Virus record (IMG/VR): IMGVR_UViG_3300025644_000010
Length of the DNA: 34,634 bases
Strand: one strand, 5' to 3'
DNA from: a virus
Shown: one piece after another, positions 1 through 34,634 of the stretch
Layout: the number at the start of each line of letters is the position of its first letter
How positions within the stretch are numbered: position 1 is the first letter of the stretch
Translations under genes and position numbers: made by a program
The notes under the pieces: generated by a model
Databases searched by the model: none
Told to the model about the DNA's origin: nothing
The model's input: only the letters and a program-made list of their open reading frames with translations

Positions 1-189
1 TCTTTTGACATTCAATACTGACTGACAACTCAGATTCTGCTTCTGTTTTTGAACATAAACAAGGTCCTAAATAATATTTTTTTCGACCAGGTTTCCCTTT
101 CCATGTTAACCAAACATCTTCCCAATAAGATTTATATTTATCGGAAAGAGCTATTGATCCCCAACAAGTTACTTTGATTTCTTTTGACA

Positions 190-927
190 TTATAACACTC
201 TCTTTTTAATTTTATCAGGCATCCAATCAATAAAATCTTCTCTTGTTGGTGGATCATCCATCCAACTATTATCAGCTATAGGAATAGTTTTAAAACATTC
301 TTCAACTGTTAACATTTTCGAAACTTTTAATGTTTGTTGTTTACCACTATTACTTTTCCATTTAAAATAACCTTTTTCTAATACTATATGTGCAAGCTCT
401 AGTGGTTGGAATACATCTTCTCGAAGATATGCTAAAACAGCATTATGTTCACCCTTGTTCCAAAGTTCTGGTGCTTTACTACCATTCATATCAGTAATAA
501 TAGTACCGTCATTTAATTTAACTTCTTTAAGTTTACCTTTGATACCAGCTCCTTCACATGCTTTTTGAAGTGCAACATACCAACCTTTAGTGAATGTGAT
601 CATACACATCATATCAATATGATTAAGAGCTAATTCAGCACACTCTTCATAAAGACCAGATTCTTGTGCAAGCACGTGAAAATCGAATTTTGCTCCATTC
701 CAAGTTAATGGAACATACCCATCTGAATGTATTTGTTGAAGGTTTCGTACAATTCTTTGTGATTCTTCTTTACTAACACCGTTCGGATCTTGCCAATAAT
801 AAACTTGATCATGTCCAGTTATGGCTAATGCTGCACATGAGATTCCTAAGGGTGAGATTGTTTGCCAATCTTCTACATCCTCAGGAATCTCTTTCATAAT
901 TTCTAGATCAAATGATGCGAATTTCAT
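190..927 (-). CDS. Standalone DEDD-family 3'-5' exonuclease (RNase H-like; PolB-exonuclease/YprB-like)
   Basis: ExoI FDLE, ExoII TWNGAKFD and ExoIII YLREDV motifs in the ORF translation; GGAG RBS upstream. Confidence 0.8.
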   Translation of the reverse strand: MKFASFDLEIMKEIPEDVEDWQTISPLGISCAALAITGHDQVYYWQDPNGVSKEESQRIVRNLQQIHSDGYVPLTWNGAKFDFHVLAQESGLYEECAELALNHIDMMCMITFTKGWYVALQKACEGAGIKGKLKEVKLNDGTIITDMNGSKAPELWNKGEHNAVLAYLREDVFQPLELAHIVLEKGYFKWKSNSGKQQTLKVSKMLTVEECFKTIPIADNSWMDDPPTREDFIDWMPDKIKKRVL

Positions 928-994
928 AATAATTATCTCCCATAGTTAACGGGTGATAATTATTCTATCAATCACCCATTGTATTTAATATAAT

Positions 995-1204
995 TCAATT
1001 TCTTATTTCACTAACAGTTTCTTGAGCAATATCCGTTATAATAGCACTATCAATTTCTTTAATCATATTTGTTAGACAACCTTTACATATTTTAAAATCG
1101 AATTTTAAATTATAAAAGTATGTATTTGTTTTTAAACACATATTACATAACATATCTGGTTTTTTAAAAGATGTTCCTAATCTAGGATTTCTAATGATTG
1201 TCAT
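995..1204 (-). CDS. Small Cys-rich hypothetical protein
   Basis: Two CxxC pairs (CNMC, CKGC). Start refined to MTIIRNP, whose ATG overlaps the TGA of the upstream gene (ATGA). Confidence 0.5.
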   Translation of the reverse strand: MTIIRNPRLGTSFKKPDMLCNMCLKTNTYFYNLKFDFKICKGCLTNMIKEIDSAIITDIAQETVSEIRN

Positions 1205-1863
1205 AAATAATCTCCAACATATGATTCTATAGCAGGTAATATACATTTTTTATGGTAATAACCTACAAATTTATCTTTATTATTTTCATGTTGAATTGAA
1301 ATGTGTACAGCATCTTTTTCAATAGAGTGTTTACAATATTCACATGTAAATATATGTTTTTCATGCATCATTAGATAATTTCTTATCAAATCAATTATTT
1401 TATCTTGATGATATCTAATAGCTATTCTGGCAAATCTATTAATATTAAATTCAAATATTTTTGAATCATAAATATTAAATAGAAATTGAACGATTGATAT
1501 TTTATTATTTGTTATAGCCCAACACATTAAGTTATGATTACCAGCATAAATATTTGCATTAGCATGTTTTATTAGTTGTTTAACAACTCTAAGATCAAGT
1601 TTTTGAGCTTTATGAGTATGTATATAATCTGTTTTATAATATTTGTTACCATTTTTAGTAAAATAAGTTATATTATCAATATCTTTAATATCATCAAATA
1701 TATTTATTTTTTTTACCCATGCTTTATCTTTTTCAAGAAATGCAAATATATCAACATCAGCAAACATAACATTTTGTGGATTAAATAATAGTACGTTACC
1801 ATATTTGTCAGCTACTGATGTAAACATATAAAATGTTTTTTCAAAAGTTTGTTTTTTTGTCAT
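1201..1863 (-). CDS. Ankyrin-repeat-like protein with C-terminal CxxC...HxxC zinc-binding module
   Basis: ANANIYAGNHNLMCWAITNNKISIVQFL resembles an ankyrin repeat; C-terminal CEYC...YYHKKC; paralog of 2599..3267. Confidence 0.55.
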   Translation of the reverse strand: MTKKQTFEKTFYMFTSVADKYGNVLLFNPQNVMFADVDIFAFLEKDKAWVKKINIFDDIKDIDNITYFTKNGNKYYKTDYIHTHKAQKLDLRVVKQLIKHANANIYAGNHNLMCWAITNNKISIVQFLFNIYDSKIFEFNINRFARIAIRYHQDKIIDLIRNYLMMHEKHIFTCEYCKHSIEKDAVHISIQHENNKDKFVGYYHKKCILPAIESYVGDYL

Positions 1864-1892
1864 AATAAATCTCTACTTGTAAGACCGGTCAT
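1860..1892 (-). CDS. 10-aa leader minigene (MTGLTSRDLL)
   Basis: AAGGAG 7 nt upstream of the ATG; its TGA overlaps the ATG of 1201..1863. Confidence 0.4.
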   Translation of the reverse strand: MTGLTSRDLL

Positions 1893-1903
1893 GAAAATCT
1901 CCT

Positions 1904-2176
1904 TCAATTAATAGAATGAAACAAATCAACAATGTACGGTTTCCAAGAATGACTACCATCTTGAGTGTCCCAAGATGCAGTTCCATAATAACTAGGAGAG
2001 TCAGTAATTCTTCTAGCCTGTACATATGGTGGTTTACCACATCCAATAACACCATGTACATCCCAAGTTATCCCATCAATATCTTCATAAAAACCAATAC
2101 CACTCATAAACGGATTTCTTTTTAGAAATAATATATCTTGAATTTTGGATGGTGATGACCAATTTAGATTAAACAT
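1904..2176 (-). CDS. Hypothetical protein
   Basis: ORF with GGAG RBS that fills the gap in the minus-strand operon. Confidence 0.55.
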   Translation of the reverse strand: MFNLNWSSPSKIQDILFLKRNPFMSGIGFYEDIDGITWDVHGVIGCGKPPYVQARRITDSPSYYGTASWDTQDGSHSWKPYIVDLFHSIN

Positions 2177-2208
2177 GAATTTATTTCTCCAATTTAAATC
2201 GATGGTAT

Positions 2209-2595
2209 TTATTTAATTTCCAAATCTATATCTGGAATAATTGCTTGAGGTTTAAAAATCACTCTGTAATTATAGACACTAACATCAATAGGATTTAATT
2301 GTTCAGCAAAATATGTAACATTGTCAGATAATCCTAAATAATGTTTCTTATAAGAAGTTGGACTAGTTTTACAAGTTAGTTCTAATTGCCTTTCATGTTT
2401 ATCTATGGAAATAGAACATCTTCCTTCTACAACTAACATATAAGCATCTGTTATTCCGTTGTAGAAAACTATACGACGATTGATCTCAAACATTTCTGCA
2501 GCTTTAGATAAATTTTTTGAAGCTACTCTAGCATCAGTATTACATCCTAGTAATGTTATAATAAATAAGATCATTAAATAATATATTTTTGTCAT
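2209..2595 (-). CDS. Conserved phage lipoprotein
   Basis: Signal peptide ending in lipobox LLGC; the RRIVFYNGIT and KKHYLGLSDNVTYF motifs are ones I recall from a widespread phage lipoprotein family. Confidence 0.7.
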   Translation of the reverse strand: MTKIYYLMILFIITLLGCNTDARVASKNLSKAAEMFEINRRIVFYNGITDAYMLVVEGRCSISIDKHERQLELTCKTSPTSYKKHYLGLSDNVTYFAEQLNPIDVSVYNYRVIFKPQAIIPDIDLEIK

Positions 2596-2598
2596 AGA

Positions 2599-3267
2599 TT
2601 ACCTTTCAATTTCCTTACAGTAATTCTTAATTACATTTAATTCAACCGCCGGTATTACACATGTTTGATGATAATAACAACCTGAGTTTAAATCACTATT
2701 TATATCATTAATTTCATTAATAGTAATATGAAAACCATCTTTTGATATGGGATATTTACAATGATCACAAACATGTTTTGTTATATCTGTTTTGTTTACT
2801 TTAATATCTAATATATTAATAATTGATTGTTTTTTATATTTAGATGCAGTATTATACAATCTTGACATAATGTTTTCTCTAGGATCTATATATCTAATCA
2901 ATTCTTTAAAAATTCTAGGATGATTATTAACGATAGCCCAATGAAGTATGTTATAATCTCCAACACTAATATCAACATTCATTATGTTAATTAAGAAATT
3001 AAGATTTTTTAATGTTAAAGATTTTTTAGATCTAAGAATAATTTCATTAGCAGAATATCTTGTATACATATCATTATAATCATCTAAATATTCTTCGACT
3101 ATTTTGACACCTTTTGGTACTTCAACCTTTCTTACCCACATTACTGGTTTATTTAATGATATAAATAAATCCATATCATAAAATTCAAAAGGTTTTTCAC
3201 GTTTATTAATTCCAAATTTATATTTTTCACCATTAACAGTTTCGTCTGTGAGCATATAATATGGCAA
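2599..3267 (-). CDS. Ankyrin-repeat-like protein with C-terminal zinc-binding module
   Basis: NVDISVGDYNILHWAIVNNHPRIFKEL is ankyrin-like; C-terminal CDHC...YYHQTC; paralog of 1201..1863. Confidence 0.55.
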   Translation of the reverse strand: MPYYMLTDETVNGEKYKFGINKREKPFEFYDMDLFISLNKPVMWVRKVEVPKGVKIVEEYLDDYNDMYTRYSANEIILRSKKSLTLKNLNFLINIMNVDISVGDYNILHWAIVNNHPRIFKELIRYIDPRENIMSRLYNTASKYKKQSIINILDIKVNKTDITKHVCDHCKYPISKDGFHITINEINDINSDLNSGCYYHQTCVIPAVELNVIKNYCKEIER

Positions 3268-3279
3268 TGTTGAACTCCT

Positions 3280-3474
3280 TTACGTTACTAAAAACGGTTG
3301 ATCTAGATCTAATTTTTCATGATTTTCATCTTTAATAATTTCAAAACTTGAAACATTGAAATATCGATCTAGATCACGAAAATAAACTGCTAAATCATAA
3401 TCAAGTTGATCATCTCTTAATTTACTTAATTTCCTCATTACATCACGACCAGTCACATTATTCTCCTTTTTCAA
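3280..3474 (-). CDS. Hypothetical protein
   Basis: Short ORF in the minus-strand operon. Confidence 0.5.
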   Translation of the reverse strand: MKKENNVTGRDVMRKLSKLRDDQLDYDLAVYFRDLDRYFNVSSFEIIKDENHEKLDLDQPFLVT

Positions 3475-3769
3475 TATTTTTCAAAATACAATCTAAACAA
3501 ACACATGTTGAATTGCATCCGCTTTTGTTTTTAGCAAGGATTACTCTTGGACAATTAGCATAGATTCTATCAAAATAATTATCATTTATAAAATAATTTC
3601 TAACTATGTATTTAGGACCTAAATGTGGACAGTTACTTTTGTCTGCTTCATAAATAGGATAATCATATGCGATCTTTATTTCTTCCTCCCAAAGACCACC
3701 TTTATCATATTTAACTTCTTTGACATTATGTATAATATTCACTAATTCGTCTTTTGATATAATCACCAT
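3458..3769 (-). CDS. Cys-rich hypothetical protein (paralog 1)
   Basis: Shares PIYxAD..NCPHL..KYIV, A.CPR and CLDC with 3770..4078. Confidence 0.65.
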   Translation of the reverse strand: MVIISKDELVNIIHNVKEVKYDKGGLWEEEIKIAYDYPIYEADKSNCPHLGPKYIVRNYFINDNYFDRIYANCPRVILAKNKSGCNSTCVCLDCILKNIEKGE

Positions 3770-4078
3770 CTATTTTCCTCTTTCTATACTTGGTTTTGGA
3801 AGTTGTTCCAAAAGACAATCTAAACAAATTATTGTATCATCACCACAACAATAATCTTGTTCGGATACTATTGCTCTAGGACAATCTGCATAAATCATAC
3901 CGTATACATAACCATTATCAACTGTTCTACTGACAATATATTTATGACTTAAATGCGGGCAGTTGAATTCATCAGCATCATAAATCGGTTGATCAATATT
4001 AATACTTAATTTATTTTCACCAGTAAGACCACCCATATCTAGTGTTATAGTTTTAACACTATTATATTTGTCTTTCAA
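3770..4078 (-). CDS. Cys-rich hypothetical protein (paralog 2)
   Basis: Tandem paralog of 3458..3769. Confidence 0.65.
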   Translation of the reverse strand: MKDKYNSVKTITLDMGGLTGENKLSINIDQPIYDADEFNCPHLSHKYIVSRTVDNGYVYGMIYADCPRAIVSEQDYCCGDDTIICLDCLLEQLPKPSIERGK

Positions 4079-4253
4079 TTCTTCCTAACTAATAATTTTC
4101 ATAATTTCCATTAATTTTCCTCTATTTTATCATTTTCAACATCAAAGAATACATATATTGCTTCGTCAAATACTTCTTGAATATTGACTTTTCTTTTATT
4201 TTCTATATTATTTTGTATTCGTGCGAACACATAGTCAAAGAATTCTTTTTGCA

Positions 4254-5120
4254 TTATTTGAAAAGTGCTTTCGAAATTTCGACAGGTAAATTATCACAAG
4301 TGAATCCAGCAGCTTTCTTGTGTCCACCTCCACCGAATTTATAACAAATTTTAGAAACATCAATATCATCTTTCATAGTATACATACTAACTTTCCAAGA
4401 TTTTCCATTCCAACAGAAAGGTATCATTATATCTACATTGTTAACTTCAGGGTGATCTTCAAAGAACAAACTTGATATATGAGATCTATTTACTGCTAAT
4501 ACATTATAAGTATGAAGTTTTTCATTTAATTCTACACATAATTCAGTAATAAAACCAATACTATTAATTTCATGTTTATAAGTTTTTGTTACATATTTAT
4601 ATATTGTTTCACCTTTTGTAATAATTTCTTTTGTTAGATTGTTTTCAAAGACATCTTTCCAGAAAATTTGATTTTCGGGCTCACAATCATATTGTCTGAT
4701 ACCGTATTGCATACAAAGTACACTTTGAGTGAGATTCCAAATATCATAATCACCAATCAGTCTAATTGATATTGGTGGATTATTGTCTTTCATAAAGAAG
4801 ATCCATGTTAAAACACAAGCAGCAGTACCATCTACTCTTAAACCATCAAATTCAATATCTTTAAGTTCATTAATTTTTGAAATATGATGATCAATCCAAA
4901 TGAATTGTTTAGATTCTTTTTTTAATCGAATCATATCATCTTTAGGAAAACTAAAATCTGTCATAATTACAACAGTATCTTTATTGATTAAAGACCAATC
5001 AATTTTATATCCATAATCACATGGAATTAATTTAGCATCAGGGAATACGTTTTTAACTATTGCTCCAGAACATTTACCATCTAAATCCGCTCCATGATAG
5101 AAGCATATTACTTTTTTCAA
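4254..5120 (-). CDS. DHH/DHHA1 family phosphoesterase
   Basis: Motifs HGADLDG, MTDFS, IDHH and C-terminal GGGGHKKAAGF. Confidence 0.9.
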   Translation of the reverse strand: MKKVICFYHGADLDGKCSGAIVKNVFPDAKLIPCDYGYKIDWSLINKDTVVIMTDFSFPKDDMIRLKKESKQFIWIDHHISKINELKDIEFDGLRVDGTAACVLTWIFFMKDNNPPISIRLIGDYDIWNLTQSVLCMQYGIRQYDCEPENQIFWKDVFENNLTKEIITKGETIYKYVTKTYKHEINSIGFITELCVELNEKLHTYNVLAVNRSHISSLFFEDHPEVNNVDIMIPFCWNGKSWKVSMYTMKDDIDVSKICYKFGGGGHKKAAGFTCDNLPVEISKALFK

Positions 5121-5129
5121 TTTAGTCTC

Positions 5130-5354
5130 CTATTCAAATTTACTATCCCATTTATTCCAAATTTTTATAGCATCACCAGTATTTATACGAGTAAGATTTG
5201 GTCTAACATGACATTGTACATTTGAGCATTCAATTCTTTCTGCTGGAAGTTCTTTTGTATCGTCATACATTTTTCCAGTATGATCGAAATTACATATTTC
5301 GAGATATTTTAAATATCTTACTGGTTCTTTACACCACGGACAAGATTTTATCAT
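5130..5354 (-). CDS. Zinc-ribbon protein, Lar (restriction alleviation)-like pattern
   Basis: N-terminal CPWC, second CxxxxC and C-terminal AIKIWN match the Lar-family pattern as I recall it. Confidence 0.45.
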   Translation of the reverse strand: MIKSCPWCKEPVRYLKYLEICNFDHTGKMYDDTKELPAERIECSNVQCHVRPNLTRINTGDAIKIWNKWDSKFE

Positions 5355-5357
5355 CTT

Positions 5358-5777
5358 TTAACCCCAACCAACCCAGAAAGATTTTTGAATGTCATTCTGA
5401 TATTTTTTACCAGCTGTAGTAAATTCTGTCACACCTTCAACAATGAAGTAACCACCATCAATATCATCATATATATCACCTTCATCTTCAATATAATGAT
5501 AACCTGGTGTTATTTCTAAATTTGTTACTTTTTTAAAATTATCTTGTATAGATGTAAAAAGTTTCTTTATAGAATCTGTAAAATCATCACAATCGCCTTC
5601 GTATTCTTCACAAAGATCTTCAAACATTTCGTATTCATATACACGACATATATCATCGATTGTAATATTATGAGGACTTACTAGTTCTTCTAATTCTTTA
5701 ACTTCTTTCGGTACTATTTTTTTAATATTTTCCCAACTCATGGTCCAAGCACAATTTGCAGAGTATCCTGATGACAT
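5358..5777 (-). CDS. Acidic hypothetical protein
   Basis: 139-aa ORF with AGGAG RBS. Confidence 0.6.
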   Translation of the reverse strand: MSSGYSANCAWTMSWENIKKIVPKEVKELEELVSPHNITIDDICRVYEYEMFEDLCEEYEGDCDDFTDSIKKLFTSIQDNFKKVTNLEITPGYHYIEDEGDIYDDIDGGYFIVEGVTEFTTAGKKYQNDIQKSFWVGWG

Positions 5778-5781
5778 ATTA

Positions 5782-6044
5782 ATCTCCTATTTACTAGTTG
5801 ATTTATGAACTTCCATCCACACTCGAAATTCTCGAATTCTTGCTTCTAGATCATCTAATTCTTCTAAAACTTTATCATAATTTGATATCTTTTTTGGATC
5901 TTTAGGATGAAAATTATGCCATCCAAATCGGTTACATTTACAAATACTACGAGTAACTTTAGAACATTTTCCAATTAGTTGATCTGTTGGTGTCCCTATA
6001 TCCCAATAATCTAGAATCATGATTTATCTCCTATTTACTAGTTG
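5782..6044. repeat. 19-bp exact direct repeat at 5782-5800 and 6026-6044 (atctcctatttactagttg)
   Basis: Both copies encode ...TSK-stop(TAG) fused to the AGGAG RBS of the next gene. Confidence 0.85.
5787..6020 (-). CDS. Hypothetical protein
   Basis: ORF with AGGAG RBS. Confidence 0.55.
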   Translation of the reverse strand: MILDYWDIGTPTDQLIGKCSKVTRSICKCNRFGWHNFHPKDPKKISNYDKVLEELDDLEARIREFRVWMEVHKSTSK

Positions 6045-6267
6045 GTTTGTACAAACGTGAATACGTATATCGATAATTAGGATCATTTTCAGATTCAGGA
6101 ATATCAGATACAACCATATAAAAATATCCACTCAACCTATTTAAAATATTTTGATTTTTCTCTATTGACTCATAAACTCCATCTTCCCATGGCATCTTAT
6201 CACATTCAACTCTACCACCAGAATACCATTTACCAGTTTCTTTATAAAAATCTACTTGTACTAACAT
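6031..6267 (-). CDS. Hypothetical protein
   Basis: ORF in the operon with overlapping start and stop codons. Confidence 0.55.
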   Translation of the reverse strand: MLVQVDFYKETGKWYSGGRVECDKMPWEDGVYESIEKNQNILNRLSGYFYMVVSDIPESENDPNYRYTYSRLYKPTSK

Positions 6268-6402
6268 TATTAAATTCCTAACATTTCTTTAAAATTAATC
6301 GGATTGGATGGTTCTACATCTTCACCTCTTGATCACCACAATTTTTAACCCATTGAGTGATAAGTTTATCATTAGTTGTAACATCCATAGAGCTTGTGTT
6401 AA

Positions 6403-7281
6403 TCATTTCGCTTCCTCCTTTACTAAATCAACGATTCGTTGTACTGTGGTTGTGTATACTCGTCCCCATTGTTTTTCAACATCAATTGTAATTGCGTATT
6501 CTTGAAACTTCGTTTTTATTAGTTCTGGATCATAACTGTATGGGATTGATATTGCGTTGATCTTATTCATATCAATTCCACTATTTCTTAATTTTGGGAT
6601 ATTTCCGAATTTACAATAGATAAATCTTCCAGCGCTTGCCGGTAAAAAGACATTAGAATTAGTAATAAAATTATAAAGTTTCATACTATTAATAGTTGTT
6701 TGATCCTTACCCCATTTACTTGAGATCGTTACATCTTCAAATATGAATTCACCACATAATTTAATATATTCTTGATGAGTTGCATTAACTATATCAAGAA
6801 TGTATTTTAATTTATCTTTCTTTTTGATATCACTACTTAATATAATATTCTCTATTGAATTTTTTAATAACTTTTTACCCAACTCAGATGCATCGGATCT
6901 AACTACTTGTATTCCTTTATAATCCGTTATAGGAGTATCAAATATTTCTGGACCATCTGCGATCATCTTATAAGCATATTGTTTTTTGACTTTCGGAATA
7001 AACATTATACTATCTAAAATAACCTCTGTTTTAAAATCAATCATATTATGTTCAGGACTTATATTTGCCCTTTTAAATAGAGTGTCTATTACGTATGATT
7101 GTATTTCATTATTAATATCTACACTTACTCTTTTTGCTAATTCTAATTTTTCTTTAGCGGCAAGATCTTTAATATCCGCCGGAATAACAATATAAATAGA
7201 GTCTGTATCACTGTAAAGTACATGTTTTAAAAACCCTATTTCCTCTACATTTTGATAGTAATCTTTTTGTAAATCTGTCAT
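6403..7281 (-). CDS. polB: Family B DNA polymerase, C-terminal fragment only (motif C palm plus thumb)
   Basis: YSDTDS (motif C) near residue 23, KKQYAY and KGIQVVRSD; no exonuclease, motif A or motif B in this ORF. Confidence 0.85.
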   Translation of the reverse strand: MTDLQKDYYQNVEEIGFLKHVLYSDTDSIYIVIPADIKDLAAKEKLELAKRVSVDINNEIQSYVIDTLFKRANISPEHNMIDFKTEVILDSIMFIPKVKKQYAYKMIADGPEIFDTPITDYKGIQVVRSDASELGKKLLKNSIENIILSSDIKKKDKLKYILDIVNATHQEYIKLCGEFIFEDVTISSKWGKDQTTINSMKLYNFITNSNVFLPASAGRFIYCKFGNIPKLRNSGIDMNKINAISIPYSYDPELIKTKFQEYAITIDVEKQWGRVYTTTVQRIVDLVKEEAK

Positions 7282-7529
7282 AACTGATCCATGTGTTCAA
7301 GAAAGTCTATTATATCTTCATTAATTTTATTAATTGATGTTGGTATATTCTGACGCTCAATACCCACGTGGTATGTTTCAAAAATATATTCTAATATGTG
7401 TTCAATAGATTTATTTTGTTTTATTCCAAATAATAAACATCTACCAGTAAATTGTGACCAAAGATCTTCATCTTCATCATTGATCATAAATTTTGCATAC
7501 GATTGATTTGATTCTGTAAAATTTGTCAT
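7278..7529 (-). CDS. Hypothetical protein, paralog family A (copy 1)
   Basis: WSQFTGRCLLFGIKQNK...ILEYIFETYH is shared with 7966..8232. Confidence 0.65.
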   Translation of the reverse strand: MTNFTESNQSYAKFMINDEDEDLWSQFTGRCLLFGIKQNKSIEHILEYIFETYHVGIERQNIPTSINKINEDIIDFLEHMDQL

Positions 7530-7534
7530 GATTT

Positions 7535-8000
7535 CTCCAAACAGTTGTTAAAATACATACTCACATATCACCTGTATTATTTTCAAATAAACCTACCTGT
7601 ATATTCAAAGTATTTTATCATATCTTCTTTAATTTCTTCAACAGTCGTTGGGAGTACATCATAATAAAGCATGCTATTAGTGTTAAAAATATATTCATGA
7701 ATGTATAACATAGGAATATTCATTATACTACCAATTAAGAAGCTTCTACCAGCAAATAAAGACAATCTTGGTTCATCTTCTATATTTTTGAAAAGAAATT
7801 GTTTTGCATGTATCATATCGTGCATTCTAGTGTTTATTTTCTGTATTCTCATACTTTCTAATTTTTTAAGTCTATTTTCATTCTTACTCTCTCTTATTCC
7901 ATCTGTTGTAAATTTTTCCTCAAATATTTCTCTTATACGTTTAACTTTATTCTCTTCCATGCTCATTAATCCTCCGAACGGTTGTTAAAATACATACTCA
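7535..8000. repeat. 29-bp direct repeat with 2 mismatches at 7535-7563 and 7972-8000
   Basis: ctccRaacRgttgttaaaatacatactca; coding in one copy, intergenic in the other (duplication relic). Confidence 0.8.
7583..7966 (-). CDS. Hypothetical protein, paralog family A (copy 2, diverged, N-terminally extended)
   Basis: LSLFAGRSFLIG...HEYIFNT aligns to family A. Confidence 0.6.
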   Translation of the reverse strand: MSMEENKVKRIREIFEEKFTTDGIRESKNENRLKKLESMRIQKINTRMHDMIHAKQFLFKNIEDEPRLSLFAGRSFLIGSIMNIPMLYIHEYIFNTNSMLYYDVLPTTVEEIKEDMIKYFEYTGRFI

Positions 8001-8232
8001 TGTCTTCATCCAAATCATCTTTATTAGTAGATATTTCCTCAAGACTAAAATTATGATAAGTTTCAAATATATATTCTAGAATATCTTTTATCTTTCGATT
8101 TTGTTTAACACCAACTAACACACAAAGACCTGTAAATTTAGACCATTCATTGATATCATAGTTGTCTAACATAAAGTCTACATACGATTTTTCATGATTA
8201 TTATAGTTGTTCATTTTCTCACCAATAAACAT
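7966..8232 (-). CDS. Hypothetical protein, paralog family A (copy 3)
   Basis: WSKFTGLCVLVGVKQNR...ILEYIFETYH. Confidence 0.65.
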   Translation of the reverse strand: MFIGEKMNNYNNHEKSYVDFMLDNYDINEWSKFTGLCVLVGVKQNRKIKDILEYIFETYHNFSLEEISTNKDDLDEDMSMYFNNRSED

Positions 8233-8411
8233 TCTTCTGGTTGGGGGAATTCAACATCTCTAGAATTAATCAATGTTCTTTTATCAACAGATTTTACTTG
8301 ATGTGGTCCATAAGCTCGAAAATTACCTATGTGAGTACCTTTAATAAATACTTTTTGACCTTCACATACATTATCCCAAGATATACTTTCAAAATCATAT
8401 TCGTTATTCAT
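8211..8411 (-). CDS. Hypothetical protein
   Basis: First ORF downstream of cassette 1, AGGAG RBS. Confidence 0.55.
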   Translation of the reverse strand: MNNEYDFESISWDNVCEGQKVFIKGTHIGNFRAYGPHQVKSVDKRTLINSRDVEFPQPEECLLVRK

Positions 8412-8456
8412 ATCATTCTCCTTTTAAATTTTAAAAAAATAATCTAGATATTATTA

Positions 8457-8516
8457 TATTATTTCTATATAAAAAAAGAGAAAATATAATTTATCCGGGA
8501 TCTCTCCCGGATAAAT
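8457..8516 (-). promoter_or_regulatory. Hairpin + conserved promoter-like cassette, copy 1
   Basis: 12-bp perfect stem at 8489-8516, followed on the minus strand by TTTTCT-N8-ATATAGAAATAATA. Confidence 0.75.
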
Positions 8517-8525
8517 ATTAAAGGT

Positions 8526-8819
8526 TTAACCCTGATTATAAAGTGCTGTTGTCTCTAGACATTTTTTACAAAAGTACACAGCGACTGCACAGCAGTCATG
8601 GAGCCAATAATCTCCTCCACTACCACCTTTATTATCATGTAAGTCACATACGTATTGTGCAAAATCTCTTGGATATATTACATCATCTTTCTTTGTCATT
8701 GCTTCATGAGCAACAAATCCGATTCGTGCCTCTCCGTCACACCGACAACATGGTGTCATTTCTGGAAATTCATCTTGCCAACTCTTTTCTAGTCCTTCTT
8801 TACCTAGTGTTATTTCCAT
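8526..8819 (-). CDS. Cys/His-rich hypothetical protein
   Basis: CCxC, CDLH, HDCC and CKKC; AAGGA RBS. Confidence 0.6.
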   Translation of the reverse strand: MEITLGKEGLEKSWQDEFPEMTPCCRCDGEARIGFVAHEAMTKKDDVIYPRDFAQYVCDLHDNKGGSGGDYWLHDCCAVAVYFCKKCLETTALYNQG

Positions 8820-8831
8820 GTGTTTTCCTTT

Positions 8832-8856
8832 CCAGATCTTACGCCAGTTTTAGTCC
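8832..8856 (-). repeat. Junction motif TAAAAC-N6-8-RAGATCT, copy A
   Basis: Minus strand ggacTAAAACtggcgtAAGATCTGG; the TAA is the stop codon of 8850..9068. Confidence 0.7.
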
Positions 8857-9068
8857 AATATATAATCATCAGAAAATTTAAGCAACTTATCAGAAATTAA
8901 TCTTATTGTTGCTTTTACATCATTTTCAACAGGTCGAAGGACAAGTTCTTTGTAATCATTAAAAGTTCCTCGATCACCATCATGTGAAGATACAATTTCG
9001 TTTTTCTTTGCAATTATATCTCCAACTTTAAATGGAGTCTTGGAATCTATTTCCATAAATACTCTCAT
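8850..9068 (-). CDS. Hypothetical protein
   Basis: ORF with GGAG RBS supplied by junction motif copy B. Confidence 0.55.
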   Translation of the reverse strand: MRVFMEIDSKTPFKVGDIIAKKNEIVSSHDGDRGTFNDYKELVLRPVENDVKATIRLISDKLLKFSDDYILD

Positions 9069-9079
9069 AACTATCTTCT

Positions 9080-9105
9080 CCAGATCTTGCGCGACGTTTT
9101 AGTCC
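9080..9105 (-). repeat. Junction motif, copy B
   Basis: Minus strand ggacTAAAACgtcgcgcAAGATCTGGag; the TAA ends a 48-aa ORF (9099..9245). Confidence 0.7.
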
Positions 9106-9266
9106 ATGTTTTGAGTTTTAAGAAACGTTCTCCATTTAAAACCGTCTAAAAGTAAACCATCAATTTTATCAGACATTTCTTTAATTTGACGTTGACTGAG
9201 TTCAACATACTCATCTTTATTTTTTTTGGGATTGTGTTTAAACATTAAGGAGATATTGTACAAACA

Positions 9267-9575
9267 TCATTCATCCTCACTTTCTTCAATAATTTTAATC
9301 TTCCCACCACAAAAAGGACAATAGACCCAAAATAGTTTATCTCGATCATACCAAAGAGCATCACCAGTACAACTAATAAGTACTACATCTAATCCAAATT
9401 CATCTTCAACTATTTCATGTTCACATTCTCCATCTCTAGCAGCTAACGTTGTTGATAAAATTTCATCAATCTTATTCATTTGTTCATAGAGAAAACCACC
9501 AATACGTGTTCTTTCTTTGAACCACTTATGCATGCGATCATTTTGTTCTCTTACTCTTTTTATATCAATTTCCAT
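9267..9575 (-). CDS. Hypothetical protein with C-terminal zinc ribbon
   Basis: CEH...C...YCPFCGGKI. Confidence 0.55.
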   Translation of the reverse strand: MEIDIKRVREQNDRMHKWFKERTRIGGFLYEQMNKIDEILSTTLAARDGECEHEIVEDEFGLDVVLISCTGDALWYDRDKLFWVYCPFCGGKIKIIEESEDE

Positions 9576-9596
9576 TTAAAAAATCCTTATTGTTTT

Positions 9597-9673
9597 TGGT
9601 GGACCCTGGAGAATTCGAATCTCCGACCTTGATATTATGAGTATCCTGCTCTAACCAACTGAGCTAAGGGTCC
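9597..9673 (-). tRNA. trnI: tRNA-Ile2 (anticodon CAU, probably lysidine-modified; Met cannot be excluded)
   Basis: Cloverleaf: acceptor GGACCCU/AGGGUCC, D-arm GCUC-AGUUGGUUA-GAGC, loop CU-CAU-AA, T-loop UUCGAAU, A73, encoded CCA. G1-C72 is paired, so not fMet. C4-G69/C5-G68 and overall sequence resemble bacterial Ile2. Confidence 0.9.
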
Positions 9674-9683
9674 ATTTAATATT

Positions 9684-9842
9684 TATTCATCCTTATCTGA
9701 AAAGGATATATCACAAAAGGATCTATCCATCCAAGTTCCACCGCCGGATACTTTGTATCCAAGTTGTTCCAGACATTCTTCAATTTCGTGTCTTTTTGAT
9801 GGTTCTAGAGCCGGTGTGATTTCTAAAGAATATTCAGTCATT
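9684..9842 (-). CDS. Small hypothetical protein (52 aa)
   Basis: Translated by hand: MTEYSLEITPALEPSKRHEIEECLEQLGYKVSGGGTWMDRSFCDISFSDKDE; below the ORF-track cutoff. Confidence 0.45.
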
Positions 9843-9844
9843 TC

Positions 9845-10660
9845 TTATCCCTTTCTAAACTCATCGATAGTTTTACCTCTAATACACTCTCCTAGTTCCC
9901 ACACATAGTCATAAATGTGTAAACCACAGCTCGACGCAATAGTTTCACCAGGATCAACACCAATTTCTGTAGCCATATATTCTTTCATCATTTGAATGGC
10001 ACCAAGATTGGCAGGAAATCCATTCCATAAATCCCAGCTCCTAAAATAAACGATAAAATGTAATTTGTTATCTTGAACTCTAACCTGAATATGTCTAAGA
10101 CATGGAGGATCTTGACGCAACATGTCTGATGGTTTAGCTACTTGTAAAACCATTTGATTATTACGAAATCCTTTATTTTTGTAAGTCCAGATAACCAACA
10201 CAATCTGATTAAGATAATAACCAAATTCATCTTTAAAAATGATATTATTATCTTTCCAAATATTCCAAATTTCATCTTCTTGAATCAGTATATCTTTATA
10301 TACTAATTTATATTGATGAACAAAATCTGAAGGGATTTGATACTTTGTTAATCGTTGACCGTAAGTATAACTTTCTCCTTCTTTCACTTCTCCAGTCATA
10401 AGATAAGGTAAATATTCTTCTAAATACCCTTCTTCAACAGGATTAGGCATATTATACTGTGCTGGAATTTGTGGTAATAATGGTCTTATTTCTGGATGTT
10501 TAATTTGAATAGTAATATAATCAAATTCCAGTCTTTTTTGTCCAGCATAAGATCCCCTATCAATAGTAAATCCTCTTCCAGTTTCAATACATTTATAAAC
10601 AGTTTGAAACCATGCATCAGGTAAAGTAGTCGCTGTAATTGTTTCTAAATTATAAGACAT
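9845..10660 (-). CDS. thyA: Thymidylate synthase (ThyA fold)
   Basis: YTYGQRL, catalytic PPCL, YFRSWDLWNGFPAN (Asn indicates dUMP specificity) and HIY. Confidence 0.85.
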   Translation of the reverse strand: MSYNLETITATTLPDAWFQTVYKCIETGRGFTIDRGSYAGQKRLEFDYITIQIKHPEIRPLLPQIPAQYNMPNPVEEGYLEEYLPYLMTGEVKEGESYTYGQRLTKYQIPSDFVHQYKLVYKDILIQEDEIWNIWKDNNIIFKDEFGYYLNQIVLVIWTYKNKGFRNNQMVLQVAKPSDMLRQDPPCLRHIQVRVQDNKLHFIVYFRSWDLWNGFPANLGAIQMMKEYMATEIGVDPGETIASSCGLHIYDYVWELGECIRGKTIDEFRKG

Positions 10661-10854
10661 TTATTTCTCCTAGTTTATAACAATTTTAAACATCTATTAC
10701 ATCTACATCCTCTTCTTTTTTTTGAGTGTCCAAAGAAATAACATATCCATTTCCCAATAGTCATTTTTAATTCAAATTCCCAGTATCCAATTTTTGTAGA
10801 TTTCATGTATTATCCATTAGATTTCTTCTAAATAAAAATTTATAACTAAGTAGA

Positions 10855-11088
10855 TTACTTTCTTGTAAAAACTTTTTCACCTGCGAAAACACTTATTGGA
10901 ATAGGTACCCAAAACTTTGAAAATACTATAACATGATCTTTAACAGCTTCAGGACCAAGAGCAGGTGCATCATTTATCGCTGATGTTAAATATTCTTTAT
11001 CTCTTTCTACTTTGAATATTTGTCCTGATTCATCTTTCACTTCAAAATCTTCAATACATATTCTATTAAAAGTTTTCATTATTTTCAC
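10855..11088 (-). CDS. Hypothetical protein
   Basis: ORF in the minus-strand operon. Confidence 0.55.
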   Translation of the reverse strand: MKIMKTFNRICIEDFEVKDESGQIFKVERDKEYLTSAINDAPALGPEAVKDHVIVFSKFWVPIPISVFAGEKVFTRK

Positions 11089-11304
11089 TTATCCTCTTTC
11101 TAATTATGGATAGTTATAAAACCAATCACCGGTGCTTAACATTCCAATTGGTGGGTATGTCGAAAACATTTTAGCAAGGCACATAGAACAACAAGGACCT
11201 TCTGCTACATATTGTACCACTAGTGCTGTCGACAAATCTCTTTTACAGAAGAAGCAACATTGAGTGTTATCTGATGTGTTCATTATTCACCTATTTATAT
11301 TATT

Positions 11305-11532
11305 TTAACTATTATTTTTACAAGCTATACACTTACAAGATTTTCTATCATAATTTTCAGTTGGTATTGTGAAATTCTCTGTCCACTGAGCTGTCTTTGA
11401 TATTCTAAAATCACTAATAAACCCTATGAACATTAAAGCGAAATTAAAGTAGTTAAAACATACACCATCTCTTATAACTTCATGATAGATGTTATTATCT
11501 TTTATGTGTATGTTGATTTCTATGTTCATCAT
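11305..11532 (-). CDS. Hypothetical protein
   Basis: ORF with GGGGG RBS. Confidence 0.5.
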   Translation of the reverse strand: MMNIEINIHIKDNNIYHEVIRDGVCFNYFNFALMFIGFISDFRISKTAQWTENFTIPTENYDRKSCKCIACKNNS

Positions 11533-11553
11533 TCCACCCCCTAAATATTATTT

Positions 11554-11669
11554 AAACTTGCTTAGGTGTGTTATTACACCAAAGGCAACTGTCTTCTTTC
11601 ATACAGTTTAATTTAACGCCACTCCTTAGAGGATGCCTACTTTTAGGGCCACCTTCCTAAGCAAGTTTT
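11554..11669 (-). ncRNA. Candidate 116-nt structured RNA or inverted-repeat element
   Basis: Perfect 13-bp terminal pairing aaacttgcttagg/cctaagcaagttt, internal hairpins, 41% GC (47/116), intergenic. Confidence 0.45.
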
Positions 11670-11671
11670 TA

Positions 11672-12244
11672 TCAACTATTATTCATTTCTAAAACATATA
11701 AATATCCAACATAAGCAAGAATATCAGTACAATATTTACTCATATCACTATTAACTTCACCAACATACTTCTTCAATGCTTCTCGAAGATCTCCTGTCTC
11801 TTCGTAATACTTGTTGAAAATATAGTTGATGACTAAGATATTTTTCTTCCAATCATAAAGATCTCGAGCTTCATTAACACCGAACTGTTTGATTTCATCT
11901 TTCCAAATATCGTATGTAATTTGTCCAAGACCATATACTTTGGTATCTTTACGATAAGAGAAAATCTTAAAGTTTGATTCTCTCATAATTATACCATGAA
12001 TCAGATGAGGATATTTACAATTCTCATAAATAAACTCTGAAATTTCTTTTGCTGTAGATTTAGGCAAAATGGACTTACTATAAATCCAATCAACTAGGTC
12101 TGTTGAAACTGTTTCTGGTTTAGGTTCAACTATAACAGTTTCTTTAATTTCTTGAACATTAGCTTCAGCACTAGGATCTTCTAGTTTAAATTCATTACAT
12201 CCACTAAAACTAATCATAATAATTAATATCAAGAACATTCTCAT
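11672..12244 (-). CDS. Lytic transglycosylase (SLT family) with lipoprotein signal peptide
   Basis: IMRESNF (catalytic Glu), YGLGQI, ALKKYVG; N-terminal hydrophobic stretch ending FSGC. Confidence 0.75.
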   Translation of the reverse strand: MRMFLILIIMISFSGCNEFKLEDPSAEANVQEIKETVIVEPKPETVSTDLVDWIYSKSILPKSTAKEISEFIYENCKYPHLIHGIIMRESNFKIFSYRKDTKVYGLGQITYDIWKDEIKQFGVNEARDLYDWKKNILVINYIFNKYYEETGDLREALKKYVGEVNSDMSKYCTDILAYVGYLYVLEMNNS

Positions 12245-12585
12245 TTTGTTTCTCCTTTAATCAATTTACCAAAATTATATTCAAAAACAACATTATCTGG
12301 TATAGGTTGTTGATTAAACATTGAACTCATTTCTCTAGCGCTATATCCATTGAAACTAGTCTTGTCTGGGTTTAATCCAGAATAAGCAATTAAAAAATTA
12401 AACTCAGAATTCTTTGAACATTCTCCATAAAGTTTGTTAATGTTAGAAATTATTTGTACTTTCGAAAGACTCCTTTTGGCTCCAGGTTTAGTAACTGTTG
12501 GTAAAGCATAACTCCATCCAGAATATCCTTTCTGGAGACCTTCACCAATACCTTTCTTGAACGTTTTAAAATAATAGATATACTT
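12241..12585 (-). pseudogene. 5'-truncated phage protein resembling the A1S_2505 family, no in-frame start codon
   Basis: Translated by hand: ...FKKGIGEGLQKGYSGWSYALPTVTK...KLYGECSKNSEFNFLIAY...SFNGYSAREMSSMF...IPDNVVF; its TGA overlaps the SLT ATG; no ATG/GTG/TTG upstream of the conserved core. Confidence 0.55.
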
Positions 12586-12649
12586 TATTATTTCTATATA
12601 AAAATAGAGAAAATAAAATTACTCCAGCTACATAATTGTAACTGGAGTA
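12586..12649 (-). promoter_or_regulatory. Hairpin + conserved promoter-like cassette, copy 2
   Basis: 13-bp stem at 12620-12649 with a G-U pair that works only on the minus strand, then TTTTCT-N8-ATATAGAAATAATA. Confidence 0.75.
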
Positions 12650-12785
12650 TCTTGATTTGACCTACTTTTCCCAATTAAATTTTGGGCGCTTTTTAGTATT
12701 TAGCTTTAAATGTCTTTCAATACCTTTAACATGAAATAGTGGATCATTCTTTTGACAATTTTTTACAGGATCAATGTCTTTACTC

Positions 12786-13178
12786 TTAAGATACATCAGT
12801 CCTCTTTTTCTTTTTAGTTTTGACAGTTGTCTCTTTTCTATTGTTCCTACTACAGGAATCGCATGTGCTTTTTTCATCAGTTTCTCCTAGTTCTTTAGAT
12901 TTAGTTTCAATTTCTTCTTCAAACTCTAGATTTAAATGTTCAACAATACTCATTGATTCATAATCTAGAAATTTATGATACTTCTGGCAATGATAAGCAT
13001 TTATATATATTACTAAAGGGATTGGTTCTTCAATATCAAAATTAGAATTTAATTTATGTAATAGTGGTGTCACATTTGATAGCATTTTCATTCTGTTAGA
13101 AAATGCAGCACATTCGGGTCCAATACAATTTCCTTGAACTTCGGGACAAAATTCAATAACTTCGTCTTGTATTTGCAT
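12786..13178 (-). CDS. Cys-containing hypothetical protein
   Basis: Start refined to MQIQDEVIEFCPEVQGNCIGPEC; the longer track ORF overlaps its neighbour. Confidence 0.5.
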   Translation of the reverse strand: MQIQDEVIEFCPEVQGNCIGPECAAFSNRMKMLSNVTPLLHKLNSNFDIEEPIPLVIYINAYHCQKYHKFLDYESMSIVEHLNLEFEEEIETKSKELGETDEKSTCDSCSRNNRKETTVKTKKKKRTDVS

Positions 13179-13188
13179 AATATTACCT

Positions 13189-13425
13189 TTATTTTGTATA
13201 ATAACAAGATCCGTCTCTTGTATAACCTTTAAGTTTTTCATCTTGTTGATTAAGAAGATCTCTAAATTCAACAAAGTATCTTTCTTCTAGTTTATGATGA
13301 AGAATACTTGAAATAATTAAAATACCAGAAACTCTATCACATAAACATTCAATATTTGAATTATCATGGTCTCTTGCATATATTCTCAAATGATGTGTTA
13401 CATTCATAATTTTCTCCTTTATCAA
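13189..13425 (-). CDS. Hypothetical protein
   Basis: ORF; true start is probably MNVTHH, downstream of AAGGAG. Confidence 0.4.
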   Translation of the reverse strand: MIKEKIMNVTHHLRIYARDHDNSNIECLCDRVSGILIISSILHHKLEERYFVEFRDLLNQQDEKLKGYTRDGSCYYTK

Positions 13426-13559
13426 GAGGTATAAATCCTTTGATTTTTAGATTACCTGGATCACCATACTCTCTTCTTTTTGCTTCGTATTCTTTTCGAA
13501 GTTCTTCAATTGATTTTTCCATTATGCTCCGTTAAGTACTTAACACAATTATGTAAAAT

Positions 13560-15485
13560 CTATACACTCAAAATTTTACAGTGACTATTGATTTCATTTA
13601 AAAATCTACTTCTTTTCCCACTAAAACTACAAGTTCTTTTCTCAACCGTTGTCATATTTAATATTTCTTTACTGCGTGTTGTCGCAACATAGAATAATCT
13701 TCTTTCTTCTTCAAGATGTTTTGTTGTTTTTAATTCACAATCAGACTTTAATGATTTCCAGTGAGGGAATAATCCATCTTCTAATCCAATAATAAACACT
13801 ATTTTAAACTCTAAACCTTTTGCCGAATGAACTGTCATTAGTTTGACTTTTTCAACATTATTGTTTTGATCTTCTGATGTCATTAATGAACTTTCATTTA
13901 TAAAATCTGATATAGTTTGAAATTTACTAGCAAATTTAAGTAATTCATTAATATTTTCTTTACGATCTACATAATCTTCATCATCTACAGACATTGATCT
14001 TAATTCATCATCAAAATTAATTTCTTTTAAAATTAGATTTATACTATCTGATGGATTGTTATCAATTATACTTAATATGATTTTATAATATTTAGATATG
14101 TTTTGATAAATTCGAGAATTGATTTTTGTACTATATGTAAAGTTTTTAATTTTTCGTATAACATTATCACCAGTTTGATTTAAAATTTTTTGTATTGTAC
14201 CTTTTCCAATACCACGTTTAGGAACATTGATTGATCTAGCAAAAGCTTCTGTATCATTAATGTTAAATGCAAATTTAATATAAGCCATTATATCTTTAAT
14301 TTCTCGTCTTTCAAAGAAAGCAACTGATCCTATAATGGTATAAGGTATTCCTAAATTCGTTAATGCTTTTTCGATTGCTCTAGATATAAATTTAGCTCGA
14401 TATAGTATAGCGATATCATCAAATGTACATTTAATTTGATCAACATAATATAAGCAAATTTTTGCAATATTATCGGCTTCAAGTTCATCATTTTTAAATT
14501 TAATTATAATAGGTTTAATATCTGATATAATATTAGAATAACAAACTTTTGGAATTTGATTTGTGTTTTTCTTAATAATATCATTAGACATGTTAACTAT
14601 ATTAGTTGAAGATCTATAATTTTCTTCTAATTTAAATAATTTAGAGTCTTCGATTTTATCTTTAGCATCTATAAAAAATTCTGGTTTAGCGCCGCGCCAT
14701 CCAAAAATAGATTGGAAATCATCCCCAACTATGGTTAGATTTTTACAACAATCAGTTAAATTTATAATAATTTGGTATTGAGTGTTATTAATATCTTGAA
14801 ATTCATCAACTAGAATATATTGAAAATAGTTTTTATATTCATTTTTAAATTCTTCATCAGTAATTAATAAATGAAGTGTATAAAATAAGATGTCATCATA
14901 ATCAATAGCGTTATTTCTTTTTAAAACATAACGATATTGATTAAATATATCAATTAATATTTCACGATCATGTTGAAAGATTGGTAAAAGTTCTTGTTGT
15001 ATGATTTCGTATTTTTTAAGTCTTACTTTATTTATATATTCATGAGGATCTGTATTATCTTTAGCGTCTGAAATTAATTTAGATAAAGGCATTGTAAACT
15101 TTTTAGCATTTAATTTATGACCTATTAAAATTTCTCTAATTATTTTTCTTTGTTCGGAAGCAGAATAAATAGAAACATTTTCTAAATAATTTATTTTATG
15201 TACATATGGTTTTAACATTTGAAGACAAGCGGAATGTATAGTACGAACCCATTTAATATCCCACCAGTTAACATTACTAAATTTAATAATTCTTTCTTTA
15301 AGTTCTGTAGCTGCTTTATTTGTAAAAGTAAAACATAATATTCTTTCTGGATTATAGCCTTTATTTACAAGATACATAAACTTATTTATTAGTGTAAATG
15401 TTTTACCACTTCCCGCACCGGCAGATATTATGCAAGGACCATCTAAATATTCAATTGCATTTTTTTGTGTTAAAGAAGGTTCCAT
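13560..15485 (-). CDS. uvrD: UvrD/PcrA/Rep superfamily 1 DNA helicase
   Basis: AGAGSGKT, VDEFQD, VGDDFQSIFGWRGA, LEENYRS, MTVHSAKGLEF and EEERRLFYVATTR. Confidence 0.95.
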   Translation of the reverse strand: MEPSLTQKNAIEYLDGPCIISAGAGSGKTFTLINKFMYLVNKGYNPERILCFTFTNKAATELKERIIKFSNVNWWDIKWVRTIHSACLQMLKPYVHKINYLENVSIYSASEQRKIIREILIGHKLNAKKFTMPLSKLISDAKDNTDPHEYINKVRLKKYEIIQQELLPIFQHDREILIDIFNQYRYVLKRNNAIDYDDILFYTLHLLITDEEFKNEYKNYFQYILVDEFQDINNTQYQIIINLTDCCKNLTIVGDDFQSIFGWRGAKPEFFIDAKDKIEDSKLFKLEENYRSSTNIVNMSNDIIKKNTNQIPKVCYSNIISDIKPIIIKFKNDELEADNIAKICLYYVDQIKCTFDDIAILYRAKFISRAIEKALTNLGIPYTIIGSVAFFERREIKDIMAYIKFAFNINDTEAFARSINVPKRGIGKGTIQKILNQTGDNVIRKIKNFTYSTKINSRIYQNISKYYKIILSIIDNNPSDSINLILKEINFDDELRSMSVDDEDYVDRKENINELLKFASKFQTISDFINESSLMTSEDQNNNVEKVKLMTVHSAKGLEFKIVFIIGLEDGLFPHWKSLKSDCELKTTKHLEEERRLFYVATTRSKEILNMTTVEKRTCSFSGKRSRFLNEINSHCKILSV

Positions 15486-15494
15486 TTTAATTCC

Positions 15495-16067
15495 TTATTG
15501 CGTTTCATAACTAGATCTAAGTTCATCTTCTTCTTTAAGTTTTTGTAAAGCGCGATTTTTTATTTGTTGTATTCGTTGTCTGCTACATTCATAATCCCTA
15601 CTAATTTCATTAAGTGTACACTTATCTTCATCATTTAATCCAAATCGTCGATTAATAACATCTTGTTCTACTTTTGTTAAACGTGAGACAACATCATTCA
15701 CTAATTTACAATTTTCTTCTAATACAATTTGATCGTATGGTGTCTTTTGTGATGAAGTAATTTGTTTTATCTCTTCAAAATCTGCTTCAACTTCTGCTTT
15801 ATTAATTTCTAAAGGATTTATTAAATGTTGTGGTGGAAACAGATCTTCTGGTAAAACTTTTAAAGTCTTAGATATTTTTAATACATCTTTTTTAAAAGTA
15901 CCATCTAGATTATAAGCTGGTTTTTTTAAATTTAAAAAATAACTTATTGGTGTTTGACCAACATTTGATGCTTTTGAAAGACTTGCACCACTATAAAATC
16001 CAGCTTTCTCCATTGCTTTTAACATATAATTATTTTTGATTTTTACTGTAATTCTATAATCTTTCAT
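15495..16067 (-). CDS. XRE/Cro-like HTH fused to a sigma-70 region 4 domain
   Basis: C-terminal LTKVEQDVINRRFGL...TLNEISRDYECSRQRIQQIKNRALQKL is typical sigma region 4; N-terminal SLSKASNVGQTPISYFLN is HTH-like; no region 2. Confidence 0.75.
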   Translation of the reverse strand: MKDYRITVKIKNNYMLKAMEKAGFYSGASLSKASNVGQTPISYFLNLKKPAYNLDGTFKKDVLKISKTLKVLPEDLFPPQHLINPLEINKAEVEADFEEIKQITSSQKTPYDQIVLEENCKLVNDVVSRLTKVEQDVINRRFGLNDEDKCTLNEISRDYECSRQRIQQIKNRALQKLKEEDELRSSYETQ

Positions 16068-16096
16068 AATTTAATTTCACTAATTATTTTGTACAT
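16064..16096 (-). CDS. 10-aa leader minigene (MYKIISEIKL)
   Basis: AGGAG 11 nt upstream of the ATG; its TGA overlaps the ATG of 15495..16067. Confidence 0.35.
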   Translation of the reverse strand: MYKIISEIKL

Positions 16097-16117
16097 TTAA
16101 TCTGTGTCTCCTGTTAA

Positions 16118-16155
16118 AAATTACTGGTGACTTGGTATATGCTCACCAGTAATTT
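16118..16155 (-). terminator. Intrinsic terminator-like hairpin downstream of the 230-nt element
   Basis: Perfect 13-bp stem aaattactggtga/tcaccagtaattt with a 12-nt loop and T-rich base. Confidence 0.65.
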
Positions 16156-16160
16156 ATAAA

Positions 16161-16390
16161 TCTTGGTAGGCGGGACGTTACTCCCACTAGTGGTATTTTT
16201 CTGCTTGATAGCCTCAACAGAGCTCTCACCCCTTAGCTACTGGTGCTTAACCATTCACGCTGTATGTGTGCCTTGCGTGGTCCTGGTGCAGAAGGTCTCT
16301 AACCGAAGTGGACTAAACTCTAGCTCAACCACCATCACCGGTGCTGTAACCTAATGGCATGTCTACGATTTCATCATGCTACTACCAAGA
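16161..16390 (-). ncRNA. Candidate 230-nt structured non-coding RNA of unknown family
   Basis: 49% GC (113/230) in an AT-rich genome; 9-bp closing stem tcttggtag/ctaccaaga; several hairpins with G-U pairs on the minus strand; own downstream hairpin; no credible minus-strand ORF. Confidence 0.65.
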
Positions 16391-16395
16391 AAATT

Positions 16396-17730
16396 CTAAA
16401 GATATTCATCAATAATTTTACATGAGAATTCATCTGAAATTACTTTACGCTTCATTCTTATTTCTGGAACAGTAAAACCAGGTACAGAAAGATCGGCAAG
16501 ATCTATTACAACTGGATTTAATTTGTTTAAATCTCTACGTAAAATTCGACCTACAACTTGTATCAATGACTTTTTTCCAGCTAAAGGACAAGCTAAAATT
16601 AAACAGCTTAATTCTTTGTAATCAAAGCCCTTCCCAGCATAAGAATATGTCGCCACAAGCACTTTTTCTTTGTAAGTAATTTCACGTTGATCTCCATAGA
16701 ACATTGTATTTTCTATTCCACGCTCAGTTAACAATTCAGATATTGTAGTTACTTGAATTTTTGTGAAACACAAGATCATAATTCTATGACCTTCAGTTAC
16801 CATCTTACGTGCTTGATTAACAATTATATTTAGATAATTAGGGCTACTAACAATAACTTTATTATAGAACGATTTCTTTCTAAGATAATCATTCATTTGA
16901 TTCATTACATATATTTTCTTATTATCTAATTCACTCTTGTAATTGATCAAGCGGTATTCAGGTTTAGTATCATAATTTTTTGAATCTGAAATTATTTCAC
17001 CAACTGAATTTTTCATCAGTATTTCTGCAAATCCAGTTTGAAATGGTGTAGCTGATAGTCCAACTATATTTTTTGTTCTAAACAATAACGACACCTTTGA
17101 GAAAACCGGAGCTGAACTAGTAGCATGAACTTCATCATAAATTACTAGACCTATTTTAGCTTTATCAATTATTTTAAAATTTTCTTGTATATTTGATTTC
17201 ACTTTTCGAAGTAAAGTCTGAGCCATACCAATAATAATATCTTTGTCTACTCCAAAAGCTTTCTTTTGAATTATACCAATATCTTTAGTACTAAAATTTG
17301 TGAAGTCGAGTATGGCTTGGATCCATTGTTTCATAAGATTTTGATTATCTACAATAATCAATGTTTTAATTTTAAGTTGGGCTGCTAAATATATAGCCAT
17401 AACTGTTTTGCCAATTCCAGGTCTTGCTTTGACAATTCCATTCAGACAATCATTAGCGTTATATGATTTAGCTAAAATATTTATTATACTTACTTGTTCA
17501 TCTCTCAATTTACCTGTGAATTCAATATTTTTAATCTCTGCTGGTTGAAATTGATCTTGATTACCACTAAATATTTGTAAATGCTTATTAGGATAATTTT
17601 TTGCAAAAAGTCTTGGTAAGAAATAAGCATCATCAGTCTCTAGTAATATAAGTTCTTCTGCAAAGTCTCCTAACATCTGGTATTGATTTATAAAATCATC
17701 ATAAGATTCTTTCTTAATAAATGTCCACAC
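16396..17730 (-). CDS. Superfamily 2 helicase (UvsW/ResIII-like)
   Basis: RPGIGKT, YDEVH, SATP, ATYSYAGKGFD and QVVGRILR; GTG start is uncertain. Confidence 0.85.
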   Translation of the reverse strand: MWTFIKKESYDDFINQYQMLGDFAEELILLETDDAYFLPRLFAKNYPNKHLQIFSGNQDQFQPAEIKNIEFTGKLRDEQVSIINILAKSYNANDCLNGIVKARPGIGKTVMAIYLAAQLKIKTLIIVDNQNLMKQWIQAILDFTNFSTKDIGIIQKKAFGVDKDIIIGMAQTLLRKVKSNIQENFKIIDKAKIGLVIYDEVHATSSAPVFSKVSLLFRTKNIVGLSATPFQTGFAEILMKNSVGEIISDSKNYDTKPEYRLINYKSELDNKKIYVMNQMNDYLRKKSFYNKVIVSSPNYLNIIVNQARKMVTEGHRIMILCFTKIQVTTISELLTERGIENTMFYGDQREITYKEKVLVATYSYAGKGFDYKELSCLILACPLAGKKSLIQVVGRILRRDLNKLNPVVIDLADLSVPGFTVPEIRMKRKVISDEFSCKIIDEYL

Positions 17731-17732
17731 AG

Positions 17733-19295
17733 CTAAATACTCACTAGTTGTTTTAGAAGTTGATTACACTTCTTGGACACATTTATCTTCTCCCAATCAG
17801 TTAACTGACACGAGTCGGATATATTATCTGTTATCATATTACATTCACTCCAGTCTTCATTCTTAATCAAAACCGGAAACATATACGGTTTAATTAAATA
17901 TTTTTTATTACCGGCAAGATCTGTGTAGATCATTAATAATTGATTGTTTTCAAGTTTCTTTATATCTAATAGTAATAAGTCTTTATCATCTTTAACCGTC
18001 ATACTTTTATCTATGATGGTTGATGATTTCTTACCGTCTGGTTTGGTATACTTATTAGCATTAGCATTACTAACATCTGGATTAGGATTAATATACTTTA
18101 TAATATTTTTCACACTCTTTTCATAAATCGCTTTATTCTTACTATTGTGTGAAATTGAACTAGGGCTTATTAATGGTATCACTGTGACATTATTCTCTAG
18201 AGAAAATACTTTTCCAGAAGCGGCAGTAATTTTATTTTTAATACCAAATGTTGATTTAACCTCATCACCAATTGGTACATATAGCTTTGTTGGAAAGGTT
18301 GAAAAGATTTTAGAAGTTATATTTAGACACTTGGTAATAATATCACCAGTGATTTCATTCTTATTTGAAGATTCACAAGGAATAATATTGAAGAGTGTCC
18401 ATGTTATACTTCTAGGTAACTGGTTAATTATATTTCGAACACTTAAATCTCCAATAAATGGTAATCCCTTTTCAATATCTGCTTTTCCAGGATTCAAACC
18501 AACGAAACATACATCGACTTCACCTGGTTCTTTTAGATTACTATCTAATATAACTGTTGGTTTTGCATATAAAGAACATGTTTTACATAAATCACTACTT
18601 GCTTTTGCTTCTTTGATGTTACTAATAAAACTATTTATTTCTGGACCAAATTCTTTTTTGTCTGACGTTCCTAATGTTTTTAACTGGTTTTCATCCAGCT
18701 CTTGCGGTGGTTTTACAACATCGTTATAGTTAATAAAGTCAAAGGATTTAATAGATGGTTTGTCTCCATTAAGCAACCTATCTATTTCTAAAAGATCTTC
18801 GTCCTTAATAACACCCATTTTAAATAATTTATAGTATATATTCAGGTCAAGCCTATTACATTCAATGTTGTGGACAGTTAAGAGGTAATCATGTATGAGT
18901 TTCTTTATGGTGAACTTAATGTCGTCTTTTAATGTAGCTGATTTAATATACATGTACATCTTACTATTACAACGGTTATTGATCTCCATTATATACACTA
19001 AAGATTTAATTAAAAGTCTGGTATCGTAACTATCAAATTTATAGAGATCATTCATATATGTATTAAAATACTTTATTATATAGGGAAATCCATAATTGTA
19101 ACTTAATATTCTTTTAGCAACAGTATTTTTAATATCATATTTTTCAATTAACCCAACCAATTGTTCTTCATTACGATTAGAGTTATTGATCCATTTAGTG
19201 ATTGACTTGAGTGATTCTAAGAAATTTATATTTTTCTTCTTTTTCTTCTTAACATTCTGAGTTTTCTTTCTAGATTTAGCTTTAGCCATAATCAA
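17733..19295 (-). CDS. Multidomain protein with a family-4 UDG-like [4Fe-4S] domain (SPO1 polymerase-associated type)
   Basis: CKTC...VGLNPG...GLPFIG...NIIPC-x16-C...PLISPS; long N- and C-terminal extensions. Confidence 0.65.
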   Translation of the reverse strand: MIMAKAKSRKKTQNVKKKKKKNINFLESLKSITKWINNSNRNEEQLVGLIEKYDIKNTVAKRILSYNYGFPYIIKYFNTYMNDLYKFDSYDTRLLIKSLVYIMEINNRCNSKMYMYIKSATLKDDIKFTIKKLIHDYLLTVHNIECNRLDLNIYYKLFKMGVIKDEDLLEIDRLLNGDKPSIKSFDFINYNDVVKPPQELDENQLKTLGTSDKKEFGPEINSFISNIKEAKASSDLCKTCSLYAKPTVILDSNLKEPGEVDVCFVGLNPGKADIEKGLPFIGDLSVRNIINQLPRSITWTLFNIIPCESSNKNEITGDIITKCLNITSKIFSTFPTKLYVPIGDEVKSTFGIKNKITAASGKVFSLENNVTVIPLISPSSISHNSKNKAIYEKSVKNIIKYINPNPDVSNANANKYTKPDGKKSSTIIDKSMTVKDDKDLLLLDIKKLENNQLLMIYTDLAGNKKYLIKPYMFPVLIKNEDWSECNMITDNISDSCQLTDWEKINVSKKCNQLLKQLVSI

Positions 19296-19850
19296 TTACT
19301 CTTCAAATATTTTTTTATTAATAACGGCAAGATTCTCTTGATCATATAATAAAGCTCTTAATTGCTTTATTTGTGGAACACTAGCAAATACTTTATTTAT
19401 CACACTTATAGATTTTTCTTTATCAAAAGATTCAATTTTAAGATCTTCATAACTATCAAAATCAATTGGGTAATAGCTTTTAATTAAACTACTACTATAA
19501 ATTTTCTCAAAACTATCTCTAGAGACATGACCAATAAAATGTATAAAATCAGATTCATCTTTTTCGTCACATATCTTCTTTAAAAGAATACAATCATTTA
19601 GATTTTTGAGTGTTAGATCTTCTTCTATAATATTAACATTTTGTTTACTCTTATGATTACTTTCAGCTTCTTGTAAGTCTAATTCAAGTTTCTCTACAAA
19701 ACATTTTATACAAGTAATCTCATCTTCAACACCATTATATATTATATTTCCATCACCATCATATATGTCACCGTTAACATTTATCACATCTGAAGGTTTT
19801 TTGTAATTAGATCCACATGAATCACATTGATAGACGGTTACTTTTCCCAT
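19296..19850 (-). CDS. Hypothetical protein with N-terminal zinc finger
   Basis: CDSC...CIKC; AGGAG RBS. Confidence 0.6.
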   Translation of the reverse strand: MGKVTVYQCDSCGSNYKKPSDVINVNGDIYDGDGNIIYNGVEDEITCIKCFVEKLELDLQEAESNHKSKQNVNIIEEDLTLKNLNDCILLKKICDEKDESDFIHFIGHVSRDSFEKIYSSSLIKSYYPIDFDSYEDLKIESFDKEKSISVINKVFASVPQIKQLRALLYDQENLAVINKKIFEE

Positions 19851-19875
19851 GCGAACTCTCCTAATTTTAAAAATA

Positions 19876-19903
19876 TTTGACGACCCTTTTACAGGTCGCC
19901 AAA
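19876..19903 (-). terminator. Hairpin or terminator after ssb
   Basis: Minus-strand 10-bp stem tttggcgacc/ggtcgtcaaa with one G-U pair, followed by tattttt. Confidence 0.6.
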
Positions 19904-19909
19904 ATAATA

Positions 19910-20215
19910 CTATTTTTGAACTAACGTAGCTACAATCTCTGTGACTATGCTAGAATCTGTTCTTCGTGTTTGATTTTTACCTTCAATATATACTTTGTCA
20001 CCTTTTTTGAAATTTTTACACAATTCGGCTTGTCTTCCCCAAGCTACTATTTTATGTCTCTCATATTTTTCAACTTTTACCTTCTCTATATTTGTATAAC
20101 TTTCATCAGTGACAACTAGTAAGTTAGCTACTGTTTTTCCATTATTTGTCTCACCTATATTTGGGTCTTTATCTAACTTACCCACTATAATTACTTTGTT
20201 TATGTTAAGATTCAC
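19910..20215 (-). CDS. ssb: Single-stranded DNA-binding protein, OB fold only
   Basis: NKVIIVGKL..DP, HKIVAWGRQAE and KGDKVYIEGK; GTG start with AGGAG; no acidic C-terminal tail. Confidence 0.85.
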   Translation of the reverse strand: MNLNINKVIIVGKLDKDPNIGETNNGKTVANLLVVTDESYTNIEKVKVEKYERHKIVAWGRQAELCKNFKKGDKVYIEGKNQTRRTDSSIVTEIVATLVQK

Positions 20216-20253
20216 CGGAGGTTCTCCTTTGCACTCTAAATGAGAAGAATATT

Positions 20254-20285
20254 AAATTGAGTGACCACAATTGGCCACCCAATTT
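20254..20285 (-). terminator. Intrinsic terminator-like hairpin
   Basis: 14-bp stem aaattgggtggcca/tggtcactcaattt with two G-U pairs that work only on the minus strand. Confidence 0.7.
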
Positions 20286-20298
20286 GTTACCGGTGTGT

Positions 20299-20841
20299 TT
20301 AACTACCAAGACCATTCAGGATATTACCAACGATATCATTGATTGACGCCTTCACAACTGATGCTCGTCCAGCACCGCCACCGGGACGAGTATCTTCGGG
20401 ACGAGATAGATGTTCAGTGATATAAGCATCAACAGTTGCTAAACTAGCAGCATCATCACCACATGCTTCTCTCAACTGTTTTTTTGTTTCCATCAGTACA
20501 CGATTCACCTGATGTTTTGTAATACCACGAGCTTCGGCAATTTCCGTATATGACATATTCTTGACATTTGCCACAACAAATTCCGTATCTTCCGGAGTCA
20601 TCTGACGGTTTGGTTTCTTTCGTGCTTTCTTCACTTCAACCGGAGCAGCAGGTACAGCATCAACTACGGGAGCTGCAACAGGAGCGGCCACTGGGGCTGC
20701 AACGGGAGCTGCTTCAACTGCGGGAGCGGCTGGGGCTGCAACGGGAGCTGCAACAGGAGCTGCTTCTGCGGGGGCTGCGGGGGCTGCTTCGACTACGGGC
20801 TTAATTTTGGGCATAAATGAGGGTCTGGTTGCCATTGCCAT
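20299..20841 (-). CDS. Ala/Pro-rich linker plus HTH protein, probably highly expressed
   Basis: AAPV/AAPA repeats over residues ~19-68; MSYTEIAEARGITKHQVNRVL is HTH-like; GC-rich codons; AAGGAG RBS; own terminator. Confidence 0.7.
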   Translation of the reverse strand: MAMATRPSFMPKIKPVVEAAPAAPAEAAPVAAPVAAPAAPAVEAAPVAAPVAAPVAAPVVDAVPAAPVEVKKARKKPNRQMTPEDTEFVVANVKNMSYTEIAEARGITKHQVNRVLMETKKQLREACGDDAASLATVDAYITEHLSRPEDTRPGGGAGRASVVKASINDIVGNILNGLGS

Positions 20842-20867
20842 AATTTAAATCTCCTTTAAAAATCTCT

Positions 20868-22616
20868 TTACATTAAATTTTTTAGACTTAGGTCTGTTAA
20901 CATTAATTGCTTTCTTGTTTCGGTACTATTAACGACAGTATTAACAATATCCATCGTATCTGGGTACTTGATTACATATTCTCTACCTTTTCTTATGACA
21001 ATCTCTAGTTGGTCTGGATTCATTTCTCCAAGACCTTTAAACCTTTTGATTTCATAATTCTGGGCCCGATACTTTTCGGTTTCCTCTATCTCATATAATG
21101 GTACAAAAGTTTTTCCTTTAACCGCACCGTATAGTGGCGGTAGGAGTATACTTACACGATCTTCTTTTATCATATCACTAGCAAACTTACTCATAAAGAG
21201 GGTTGCTAATAGATTAATATGAAGACCGTCCGAGTCTGCGTCACTCAGTAGCTTTACTTTCTTATACCTGCGCCTCCCTTCTGGGCCTAATGCCTCCAAT
21301 AATTGTTTAATCTCTTGATTTTGACCAATTTTGATTGCTGAACCTTTTTCCACATTCATCATCTTTCCTTTAAGTGGAAAAGAAGCTTCTGTGGATTTGT
21401 TCCGAATAACCTTAAGAGTACCATCAGCAGAATCACCTTCGACGATATATAATATGTCTCCTGGTGATTTACTACAATCTCTTAATTTATTCTTGTTTGA
21501 TATTCTCTTACTACTAGCTCTAGATATAATTTTTTTGGTTATTTTAGTTTCTAATAAATCTGTAAGAGTATTCATAATATCAGAGCTGGTAAGAATTTTA
21601 GTTAATCTTTTTTCAATAGTTTTAAGATATGGTTTAATATTTGTTTTCATTCGTGATTTAACTTGAGCATCAAATTTTGGTTTCTCTAAAGTAAGATTAA
21701 TATAACATCGAAGACCAGTTAGAAATTCTTTATTATTAAGACTTCTAAATCTGCGATCGATATTATTCGCAATGATATCTTTAATCATTGTACTAGTGTT
21801 TGTAATATATGTACCATCACTAGTGCGTAGATTAACATCACCTACAATTATACTATCTTTGGCATTGATATACGTTAAGTATATTCTTAATTTTTCAACA
21901 CCAAATACTTCTTCGATTGAATACATTTGAGTGTCATCATTTATAGACAATACATTTCGAACATATTCATATAAAGTGATCTTTGGAATCTCTGTTTCAT
22001 TTACAAAGAATTGTGCATGATCATGTACTGATTGAGATAAAAGTAATCGACTAACGACTTGTTCTACATCAAATGTAACACTGTCGAAATACTTTAGATC
22101 CGGTTTAAATCCAACTTGAGTTGAAAACGTTTCACCAGCATAATCAGTTATATTGTGTTCTGATGGGACTGAATCAATGAAGATATATTCATGTATTTTA
22201 TTATCTTTCTTAATTCGAACAACTAACCATTCAGAAAATGCATTAACGGCTACTAAGCCGACACCATGCATACCAATCTGAATTTTATAATCTACTATAT
22301 TTTTTTGTCGAAATTTAGATCCAGAGAATAGTTTGGTACACAATAATTCAATACTATCTTTCATCTCTTTTGTATCTGGATCTTGTGTGATACCAATTTT
22401 TAATCCTCTACCATTATCAGTAACCCAGAACTCATTTGATTCGTCAATAAAAACTTCACCGATTGTAGCAAATTTATTAACAACTTCATCTAGCATATTA
22501 TCAATTACTTCAACAGCTAAATGATCAGGAGTTTCTGTATCACCAATAAACATTCCTGGGTTTGTTCGAACCGCAGTAATGCTATCGAGGGCAACATAAT
22601 CTTGTTGTTTTACCAT
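20868..22616 (-). CDS. gyrB: Type IIA topoisomerase B subunit (GyrB/ParE-like)
   Basis: EVIDNMLDE, DNGRG, GMHGVG, VEGDSA, PLKGK, DADSDG and RFKGLGEM; start refined to MVKQQ after GGAG. Confidence 0.92.
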   Translation of the reverse strand: MVKQQDYVALDSITAVRTNPGMFIGDTETPDHLAVEVIDNMLDEVVNKFATIGEVFIDESNEFWVTDNGRGLKIGITQDPDTKEMKDSIELLCTKLFSGSKFRQKNIVDYKIQIGMHGVGLVAVNAFSEWLVVRIKKDNKIHEYIFIDSVPSEHNITDYAGETFSTQVGFKPDLKYFDSVTFDVEQVVSRLLLSQSVHDHAQFFVNETEIPKITLYEYVRNVLSINDDTQMYSIEEVFGVEKLRIYLTYINAKDSIIVGDVNLRTSDGTYITNTSTMIKDIIANNIDRRFRSLNNKEFLTGLRCYINLTLEKPKFDAQVKSRMKTNIKPYLKTIEKRLTKILTSSDIMNTLTDLLETKITKKIISRASSKRISNKNKLRDCSKSPGDILYIVEGDSADGTLKVIRNKSTEASFPLKGKMMNVEKGSAIKIGQNQEIKQLLEALGPEGRRRYKKVKLLSDADSDGLHINLLATLFMSKFASDMIKEDRVSILLPPLYGAVKGKTFVPLYEIEETEKYRAQNYEIKRFKGLGEMNPDQLEIVIRKGREYVIKYPDTMDIVNTVVNSTETRKQLMLTDLSLKNLM

Positions 22617-22698
22617 TTTTACTCCTACACATATACTAAAAACATAATAAGAACAAAAATTACCCACAAAAAGTTAAAGTTACTATTGTAACTATACA

Positions 22699-22757
22699 TA
22701 TTATTTCTATATTAAAATCGAGAATATAAAATTTTAGTGCAAACTCTTTGCGAAAAT
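22699..22757 (-). promoter_or_regulatory. Conserved promoter-like cassette, copy 3 (weak hairpin)
   Basis: TATTCT-N8-ATATAGAAATAATA; upstream stem is only gcaaa/tttgc plus an AT base. Confidence 0.7.
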
Positions 22758-22778
22758 AATTGGAAGACGTGTTAATTC

Positions 22779-23024
22779 TTACGAAAATTCGTAATTAGAA
22801 CTAAATTCTTCTTCCGATGCTGGAATAGCATTTTGACAGGCTCTTCCAAGTTTCCCACATTCTTTGAATTTCTGACAGATTACACATGAGTATGATGGAT
22901 TCATTCTTTCTAGATCTTTTTCTTGAAGTCCACGATATTTTTGTGAAAGCTTTTTGAATTGATTGTTAAAATCTTCTTCAAATGTTCCCATAATTTTCCT
23001 TTTGTTTTTTAAGTGAATTTTCAA
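22779..23024 (-). CDS. Small Cys-containing hypothetical protein
   Basis: CVIC...C...C; true start is probably MGTFEE. Confidence 0.45.
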   Translation of the reverse strand: MKIHLKNKRKIMGTFEEDFNNQFKKLSQKYRGLQEKDLERMNPSYSCVICQKFKECGKLGRACQNAIPASEEEFSSNYEFS

Positions 23025-23202
23025 CTTGTTGCATAGCCCAATCTAATTTATCTTCAGGTATCATATCTATTACATCGTTTATATCAGCATCTAAATTTTC
23101 ATGCGAATACATACGTTTAAACATTAATATCCAATTTTCTGGTAATTGTACTAATGAATCTTTTAGATAGCTTTTTGCAAAATCTTGAATTTGATTGTTC
23201 AT
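22978..23202 (-). CDS. Conserved phage hypothetical protein
   Basis: AGGAG RBS; MFKRMYSH...KLDWAMQQV pattern recalled from phage proteins. Confidence 0.6.
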   Translation of the reverse strand: MNNQIQDFAKSYLKDSLVQLPENWILMFKRMYSHENLDADINDVIDMIPEDKLDWAMQQVENSLKKQKENYGNI

Positions 23203-23212
23203 TTTTACTCCT

Positions 23213-24124
23213 TCACATGATATTACTAAGATTTCTTTGGTAAAATAACCATACTGGAAAAATGAAATTATAAAGATATACTTTCGGATCTATTTGACTG
23301 TTCTTCCAATGATACTTTTCATACTTTCCGGTTGTATTTAAGACTCTTTTATTATCACTACAATAATAGTAATCTTCTAAAAGAGTCGTAAGATTATTTT
23401 TACGAATAAATTTGAAGCTTACTGAGTTGTATATTTTATTAATATTAGATATGTCTACTACGACACCTTTAAATAAGTCTTCATAAAATTCATATATTTT
23501 AGGTGGAACATGTTTGTAGATACCTTTAACTTTTAATTTCTGATCTTTTTCACTCCAATACCAACTAGTATGATTACATCTGATATAATAATTATATTGT
23601 TTAATATGGAATTTAAATCCGGCTCTTGTAATAAACTCCTGAAATGGTGTAGTGATTTCACAGTTTTCAATGTTATTATCCGTGGTGATGATTAGGCATC
23701 CATCTTTCTCAAATTCTAAGAGTGAAATGTCATTTGAGTCTTGTCTATCGAATATAAAACCAAGGATAACCATCTTACTAATTATGTTCAAAGTCTTTAG
23801 ATAATGAGTGGTCTTTAGGGTGTTTGCAATATATATGTTTTTTTCTCTTTTATCGGCAAGAGCTTCTATTTGTGTCACGAAATCTGGATTCTCTTCTGAG
23901 AATAGGAATCTACAAATTGTTGGAAAACAACCAGTAATATCAACATCTAATAATTTTTGATCTTGATCCTTTTGGTAGAAACTGATATATTGATTATTTT
24001 CGTCAGCAAGTAACCACCTCATAGGTTTATCAATTTTAAATATGTTTTTGTGTTCTGATGGAAATTGAGAGATCCGGCTGTATTGCCGGATCATCTCCTC
24101 AAAATTAGATTCGGCTGAGGCCAT
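23213..24124 (-). CDS. Divergent palm-only family B polymerase-like protein
   Basis: DVDITGCFPTI resembles motif A, FEKDGCLI resembles motif C, plus LKVKGI; no exonuclease domain. Confidence 0.5.
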   Translation of the reverse strand: MASAESNFEEMIRQYSRISQFPSEHKNIFKIDKPMRWLLADENNQYISFYQKDQDQKLLDVDITGCFPTICRFLFSEENPDFVTQIEALADKREKNIYIANTLKTTHYLKTLNIISKMVILGFIFDRQDSNDISLLEFEKDGCLIITTDNNIENCEITTPFQEFITRAGFKFHIKQYNYYIRCNHTSWYWSEKDQKLKVKGIYKHVPPKIYEFYEDLFKGVVVDISNINKIYNSVSFKFIRKNNLTTLLEDYYYCSDNKRVLNTTGKYEKYHWKNSQIDPKVYLYNFIFPVWLFYQRNLSNIM

Positions 24125-24133
24125 AAGTAATCT

Positions 24134-24325
24134 CTAAGTTAGTAACCCACAATGTTTACATATTCTCCCTTCTTCAAATGATTCACATTTTGAAGTGTCT
24201 TGGCCGTAAAAACTAATGAAATAATTACGATCACATTTAATACCACCTTTATAGTGAGTACATTTTACACAAATAAAAGGATCACCTGGAATATATTTTA
24301 CTGGTTCACATTTTTCATATATCAT
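24134..24325 (-). CDS. Cys-rich small protein
   Basis: CVKCTHY...C...C...CKHC. Confidence 0.55.
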   Translation of the reverse strand: MIYEKCEPVKYIPGDPFICVKCTHYKGGIKCDRNYFISFYGQDTSKCESFEEGRICKHCGLLT

Positions 24326-24513
24326 TCTTCTTCAATCCTATCTTGATTTATTAAACGCATCATAGCCTCTTCATCTTCGTCATCTGTACGTACAACTGTA
24401 AAAACTGGAATTCGATCCCAATTTTCACAAGCAACAGTAGTTTCGAATGTTGAAAGCAATTTGATTTGAGCTTTATCAGTTAAATCATCAAAATATATTT
24501 CGACAGTTTGCAT
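24322..24513 (-). CDS. Hypothetical protein
   Basis: Overlapping start and stop with neighbours. Confidence 0.55.
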   Translation of the reverse strand: MQTVEIYFDDLTDKAQIKLLSTFETTVACENWDRIPVFTVVRTDDEDEEAMMRLINQDRIEEE

Positions 24514-24848
24514 TATACTTCACCATTAAAATCGGCATAAAATACAATTGATCTTTTTAATGCTATATCAAAATTATAAGGATTACCAAAATACTCGATA
24601 TCATCAATATTTTCTCCAATGACAATCATTCCATATTCTTCTGGATCAAGATTTTTTACGAAACTACTAATAGCTTCTATATCTTCATCCATTTCACTCC
24701 AAGTACATGACTCATAAAAAACTGCTTTTATGAATCCATCTTTTGTAAGTTGTTTCCTATCTGGTTCTTCAAGTTTTTCAACAAGTTTAGTAAACTCTTT
24801 TGCATATTCTTCTTTTACAGCGATTGCTACATCAGATCTGTATCCCAT
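24513..24848 (-). CDS. Conserved phage hypothetical protein
   Basis: MGYRSDVAIA N-terminus and IGENxDD pattern recalled from phage proteins. Confidence 0.6.
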   Translation of the reverse strand: MGYRSDVAIAVKEEYAKEFTKLVEKLEEPDRKQLTKDGFIKAVFYESCTWSEMDEDIEAISSFVKNLDPEEYGMIVIGENIDDIEYFGNPYNFDIALKRSIVFYADFNGEV

Positions 24849-25069
24849 TATATATGCCTATTAAAATTTCGAGGGTGACTTTCTAAGTGTCTATCTTTCC
24901 ATTGTTCGTAAAGATAATCACCTCTTTCATCTTCATAATCTTTTTGTGCTTGTATTGCTTCTTCATCTGTTTCAAAACTACAAGGTCTTGGTCCTTGACT
25001 TTTCTTATGACCACATTCTCCAGACCACAGTTCACTTGGACAGCTGCCAGAATAACAAATTTTAATCAC
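24848..25069 (-). CDS. Hypothetical protein
   Basis: GTG start after AAGGAAGG; Cys cluster. Confidence 0.5.
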   Translation of the reverse strand: MIKICYSGSCPSELWSGECGHKKSQGPRPCSFETDEEAIQAQKDYEDERGDYLYEQWKDRHLESHPRNFNRHI

Positions 25070-25328
25070 CTTCCTTTCTGACGATTTTCATATTATTTTG
25101 TGCCGCTTCCAATAATATACTAGAAGAAGCATCTTCACCAATCCTATCAAATTCTTTGATTTTTCTAGTATCAAATTTATAAACATATGCATGTTCTTTA
25201 GCTTCTGGATGTTTTAATTTCTTTTCAAAGACTTCCATTAAAATAATCGATTGATAATTATTTATTGTGTAATAACAAATATGTTTTTCACTATCAATAT
25301 CTTCTGTTTCTTCATTAAAGATTATCAT
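25062..25328 (-). CDS. Hypothetical protein
   Basis: ORF with AAGGA RBS. Confidence 0.55.
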   Translation of the reverse strand: MIIFNEETEDIDSEKHICYYTINNYQSIILMEVFEKKLKHPEAKEHAYVYKFDTRKIKEFDRIGEDASSSILLEAAQNNMKIVRKEGD

Positions 25329-25339
25329 GTCATATTCCT

Positions 25340-25561
25340 TTATTCAACCCAGTCTTTAGGTAGAAAGGTTTCTTTACGCCAATATTTCAATTTTCTTGTT
25401 GGAAACAGATCATCAGCTTCTAGATTAATCATACCAGTTGAACTAATTATTATAAATGGTGTTTCATTCTTTTCAAAATAATCAGCAATCAAATAAATAT
25501 CAGATTCTTTAAATGACATTTCTACTATTTGAGACTTACTTATGAATTTTATAATGAGCAT
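25340..25561 (-). CDS. Hypothetical protein
   Basis: ORF in operon. Confidence 0.5.
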   Translation of the reverse strand: MLIIKFISKSQIVEMSFKESDIYLIADYFEKNETPFIIISSTGMINLEADDLFPTRKLKYWRKETFLPKDWVE

Positions 25562-25567
25562 AATTTA

Positions 25568-25822
25568 TTATCTCCAAAGCTTACAAGATGGTTCTTTACT
25601 AGCATAACCAATACCACTTATAAGAAATACTGATCCAGGATTAAAATGTATACATTCAATAGAACAATTTTTAAAATTATTTATAGCACACTTGGAAGCT
25701 AACATTTCATTTGTAAGTTGATCTAGTCTTTTTGTTAATTCAATCTTTTGATTTTCAAATTCTTTAGTTTCTTTTTCTCTAGATTTTTGTAATTGATTTT
25801 TAAACCATTTAAATGGATTCAT
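25568..25822 (-). CDS. Hypothetical protein (coiled coil plus Cys motif)
   Basis: ORF in operon. Confidence 0.5.
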   Translation of the reverse strand: MNPFKWFKNQLQKSREKETKEFENQKIELTKRLDQLTNEMLASKCAINNFKNCSIECIHFNPGSVFLISGIGYASKEPSCKLWR

Positions 25823-25827
25823 TCAAA

Positions 25828-26145
25828 TCACCTATTGACTTTACCAAGAAGTTTCTCAATTTTAATAAGTAAATCACTATTTTGTTTTAATTGATAATAC
25901 AGATCGTCTGTTAGACTTTCAATTTCGTCAACTAAATGTTTTCTTGAAACTTTGTCATTAACAAATTGAAGTTTTCTCACTCTATTAGTAATCATTCTTT
26001 TTGTACCAACAAAGCTACGATATTTTGTTTGCCAATAAATATCATCATATGAATATCTTGGATATTTATCATAGATATCTGCAATAGTTTTACCTTTTGC
26101 TAACAACTGATTCATTTTAATTAATGTATTAGTTTTTATTTTCAT
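25828..26145 (-). CDS. Basic hypothetical protein, possible HTH
   Basis: Start refined to MKIKTNT after GGAGGAG. Confidence 0.55.
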   Translation of the reverse strand: MKIKTNTLIKMNQLLAKGKTIADIYDKYPRYSYDDIYWQTKYRSFVGTKRMITNRVRKLQFVNDKVSRKHLVDEIESLTDDLYYQLKQNSDLLIKIEKLLGKVNR

Positions 26146-26161
26146 TTTGTCTCCTCCGATA

Positions 26162-26187
26162 CTAGATCTCGCCCCACGTTTTAGATC
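26162..26187 (-). repeat. Junction motif, copy C
   Basis: Minus strand gatcTAAAACgtggggcGAGATCTAG, directly after the TGA of 26186..26359. Confidence 0.7.
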
Positions 26188-26359
26188 AACTTTCAAACAC
26201 AACATTATCTTTATCAATAATTACTTTAAGACTAATACAGTCTATTAGATTGGTTTTTAAGTATATAGGTTTTGTTTCAGATACAACGGTTTTAGAATTA
26301 ATTTTAAATTCAACTTCTTCACACAATTTCTCTATTATTGGTTTTATATTTTGTTCCAT
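26186..26359 (-). CDS. Small hypothetical protein (57 aa)
   Basis: Translated by hand: MEQNIKPIIEKLCEEVEFK...DNVVFES; lies between junction motifs C and D. Confidence 0.5.
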   Translation of the reverse strand: MEQNIKPIIEKLCEEVEFKINSKTVVSETKPIYLKTNLIDCISLKVIIDKDNVVFES

Positions 26360-26367
26360 CTAATTCA

Positions 26368-26394
26368 CCAGATCTTACCGTGACGTTTTAATCC
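26368..26394 (-). repeat. Junction motif, copy D
   Basis: Minus strand ggatTAAAACgtcacggtAAGATCTGG; the TAA is the stop of 26388..26561. Confidence 0.7.
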
Positions 26395-26561
26395 ATCACA
26401 ACAATATGTGGAAGATTATCATCTATTTCTGCAAAAATTTCTAATTTAGTTTTATCATTACCAATCAGTGTAATACAATTAATAGATTCATCTTTCTTAA
26501 TTTTTATTCCATGAATTTTAAAAAATTCTTTAAGTTTTTTACTTTTATTCGCTATTTCCAT
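26388..26561 (-). CDS. Small hypothetical protein (57 aa)
   Basis: Start refined to MEIANKS after the GGAG within junction motif E. Confidence 0.55.
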   Translation of the reverse strand: MEIANKSKKLKEFFKIHGIKIKKDESINCITLIGNDKTKLEIFAEIDDNLPHIVVMD

Positions 26562-26569
26562 ATTTGTCT

Positions 26570-26594
26570 CCAGATCTTGCCCCACGTTTTAGAC
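26570..26594 (-). repeat. Junction motif, copy E
   Basis: Minus strand gtcTAAAACgtggggcAAGATCTGGag, just after the clamp-loader stop. Confidence 0.7.
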
Positions 26595-26595
26595 A

Positions 26596-27597
26596 TCATA
26601 ATTGTGCTTTACAACAGGCTTCAATGACCTCATAAAGACAACTAATTAAATGTAGGTATGTGAACTTTTTGTTGTCCATTGTTTCGTAATACCTGACTAC
26701 GATCATTTTGGCTGGTAACAAGTCGATGTTATTAATGATCTCACTGAAAACTGTATCAAAATCAATATCCCAGTTATTATTAAGTAATGTCACAAAGTTA
26801 ACGTAATCTTGAGCTATAATACTATTAGTTGGAAAGTATAAACACTGTTTCTTTAATTTACTGTTATTCATCTTTAAAATACTTTTGGTAATAACTAAGA
26901 ACAAACTAATAATACTTTCTTCAATCTCTGTATTGCCTATAAGATCTGAAAAGACAATCTTTTTATTGTTAGATATATAACTTATTTGTAATTGATTTAA
27001 TATGTCACGCAAACCTTTCTGATAATTATTCTCGACATAAATTCCGAGTTGTTCTTCATCAAAGTCGGCTTCTTCTTCTTTCAAAATCCGATCAATTTGA
27101 TTGAACAGGTTTAATTTATCAAATGAATCTAGATTAAATTTATATGTAAATCGACTAAAAAGTGCTGGATCAAGTTTACGAGGATGATTTGTTGCAGCTA
27201 AGAATACACACGTTTCTACATGTTTTTCCATTAATCCATCTTTCAATGTCACCTGAGCTGCCTTACTCAATTTATCTATTTCTTCAATGTAGACTATGTT
27301 ATGTTTACTCTTATTAGGACTTTTTCCAACCCAATTCTTTAGCTCATCCACTTCAGTTACAGAACGAGTTTTCATACGGAAAAGATCTGACTGTGTTTTT
27401 ATAATATGTCGGATAAGAATCTCTATAAGAGTTGTTTTTCCAAGACCTGGTGCTCCATAGAGTAATAAATTCCCGTCAATTCTTCCAGTTTCTAACCAAC
27501 TTGTAACAAGATTTTTGTGTTGATCATTATTAAACACATAATTCTCTATCGTAGCTGGTTGGTGTTTCTTTATCCAAGCACAATTCTTATCTAACAT
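26596..27597 (-). CDS. Clamp-loader AAA+ ATPase (RFC small subunit / T4 gp44-like)
   Basis: WIKKHQP (W-x-E-K-Y-R-P box), GAPGLGKTT, IEEIDKL and ALFSRF. Confidence 0.85.
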   Translation of the reverse strand: MLDKNCAWIKKHQPATIENYVFNNDQHKNLVTSWLETGRIDGNLLLYGAPGLGKTTLIEILIRHIIKTQSDLFRMKTRSVTEVDELKNWVGKSPNKSKHNIVYIEEIDKLSKAAQVTLKDGLMEKHVETCVFLAATNHPRKLDPALFSRFTYKFNLDSFDKLNLFNQIDRILKEEEADFDEEQLGIYVENNYQKGLRDILNQLQISYISNNKKIVFSDLIGNTEIEESIISLFLVITKSILKMNNSKLKKQCLYFPTNSIIAQDYVNFVTLLNNNWDIDFDTVFSEIINNIDLLPAKMIVVRYYETMDNKKFTYLHLISCLYEVIEACCKAQL

Positions 27598-28153
27598 CTT
27601 TTCTCCTATATTTTCTTCCAGTTAAATGTGACCAAGTTCTTCCTGTATTAATATTAGTTATTGATACTCCTGATACTTTAAATTTTTTAGCAATATTATT
27701 GTGTGAAACACCAATATTTAATAACTCTATTATTTCTAAAACCTCATCTTCTATTAATATAGAGTTTGTAATATCACTTCCTTTATTTTGTCGATTTTTA
27801 TTTTTTTGATCTTTTAAATTATCTTGAATAGTTCCTACCCATAAATGTTTAGGATTAACACAAGATGGATTGTCACAACTATGAAGAACTTGTAAACCTT
27901 CTGGAATTGGACCATTAAAACATTCATATATAAATCTATGAGTTCCAAATTGGTCATATTTAATACTAAAACGACCGTAACCAGATCCGTGTCCACTTTT
28001 AGCACCAATCCATTCCATACAAGAATCTAAATCATCAGATCCATCATCAAGTTTCTTTACATTCACTTTTGACCAAAATCGTTCTAGTACATCATTACCA
28101 TATCCCATTTGATTATAGTATGGTTTTGTATTGTCATACATTTTTATCTCCAA
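27587..28153 (-). mobile_element. Free-standing HNH homing endonuclease with C-terminal HTH
   Basis: RFWSKV, YGRF, THRFIYE...GPIP, VLHSCDNPSCVNPKHL...DN and a C-terminal HTH (IAKKFKVS). Confidence 0.85.
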
Positions 28154-28169
28154 TCTTTTCTCATATTAA

Positions 28170-28202
28170 ATAATCCACATCCTCAACCGGAGGTGGAATT
28201 AT
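28170..28202 (-). terminator. Imperfect hairpin upstream of the HNH gene
   Basis: Minus strand ataa-tccac-ctc...gag-gtgga-ttat, followed by T-rich sequence. Confidence 0.4.
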
Positions 28203-28211
28203 GTTAGAAGA

Positions 28212-28505
28212 TTAACAAGCATTAAATCTAGCTACTCTCCAGTTATAGATAACTGTAAATACATATACTCCTATAAGTATTAGTGTAATACCAATACTTT
28301 CAATCATGTAACACATGGTTATAGCAAATCCAATTAATGTAATTTTATAAAGTATAATTCCAAAAAATCCTAATCTTACATATATGAGATTAACAATTGG
28401 ATTGAACTCACCATCAGTACCATAGTTATTGAATATTATTTTAGTCTGGATTAGATCTATTATATTTAAAACAATCAATATGATTATTAAACTATTTAGA
28501 ATCAT
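28212..28505 (-). CDS. Small membrane protein (DUF5658-like)
   Basis: Three hydrophobic segments; NIIDLIQT and GEFNP motifs. Confidence 0.6.
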   Translation of the reverse strand: MILNSLIIILIVLNIIDLIQTKIIFNNYGTDGEFNPIVNLIYVRLGFFGIILYKITLIGFAITMCYMIESIGITLILIGVYVFTVIYNWRVARFNAC

Positions 28506-28543
28506 TATTATATCCTAACCCTTCAGATTTATGTTGACTACAG

Positions 28544-28744
28544 TTACGAATAAATTCTTTTTCCATCATATGTAAAGAGTGTTGGTGTAGGTATTTTGGT
28601 AAATTCTGGATCACATGTTTTACAATAATTAGTTTTAATTAATTTACATTTTAATACTACACTATCATCTTCATTAACTTGTTCATGACCACATTTACAA
28701 ATTATTCGATATTTATGTTTAGTAAAAATAGATTCATTTTTCAT
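28544..28744 (-). CDS. Small zinc-finger-like protein
   Basis: CKCGH...CKTC. Confidence 0.5.
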   Translation of the reverse strand: MKNESIFTKHKYRIICKCGHEQVNEDDSVVLKCKLIKTNYCKTCDPEFTKIPTPTLFTYDGKRIYS

Positions 28745-29004
28745 AATTCATTATCTCCATTACTTTCATCAAATTTAGGAAACTCAAATATACCAGTCAT
28801 CAACCATTCTCTTTCATCTGGAGTAAGATATGGAAAAGCCGTTTGTATATGTGTTCCTCGATTATATAAATATAAATCTAGACTTTTTATACTTACTGAA
28901 ACCTCCTTTCCAGATATAACACATTTACCAGAGAATACGTATACGTGTTCTGGTTCAAATTTCTCAATATATGTAATTTTATCACTATCAAGAAAATAAC
29001 TCAT
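28741..29004 (-). CDS. Conserved phage hypothetical protein
   Basis: IQTAFPYLTPDEREWLMTG pattern; GGAGG RBS; first gene after cassette 4. Confidence 0.6.
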   Translation of the reverse strand: MSYFLDSDKITYIEKFEPEHVYVFSGKCVISGKEVSVSIKSLDLYLYNRGTHIQTAFPYLTPDEREWLMTGIFEFPKFDESNGDNEL

Positions 29005-29056
29005 TTAAATCAAACCTCCTATCTATTTATTTTTATTTAAAAATAATGATTATTTA

Positions 29057-29116
29057 TATTATTTCTATATAAAAACAGAGAAAATATAAATTACCCGACT
29101 GCCGAAGCAGCCGGGT
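29057..29116 (-). promoter_or_regulatory. Hairpin + conserved promoter-like cassette, copy 4
   Basis: 10-bp stem with C(UUCG)G loop at 29093-29116, then TTTTCT-N8-ATATAGAAATAATA. Confidence 0.8.
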
Positions 29117-29128
29117 CTTTGTGATGAT

Positions 29129-29341
29129 TTATTCGTAATCATGAATATTTTTTCTTGAAAACACAAAATCTTCAAAAGCACCATTTGGACTTTCTGGACT
29201 ATCTGGATTGTCTTCACTTGGATCTTGATTTCTAGCAAAAGATGCCATAAGATCCTTTTCAGGAGTTAGAGATAAATTAATTACAAAATCCCCAATTCTA
29301 ATTTCGCTTTCTTCATTTTCTTCAATGTCTAATTCTTTCAT
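29129..29341 (-). CDS. Small acidic protein
   Basis: 19 of 70 residues are D/E; its ATG overlaps the radical SAM TGA. Confidence 0.6.
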   Translation of the reverse strand: MKELDIEENEESEIRIGDFVINLSLTPEKDLMASFARNQDPSEDNPDSPESPNGAFEDFVFSRKNIHDYE

Positions 29342-30081
29342 TGGGCCTCCTCTAATGATTTATGAATCATATACTTTTTACCATAATGATTCAATTTTTT
29401 CTCAACCTTCTCTTTGACTTCTTTCCAGTTTATTGTTTTTTGGTGTTTGTTATAATTCAATTTACCAACACCATAAAAATCTGTGAATTCATGAGTATTA
29501 TCGATAACATCTAATGCTTCTTGAAGATCAATAATTGGCTCTAAACTTAACCAAGTTTTAATGTTTCTTTTTTTGGCTCTTCTTAGATTTTCAATCCTTT
29601 GTTTGGGGGAAGCTGCAAATGGTTCCCATTCTTTTTGTAAATCTTCATTTAACATAACTAAAGTAATACCGAATTCGTTTTCTTGAACTTGAGACAAAAG
29701 ATCAAAATCTCTTTGAGCTAAATCTTCTCCTTTTGTAAGTATTCGAACAGGAAAATCAAACGAATTTAATAATTTAATTGATGTTCGTGTTAGTTTTAGT
29801 TCTTCCTCTAGTGGTTGATAAGGATCACTAGTGAATGACATAAGAACTTGAGATTTTTCGAATTCATCATTCTTTTCAATCAATTCTAAGTCTCTTATTA
29901 ATCTCGTAATAATATCCTTTTTTGGTTTAATTGTTCCGTTAAAATTTTCTCTAGTGATTTTACAAACACCAGGGACAAAGCAGTACTTACAACCATGATT
30001 ACAACCTATATAAAGATTGAGCGCAAGATCTGCATATTCTTTAGCAGAACCTTTTGGTTCATATATCACTCTATTTGGCAT
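29338..30081 (-). CDS. Radical SAM protein (SplB/COG1533-like)
   Basis: CNHGCKYC (CxxxCxxC), SDPYQP, ILTKG, WEP and SLEP. Confidence 0.85.
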   Translation of the reverse strand: MPNRVIYEPKGSAKEYADLALNLYIGCNHGCKYCFVPGVCKITRENFNGTIKPKKDIITRLIRDLELIEKNDEFEKSQVLMSFTSDPYQPLEEELKLTRTSIKLLNSFDFPVRILTKGEDLAQRDFDLLSQVQENEFGITLVMLNEDLQKEWEPFAASPKQRIENLRRAKKRNIKTWLSLEPIIDLQEALDVIDNTHEFTDFYGVGKLNYNKHQKTINWKEVKEKVEKKLNHYGKKYMIHKSLEEAQ

Positions 30082-30793
30082 TTGATTTTTCCTTCCACAA
30101 GAGATTTCTCCCTTTAGTATAAGTTATATTTAATGGATCATGTGGTTTCTTTATAAAGATAACTGTACCCATTTGAGTTTTACCATGTTTATAAGGATAC
30201 CCTTGTGGGTATATAGACCAATGATCTGGTATCCAATATTCTTTTAATAATATGTCGAATATATCACTTATTTGAAACTCTGATTTTTCTGAAAAAATAT
30301 ATGGATTTTTTAATACAAAATTACTAATAAGTAGTAATTCGTTTTTAACTCCATTATCTATAGTTTTCATAATTTTCTTAAGATAATCAGATCCATATTT
30401 TGGTTGCATTACACCATCATAATTAATAATTGATGGGTTGAATTGTTTGCCTATTATTCTTTCGCAAATAGTTTCAAGGAAATCTCCATGAATCCATTTA
30501 ATGTGTGGATAATATTTCGCATTAGTTTTAATCACTTTTTCTTCTCGATCAACTCCGTAGAATTGATCTGGGTGAATTAGGTTGGAATTAACCAAATGCC
30601 CTAATTCACCCACTATAGAAGAAGTTCGAGTATAATGCGCTCCACACATTGTCCAATACTCTGAGTTTTCAGGAATTGATAACCTTCTAAATACTTTACG
30701 ATATATTTTAATTATCGTTTTATATCTAGCTTCCACTTTTATATCATCATCCCAAGGACTACTATGTACATAATTAGGTTGTGTATTGCGCAT
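30071..30793 (-). CDS. Putative class I SAM-dependent methyltransferase-fold protein
   Basis: Rossmann-like spacing of YWTMCG, FYGVDRE, WIHGDF and IINYDG; lacks a canonical GxGxG. Confidence 0.45.
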   Translation of the reverse strand: MRNTQPNYVHSSPWDDDIKVEARYKTIIKIYRKVFRRLSIPENSEYWTMCGAHYTRTSSIVGELGHLVNSNLIHPDQFYGVDREEKVIKTNAKYYPHIKWIHGDFLETICERIIGKQFNPSIINYDGVMQPKYGSDYLKKIMKTIDNGVKNELLLISNFVLKNPYIFSEKSEFQISDIFDILLKEYWIPDHWSIYPQGYPYKHGKTQMGTVIFIKKPHDPLNITYTKGRNLLWKEKSNAK

Positions 30794-30814
30794 TATTTAA
30801 ACCCTCAATTAATA

Positions 30815-32161
30815 TTATCTAAGGATATGTTGAAATAATTCTTTCTTTTTGTATATTCGATTGACTAATCCATAATATCCATTCTTTTTTAACCATGTAG
30901 CTGGTGGTAATTTTCCACCATTGTCTTTAGCAAGAATCTCTGCTATTTCTAACCAATCCTCAAAAGATTTACTAGGATTAACCATAAAATCTCTATCAAT
31001 ATGTGAAAATGATTTTTTGTTTAAAGAAAGATAAACTACTAATCTTTTGTGTCCATTCTCTCTTAACCATTTAGCTGGTGGTAATTTTCCACCATTGTCT
31101 TTAGCTAACTTCTCGGCTATTTCGATCCATTCATCTGAAGGTTTGTGACAATAATCTCTTTTAATATGTTTGAATGATTTTTTATTTGCGTATATAATAC
31201 GAATTAATGTATTATAACCATTTGTTTTTAACCATTTAGCTGGTGGCAATTTTCCACCATTGTCTTTAGCTAACTTCTCGGCTATTTCGATCCATTCATC
31301 CAGAGATTTAAGATTATTATCATTTCTTTTAATATGAGAAAATGTATCTCTATTTGATATTATACATTGATATAACTTACGATAACCATTTGTTTTCAAC
31401 CAACTAAGTGATGGTAATTTTCCACCATTGTCTTTAGCTAACTTCTCGGCTATTTCGATCCATTCATCCAGAGATTTACACGGATCATTAATAAAATCTC
31501 TATCAATATGTGAAAATGATTTTTTGTTTATACAAAGATGGTTTACTAATCTTCCGTACCCATTCTTTCTTAACCATTTAACTGGTGGTAATTTTCCACC
31601 ATTGTCTTTAGCTAACTTCTCGGCTATTTCGATCCATTCATCCAGAGATTTACACGGATCATTAATAAAATCTCTATCAATATGTGAAAATGATTTTTTG
31701 TTTAAATGGTAAAGTAAATTTGAATACCCATTTTCTATCAACCATGTAGCTGGTGGCAATTTTCCACCATTGTCTTTAACTAGATTCTCGGCTATTTTAA
31801 GCCATTTTTCTGGAGGCATAGAATCATATTTTCTTTTAATATGATCAAACATTTTCTTATGTTTACTATACAAGAGAGCAGTTAACCCCATATAACCATT
31901 TCTTTTTAACCAAATATATGATTGTAATTTTCCACCATTATCTTTAGCTAACTTCTCTGCAATTTTAACCCAATCCTCTGGTGAATTTCTTTCTTTATAT
32001 AAATTTTCTTTAAGAATATGTTTAAATGAATTTTTATATTTATACAAACAAATTTCTAATCCATTATACCCATTCTCTCTTAACCATTTAGATGGTGGTA
32101 ATTTTCCACCATTTTCTTCAGTTAATTTCTCAGCTATTTGTACCCATTCTTCTATAGATTT
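30815..32161 (-). repeat. Intragenic tandem repeat array, 8 units of about 165-177 bp
   Basis: Includes an identical 119-bp stretch at 31412-31530 and 31586-31704 (period 174 bp). Confidence 0.95.
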
Positions 32162-33886
32162 TCTTTCTCCCTTAATAACATCTCTAAATTCTTGAAATGT
32201 TTTTGATGTACATGTATTAGTTCCAAAAATTCTTAAATCTTCAAAGATGTCATTCAACCAAATTTTATCAAAATCTTCGATAAAATAATTTGAATTATTT
32301 TTAGAATAATCAATTGATTTAATAATATGTTTTTGATTGTGCATTTTTCTAAAAACTAAACCGATGTGATTAATGATTTGGTCTTGATTTTTAATTATGT
32401 TCTCTGATGTTAATAAACATTTGATCCATTGTTTAACATCTTGAGCAGATGGATCTTCTGAAACAGATTTCATAACTATTAGTTTTTTAATTATGTTCTC
32501 CAATAATTTTGCTCTTTCATCATCATCTGGAAATATTTCCTCTAGAGGATTAATATATAACTCTCTTCTATTATTTGATTTTAATTTTGTTGGGTATTTA
32601 ATTGGTTCAATAATGTCTTGTAACAATAAAGATGTTGCTAGAGCATTGAAACTTTTACTTAAATGTATTCGCCTTTCTTCTTCGTTTTTAAATTTACTTT
32701 CAAAAGGAAGAAAACAGTAATATATTATTGATTTCTTATTAAAGAAATCTCTCCACAATCTACCGAAACGTTGATGTGTTATTCTTAAAGTATTTGAAGG
32801 TGCTAAATCAAGACATTGTTCTGCATGAACCCAATCTGATCCTTCATCAAATATTTTAAGAGTTAGTATCACATCAACATGTTTAGCATCTCTATTATCA
32901 AGGAGTATTTCTTTTCTCTTATCTCTACCGTTGGTTTCAATAAGATCAAGAATTTTACAATCATGCCACTCTTCTTTGATAGTTTTAATAAGTTTATCTT
33001 TAAATTTATTCTTATTACTATCATTCATAAGATGACCAACATAAGGACAGAAAATTATGCTCTTTTTGTGTCCTAATTTAAATACTTTCTTAACTTCATC
33101 AAATATTTCATATTGTTTGTATATAACAAAATTAAAAGTAAAATCTTCAATATACTTAATATTTTCTTCCCAATGTTTATCTAGAGGAAGAAAATGCTTA
33201 TCAAATGTATCTAGAATTTCTTTAGGTATAATAGAATTACTATCACCACGATATGGTGTAGCTGTTACTAACCAAAGAGAACTATCAGATTTATTTTTAA
33301 AAATATGATTGACCATACTTCCAATTCTATTTGATGTTTCATTATCCTCATACATTATATGATGAGCTTCATCAATTACGATTGTAGTATTATCAAATAT
33401 ATCATTAAATTTTGATACTTTTGAATATGTTTGAGCTAAAGTAGAATGTGTAACAATAGCCACACGATTTTCAATACCAGGTTCAAATTCTTTCTTTTTA
33501 AGAAATTTAGTTAAGTATTTGATTTTTTGAAGGTTAGATTTCTTGCAAAGATCATGAAAACAATCCCAATTAATTTGTGTACCATCATCATATTGAAGAA
33601 TCATTTTTCCAAAAGATTTTGCAATAAATGTTTGAGGTACAGCTATAACAACTTTCATGTTTGGATTATTTTTCAATCTATCAGCCATAACAAAAGCAAC
33701 ATTAATAGATTTACCTGATCCAGGTGGTTGTATCAGTTGAAAATATTTTGAATTTCGATTTTCTTCAAAAACTTCTCTTTGTTGGTTCCTCTGTGTGATT
33801 ATTTCAAAATCTTCATTTTGATCTATTTTTATATCTACAGGTTTAATTTTATCAATGTGTCTTCCGAAAGCTCTAAAAATAGTCAT
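30815..33886 (-). CDS. SF2 (DEAH) helicase with eight C-terminal ~56-58 aa repeats
   Basis: QPPGSGKS, IDEAHH, TATPYRGD, IFDEGSDW and QRFGRLWR; repeat consensus W.EIAEKLAKDNGGKLPP..WL..NGY. Confidence 0.85.
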   Translation of the reverse strand: MTIFRAFGRHIDKIKPVDIKIDQNEDFEIITQRNQQREVFEENRNSKYFQLIQPPGSGKSINVAFVMADRLKNNPNMKVVIAVPQTFIAKSFGKMILQYDDGTQINWDCFHDLCKKSNLQKIKYLTKFLKKKEFEPGIENRVAIVTHSTLAQTYSKVSKFNDIFDNTTIVIDEAHHIMYEDNETSNRIGSMVNHIFKNKSDSSLWLVTATPYRGDSNSIIPKEILDTFDKHFLPLDKHWEENIKYIEDFTFNFVIYKQYEIFDEVKKVFKLGHKKSIIFCPYVGHLMNDSNKNKFKDKLIKTIKEEWHDCKILDLIETNGRDKRKEILLDNRDAKHVDVILTLKIFDEGSDWVHAEQCLDLAPSNTLRITHQRFGRLWRDFFNKKSIIYYCFLPFESKFKNEEERRIHLSKSFNALATSLLLQDIIEPIKYPTKLKSNNRRELYINPLEEIFPDDDERAKLLENIIKKLIVMKSVSEDPSAQDVKQWIKCLLTSENIIKNQDQIINHIGLVFRKMHNQKHIIKSIDYSKNNSNYFIEDFDKIWLNDIFEDLRIFGTNTCTSKTFQEFRDVIKGERKSIEEWVQIAEKLTEENGGKLPPSKWLRENGYNGLEICLYKYKNSFKHILKENLYKERNSPEDWVKIAEKLAKDNGGKLQSYIWLKRNGYMGLTALLYSKHKKMFDHIKRKYDSMPPEKWLKIAENLVKDNGGKLPPATWLIENGYSNLLYHLNKKSFSHIDRDFINDPCKSLDEWIEIAEKLAKDNGGKLPPVKWLRKNGYGRLVNHLCINKKSFSHIDRDFINDPCKSLDEWIEIAEKLAKDNGGKLPSLSWLKTNGYRKLYQCIISNRDTFSHIKRNDNNLKSLDEWIEIAEKLAKDNGGKLPPAKWLKTNGYNTLIRIIYANKKSFKHIKRDYCHKPSDEWIEIAEKLAKDNGGKLPPAKWLRENGHKRLVVYLSLNKKSFSHIDRDFMVNPSKSFEDWLEIAEILAKDNGGKLPPATWLKKNGYYGLVNRIYKKKELFQHILR

Positions 33887-33934
33887 ACTTTCTCCTTTAA
33901 TTTAAAAATAAATTTAAGCAAATTACTATTATCT

Positions 33935-33999
33935 TATTATTTCTATATTAAAACAAAGAAAATATAAATTATCCCTAGCTACCGAAGTAGCTAAGGATA
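33935..33999 (-). promoter_or_regulatory. Hairpin + conserved promoter-like cassette, copy 5
   Basis: 13-bp stem with C(UUCG)G loop at 33970-33999, then TTTTCT-N8-ATATAGAAATAATA. Confidence 0.8.
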
Positions 34000-34004
34000 T
34001 TAGA

Positions 34005-34217
34005 TTATTTTAGGTTAAGATTTACATACTGAGATGTTATTTTTAAGAGATTTTCATAATCTCCACTCATAGCTTCATCTCTATATTTATTAAGATACTC
34101 TTCATCTGCTCCCTCATTAAAGAGAGATTTACAAGTTTTACCAATTATTACGAAAGCGTTTCCGTCTTCACCATCTAAATCTATTTCAATTTCTGGTTTT
34201 TCGTTTGGTGCTTTCAT
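34005..34217 (-). CDS. Conserved phage hypothetical protein
   Basis: GEDGNAFVIIG...EAMSGDYENLL pattern; start refined to MKAPNEK after AGGAG. Confidence 0.65.
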   Translation of the reverse strand: MKAPNEKPEIEIDLDGEDGNAFVIIGKTCKSLFNEGADEEYLNKYRDEAMSGDYENLLKITSQYVNLNLK

Positions 34218-34227
34218 GAATCTCCTA

Positions 34228-34608
34228 TTACTCATATAAATGTGATGATTTATGTCTGCTACTATCAACACTATCAAAATCATAAAATGCGTTTGATACT
34301 GATGCAAAACAAGTAGGACATCGAAATCTAAAAGGTTCTCTTAATTTTTTATTACATTTAACACAACGTCTACCATTAAATTTACCAAGAATTTCTTTTG
34401 GTGATTTACGTAAAACATCTTTAAATGGTATTTTTCTTTGGTAGTTTCTAGATCTTTCTAAAATTTTTAATCGTTTTTTCTCTTGACATTCTTCTTTTTC
34501 ACATGCTGTTCGTCGCCACCAATTAGTTAGATTTCTTGGAATTTTGTCATTACAAAATTCACAAAAATTATCTGGTTGATTGTTTGCTTTATTCTTAGAT
34601 TTTGACAA
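34228..34608 (-). CDS. Basic zinc-finger-like protein
   Basis: CEFC, CEKEEC, CVKC and CPTC; TTG start after AGGAG. Confidence 0.55.
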   Translation of the reverse strand: MSKSKNKANNQPDNFCEFCNDKIPRNLTNWWRRTACEKEECQEKKRLKILERSRNYQRKIPFKDVLRKSPKEILGKFNGRRCVKCNKKLREPFRFRCPTCFASVSNAFYDFDSVDSSRHKSSHLYE

Positions 34609-34634
34609 TTATTTCTCCTATTCATCATTTTCAT

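Follow-up and report, generated by a model that had tools for sequence, protein, structure and literature searches.

A terminator-ended RNA of about 280 nt from the replication region of a marine phage, with a head-to-tail joint that points to a circular or tandem form

The stretch of DNA analysed here (34,634 nt, called the window below) carries the replication genes of a large phage, and every long gene in it lies on the minus strand. The products identified are a UvrD helicase, a sigma-70 region 4 protein, an SNF2/ResIII helicase, a UDG-domain protein, SSB, topoisomerase II, an RFC-like ATPase (adjoined by an HNH endonuclease), a split family B polymerase and thymidylate synthase; a DHH/DHHA1 phosphoesterase (4254-5120, minus strand; phrog_4771, E 4e-42) and a radical SAM protein (29338-30081, minus strand) are encoded as well. 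The only tRNA that ARAGORN located in the window is tRNA-Met at 9597-9673. The phage was recovered at 99-100% identity on marine or seawater contigs, the longest of them 78 kb. Its SLT-type lysin, together with the sigma protein named above, indicates a bacterial host. It is an uncultured, widespread, marine phage.

The element of interest lies between a helicase gene (16396-17730, minus strand, 444 aa at full length) and the sigma gene (15495-16067, minus strand; Pfam Sigma70_r4 match, E 2e-10). An earlier note on this DNA had proposed a multibranched RNA of about 230 nt at this place. We find that the full RNA is about 280 nt long (279-281) and runs on the minus strand from about 16394 to 16115. 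Its strand was assigned from the presence of a terminator and a promoter-like site, together with the fold energies. The features of the locus are as follows.

16115..16394, minus strand: the RNA; 5' end at 16393-16395 and 3' end at 16114-16116, junction letters ambiguous by 1-2 nt
16161..16390, minus strand: GC-rich structured core, closed by a 9-bp stem (16382-16390 with 16161-16169)
16357..16379, minus strand: hairpin GCAUG...CAUGC, directly 3' of the closing-stem strand; pair probability 0.89
16256..16279, minus strand: hairpin CACGC...GCGUG, apical in both candidate interior folds; pair probability 0.87
16170..16187, minus strand: 3' hairpin GUGGGA-loop-UCCCGC, with no spacer to the closing stem; pair probability 0.99
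16116..16155, minus strand: intrinsic terminator, a 13-bp stem plus 12-nt loop (together 16118-16155) followed by the remaining U-tract (U5), at the RNA 3' end; pair probability 0.96
16402..16428, minus strand: promoter-like site (TTCTC, 16-nt spacer, GAATAT) within the last helicase codons
16207..16234, minus strand: polymorphic patch holding all four differences between the population haplotypes
16064..16112, minus strand: strong AGGAGA ribosome-binding site (RBS) and a mini-ORF of 10 codons, whose stop overlaps the sigma start (ATGA)

Five nucleotides separate the helicase stop codon (16398-16396) from the structured core, and the GC content of the core is 49.1%, both as stated earlier, while the window as a whole has 29% GC. 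The GC island at the element reaches 47-54%, and a 100-nt stretch of more than 50% GC is found in the window only here and in one coding Ala/Pro repeat. The latter island (20550-20870, up to 71% GC) lies within a gene at 20299-20841 on the minus strand, encoding a 180-aa protein with an Ala/Pro/Val-rich repeat N-terminus (AAPV-type) and a C-terminal HTH-like region. Related loci have islands of 60-69% GC some 2-2.6 kb upstream of their own helicase gene. Another intergenic element of the window, at 11554-11669 on the minus strand, has a closing stem of 13 bp.

All the structural features which the note had listed are indeed there: the closing stem, the three hairpins, the C(UUCG)G loop, a possible UGGUGGU/ACCACUA pairing and three copies of GCACCRG (RNA core positions 47, 102 and 145). 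The suggestion that the repeated GCACCRG might be a protein-binding site did not survive, as three copies of a 7-mer are at chance level (p about 0.36), and the same is true of a 14-nt direct repeat (p about 0.12); a binding array was thus dropped, the repeats being no commoner than chance. The proposed likeness to a tRNA T-arm extends to the stacking geometry only, and the loop of the 3' hairpin, GUAACG, is no T-loop. The RNA does have a terminator of its own, but the boundaries of 16390 and 16161 proved too narrow, since RNA contig ends place the terminator hairpin within the RNA.

The 3' end of the RNA sits at the expected intrinsic termination point, where RNA contigs end or join exactly past the U-tract of the terminator (16114-16116). 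A consensus terminator scan missed this terminator because of its 12-nt loop. At the other end, the putative promoter has its -10-like box (GAATAT) upstream of the RNA, with the last base of the box 6-8 nt from the 5' end. Sites of the form TTCTC-N16-DAATAW occur 7 times in the window (0.67 expected), and four of these are conserved promoter cassettes, while the copy at the element is without the conserved spacer of the cassettes. We infer from this sequence match that the TTCTC-N16-GAATAT site acts as a promoter; alternatively, the 5' end may arise when the helicase message is cut at a site resembling those of RNase E. In terms of a bacterial-type small-RNA gene, the locus therefore offers a terminator, a discrete RNA (in four runs) and a promoter that is a sequence match at the right distance. 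The cassettes themselves, of the form TTCT(C/T)-N16-TAATA(T/A) with the spacer ATATAGAAA, are strongly over-represented (8456-8482, 12585-12611, 22698-22724, 29056-29082 and 33934-33960, minus strand), and a sigma-like protein encoded by the phage itself may recognise them. Downstream of the RNA, 48 nt separate its 3' end from the sigma start, and the overlap between the mini-ORF stop and the sigma start suggests, as far as such an arrangement can be read, translational coupling or a leader peptide.

In a word index, the element was found in 20 runs of 17 studies, and six of these are RNA runs, i.e. metatranscriptomes holding 32-64% of the element's sampled words. Contigs from four of the six (X15-X18) were placed on positions 14800-18200. 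The element was covered by an RNA contig in all four of these seawater metatranscriptome runs; in X17 the contig spans 16160-16377. The clearest picture came from X16, where the element contig has a depth of 593 and the adjacent helicase-gene and flanking contigs have depths of 3-8 (contig depth being a crude measure of expression, and contigs revealing neither the strand nor the true ends nor how many of the molecules are circular). The same run also contains the helicase and UDG genes of the phage, on contigs of 151-595 nt with 0-7 differences, and pieces of 524-595 nt among these demonstrate that the phage is present. Such a gap in depth cannot be explained by DNA carry-over. The sigma gene and positions 16395-16453 have no RNA contig in the four runs, but such holes prove nothing. 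Matches of 31 nt at 15303-15333, seen in all four runs, turned out to be parts of long contigs from other organisms. We conclude that the element very probably gives rise to a discrete, abundant, terminator-ended phage RNA. The earlier proposal of an undescribed phage ncRNA with its own terminator is supported, as no family matches it and a discrete RNA ends at the promoter-like site and the terminator; it accumulates as a species of its own, though with about 280 nt instead of about 230.

Folding favours the minus strand, as had been supposed (-70.1 kcal/mol versus -64.6 kcal/mol for the plus strand). Taken by itself, the 230-nt core has an ordinary fold energy (z -1.5), and the full 280-nt RNA stands out more (z -2.6; common haplotype, z -3.6). 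Helices that can be regarded as secure are the 9-bp closing stem (pairing probability 0.98), three hairpins and the 13-bp terminator stem, with pair probabilities of 0.87-0.99 overall. The interior of the fold is ambiguous: two predicted architectures lie within 1-3 kcal/mol of each other, and the variant A16234G alone flips the minimum-energy fold to the architecture with the long-range GGUGGU/ACCACU pairing.

The element is 99% identical in all contigs of the phage from many samples. The haplotypes differ at four positions, all within the 28-nt patch at 16207-16234, and the adjacent sigma and UvrD genes (2.5 kb) show zero differences across eight contigs. Through two of these changes, one predicted helix gains Watson-Crick pairs in place of a U-G wobble and an A/C mismatch, which weakly favours that helix. 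The patch may be a local hypervariable or recombined segment. RNA contigs break exactly at 16207-16234. From these breaks it follows that both haplotypes co-occur in the samples, and each contig would represent a whole circle minus the variant bubble.

Contigs of X15, X16 and X18 contain a head-to-tail joint, in which 16393/4 is followed by 16114/5. On the minus strand, the U-tract of the terminator, with one or two A behind it, thereby meets the 5' end, 1-3 nt past the helicase stop. The three runs stem from three studies, of 2016 (single reads) and 2025 (paired reads). Permuted contigs which join the 5' end to the terminator end, as known for the small RNA DucS, were thus found in three RNA runs. 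The joint was also assembled at contig depths of just 5 and 9, and so joined molecules were not rare in those samples. Both ends have the microhomology AAAATT in common, but the joint avoids it and keeps the full U-tract, which argues against slipped duplication and against template switching driven by microhomology; a full U-tract is also as expected for the end-to-end joining of full-length molecules. Joints of 279, 280 and 281 nt were seen, and X18 has one letter too many. On one hand, this spread fits ragged transcript ends; on the other hand, it also fits template jumping by reverse transcriptase. Taken together, the joint points to a circular or tandem form of the RNA, and we consider a real circle and an artefact to be about evenly balanced.

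It counts against a circle that a primary transcript bears a 5' triphosphate and would have to be processed prior to ligation. Genes for RNA ligase, RtcB or polynucleotide kinase were not found in about 46 kb of the phage genome, which is incomplete, and this says little. An endless reading frame on the circle, of the kind known as Neo, was dropped since there are stops in every frame. On neither strand does the circularised sequence contain the core motifs of hammerhead or twister ribozymes, and Rfam detects no self-cleaving ribozyme on the linear DNA.

The view that the element belongs to no known RNA family was upheld: Rfam 15, whose families include tmRNA, RNase P, 6S, SRP, Y RNA/YrlA, C4, riboswitches, IMES and ribozymes, had no family that reached its gathering score anywhere in the window, and at E<10 only chance snoRNA and miRNA matches of 12-19 bits. 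ARAGORN found neither tRNA nor tmRNA at the element. A 6S RNA was rejected, as there is no 6S match and the predicted folds are multibranched and not a long rod. The longest complementarity to the rest of the window, as might mark an antisense target, is 11 nt, which is at chance level.

Relatives were sought by way of the helicase, whose family is large: 84 related loci from IMG/VR and JGI metagenomes were gathered together with the closest helicase and sigma relatives, about 90 in total. The collection of homologues that had been envisaged came back empty, as neither blastn nor nhmmer detected anything in these loci. A covariance model built from the three haplotypes and 28 secure pairs found nothing when run on 0.49 Mb of loci plus three whole virus records. 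A BLAST search of whole virus records with the element returned one 19-nt chance match only, exact-pattern scans of IMG/VR gave 0 matches, and blastn against 50,697 phage records gave no match. A two-motif pattern run on 185,579 species genomes matched 15 times (about 4 expected), mostly in Prevotella genes or coding repeats, with nothing shared beyond the motif. The closest relative, 85% identical in the helicase, has the same helicase-sigma order with a gap of 85 nt, versus 328 nt in the window, and sigma homologues of 55-61% identity have no long leader. In the absence of any copy in relatives or collections, the element appears to be a lineage-specific acquisition.

What such an RNA does, and how its joint came about, may be read in several ways. 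It might be an ordinary linear small RNA, or one derived from a 3'-UTR, and the joint might then be made while the library is prepared, either because reverse transcriptase jumps between templates or because an abundant RNA whose ends lie close together is ligated. We regard this as rather unlikely, although part of the evidence does lean that way: the joint is variable in length, the extra letter of X18 could be a non-templated C in the cDNA, which is typical of template switching, and G-A/A-U-U at the 5' end (slash at the cut) fits the cleavage preference of RNase E, so that processing from the helicase message is possible. These points have to be set against the occurrence of the joint in libraries of differing type and year, at depths of 5-9 that are too low for a rare artefact, and against its avoidance of the microhomology at hand; moreover, native ends would not be joined by protocols based on fragmentation. 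As to function, the main rival is that the RNA is a leader which acts in cis on the sigma operon, similar to a riboswitch or an attenuator, an idea we hold to be unlikely and slightly more so. Here the stem-closed domain would sense a signal and set termination, the abundant RNA would be the terminated leader, and the joint would be a by-product or an artefact. Terminated riboswitch leaders are abundant small RNAs in marine metatranscriptomes, and the order of parts is suitable (promoter, stem-closed multi-helix domain, 5 nt, terminator, RBS, mini-ORF, sigma gene). In a consensus scan, the 48 nt before the sigma gene have only two weak (9/12) promoter-like sites, both downstream of the mini-ORF RBS, and as these 48 nt offer no better promoter, sigma expression may depend on read-through. 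In addition, the third GCACCAGUA copy can pair over 8-9 bp with the 5' arm of the terminator, and the 5' strand of the closing stem can pair with UACCAAG of the terminator loop. Yet the pairing with the terminator arm, which would be the candidate antiterminator, has a probability of about 9% in the nascent-RNA ensemble, and a strong antiterminator was dropped for this reason. Riboswitch, T-box and leader families are without a match, a conserved aptamer upstream of homologous genes was not found, the element is absent both from relatives with the same gene order and from sigma homologues, and a leader leaves the head-to-tail joint unexplained.

Two further possibilities concern the DNA itself. 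A mobile or foreign insertion, similar to a MITE, could have landed between the helicase stop and a pre-existing terminator and be transcribed incidentally and without function. The element is indeed missing from the closest relative (85-nt gap versus 328 nt), its GC content is foreign to the genome, and a 9-bp inverted repeat lies exactly at the ends of the 230-nt core. Nevertheless, we find this improbable, given a single copy in about 46 kb of the phage, no copy in IMG/VR or (by the two-motif pattern) in 185,579 species genomes, no clear target-site duplication in view, and a sequence nearly invariant across many samples, with variation limited to one helix. Membership among MITEs was rejected likewise: the 9-bp inverted repeat is there, but the copy is single. 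It is most improbable of all that the stretch works as a signal in the DNA, such as a replication origin or packaging site, or encodes a small protein on the plus strand, although it sits among replication genes and a 63-codon ORF with a TTG start does exist at 16163-16354. A discrete RNA ending at the terminator U-tract favours an RNA gene, the ORF, with its TTG start, is antisense to all neighbour genes and does not span the whole RNA, and no iterons above chance were seen that would mark an origin.

The explanation which we consider the best, and which we put forward tentatively as falling just short of an even chance, is that of a separate gene for a stable, highly structured ncRNA of about 280 nt, whose ends are often joined and which acts in trans. 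Transcription would start 1-3 nt past the helicase stop, from the phage-type promoter-like site in the 3' end of the helicase gene, and would stop at the intrinsic terminator, as the contig ends and joints at the U-tract indirectly indicate. To judge from contig depths, the RNA would then build up to levels well beyond those of the neighbouring message. A sizeable share of the molecules would be closed covalently, 5' end to 3' end. By means of the 9-bp closing stem and the terminator hairpin, the two ends may be kept close to each other, so that an RNA ligase of the host or the phage could join them within one molecule, and ring closure would shield the RNA from exonucleases. In the infected cell, the RNA would most likely act in trans as a protein-binding decoy or a scaffold. 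We favour a stable RNA acting in trans over a cis leader because no relative ties the element to a sigma gene and because the RNA accumulates alone.

Should this be the case, a bacterial DNA phage would circularise an ordinary primary transcript from its start to its terminator end, and a class of circular stable RNAs may have gone unrecognised in phages, active while the host is infected, for instance as exonuclease-proof decoys for host RNA-binding or defence proteins. We regard this wider idea as possible, albeit doubtful. To our knowledge, few phage ncRNAs have been described, and almost none from uncultured marine phages; the orphan RNA described here may greatly exceed every other transcript of its own region in abundance. 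We also know of only one bacterial end-joined circular RNA so far, a small RNA of Bacillus. A real ring would extend such RNAs to phages, and would raise the questions of which ligase closes them and what they bind.

Several known systems invite comparison. Group I introns are known to yield circular RNA, and those of related phages resemble the element in being of similar size (245-304 nt), in forming GC-richer structured islands, and in occurring in the same gene neighbourhood and clade. Unlike them, the element follows a stop codon and does not lie in an exon, and its 3' end is a terminator. A group I intron was rejected, as there is neither a U at the 5' site nor a terminal G (the boundaries being G/A upstream and U/A at the end) and the conserved core is absent; Intron_gpI gives no match at the element even at E<10, while an intron of a relative scores 78.5 bits. 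The helicase genes of many related phages carry such introns, without ORFs and 245-304 nt long, between codons 107/108 (Walker A, G-K/T), and there is a second site near codon 369. Examples are L036:267-526 (the copy with 78.5 bits on Rfam Intron_gpI), L042:2223-2486, L050:2343-2648 and L013:4104-4359; others are found in L043, L044, L046-48, L054 and L067, and insertions of about 1 kb in L008, L040/41 and L053. In these introns the 5' exon ends with U and the intron with G. The helicase gene of the window is intron-free. The GC-rich islands of related loci were considered as analogous RNAs, and those examined were group I introns or coding sequence.

Marine metatranscriptomes are known to contain terminated riboswitch or leader RNAs, and also abundant orphan small RNAs such as the IMES motifs. 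Like these, the element forms a GC-rich stem-closed domain with an intrinsic terminator, lies upstream of a gene and is abundant in seawater RNA; in contrast to them, it has no Rfam match (IMES included), is not conserved upstream of homologous genes, and shows weak alternative pairing of the terminator.

Closer parallels are found among RNAs whose ends are joined. Archaeal C/D box sRNAs are circularised by the ATP-dependent RNA ligase Rnl, and a terminal stem is required for the ligation (PMC9014305). By analogy, the 9-bp closing stem and the terminator hairpin of the phage RNA could bring its ends together, but here the host is bacterial, box D is missing and no ligase gene was found nearby; a C/D box RNA was itself rejected, as the element holds one box-C-like heptamer and no box D. 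In Bacillus altitudinis, the small RNA DucS (about 200 nt) exists in linear and circular conformations, and in permuted reads the last nucleotide of its terminator is linked to the transcription start, the 5' position varying somewhat (PMC10504365). DucS is chromosomal, its circles were validated by RNase R, northern blots and junction RT-PCR, and it is neither a group I/II intron nor self-splicing, with the ligation mechanism being unknown (PMC10504365). The phage RNA differs from DucS in being phage-encoded and larger and in having no similarity to it in sequence or structure, and its joint is known from assembled metatranscriptome contigs alone. What it has in common with DucS is that both are terminator-ended small RNAs of the bacterial type, for which permuted sequences link the 5' end to the terminator end.

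Follow-up and report, generated by a model that had tools for sequence, protein, structure and literature searches.

The operon analysed here comes from a large uncultured phage and lies on the minus strand of the window, meaning the whole 34,634-nt stretch of DNA under study. It comprises genes for a helicase (P0001), a protein with a predicted methyltransferase fold (P0002), a radical SAM enzyme (P0003) and a small acidic protein (P0004). Three of the four genes form a conserved module. The features are as follows.

29129-33886, minus strand: operon unit, four co-oriented coupled genes between two terminator and promoter cassettes
33935..33999, minus strand: upstream cassette, a UUCG-loop hairpin (terminator of the preceding unit), then a conserved promoter-like box
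30815-33886, minus strand: helicase ORF P0001, 1023 aa
32687..33784, minus strand: SF2 helicase core of P0001, residues ~35-400, with PPGSGKS, DEAHH, TAT and QRFGRLxRD
32165..32686, minus strand: helicase middle domain, residues ~401-574, family-specific and kept in homologues
30818..32164, minus strand: repeat array of P0001, residues 575-1023, eight tandem units of 55-58 aa
30071-30793, minus strand: methyltransferase-fold ORF P0002, 240 aa
29338-30081, minus strand: ORF of the small radical SAM enzyme P0003, 247 aa, CX3CX2C at residues 27-34, phrog_13321
29129-29341, minus strand: acidic ORF P0004, 70 aa
29057..29116, minus strand: downstream cassette, a UUCG-loop hairpin (terminator of the operon), then the promoter-like box of the next unit

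The four genes are closely packed. P0002 starts 21 nt after the helicase stop, P0002 and P0003 overlap by 11 nt (30071-30081), and P0003 and P0004 share an ATGA (29338-29341). A Shine-Dalgarno-like sequence precedes each gene (for P0004 it is GGAGG, 4 nt ahead of the start). In both cassettes a G+C-rich UUCG hairpin is followed by the conserved ATTTATATTTTCTYTGTTTTWATATAGAAATAATA box. The upstream hairpin has a stem of 13 bp and a TTCG loop and is followed by ATTTATATTTTCTTTGTTTTAATATAGAAATAATA, with 0 mismatches to the consensus, and the downstream one has a 10-bp stem with 7 G-C pairs, a TTCG loop and a box that also has 0 mismatches. The box is present 4 times in the window, where shuffles would give 0, and 8 terminator-like sites were found in the region against 1.1 expected (5 of the 8 fall on the repeat array, read on its reverse strand). 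The first-pass annotation had read the four genes between these cassettes as one unit, and the ORFs, overlaps, hairpins and boxes were all found as it described them. The operon nucleotide sequence has no match among 50,697 GenBank phages.

P0001 is an SF2 helicase, with Pfam matches above cut-off to DEAD (40 bits, E 4.4e-10), ResIII (37.7 bits, E 2.6e-9) and Helicase_C (24.6 bits, E 3.1e-5). Helicase motifs I, II, III and VI (PPGSGKS, DEAHH, TAT, QRFGR) are invariant across 18 homologues. The core weakly matches PbeA, DpdE and the Dnd-restriction helicase, and XPB-type DNA translocases are also among its matches; in PADLOC-DB 2.0 only partial helicase-core matches (PbeA, DpdE) were detected. 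The middle domain has no Pfam match and is also present in two fusion proteins described below (P0181 and P0187).

The repeat array at the helicase C-terminus, already noticed in the first reading of the sequence, is real: its eight units are marked by an NGGKL anchor every 55-58 aa, and the period in the DNA is 174. Homologues carry 2-8 copies per gene. In an AlphaFold2 (AF2) model of three units (pLDDT 92.8) each repeat is predicted to be a small helical unit with a short hairpin. This model resembles winged-helix/Z-alpha-like structures weakly (VIA, Z 3-4; PDB entry 2KTA was not among them), and Foldseek returned nothing at E up to 1e-3. The overall plan of P0001, a helicase core followed by a tandem array of small helical modules, is that of the HA-repeat SF2 helicases (PF03457), for which we know of no function. 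The P0001 homologues P0181 and L069 bear genuine HA repeats at the same position, whereas the eight 55-58-aa repeats of P0001 do not match Pfam HA: 0 of 47 three-repeat segments matched at E up to 0.1, and hhalign, run with 97 repeat units and 7 HA copies, gave a probability of 0.25, which is not significant. Since HA-tailed homologous helicases exist, the role of the repeats may by analogy equal that of HA. Among the relatives of P0001 the tail is replaced by HA, INT_rpt or DUF4379 arrays, and because of this exchange the earlier proposal that the array would select the target gains some weight.

P0003 belongs to the radical SAM superfamily, as was first supposed: it scores 51.7 bits against PF04055 (cut-off 29.5) and has the cluster motif C27-x3-C31-x2-C34. 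It also matches phrog_13321 at 3e-32. The more specific label "SplB-type" did not hold up. Its NCBIfam matches, to PA0069, Rv2578c and "mobile pair B", are partial and below threshold. Of these families, PA0069 and Rv2578c (SplB/COG1533) share its superfamily and are its best named matches, but P0003 reaches 95.2 bits for PA0069 (cut-off 360) and 64.2 bits for Rv2578c (cut-off 430), the match spans only positions 58-227 of the 348 in the profile, and P0003 is shorter (247 aa versus ~320-350 aa). No spore photoproduct lyase model in NCBIfam matches at E up to 0.1, and a phmmer search of all PDB chains at E up to 1 found no spore photoproduct lyase. In the phylogeny P0003 and other helicase-linked copies form one clade (support 100/99) that holds 11 of the 12 helicase-linked homologues; the link was therefore inherited.

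Enzymes of this radical SAM clade, with 34-44% identity to P0003, are found in other phages in cassettes of ParB_N and a DNA methyltransferase (with phrog_13321) beside the terminase gene. These resemble the present module in having a methyltransferase or methyltransferase-like neighbour and an NTP-dependent DNA-binding partner, but that partner is ParB and not a helicase. Their methyltransferase is either an N6_N4_Mtase, also found as ParB-N6_N4 DNA methylase fusions, or an unrelated small methyltransferase-like protein. The latter is treated as analogous to P0002, as its hhalign comparison with the P0002 family was not significant. The ParB cassettes occur in small phages (~15-55 kb).

P0002 represents an uncatalogued family with a class I SAM-dependent methyltransferase fold. 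The first-pass annotation had guessed "SAM-MTase-like" from the sequence, and the predicted fold of 30071..30793 now backs this; catalysis is predicted. The AF2 model (pLDDT 90.2) shows alternating strands and helices, and more than 500 methyltransferase chains match it in Foldseek at E < 1e-3. The motifs of P0002 are QYWTMCGAH, GVDRE, W-HGDF and INYDGVMQP. All four SAM motifs (I-IV) are conserved in the family, including E84 and the nearly or fully invariant D82, D104 and D126, and motif I (CGAH) deviates from the usual GxGxG. P0002 has no target-recognition domain.

By profile search the P0002 family comprises 666 representative clusters. P0002 matches 0 Pfam families at E up to 0.1, neither N6_N4 DNA methylase (PF01555) nor any other Pfam methyltransferase, and it has no NCBIfam or PADLOC match. 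Eight distant family members have no Pfam match either, and three relatives have none in NCBIfam. A tblastn search with P0002 found nothing in GenBank phages. Two profile-derived pattern sets detected no cellular copy in genome contigs, within the reach of the patterns. Single-sequence scans of viral contigs with P0002 and the helicase N-terminus returned nothing, and alignment-based scans were needed there.

The structural neighbours of P0002 raise the question of substrate. The closest are mostly RNA methyltransferases: METTL6, aTrm4 and Trm14 (with NodS) in Foldseek at E ~1e-6, and RsmD-like, METTL16 with U6 snRNA, TrmK and Trm1 in VIA at Z ~12 (top Z 12.6, over ~150-190 residues). tRNA pathways, that of wybutosine for one, are classic settings for a methyltransferase paired with a radical SAM enzyme, and the helicase matches the DEAD family. 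The module could therefore act on host or phage tRNA, rRNA or mRNA, with a modification that biases translation towards the phage. We regard this as rather unlikely. Small-molecule methyltransferases are also numerous in the structural ranking, which is flat (Z ~11-12.6), the match of the helicase to ResIII, PbeA, DpdE and XPB-type DNA translocases is no worse, and the clade of P0003 is elsewhere tied to ParB and bona fide DNA methylase genes. The HA domains that replace the repeats in fused relatives are, moreover, cited as DNA-binding (Mills 2013, as cited in PMC12191111).

Conservation of the gene neighbourhood was surveyed in 42 non-redundant phage or metagenome loci with a methyltransferase-fold gene, with counts taken on informative subsets (35 and 28 loci). 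In 29 of 35 loci the P0002-type gene has a helicase of the P0001 family immediately upstream, with a radical SAM gene in between in 2 of them. In 4 further loci the ORF preceding the P0002-type gene has HA or INT_rpt repeats at its end. Even a distant branch (L153) keeps the helicase/P0002-type pair, with a 4-nt overlap. A helicase homologue on a contig that has no P0002-type gene was found once (L076, 244 kb, estimated 78% complete). A radical SAM gene adjoins the pair or is fused in 18 of 28 loci and is missing beside it in 10. These 18 partners come from three separate lineages (13 P0003 family, 3 DUF5131-like, 2 other PF04055), and both gene orders, HEL-MT-rSAM and HEL-rSAM-MT, are found. 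Linkage persists through divergence down to 30-35% identity.

Natural fusions join the same parts. P0181 consists of a helicase (family HMM E 1.2e-68), three HA domains and a P0002-type domain (E 1.6e-45), and P0187 of two HA domains and a P0002-type methyltransferase-fold domain. In locus L043 a single ORF carries the methyltransferase fold (26-258) and a DUF5131-like radical SAM domain (283-507).

The first-pass annotation had proposed co-function from linkage in one genome and named independent occurrence of the three large genes as evidence against it. Conserved linkage is now seen across ~40 loci, in two orders, with non-orthologous radical SAM replacements and fusions. The helicase and methyltransferase-fold genes did not show such independent occurrence; the radical SAM gene, with its 18 of 28 loci, showed it in part. 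That this gene is absent from about a third of loci, and that the fourth gene is unique to the source phage, would fit genes that are mere neighbours on one transcript and share no common function. This reading is disfavoured and very improbable, as the linkage survives divergence in two gene orders, three radical SAM lineages were recruited and two kinds of fusion protein occur. Because dozens of other large phages also have the three genes side by side, in some cases fused, the helicase, the methyltransferase-fold protein and the radical SAM enzyme probably form a machine that chemically modifies nucleic acid. No paper describing this combination was found in the literature, and the recurrent radical SAM partner is the new element of the helicase-repeat-methyltransferase-fold family.

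A close known parallel is the pairing of DUF5131 (phage Gp37/Gp68, "three-Cys-motif"; TIGR04474, PF07505) with TcmP, which we take to be its methyltransferase-like partner. There too an enzyme of the radical SAM superfamily has a partner, and the pair is carried by mobile elements. At three loci the place of P0003 beside the P0002-type gene is taken by a DUF5131-like protein, and in L043 the two are fused. P0003 itself is not DUF5131, and the partner found most regularly in the present module is a dedicated SF2 helicase bearing repeat arrays. P0002 is not TcmP: five phage records with P0002 homologues gave no match to the TcmP HMM, even at E up to 10.

DUF5131 and spore photoproduct lyase are both placed in Megacluster-5 of the radical SAM network (PMC9477430), and the cellular COG1533 "SplB-like" enzymes, the nearest named families of P0003, are tied by context to SOS and DNA repair (PMC3765255, PMC4929162). 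A repair function may accordingly be considered, in which the radical SAM enzyme reverses a lesion (spore-photoproduct-like or an alkylation adduct) and the helicase scans for damage, the proposed substrate being tightly packed or UV-exposed phage DNA. This is improbable given that P0003 scores far below the family cut-offs and matches neither a spore photoproduct lyase model nor a lyase in the PDB. Nor is it obvious what the conserved, predicted-active methyltransferase-fold partner, fused to the radical SAM enzyme in L043, would contribute to reversing a lesion. A related locus (L060) is on a contig named after the Hainich H41 site, which from its name would be groundwater and hence dark.

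The fourth gene stands apart. P0004 has a pI of 4.1 (19 D+E versus 6 K+R), and its ORF, translationally coupled by the ATGA, looks real. It is lineage-specific: no homologue was found in any related locus or in viral contigs. The idea that it is a fourth component or a DNA mimic is for this reason unsupported, and P0004 is co-transcribed but is not a conserved member of the module. In three loci its place is occupied by an unrelated acidic zinc-ribbon ORF.

Two unrelated kinds of small acidic ORF thus lie after the radical SAM gene, and the helicase resembles those of restriction-type systems. A weapon or anti-defence system could be built from such parts, one that modifies or damages the nucleic acid of the host or a competing phage, or blocks host restriction, with the acidic ORF as DNA mimic or inhibitor. 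We consider this quite improbable. No nuclease or toxin domain was detected, PADLOC-DB 2.0 gave nothing for P0002, P0003 or P0004, and P0004, having no homologue, cannot be a conserved component. Type III and Type ISP restriction-modification systems (Res helicase and Mod methyltransferase) do offer a comparison, as a ResIII-type ATP-dependent motor is coupled there, sometimes by fusion, to a SAM methyltransferase acting on DNA. In contrast, the present module has no nuclease domain and adds a radical SAM partner, P0002 has no recognised DNA-methylase family match or target-recognition domain, and the genes are encoded by lytic-looking large phages.

On balance we lean towards a putative NTP-driven, DNA-tracking nucleic-acid modification complex of the helicase, P0002 and P0003. 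The enzymes are predicted to be active from the invariant helicase motifs, the conserved methyltransferase motifs I-IV and the CX3CX2C cluster. The helicase would track along or open nucleic acid using ATP, and its C-terminal winged-helix-like repeat array would grip the substrate. This would most likely be DNA, which is favoured by the nearest named relatives of the helicase (ResIII, PbeA, DpdE and Dnd-restriction helicases) and by the position of the P0003 clade in other phages beside ParB_N with a small methyltransferase-like gene and beside ParB-DNA methylase fusions. The HA domains of the fused relatives and the SOS and repair context of the COG1533 enzymes point the same way. Lacking a recognition domain, P0002 would therefore depend on the helicase for access to its target. 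We infer that P0002 and P0003 could then make or process a modified base in two steps, a SAM-dependent transfer and a radical step. The likely gain would be that the phage's own DNA is marked against host nucleases.

A narrower version of this complex is a processive DNA hypermodification machine, in which the translocating helicase would carry P0002 and P0003 along phage DNA; this is put forward tentatively. The base modification written in this way may, with similar reserve, be an undescribed one whose synthesis takes both radical chemistry and the transfer of a methyl (or aminocarboxypropyl) group. The ParB-methyltransferase-radical SAM cassettes and TcmP-DUF5131 pairs might conceivably be variants of the hypermodification machine with another sliding or loading partner.

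Pairs of radical SAM and methyltransferase-like genes are widespread on mobile elements, and no product is known for any of them. In the module described here they are joined by a third partner that is seldom missing, a helicase whose repeat arrays are exchangeable, and fusions tie all three together. The methyltransferase-fold family, with its 666 clusters and no Pfam model, is worth cataloguing regardless of the mechanism. If the proposed mechanism is true, it would probably account for the cassettes linked to ParB and to TcmP as well, and it would assign a function to the HA-type tails of helicases, which are poorly understood.

Re-examination of the open reading frames confirmed the four ORFs of the unit with the overlaps described in the first-pass annotation, and showed a ribosome-binding site for each gene. 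The genes and the elements that bracket them are:

33935-33999: composite element, copy 1 (G+C-rich hairpin with UUCG loop, then a 35-nt A+T-rich box)
30815-33886, minus strand: P0001, SF2 helicase, 1023 aa
30071-30793, minus strand: P0002, methyltransferase-fold protein, 240 aa
29338-30081, minus strand: P0003, radical SAM enzyme, 247 aa
29129-29341, minus strand: P0004, acidic ORF
29057-29116: composite element, copy 2 (G+C-rich hairpin with UUCG loop, then a 35-nt A+T-rich box)

Because the two composite elements flank the genes, the natural reading is that P0001-P0004 form a single transcription unit. The 35-nt box is present in four copies in the window and is absent from shuffled sequence. 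Of the eight "terminator-like" sites of the region, the five at 30902-31769 (plus strand) were rejected as the reverse complement of a repeated coding segment (AKDNGGKLPP).

The window has a G+C content of about 29% and carries nearly all of its genes on the minus strand. Its genes include a T4-style replication set made up of a clamp loader, the large subunit of topoisomerase II, two helicases, an HNH endonuclease, a DHH phosphoesterase and a thymidylate-synthase-like protein. Across 50,697 GenBank phages, identity to this topoisomerase reaches 31% at most, which points to an uncultured large phage as the source of the fragment. A homing-endonuclease-like HNH gene (27587-28153, minus strand) overlaps the end of the clamp-loader gene (26596-27597). 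A 271-aa protein (9845-10660, minus strand) weakly matches thymidylate synthase PHROGs (1e-15, C-terminal half). It may be an enzyme of the dNMP hydroxymethylase type, and if so it would hint at modified bases in this phage.

P0002 has no matches in Pfam, NCBIfam, PHROG-function or PADLOC. Its AF2 model (pLDDT 90.2) shows a class I SAM-methyltransferase fold, and four SAM-binding/catalytic motifs (QYWTMCGAH, GVDRE, W-HGDF, INYDGVMQP) are kept in the family. The family numbers about 40 close homologues, and 666 clusters emerge when 1.84 billion representatives are searched by profile. The protein contains no extra domain able to recognise a target.

Profile scans for the P0002 family yielded 5 viral and 44 metagenome loci, which fell into 42 groups after near-identical copies were merged. 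A P0001-family helicase is found directly upstream of the P0002-type gene in 29 of the 35 groups with a visible upstream gene, and in 2 of these 29 a radical SAM gene lies between the two. Four further groups have an upstream ORF fragment with HA or INT_rpt repeats at its end; of the remaining two, one has an unrecognised upstream ORF and one (L035) lacks a helicase. The helicase-methyltransferase pair also persists, overlapping by 4 nt, in L153, a remote branch whose identity to a different subfamily is 35%. No P0002-type gene was found on a 244-kb contig bearing one helicase homologue. In 18 of the 28 groups with enough flanking DNA, the P0002-type gene has a radical SAM gene next to it or fused to it; the other 10 lack an adjacent one, which makes this partner recurrent but optional. 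The 18 partners belong to the P0003 family (13), to DUF5131-like proteins (3: L022, L032/33, L043) and to other PF04055 proteins (2: L034, L041). On one phage contig a glutamine-dependent NAD synthetase (CN_hydrolase + NAD_synthase, L057:4896-6740) directly follows the helicase-methyltransferase pair.

Natural fusions join the same activities. In L043 a single uninterrupted ORF encodes both partners: residues 26-258 are a P0002-type domain (E 1e-102), and residues 283-507 form a DUF5131-like radical SAM domain that bears CX3CX2C. P0181 (1068 aa) unites a P0001-family helicase (E 1.2e-68; the match takes in both core and middle domain) with three Pfam HA domains and, at its C-terminus, a P0002-type domain (E 1.6e-45). 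P0187 comes from a Dehalococcoidales MAG, where its NCBI name is "helicase associated domain-containing protein" (partial), and combines two HA domains with the methyltransferase-fold domain. From these fusions we argue that the helicase, methyltransferase-fold and radical SAM activities act in one predicted complex. The core idea of the first-pass annotation, that the three co-act on nucleic acid, survives on the strength of recurrent linkage and fusions.

P0001 possesses a complete SF2 motor: its DEAD, ResIII and Helicase_C matches all exceed the cut-offs, and PPGSGKS, DEAHH, TAT and QRFGRLxRD are invariant across 18 homologues. PbeA, DpdE and a Dnd-restriction helicase are weak matches. The motor is followed by a family-specific middle domain and eight tandem repeats of 55-58 aa. 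In a model of three repeats (pLDDT 92.8) each unit is confidently predicted as three to four short helices and a small hairpin, and the pTM of 0.58 is attributed to loose joining of the units. Structural likeness is limited to weak winged-helix/Z-alpha-type rows (Z 3-4), and Foldseek returned no match for the repeat model at E up to 1e-3. Homologues carry 2 to 8 such repeats per gene, and L026 has 14 across two adjacent ORFs. The L026 helicase homologue is spread over four consecutive ORFs (L026:6060-10010), two of which bear seven repeats each; frameshifts, errors of assembly or a genuinely split gene may lie behind this. The methyltransferase-fold gene next in line is shortened to 190 aa.

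In other helicase branches the tail repeats are replaced by different ones:

HA repeats: P0181 and L069:2-685
DUF4379 treble-clef repeats, six copies: L053:1-1731
INT_rpt repeats: L047:1-810, L058:392-1246 and L064:1946-3106

Across lineages, whole repeat arrays look to have been swapped on one helicase scaffold. A citation in PMC12191111 (to Mills et al. 2013) gives HA domains as DNA-binding. Sequence comparison gives the P0001 repeats no match to Pfam HA; they are treated here as positional equivalents of HA repeats and not as family members.

P0003 is a radical SAM enzyme (PF04055, CX3CX2C) and a member of phrog_13321. Its closest named families, PA0069, Rv2578c and "mobile pair B", are partial matches far under the cut-off, and none of the solved spore photoproduct lyases among the PDB chains searched matched it. 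DUF5131 and spore photoproduct lyase both belong to Megacluster-5 of RadicalSAM.org (PMC9477430). Among 32 phage homologues placed in a maximum-likelihood tree, 12 are helicase-linked, and 11 of these fall into a single clade (100/99), which is nested among copies from smaller phages. In those smaller phages, 12-13 of 20 loci have as neighbour either ParB_N and a small methyltransferase-like gene or a fusion of ParB with an N6_N4 DNA methylase, and the loci usually adjoin terminase genes; Dulem virus 36, for example, has a row of ParB, hypothetical protein and "PA0069 family radical SAM" genes. These cassettes share the radical SAM lineage of P0003, but homology of their methyltransferase-like protein to P0002 was undetected. 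Both contexts taken together show the P0003 lineage recurring beside two kinds of companion, a methyltransferase and a DNA-binding partner that is NTP-dependent. A DNA repair role for the module is suggested by cellular COG1533 enzymes, which are linked by context to SOS and repair (PMC3765255, PMC4929162), but it fits poorly with a methyltransferase partner that is conserved and fused. The 207-kb IMG/VR jumbo-phage contig L024 has, besides the radical SAM gene of its helicase-methyltransferase module, 16 PF04055 matches, most of them clustered in ~20 kb at about 152-174 kb.

P0004 (70 aa, pI 4.1) is preceded by a strong GGAGG site, and its start overlaps the stop of the radical SAM gene as ATGA. 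No homologue was found in related loci or viral contigs, and it is a lineage-specific add-on of this phage. The same slot, 3' of the radical SAM gene, holds a conserved, unrelated acidic zinc-ribbon ORF of 76-78 aa (pI 4.05, two CxxC pairs) in three loci (L031:7444-7677, L036:2321-2551, L042:7447-7683). That unrelated acidic ORFs share the slot is a suggestive but weak hint of meaning.

In the most economical model, P0001 would be an ATP-driven tracker whose repeat array binds the substrate, P0002 would be a methyltransferase devoid of a recognition domain, and the radical SAM chemistry of P0003 would, jointly with both, modify nucleic acid. DNA is the favoured substrate, because the radical SAM clade has ParB and DNA-methylase neighbours, the motor is ResIII/PbeA/DpdE-like and the helicase tail is linked to HA; RNA is a less probable but live alternative, with an RNA-methyltransferase flavour among the P0002 fold matches. 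Literature searches returned no paper on this combination of helicase, methyltransferase-fold and radical SAM genes. The module is best classed with the radical SAM + methyltransferase-like cassettes of mobile elements, as a new form.
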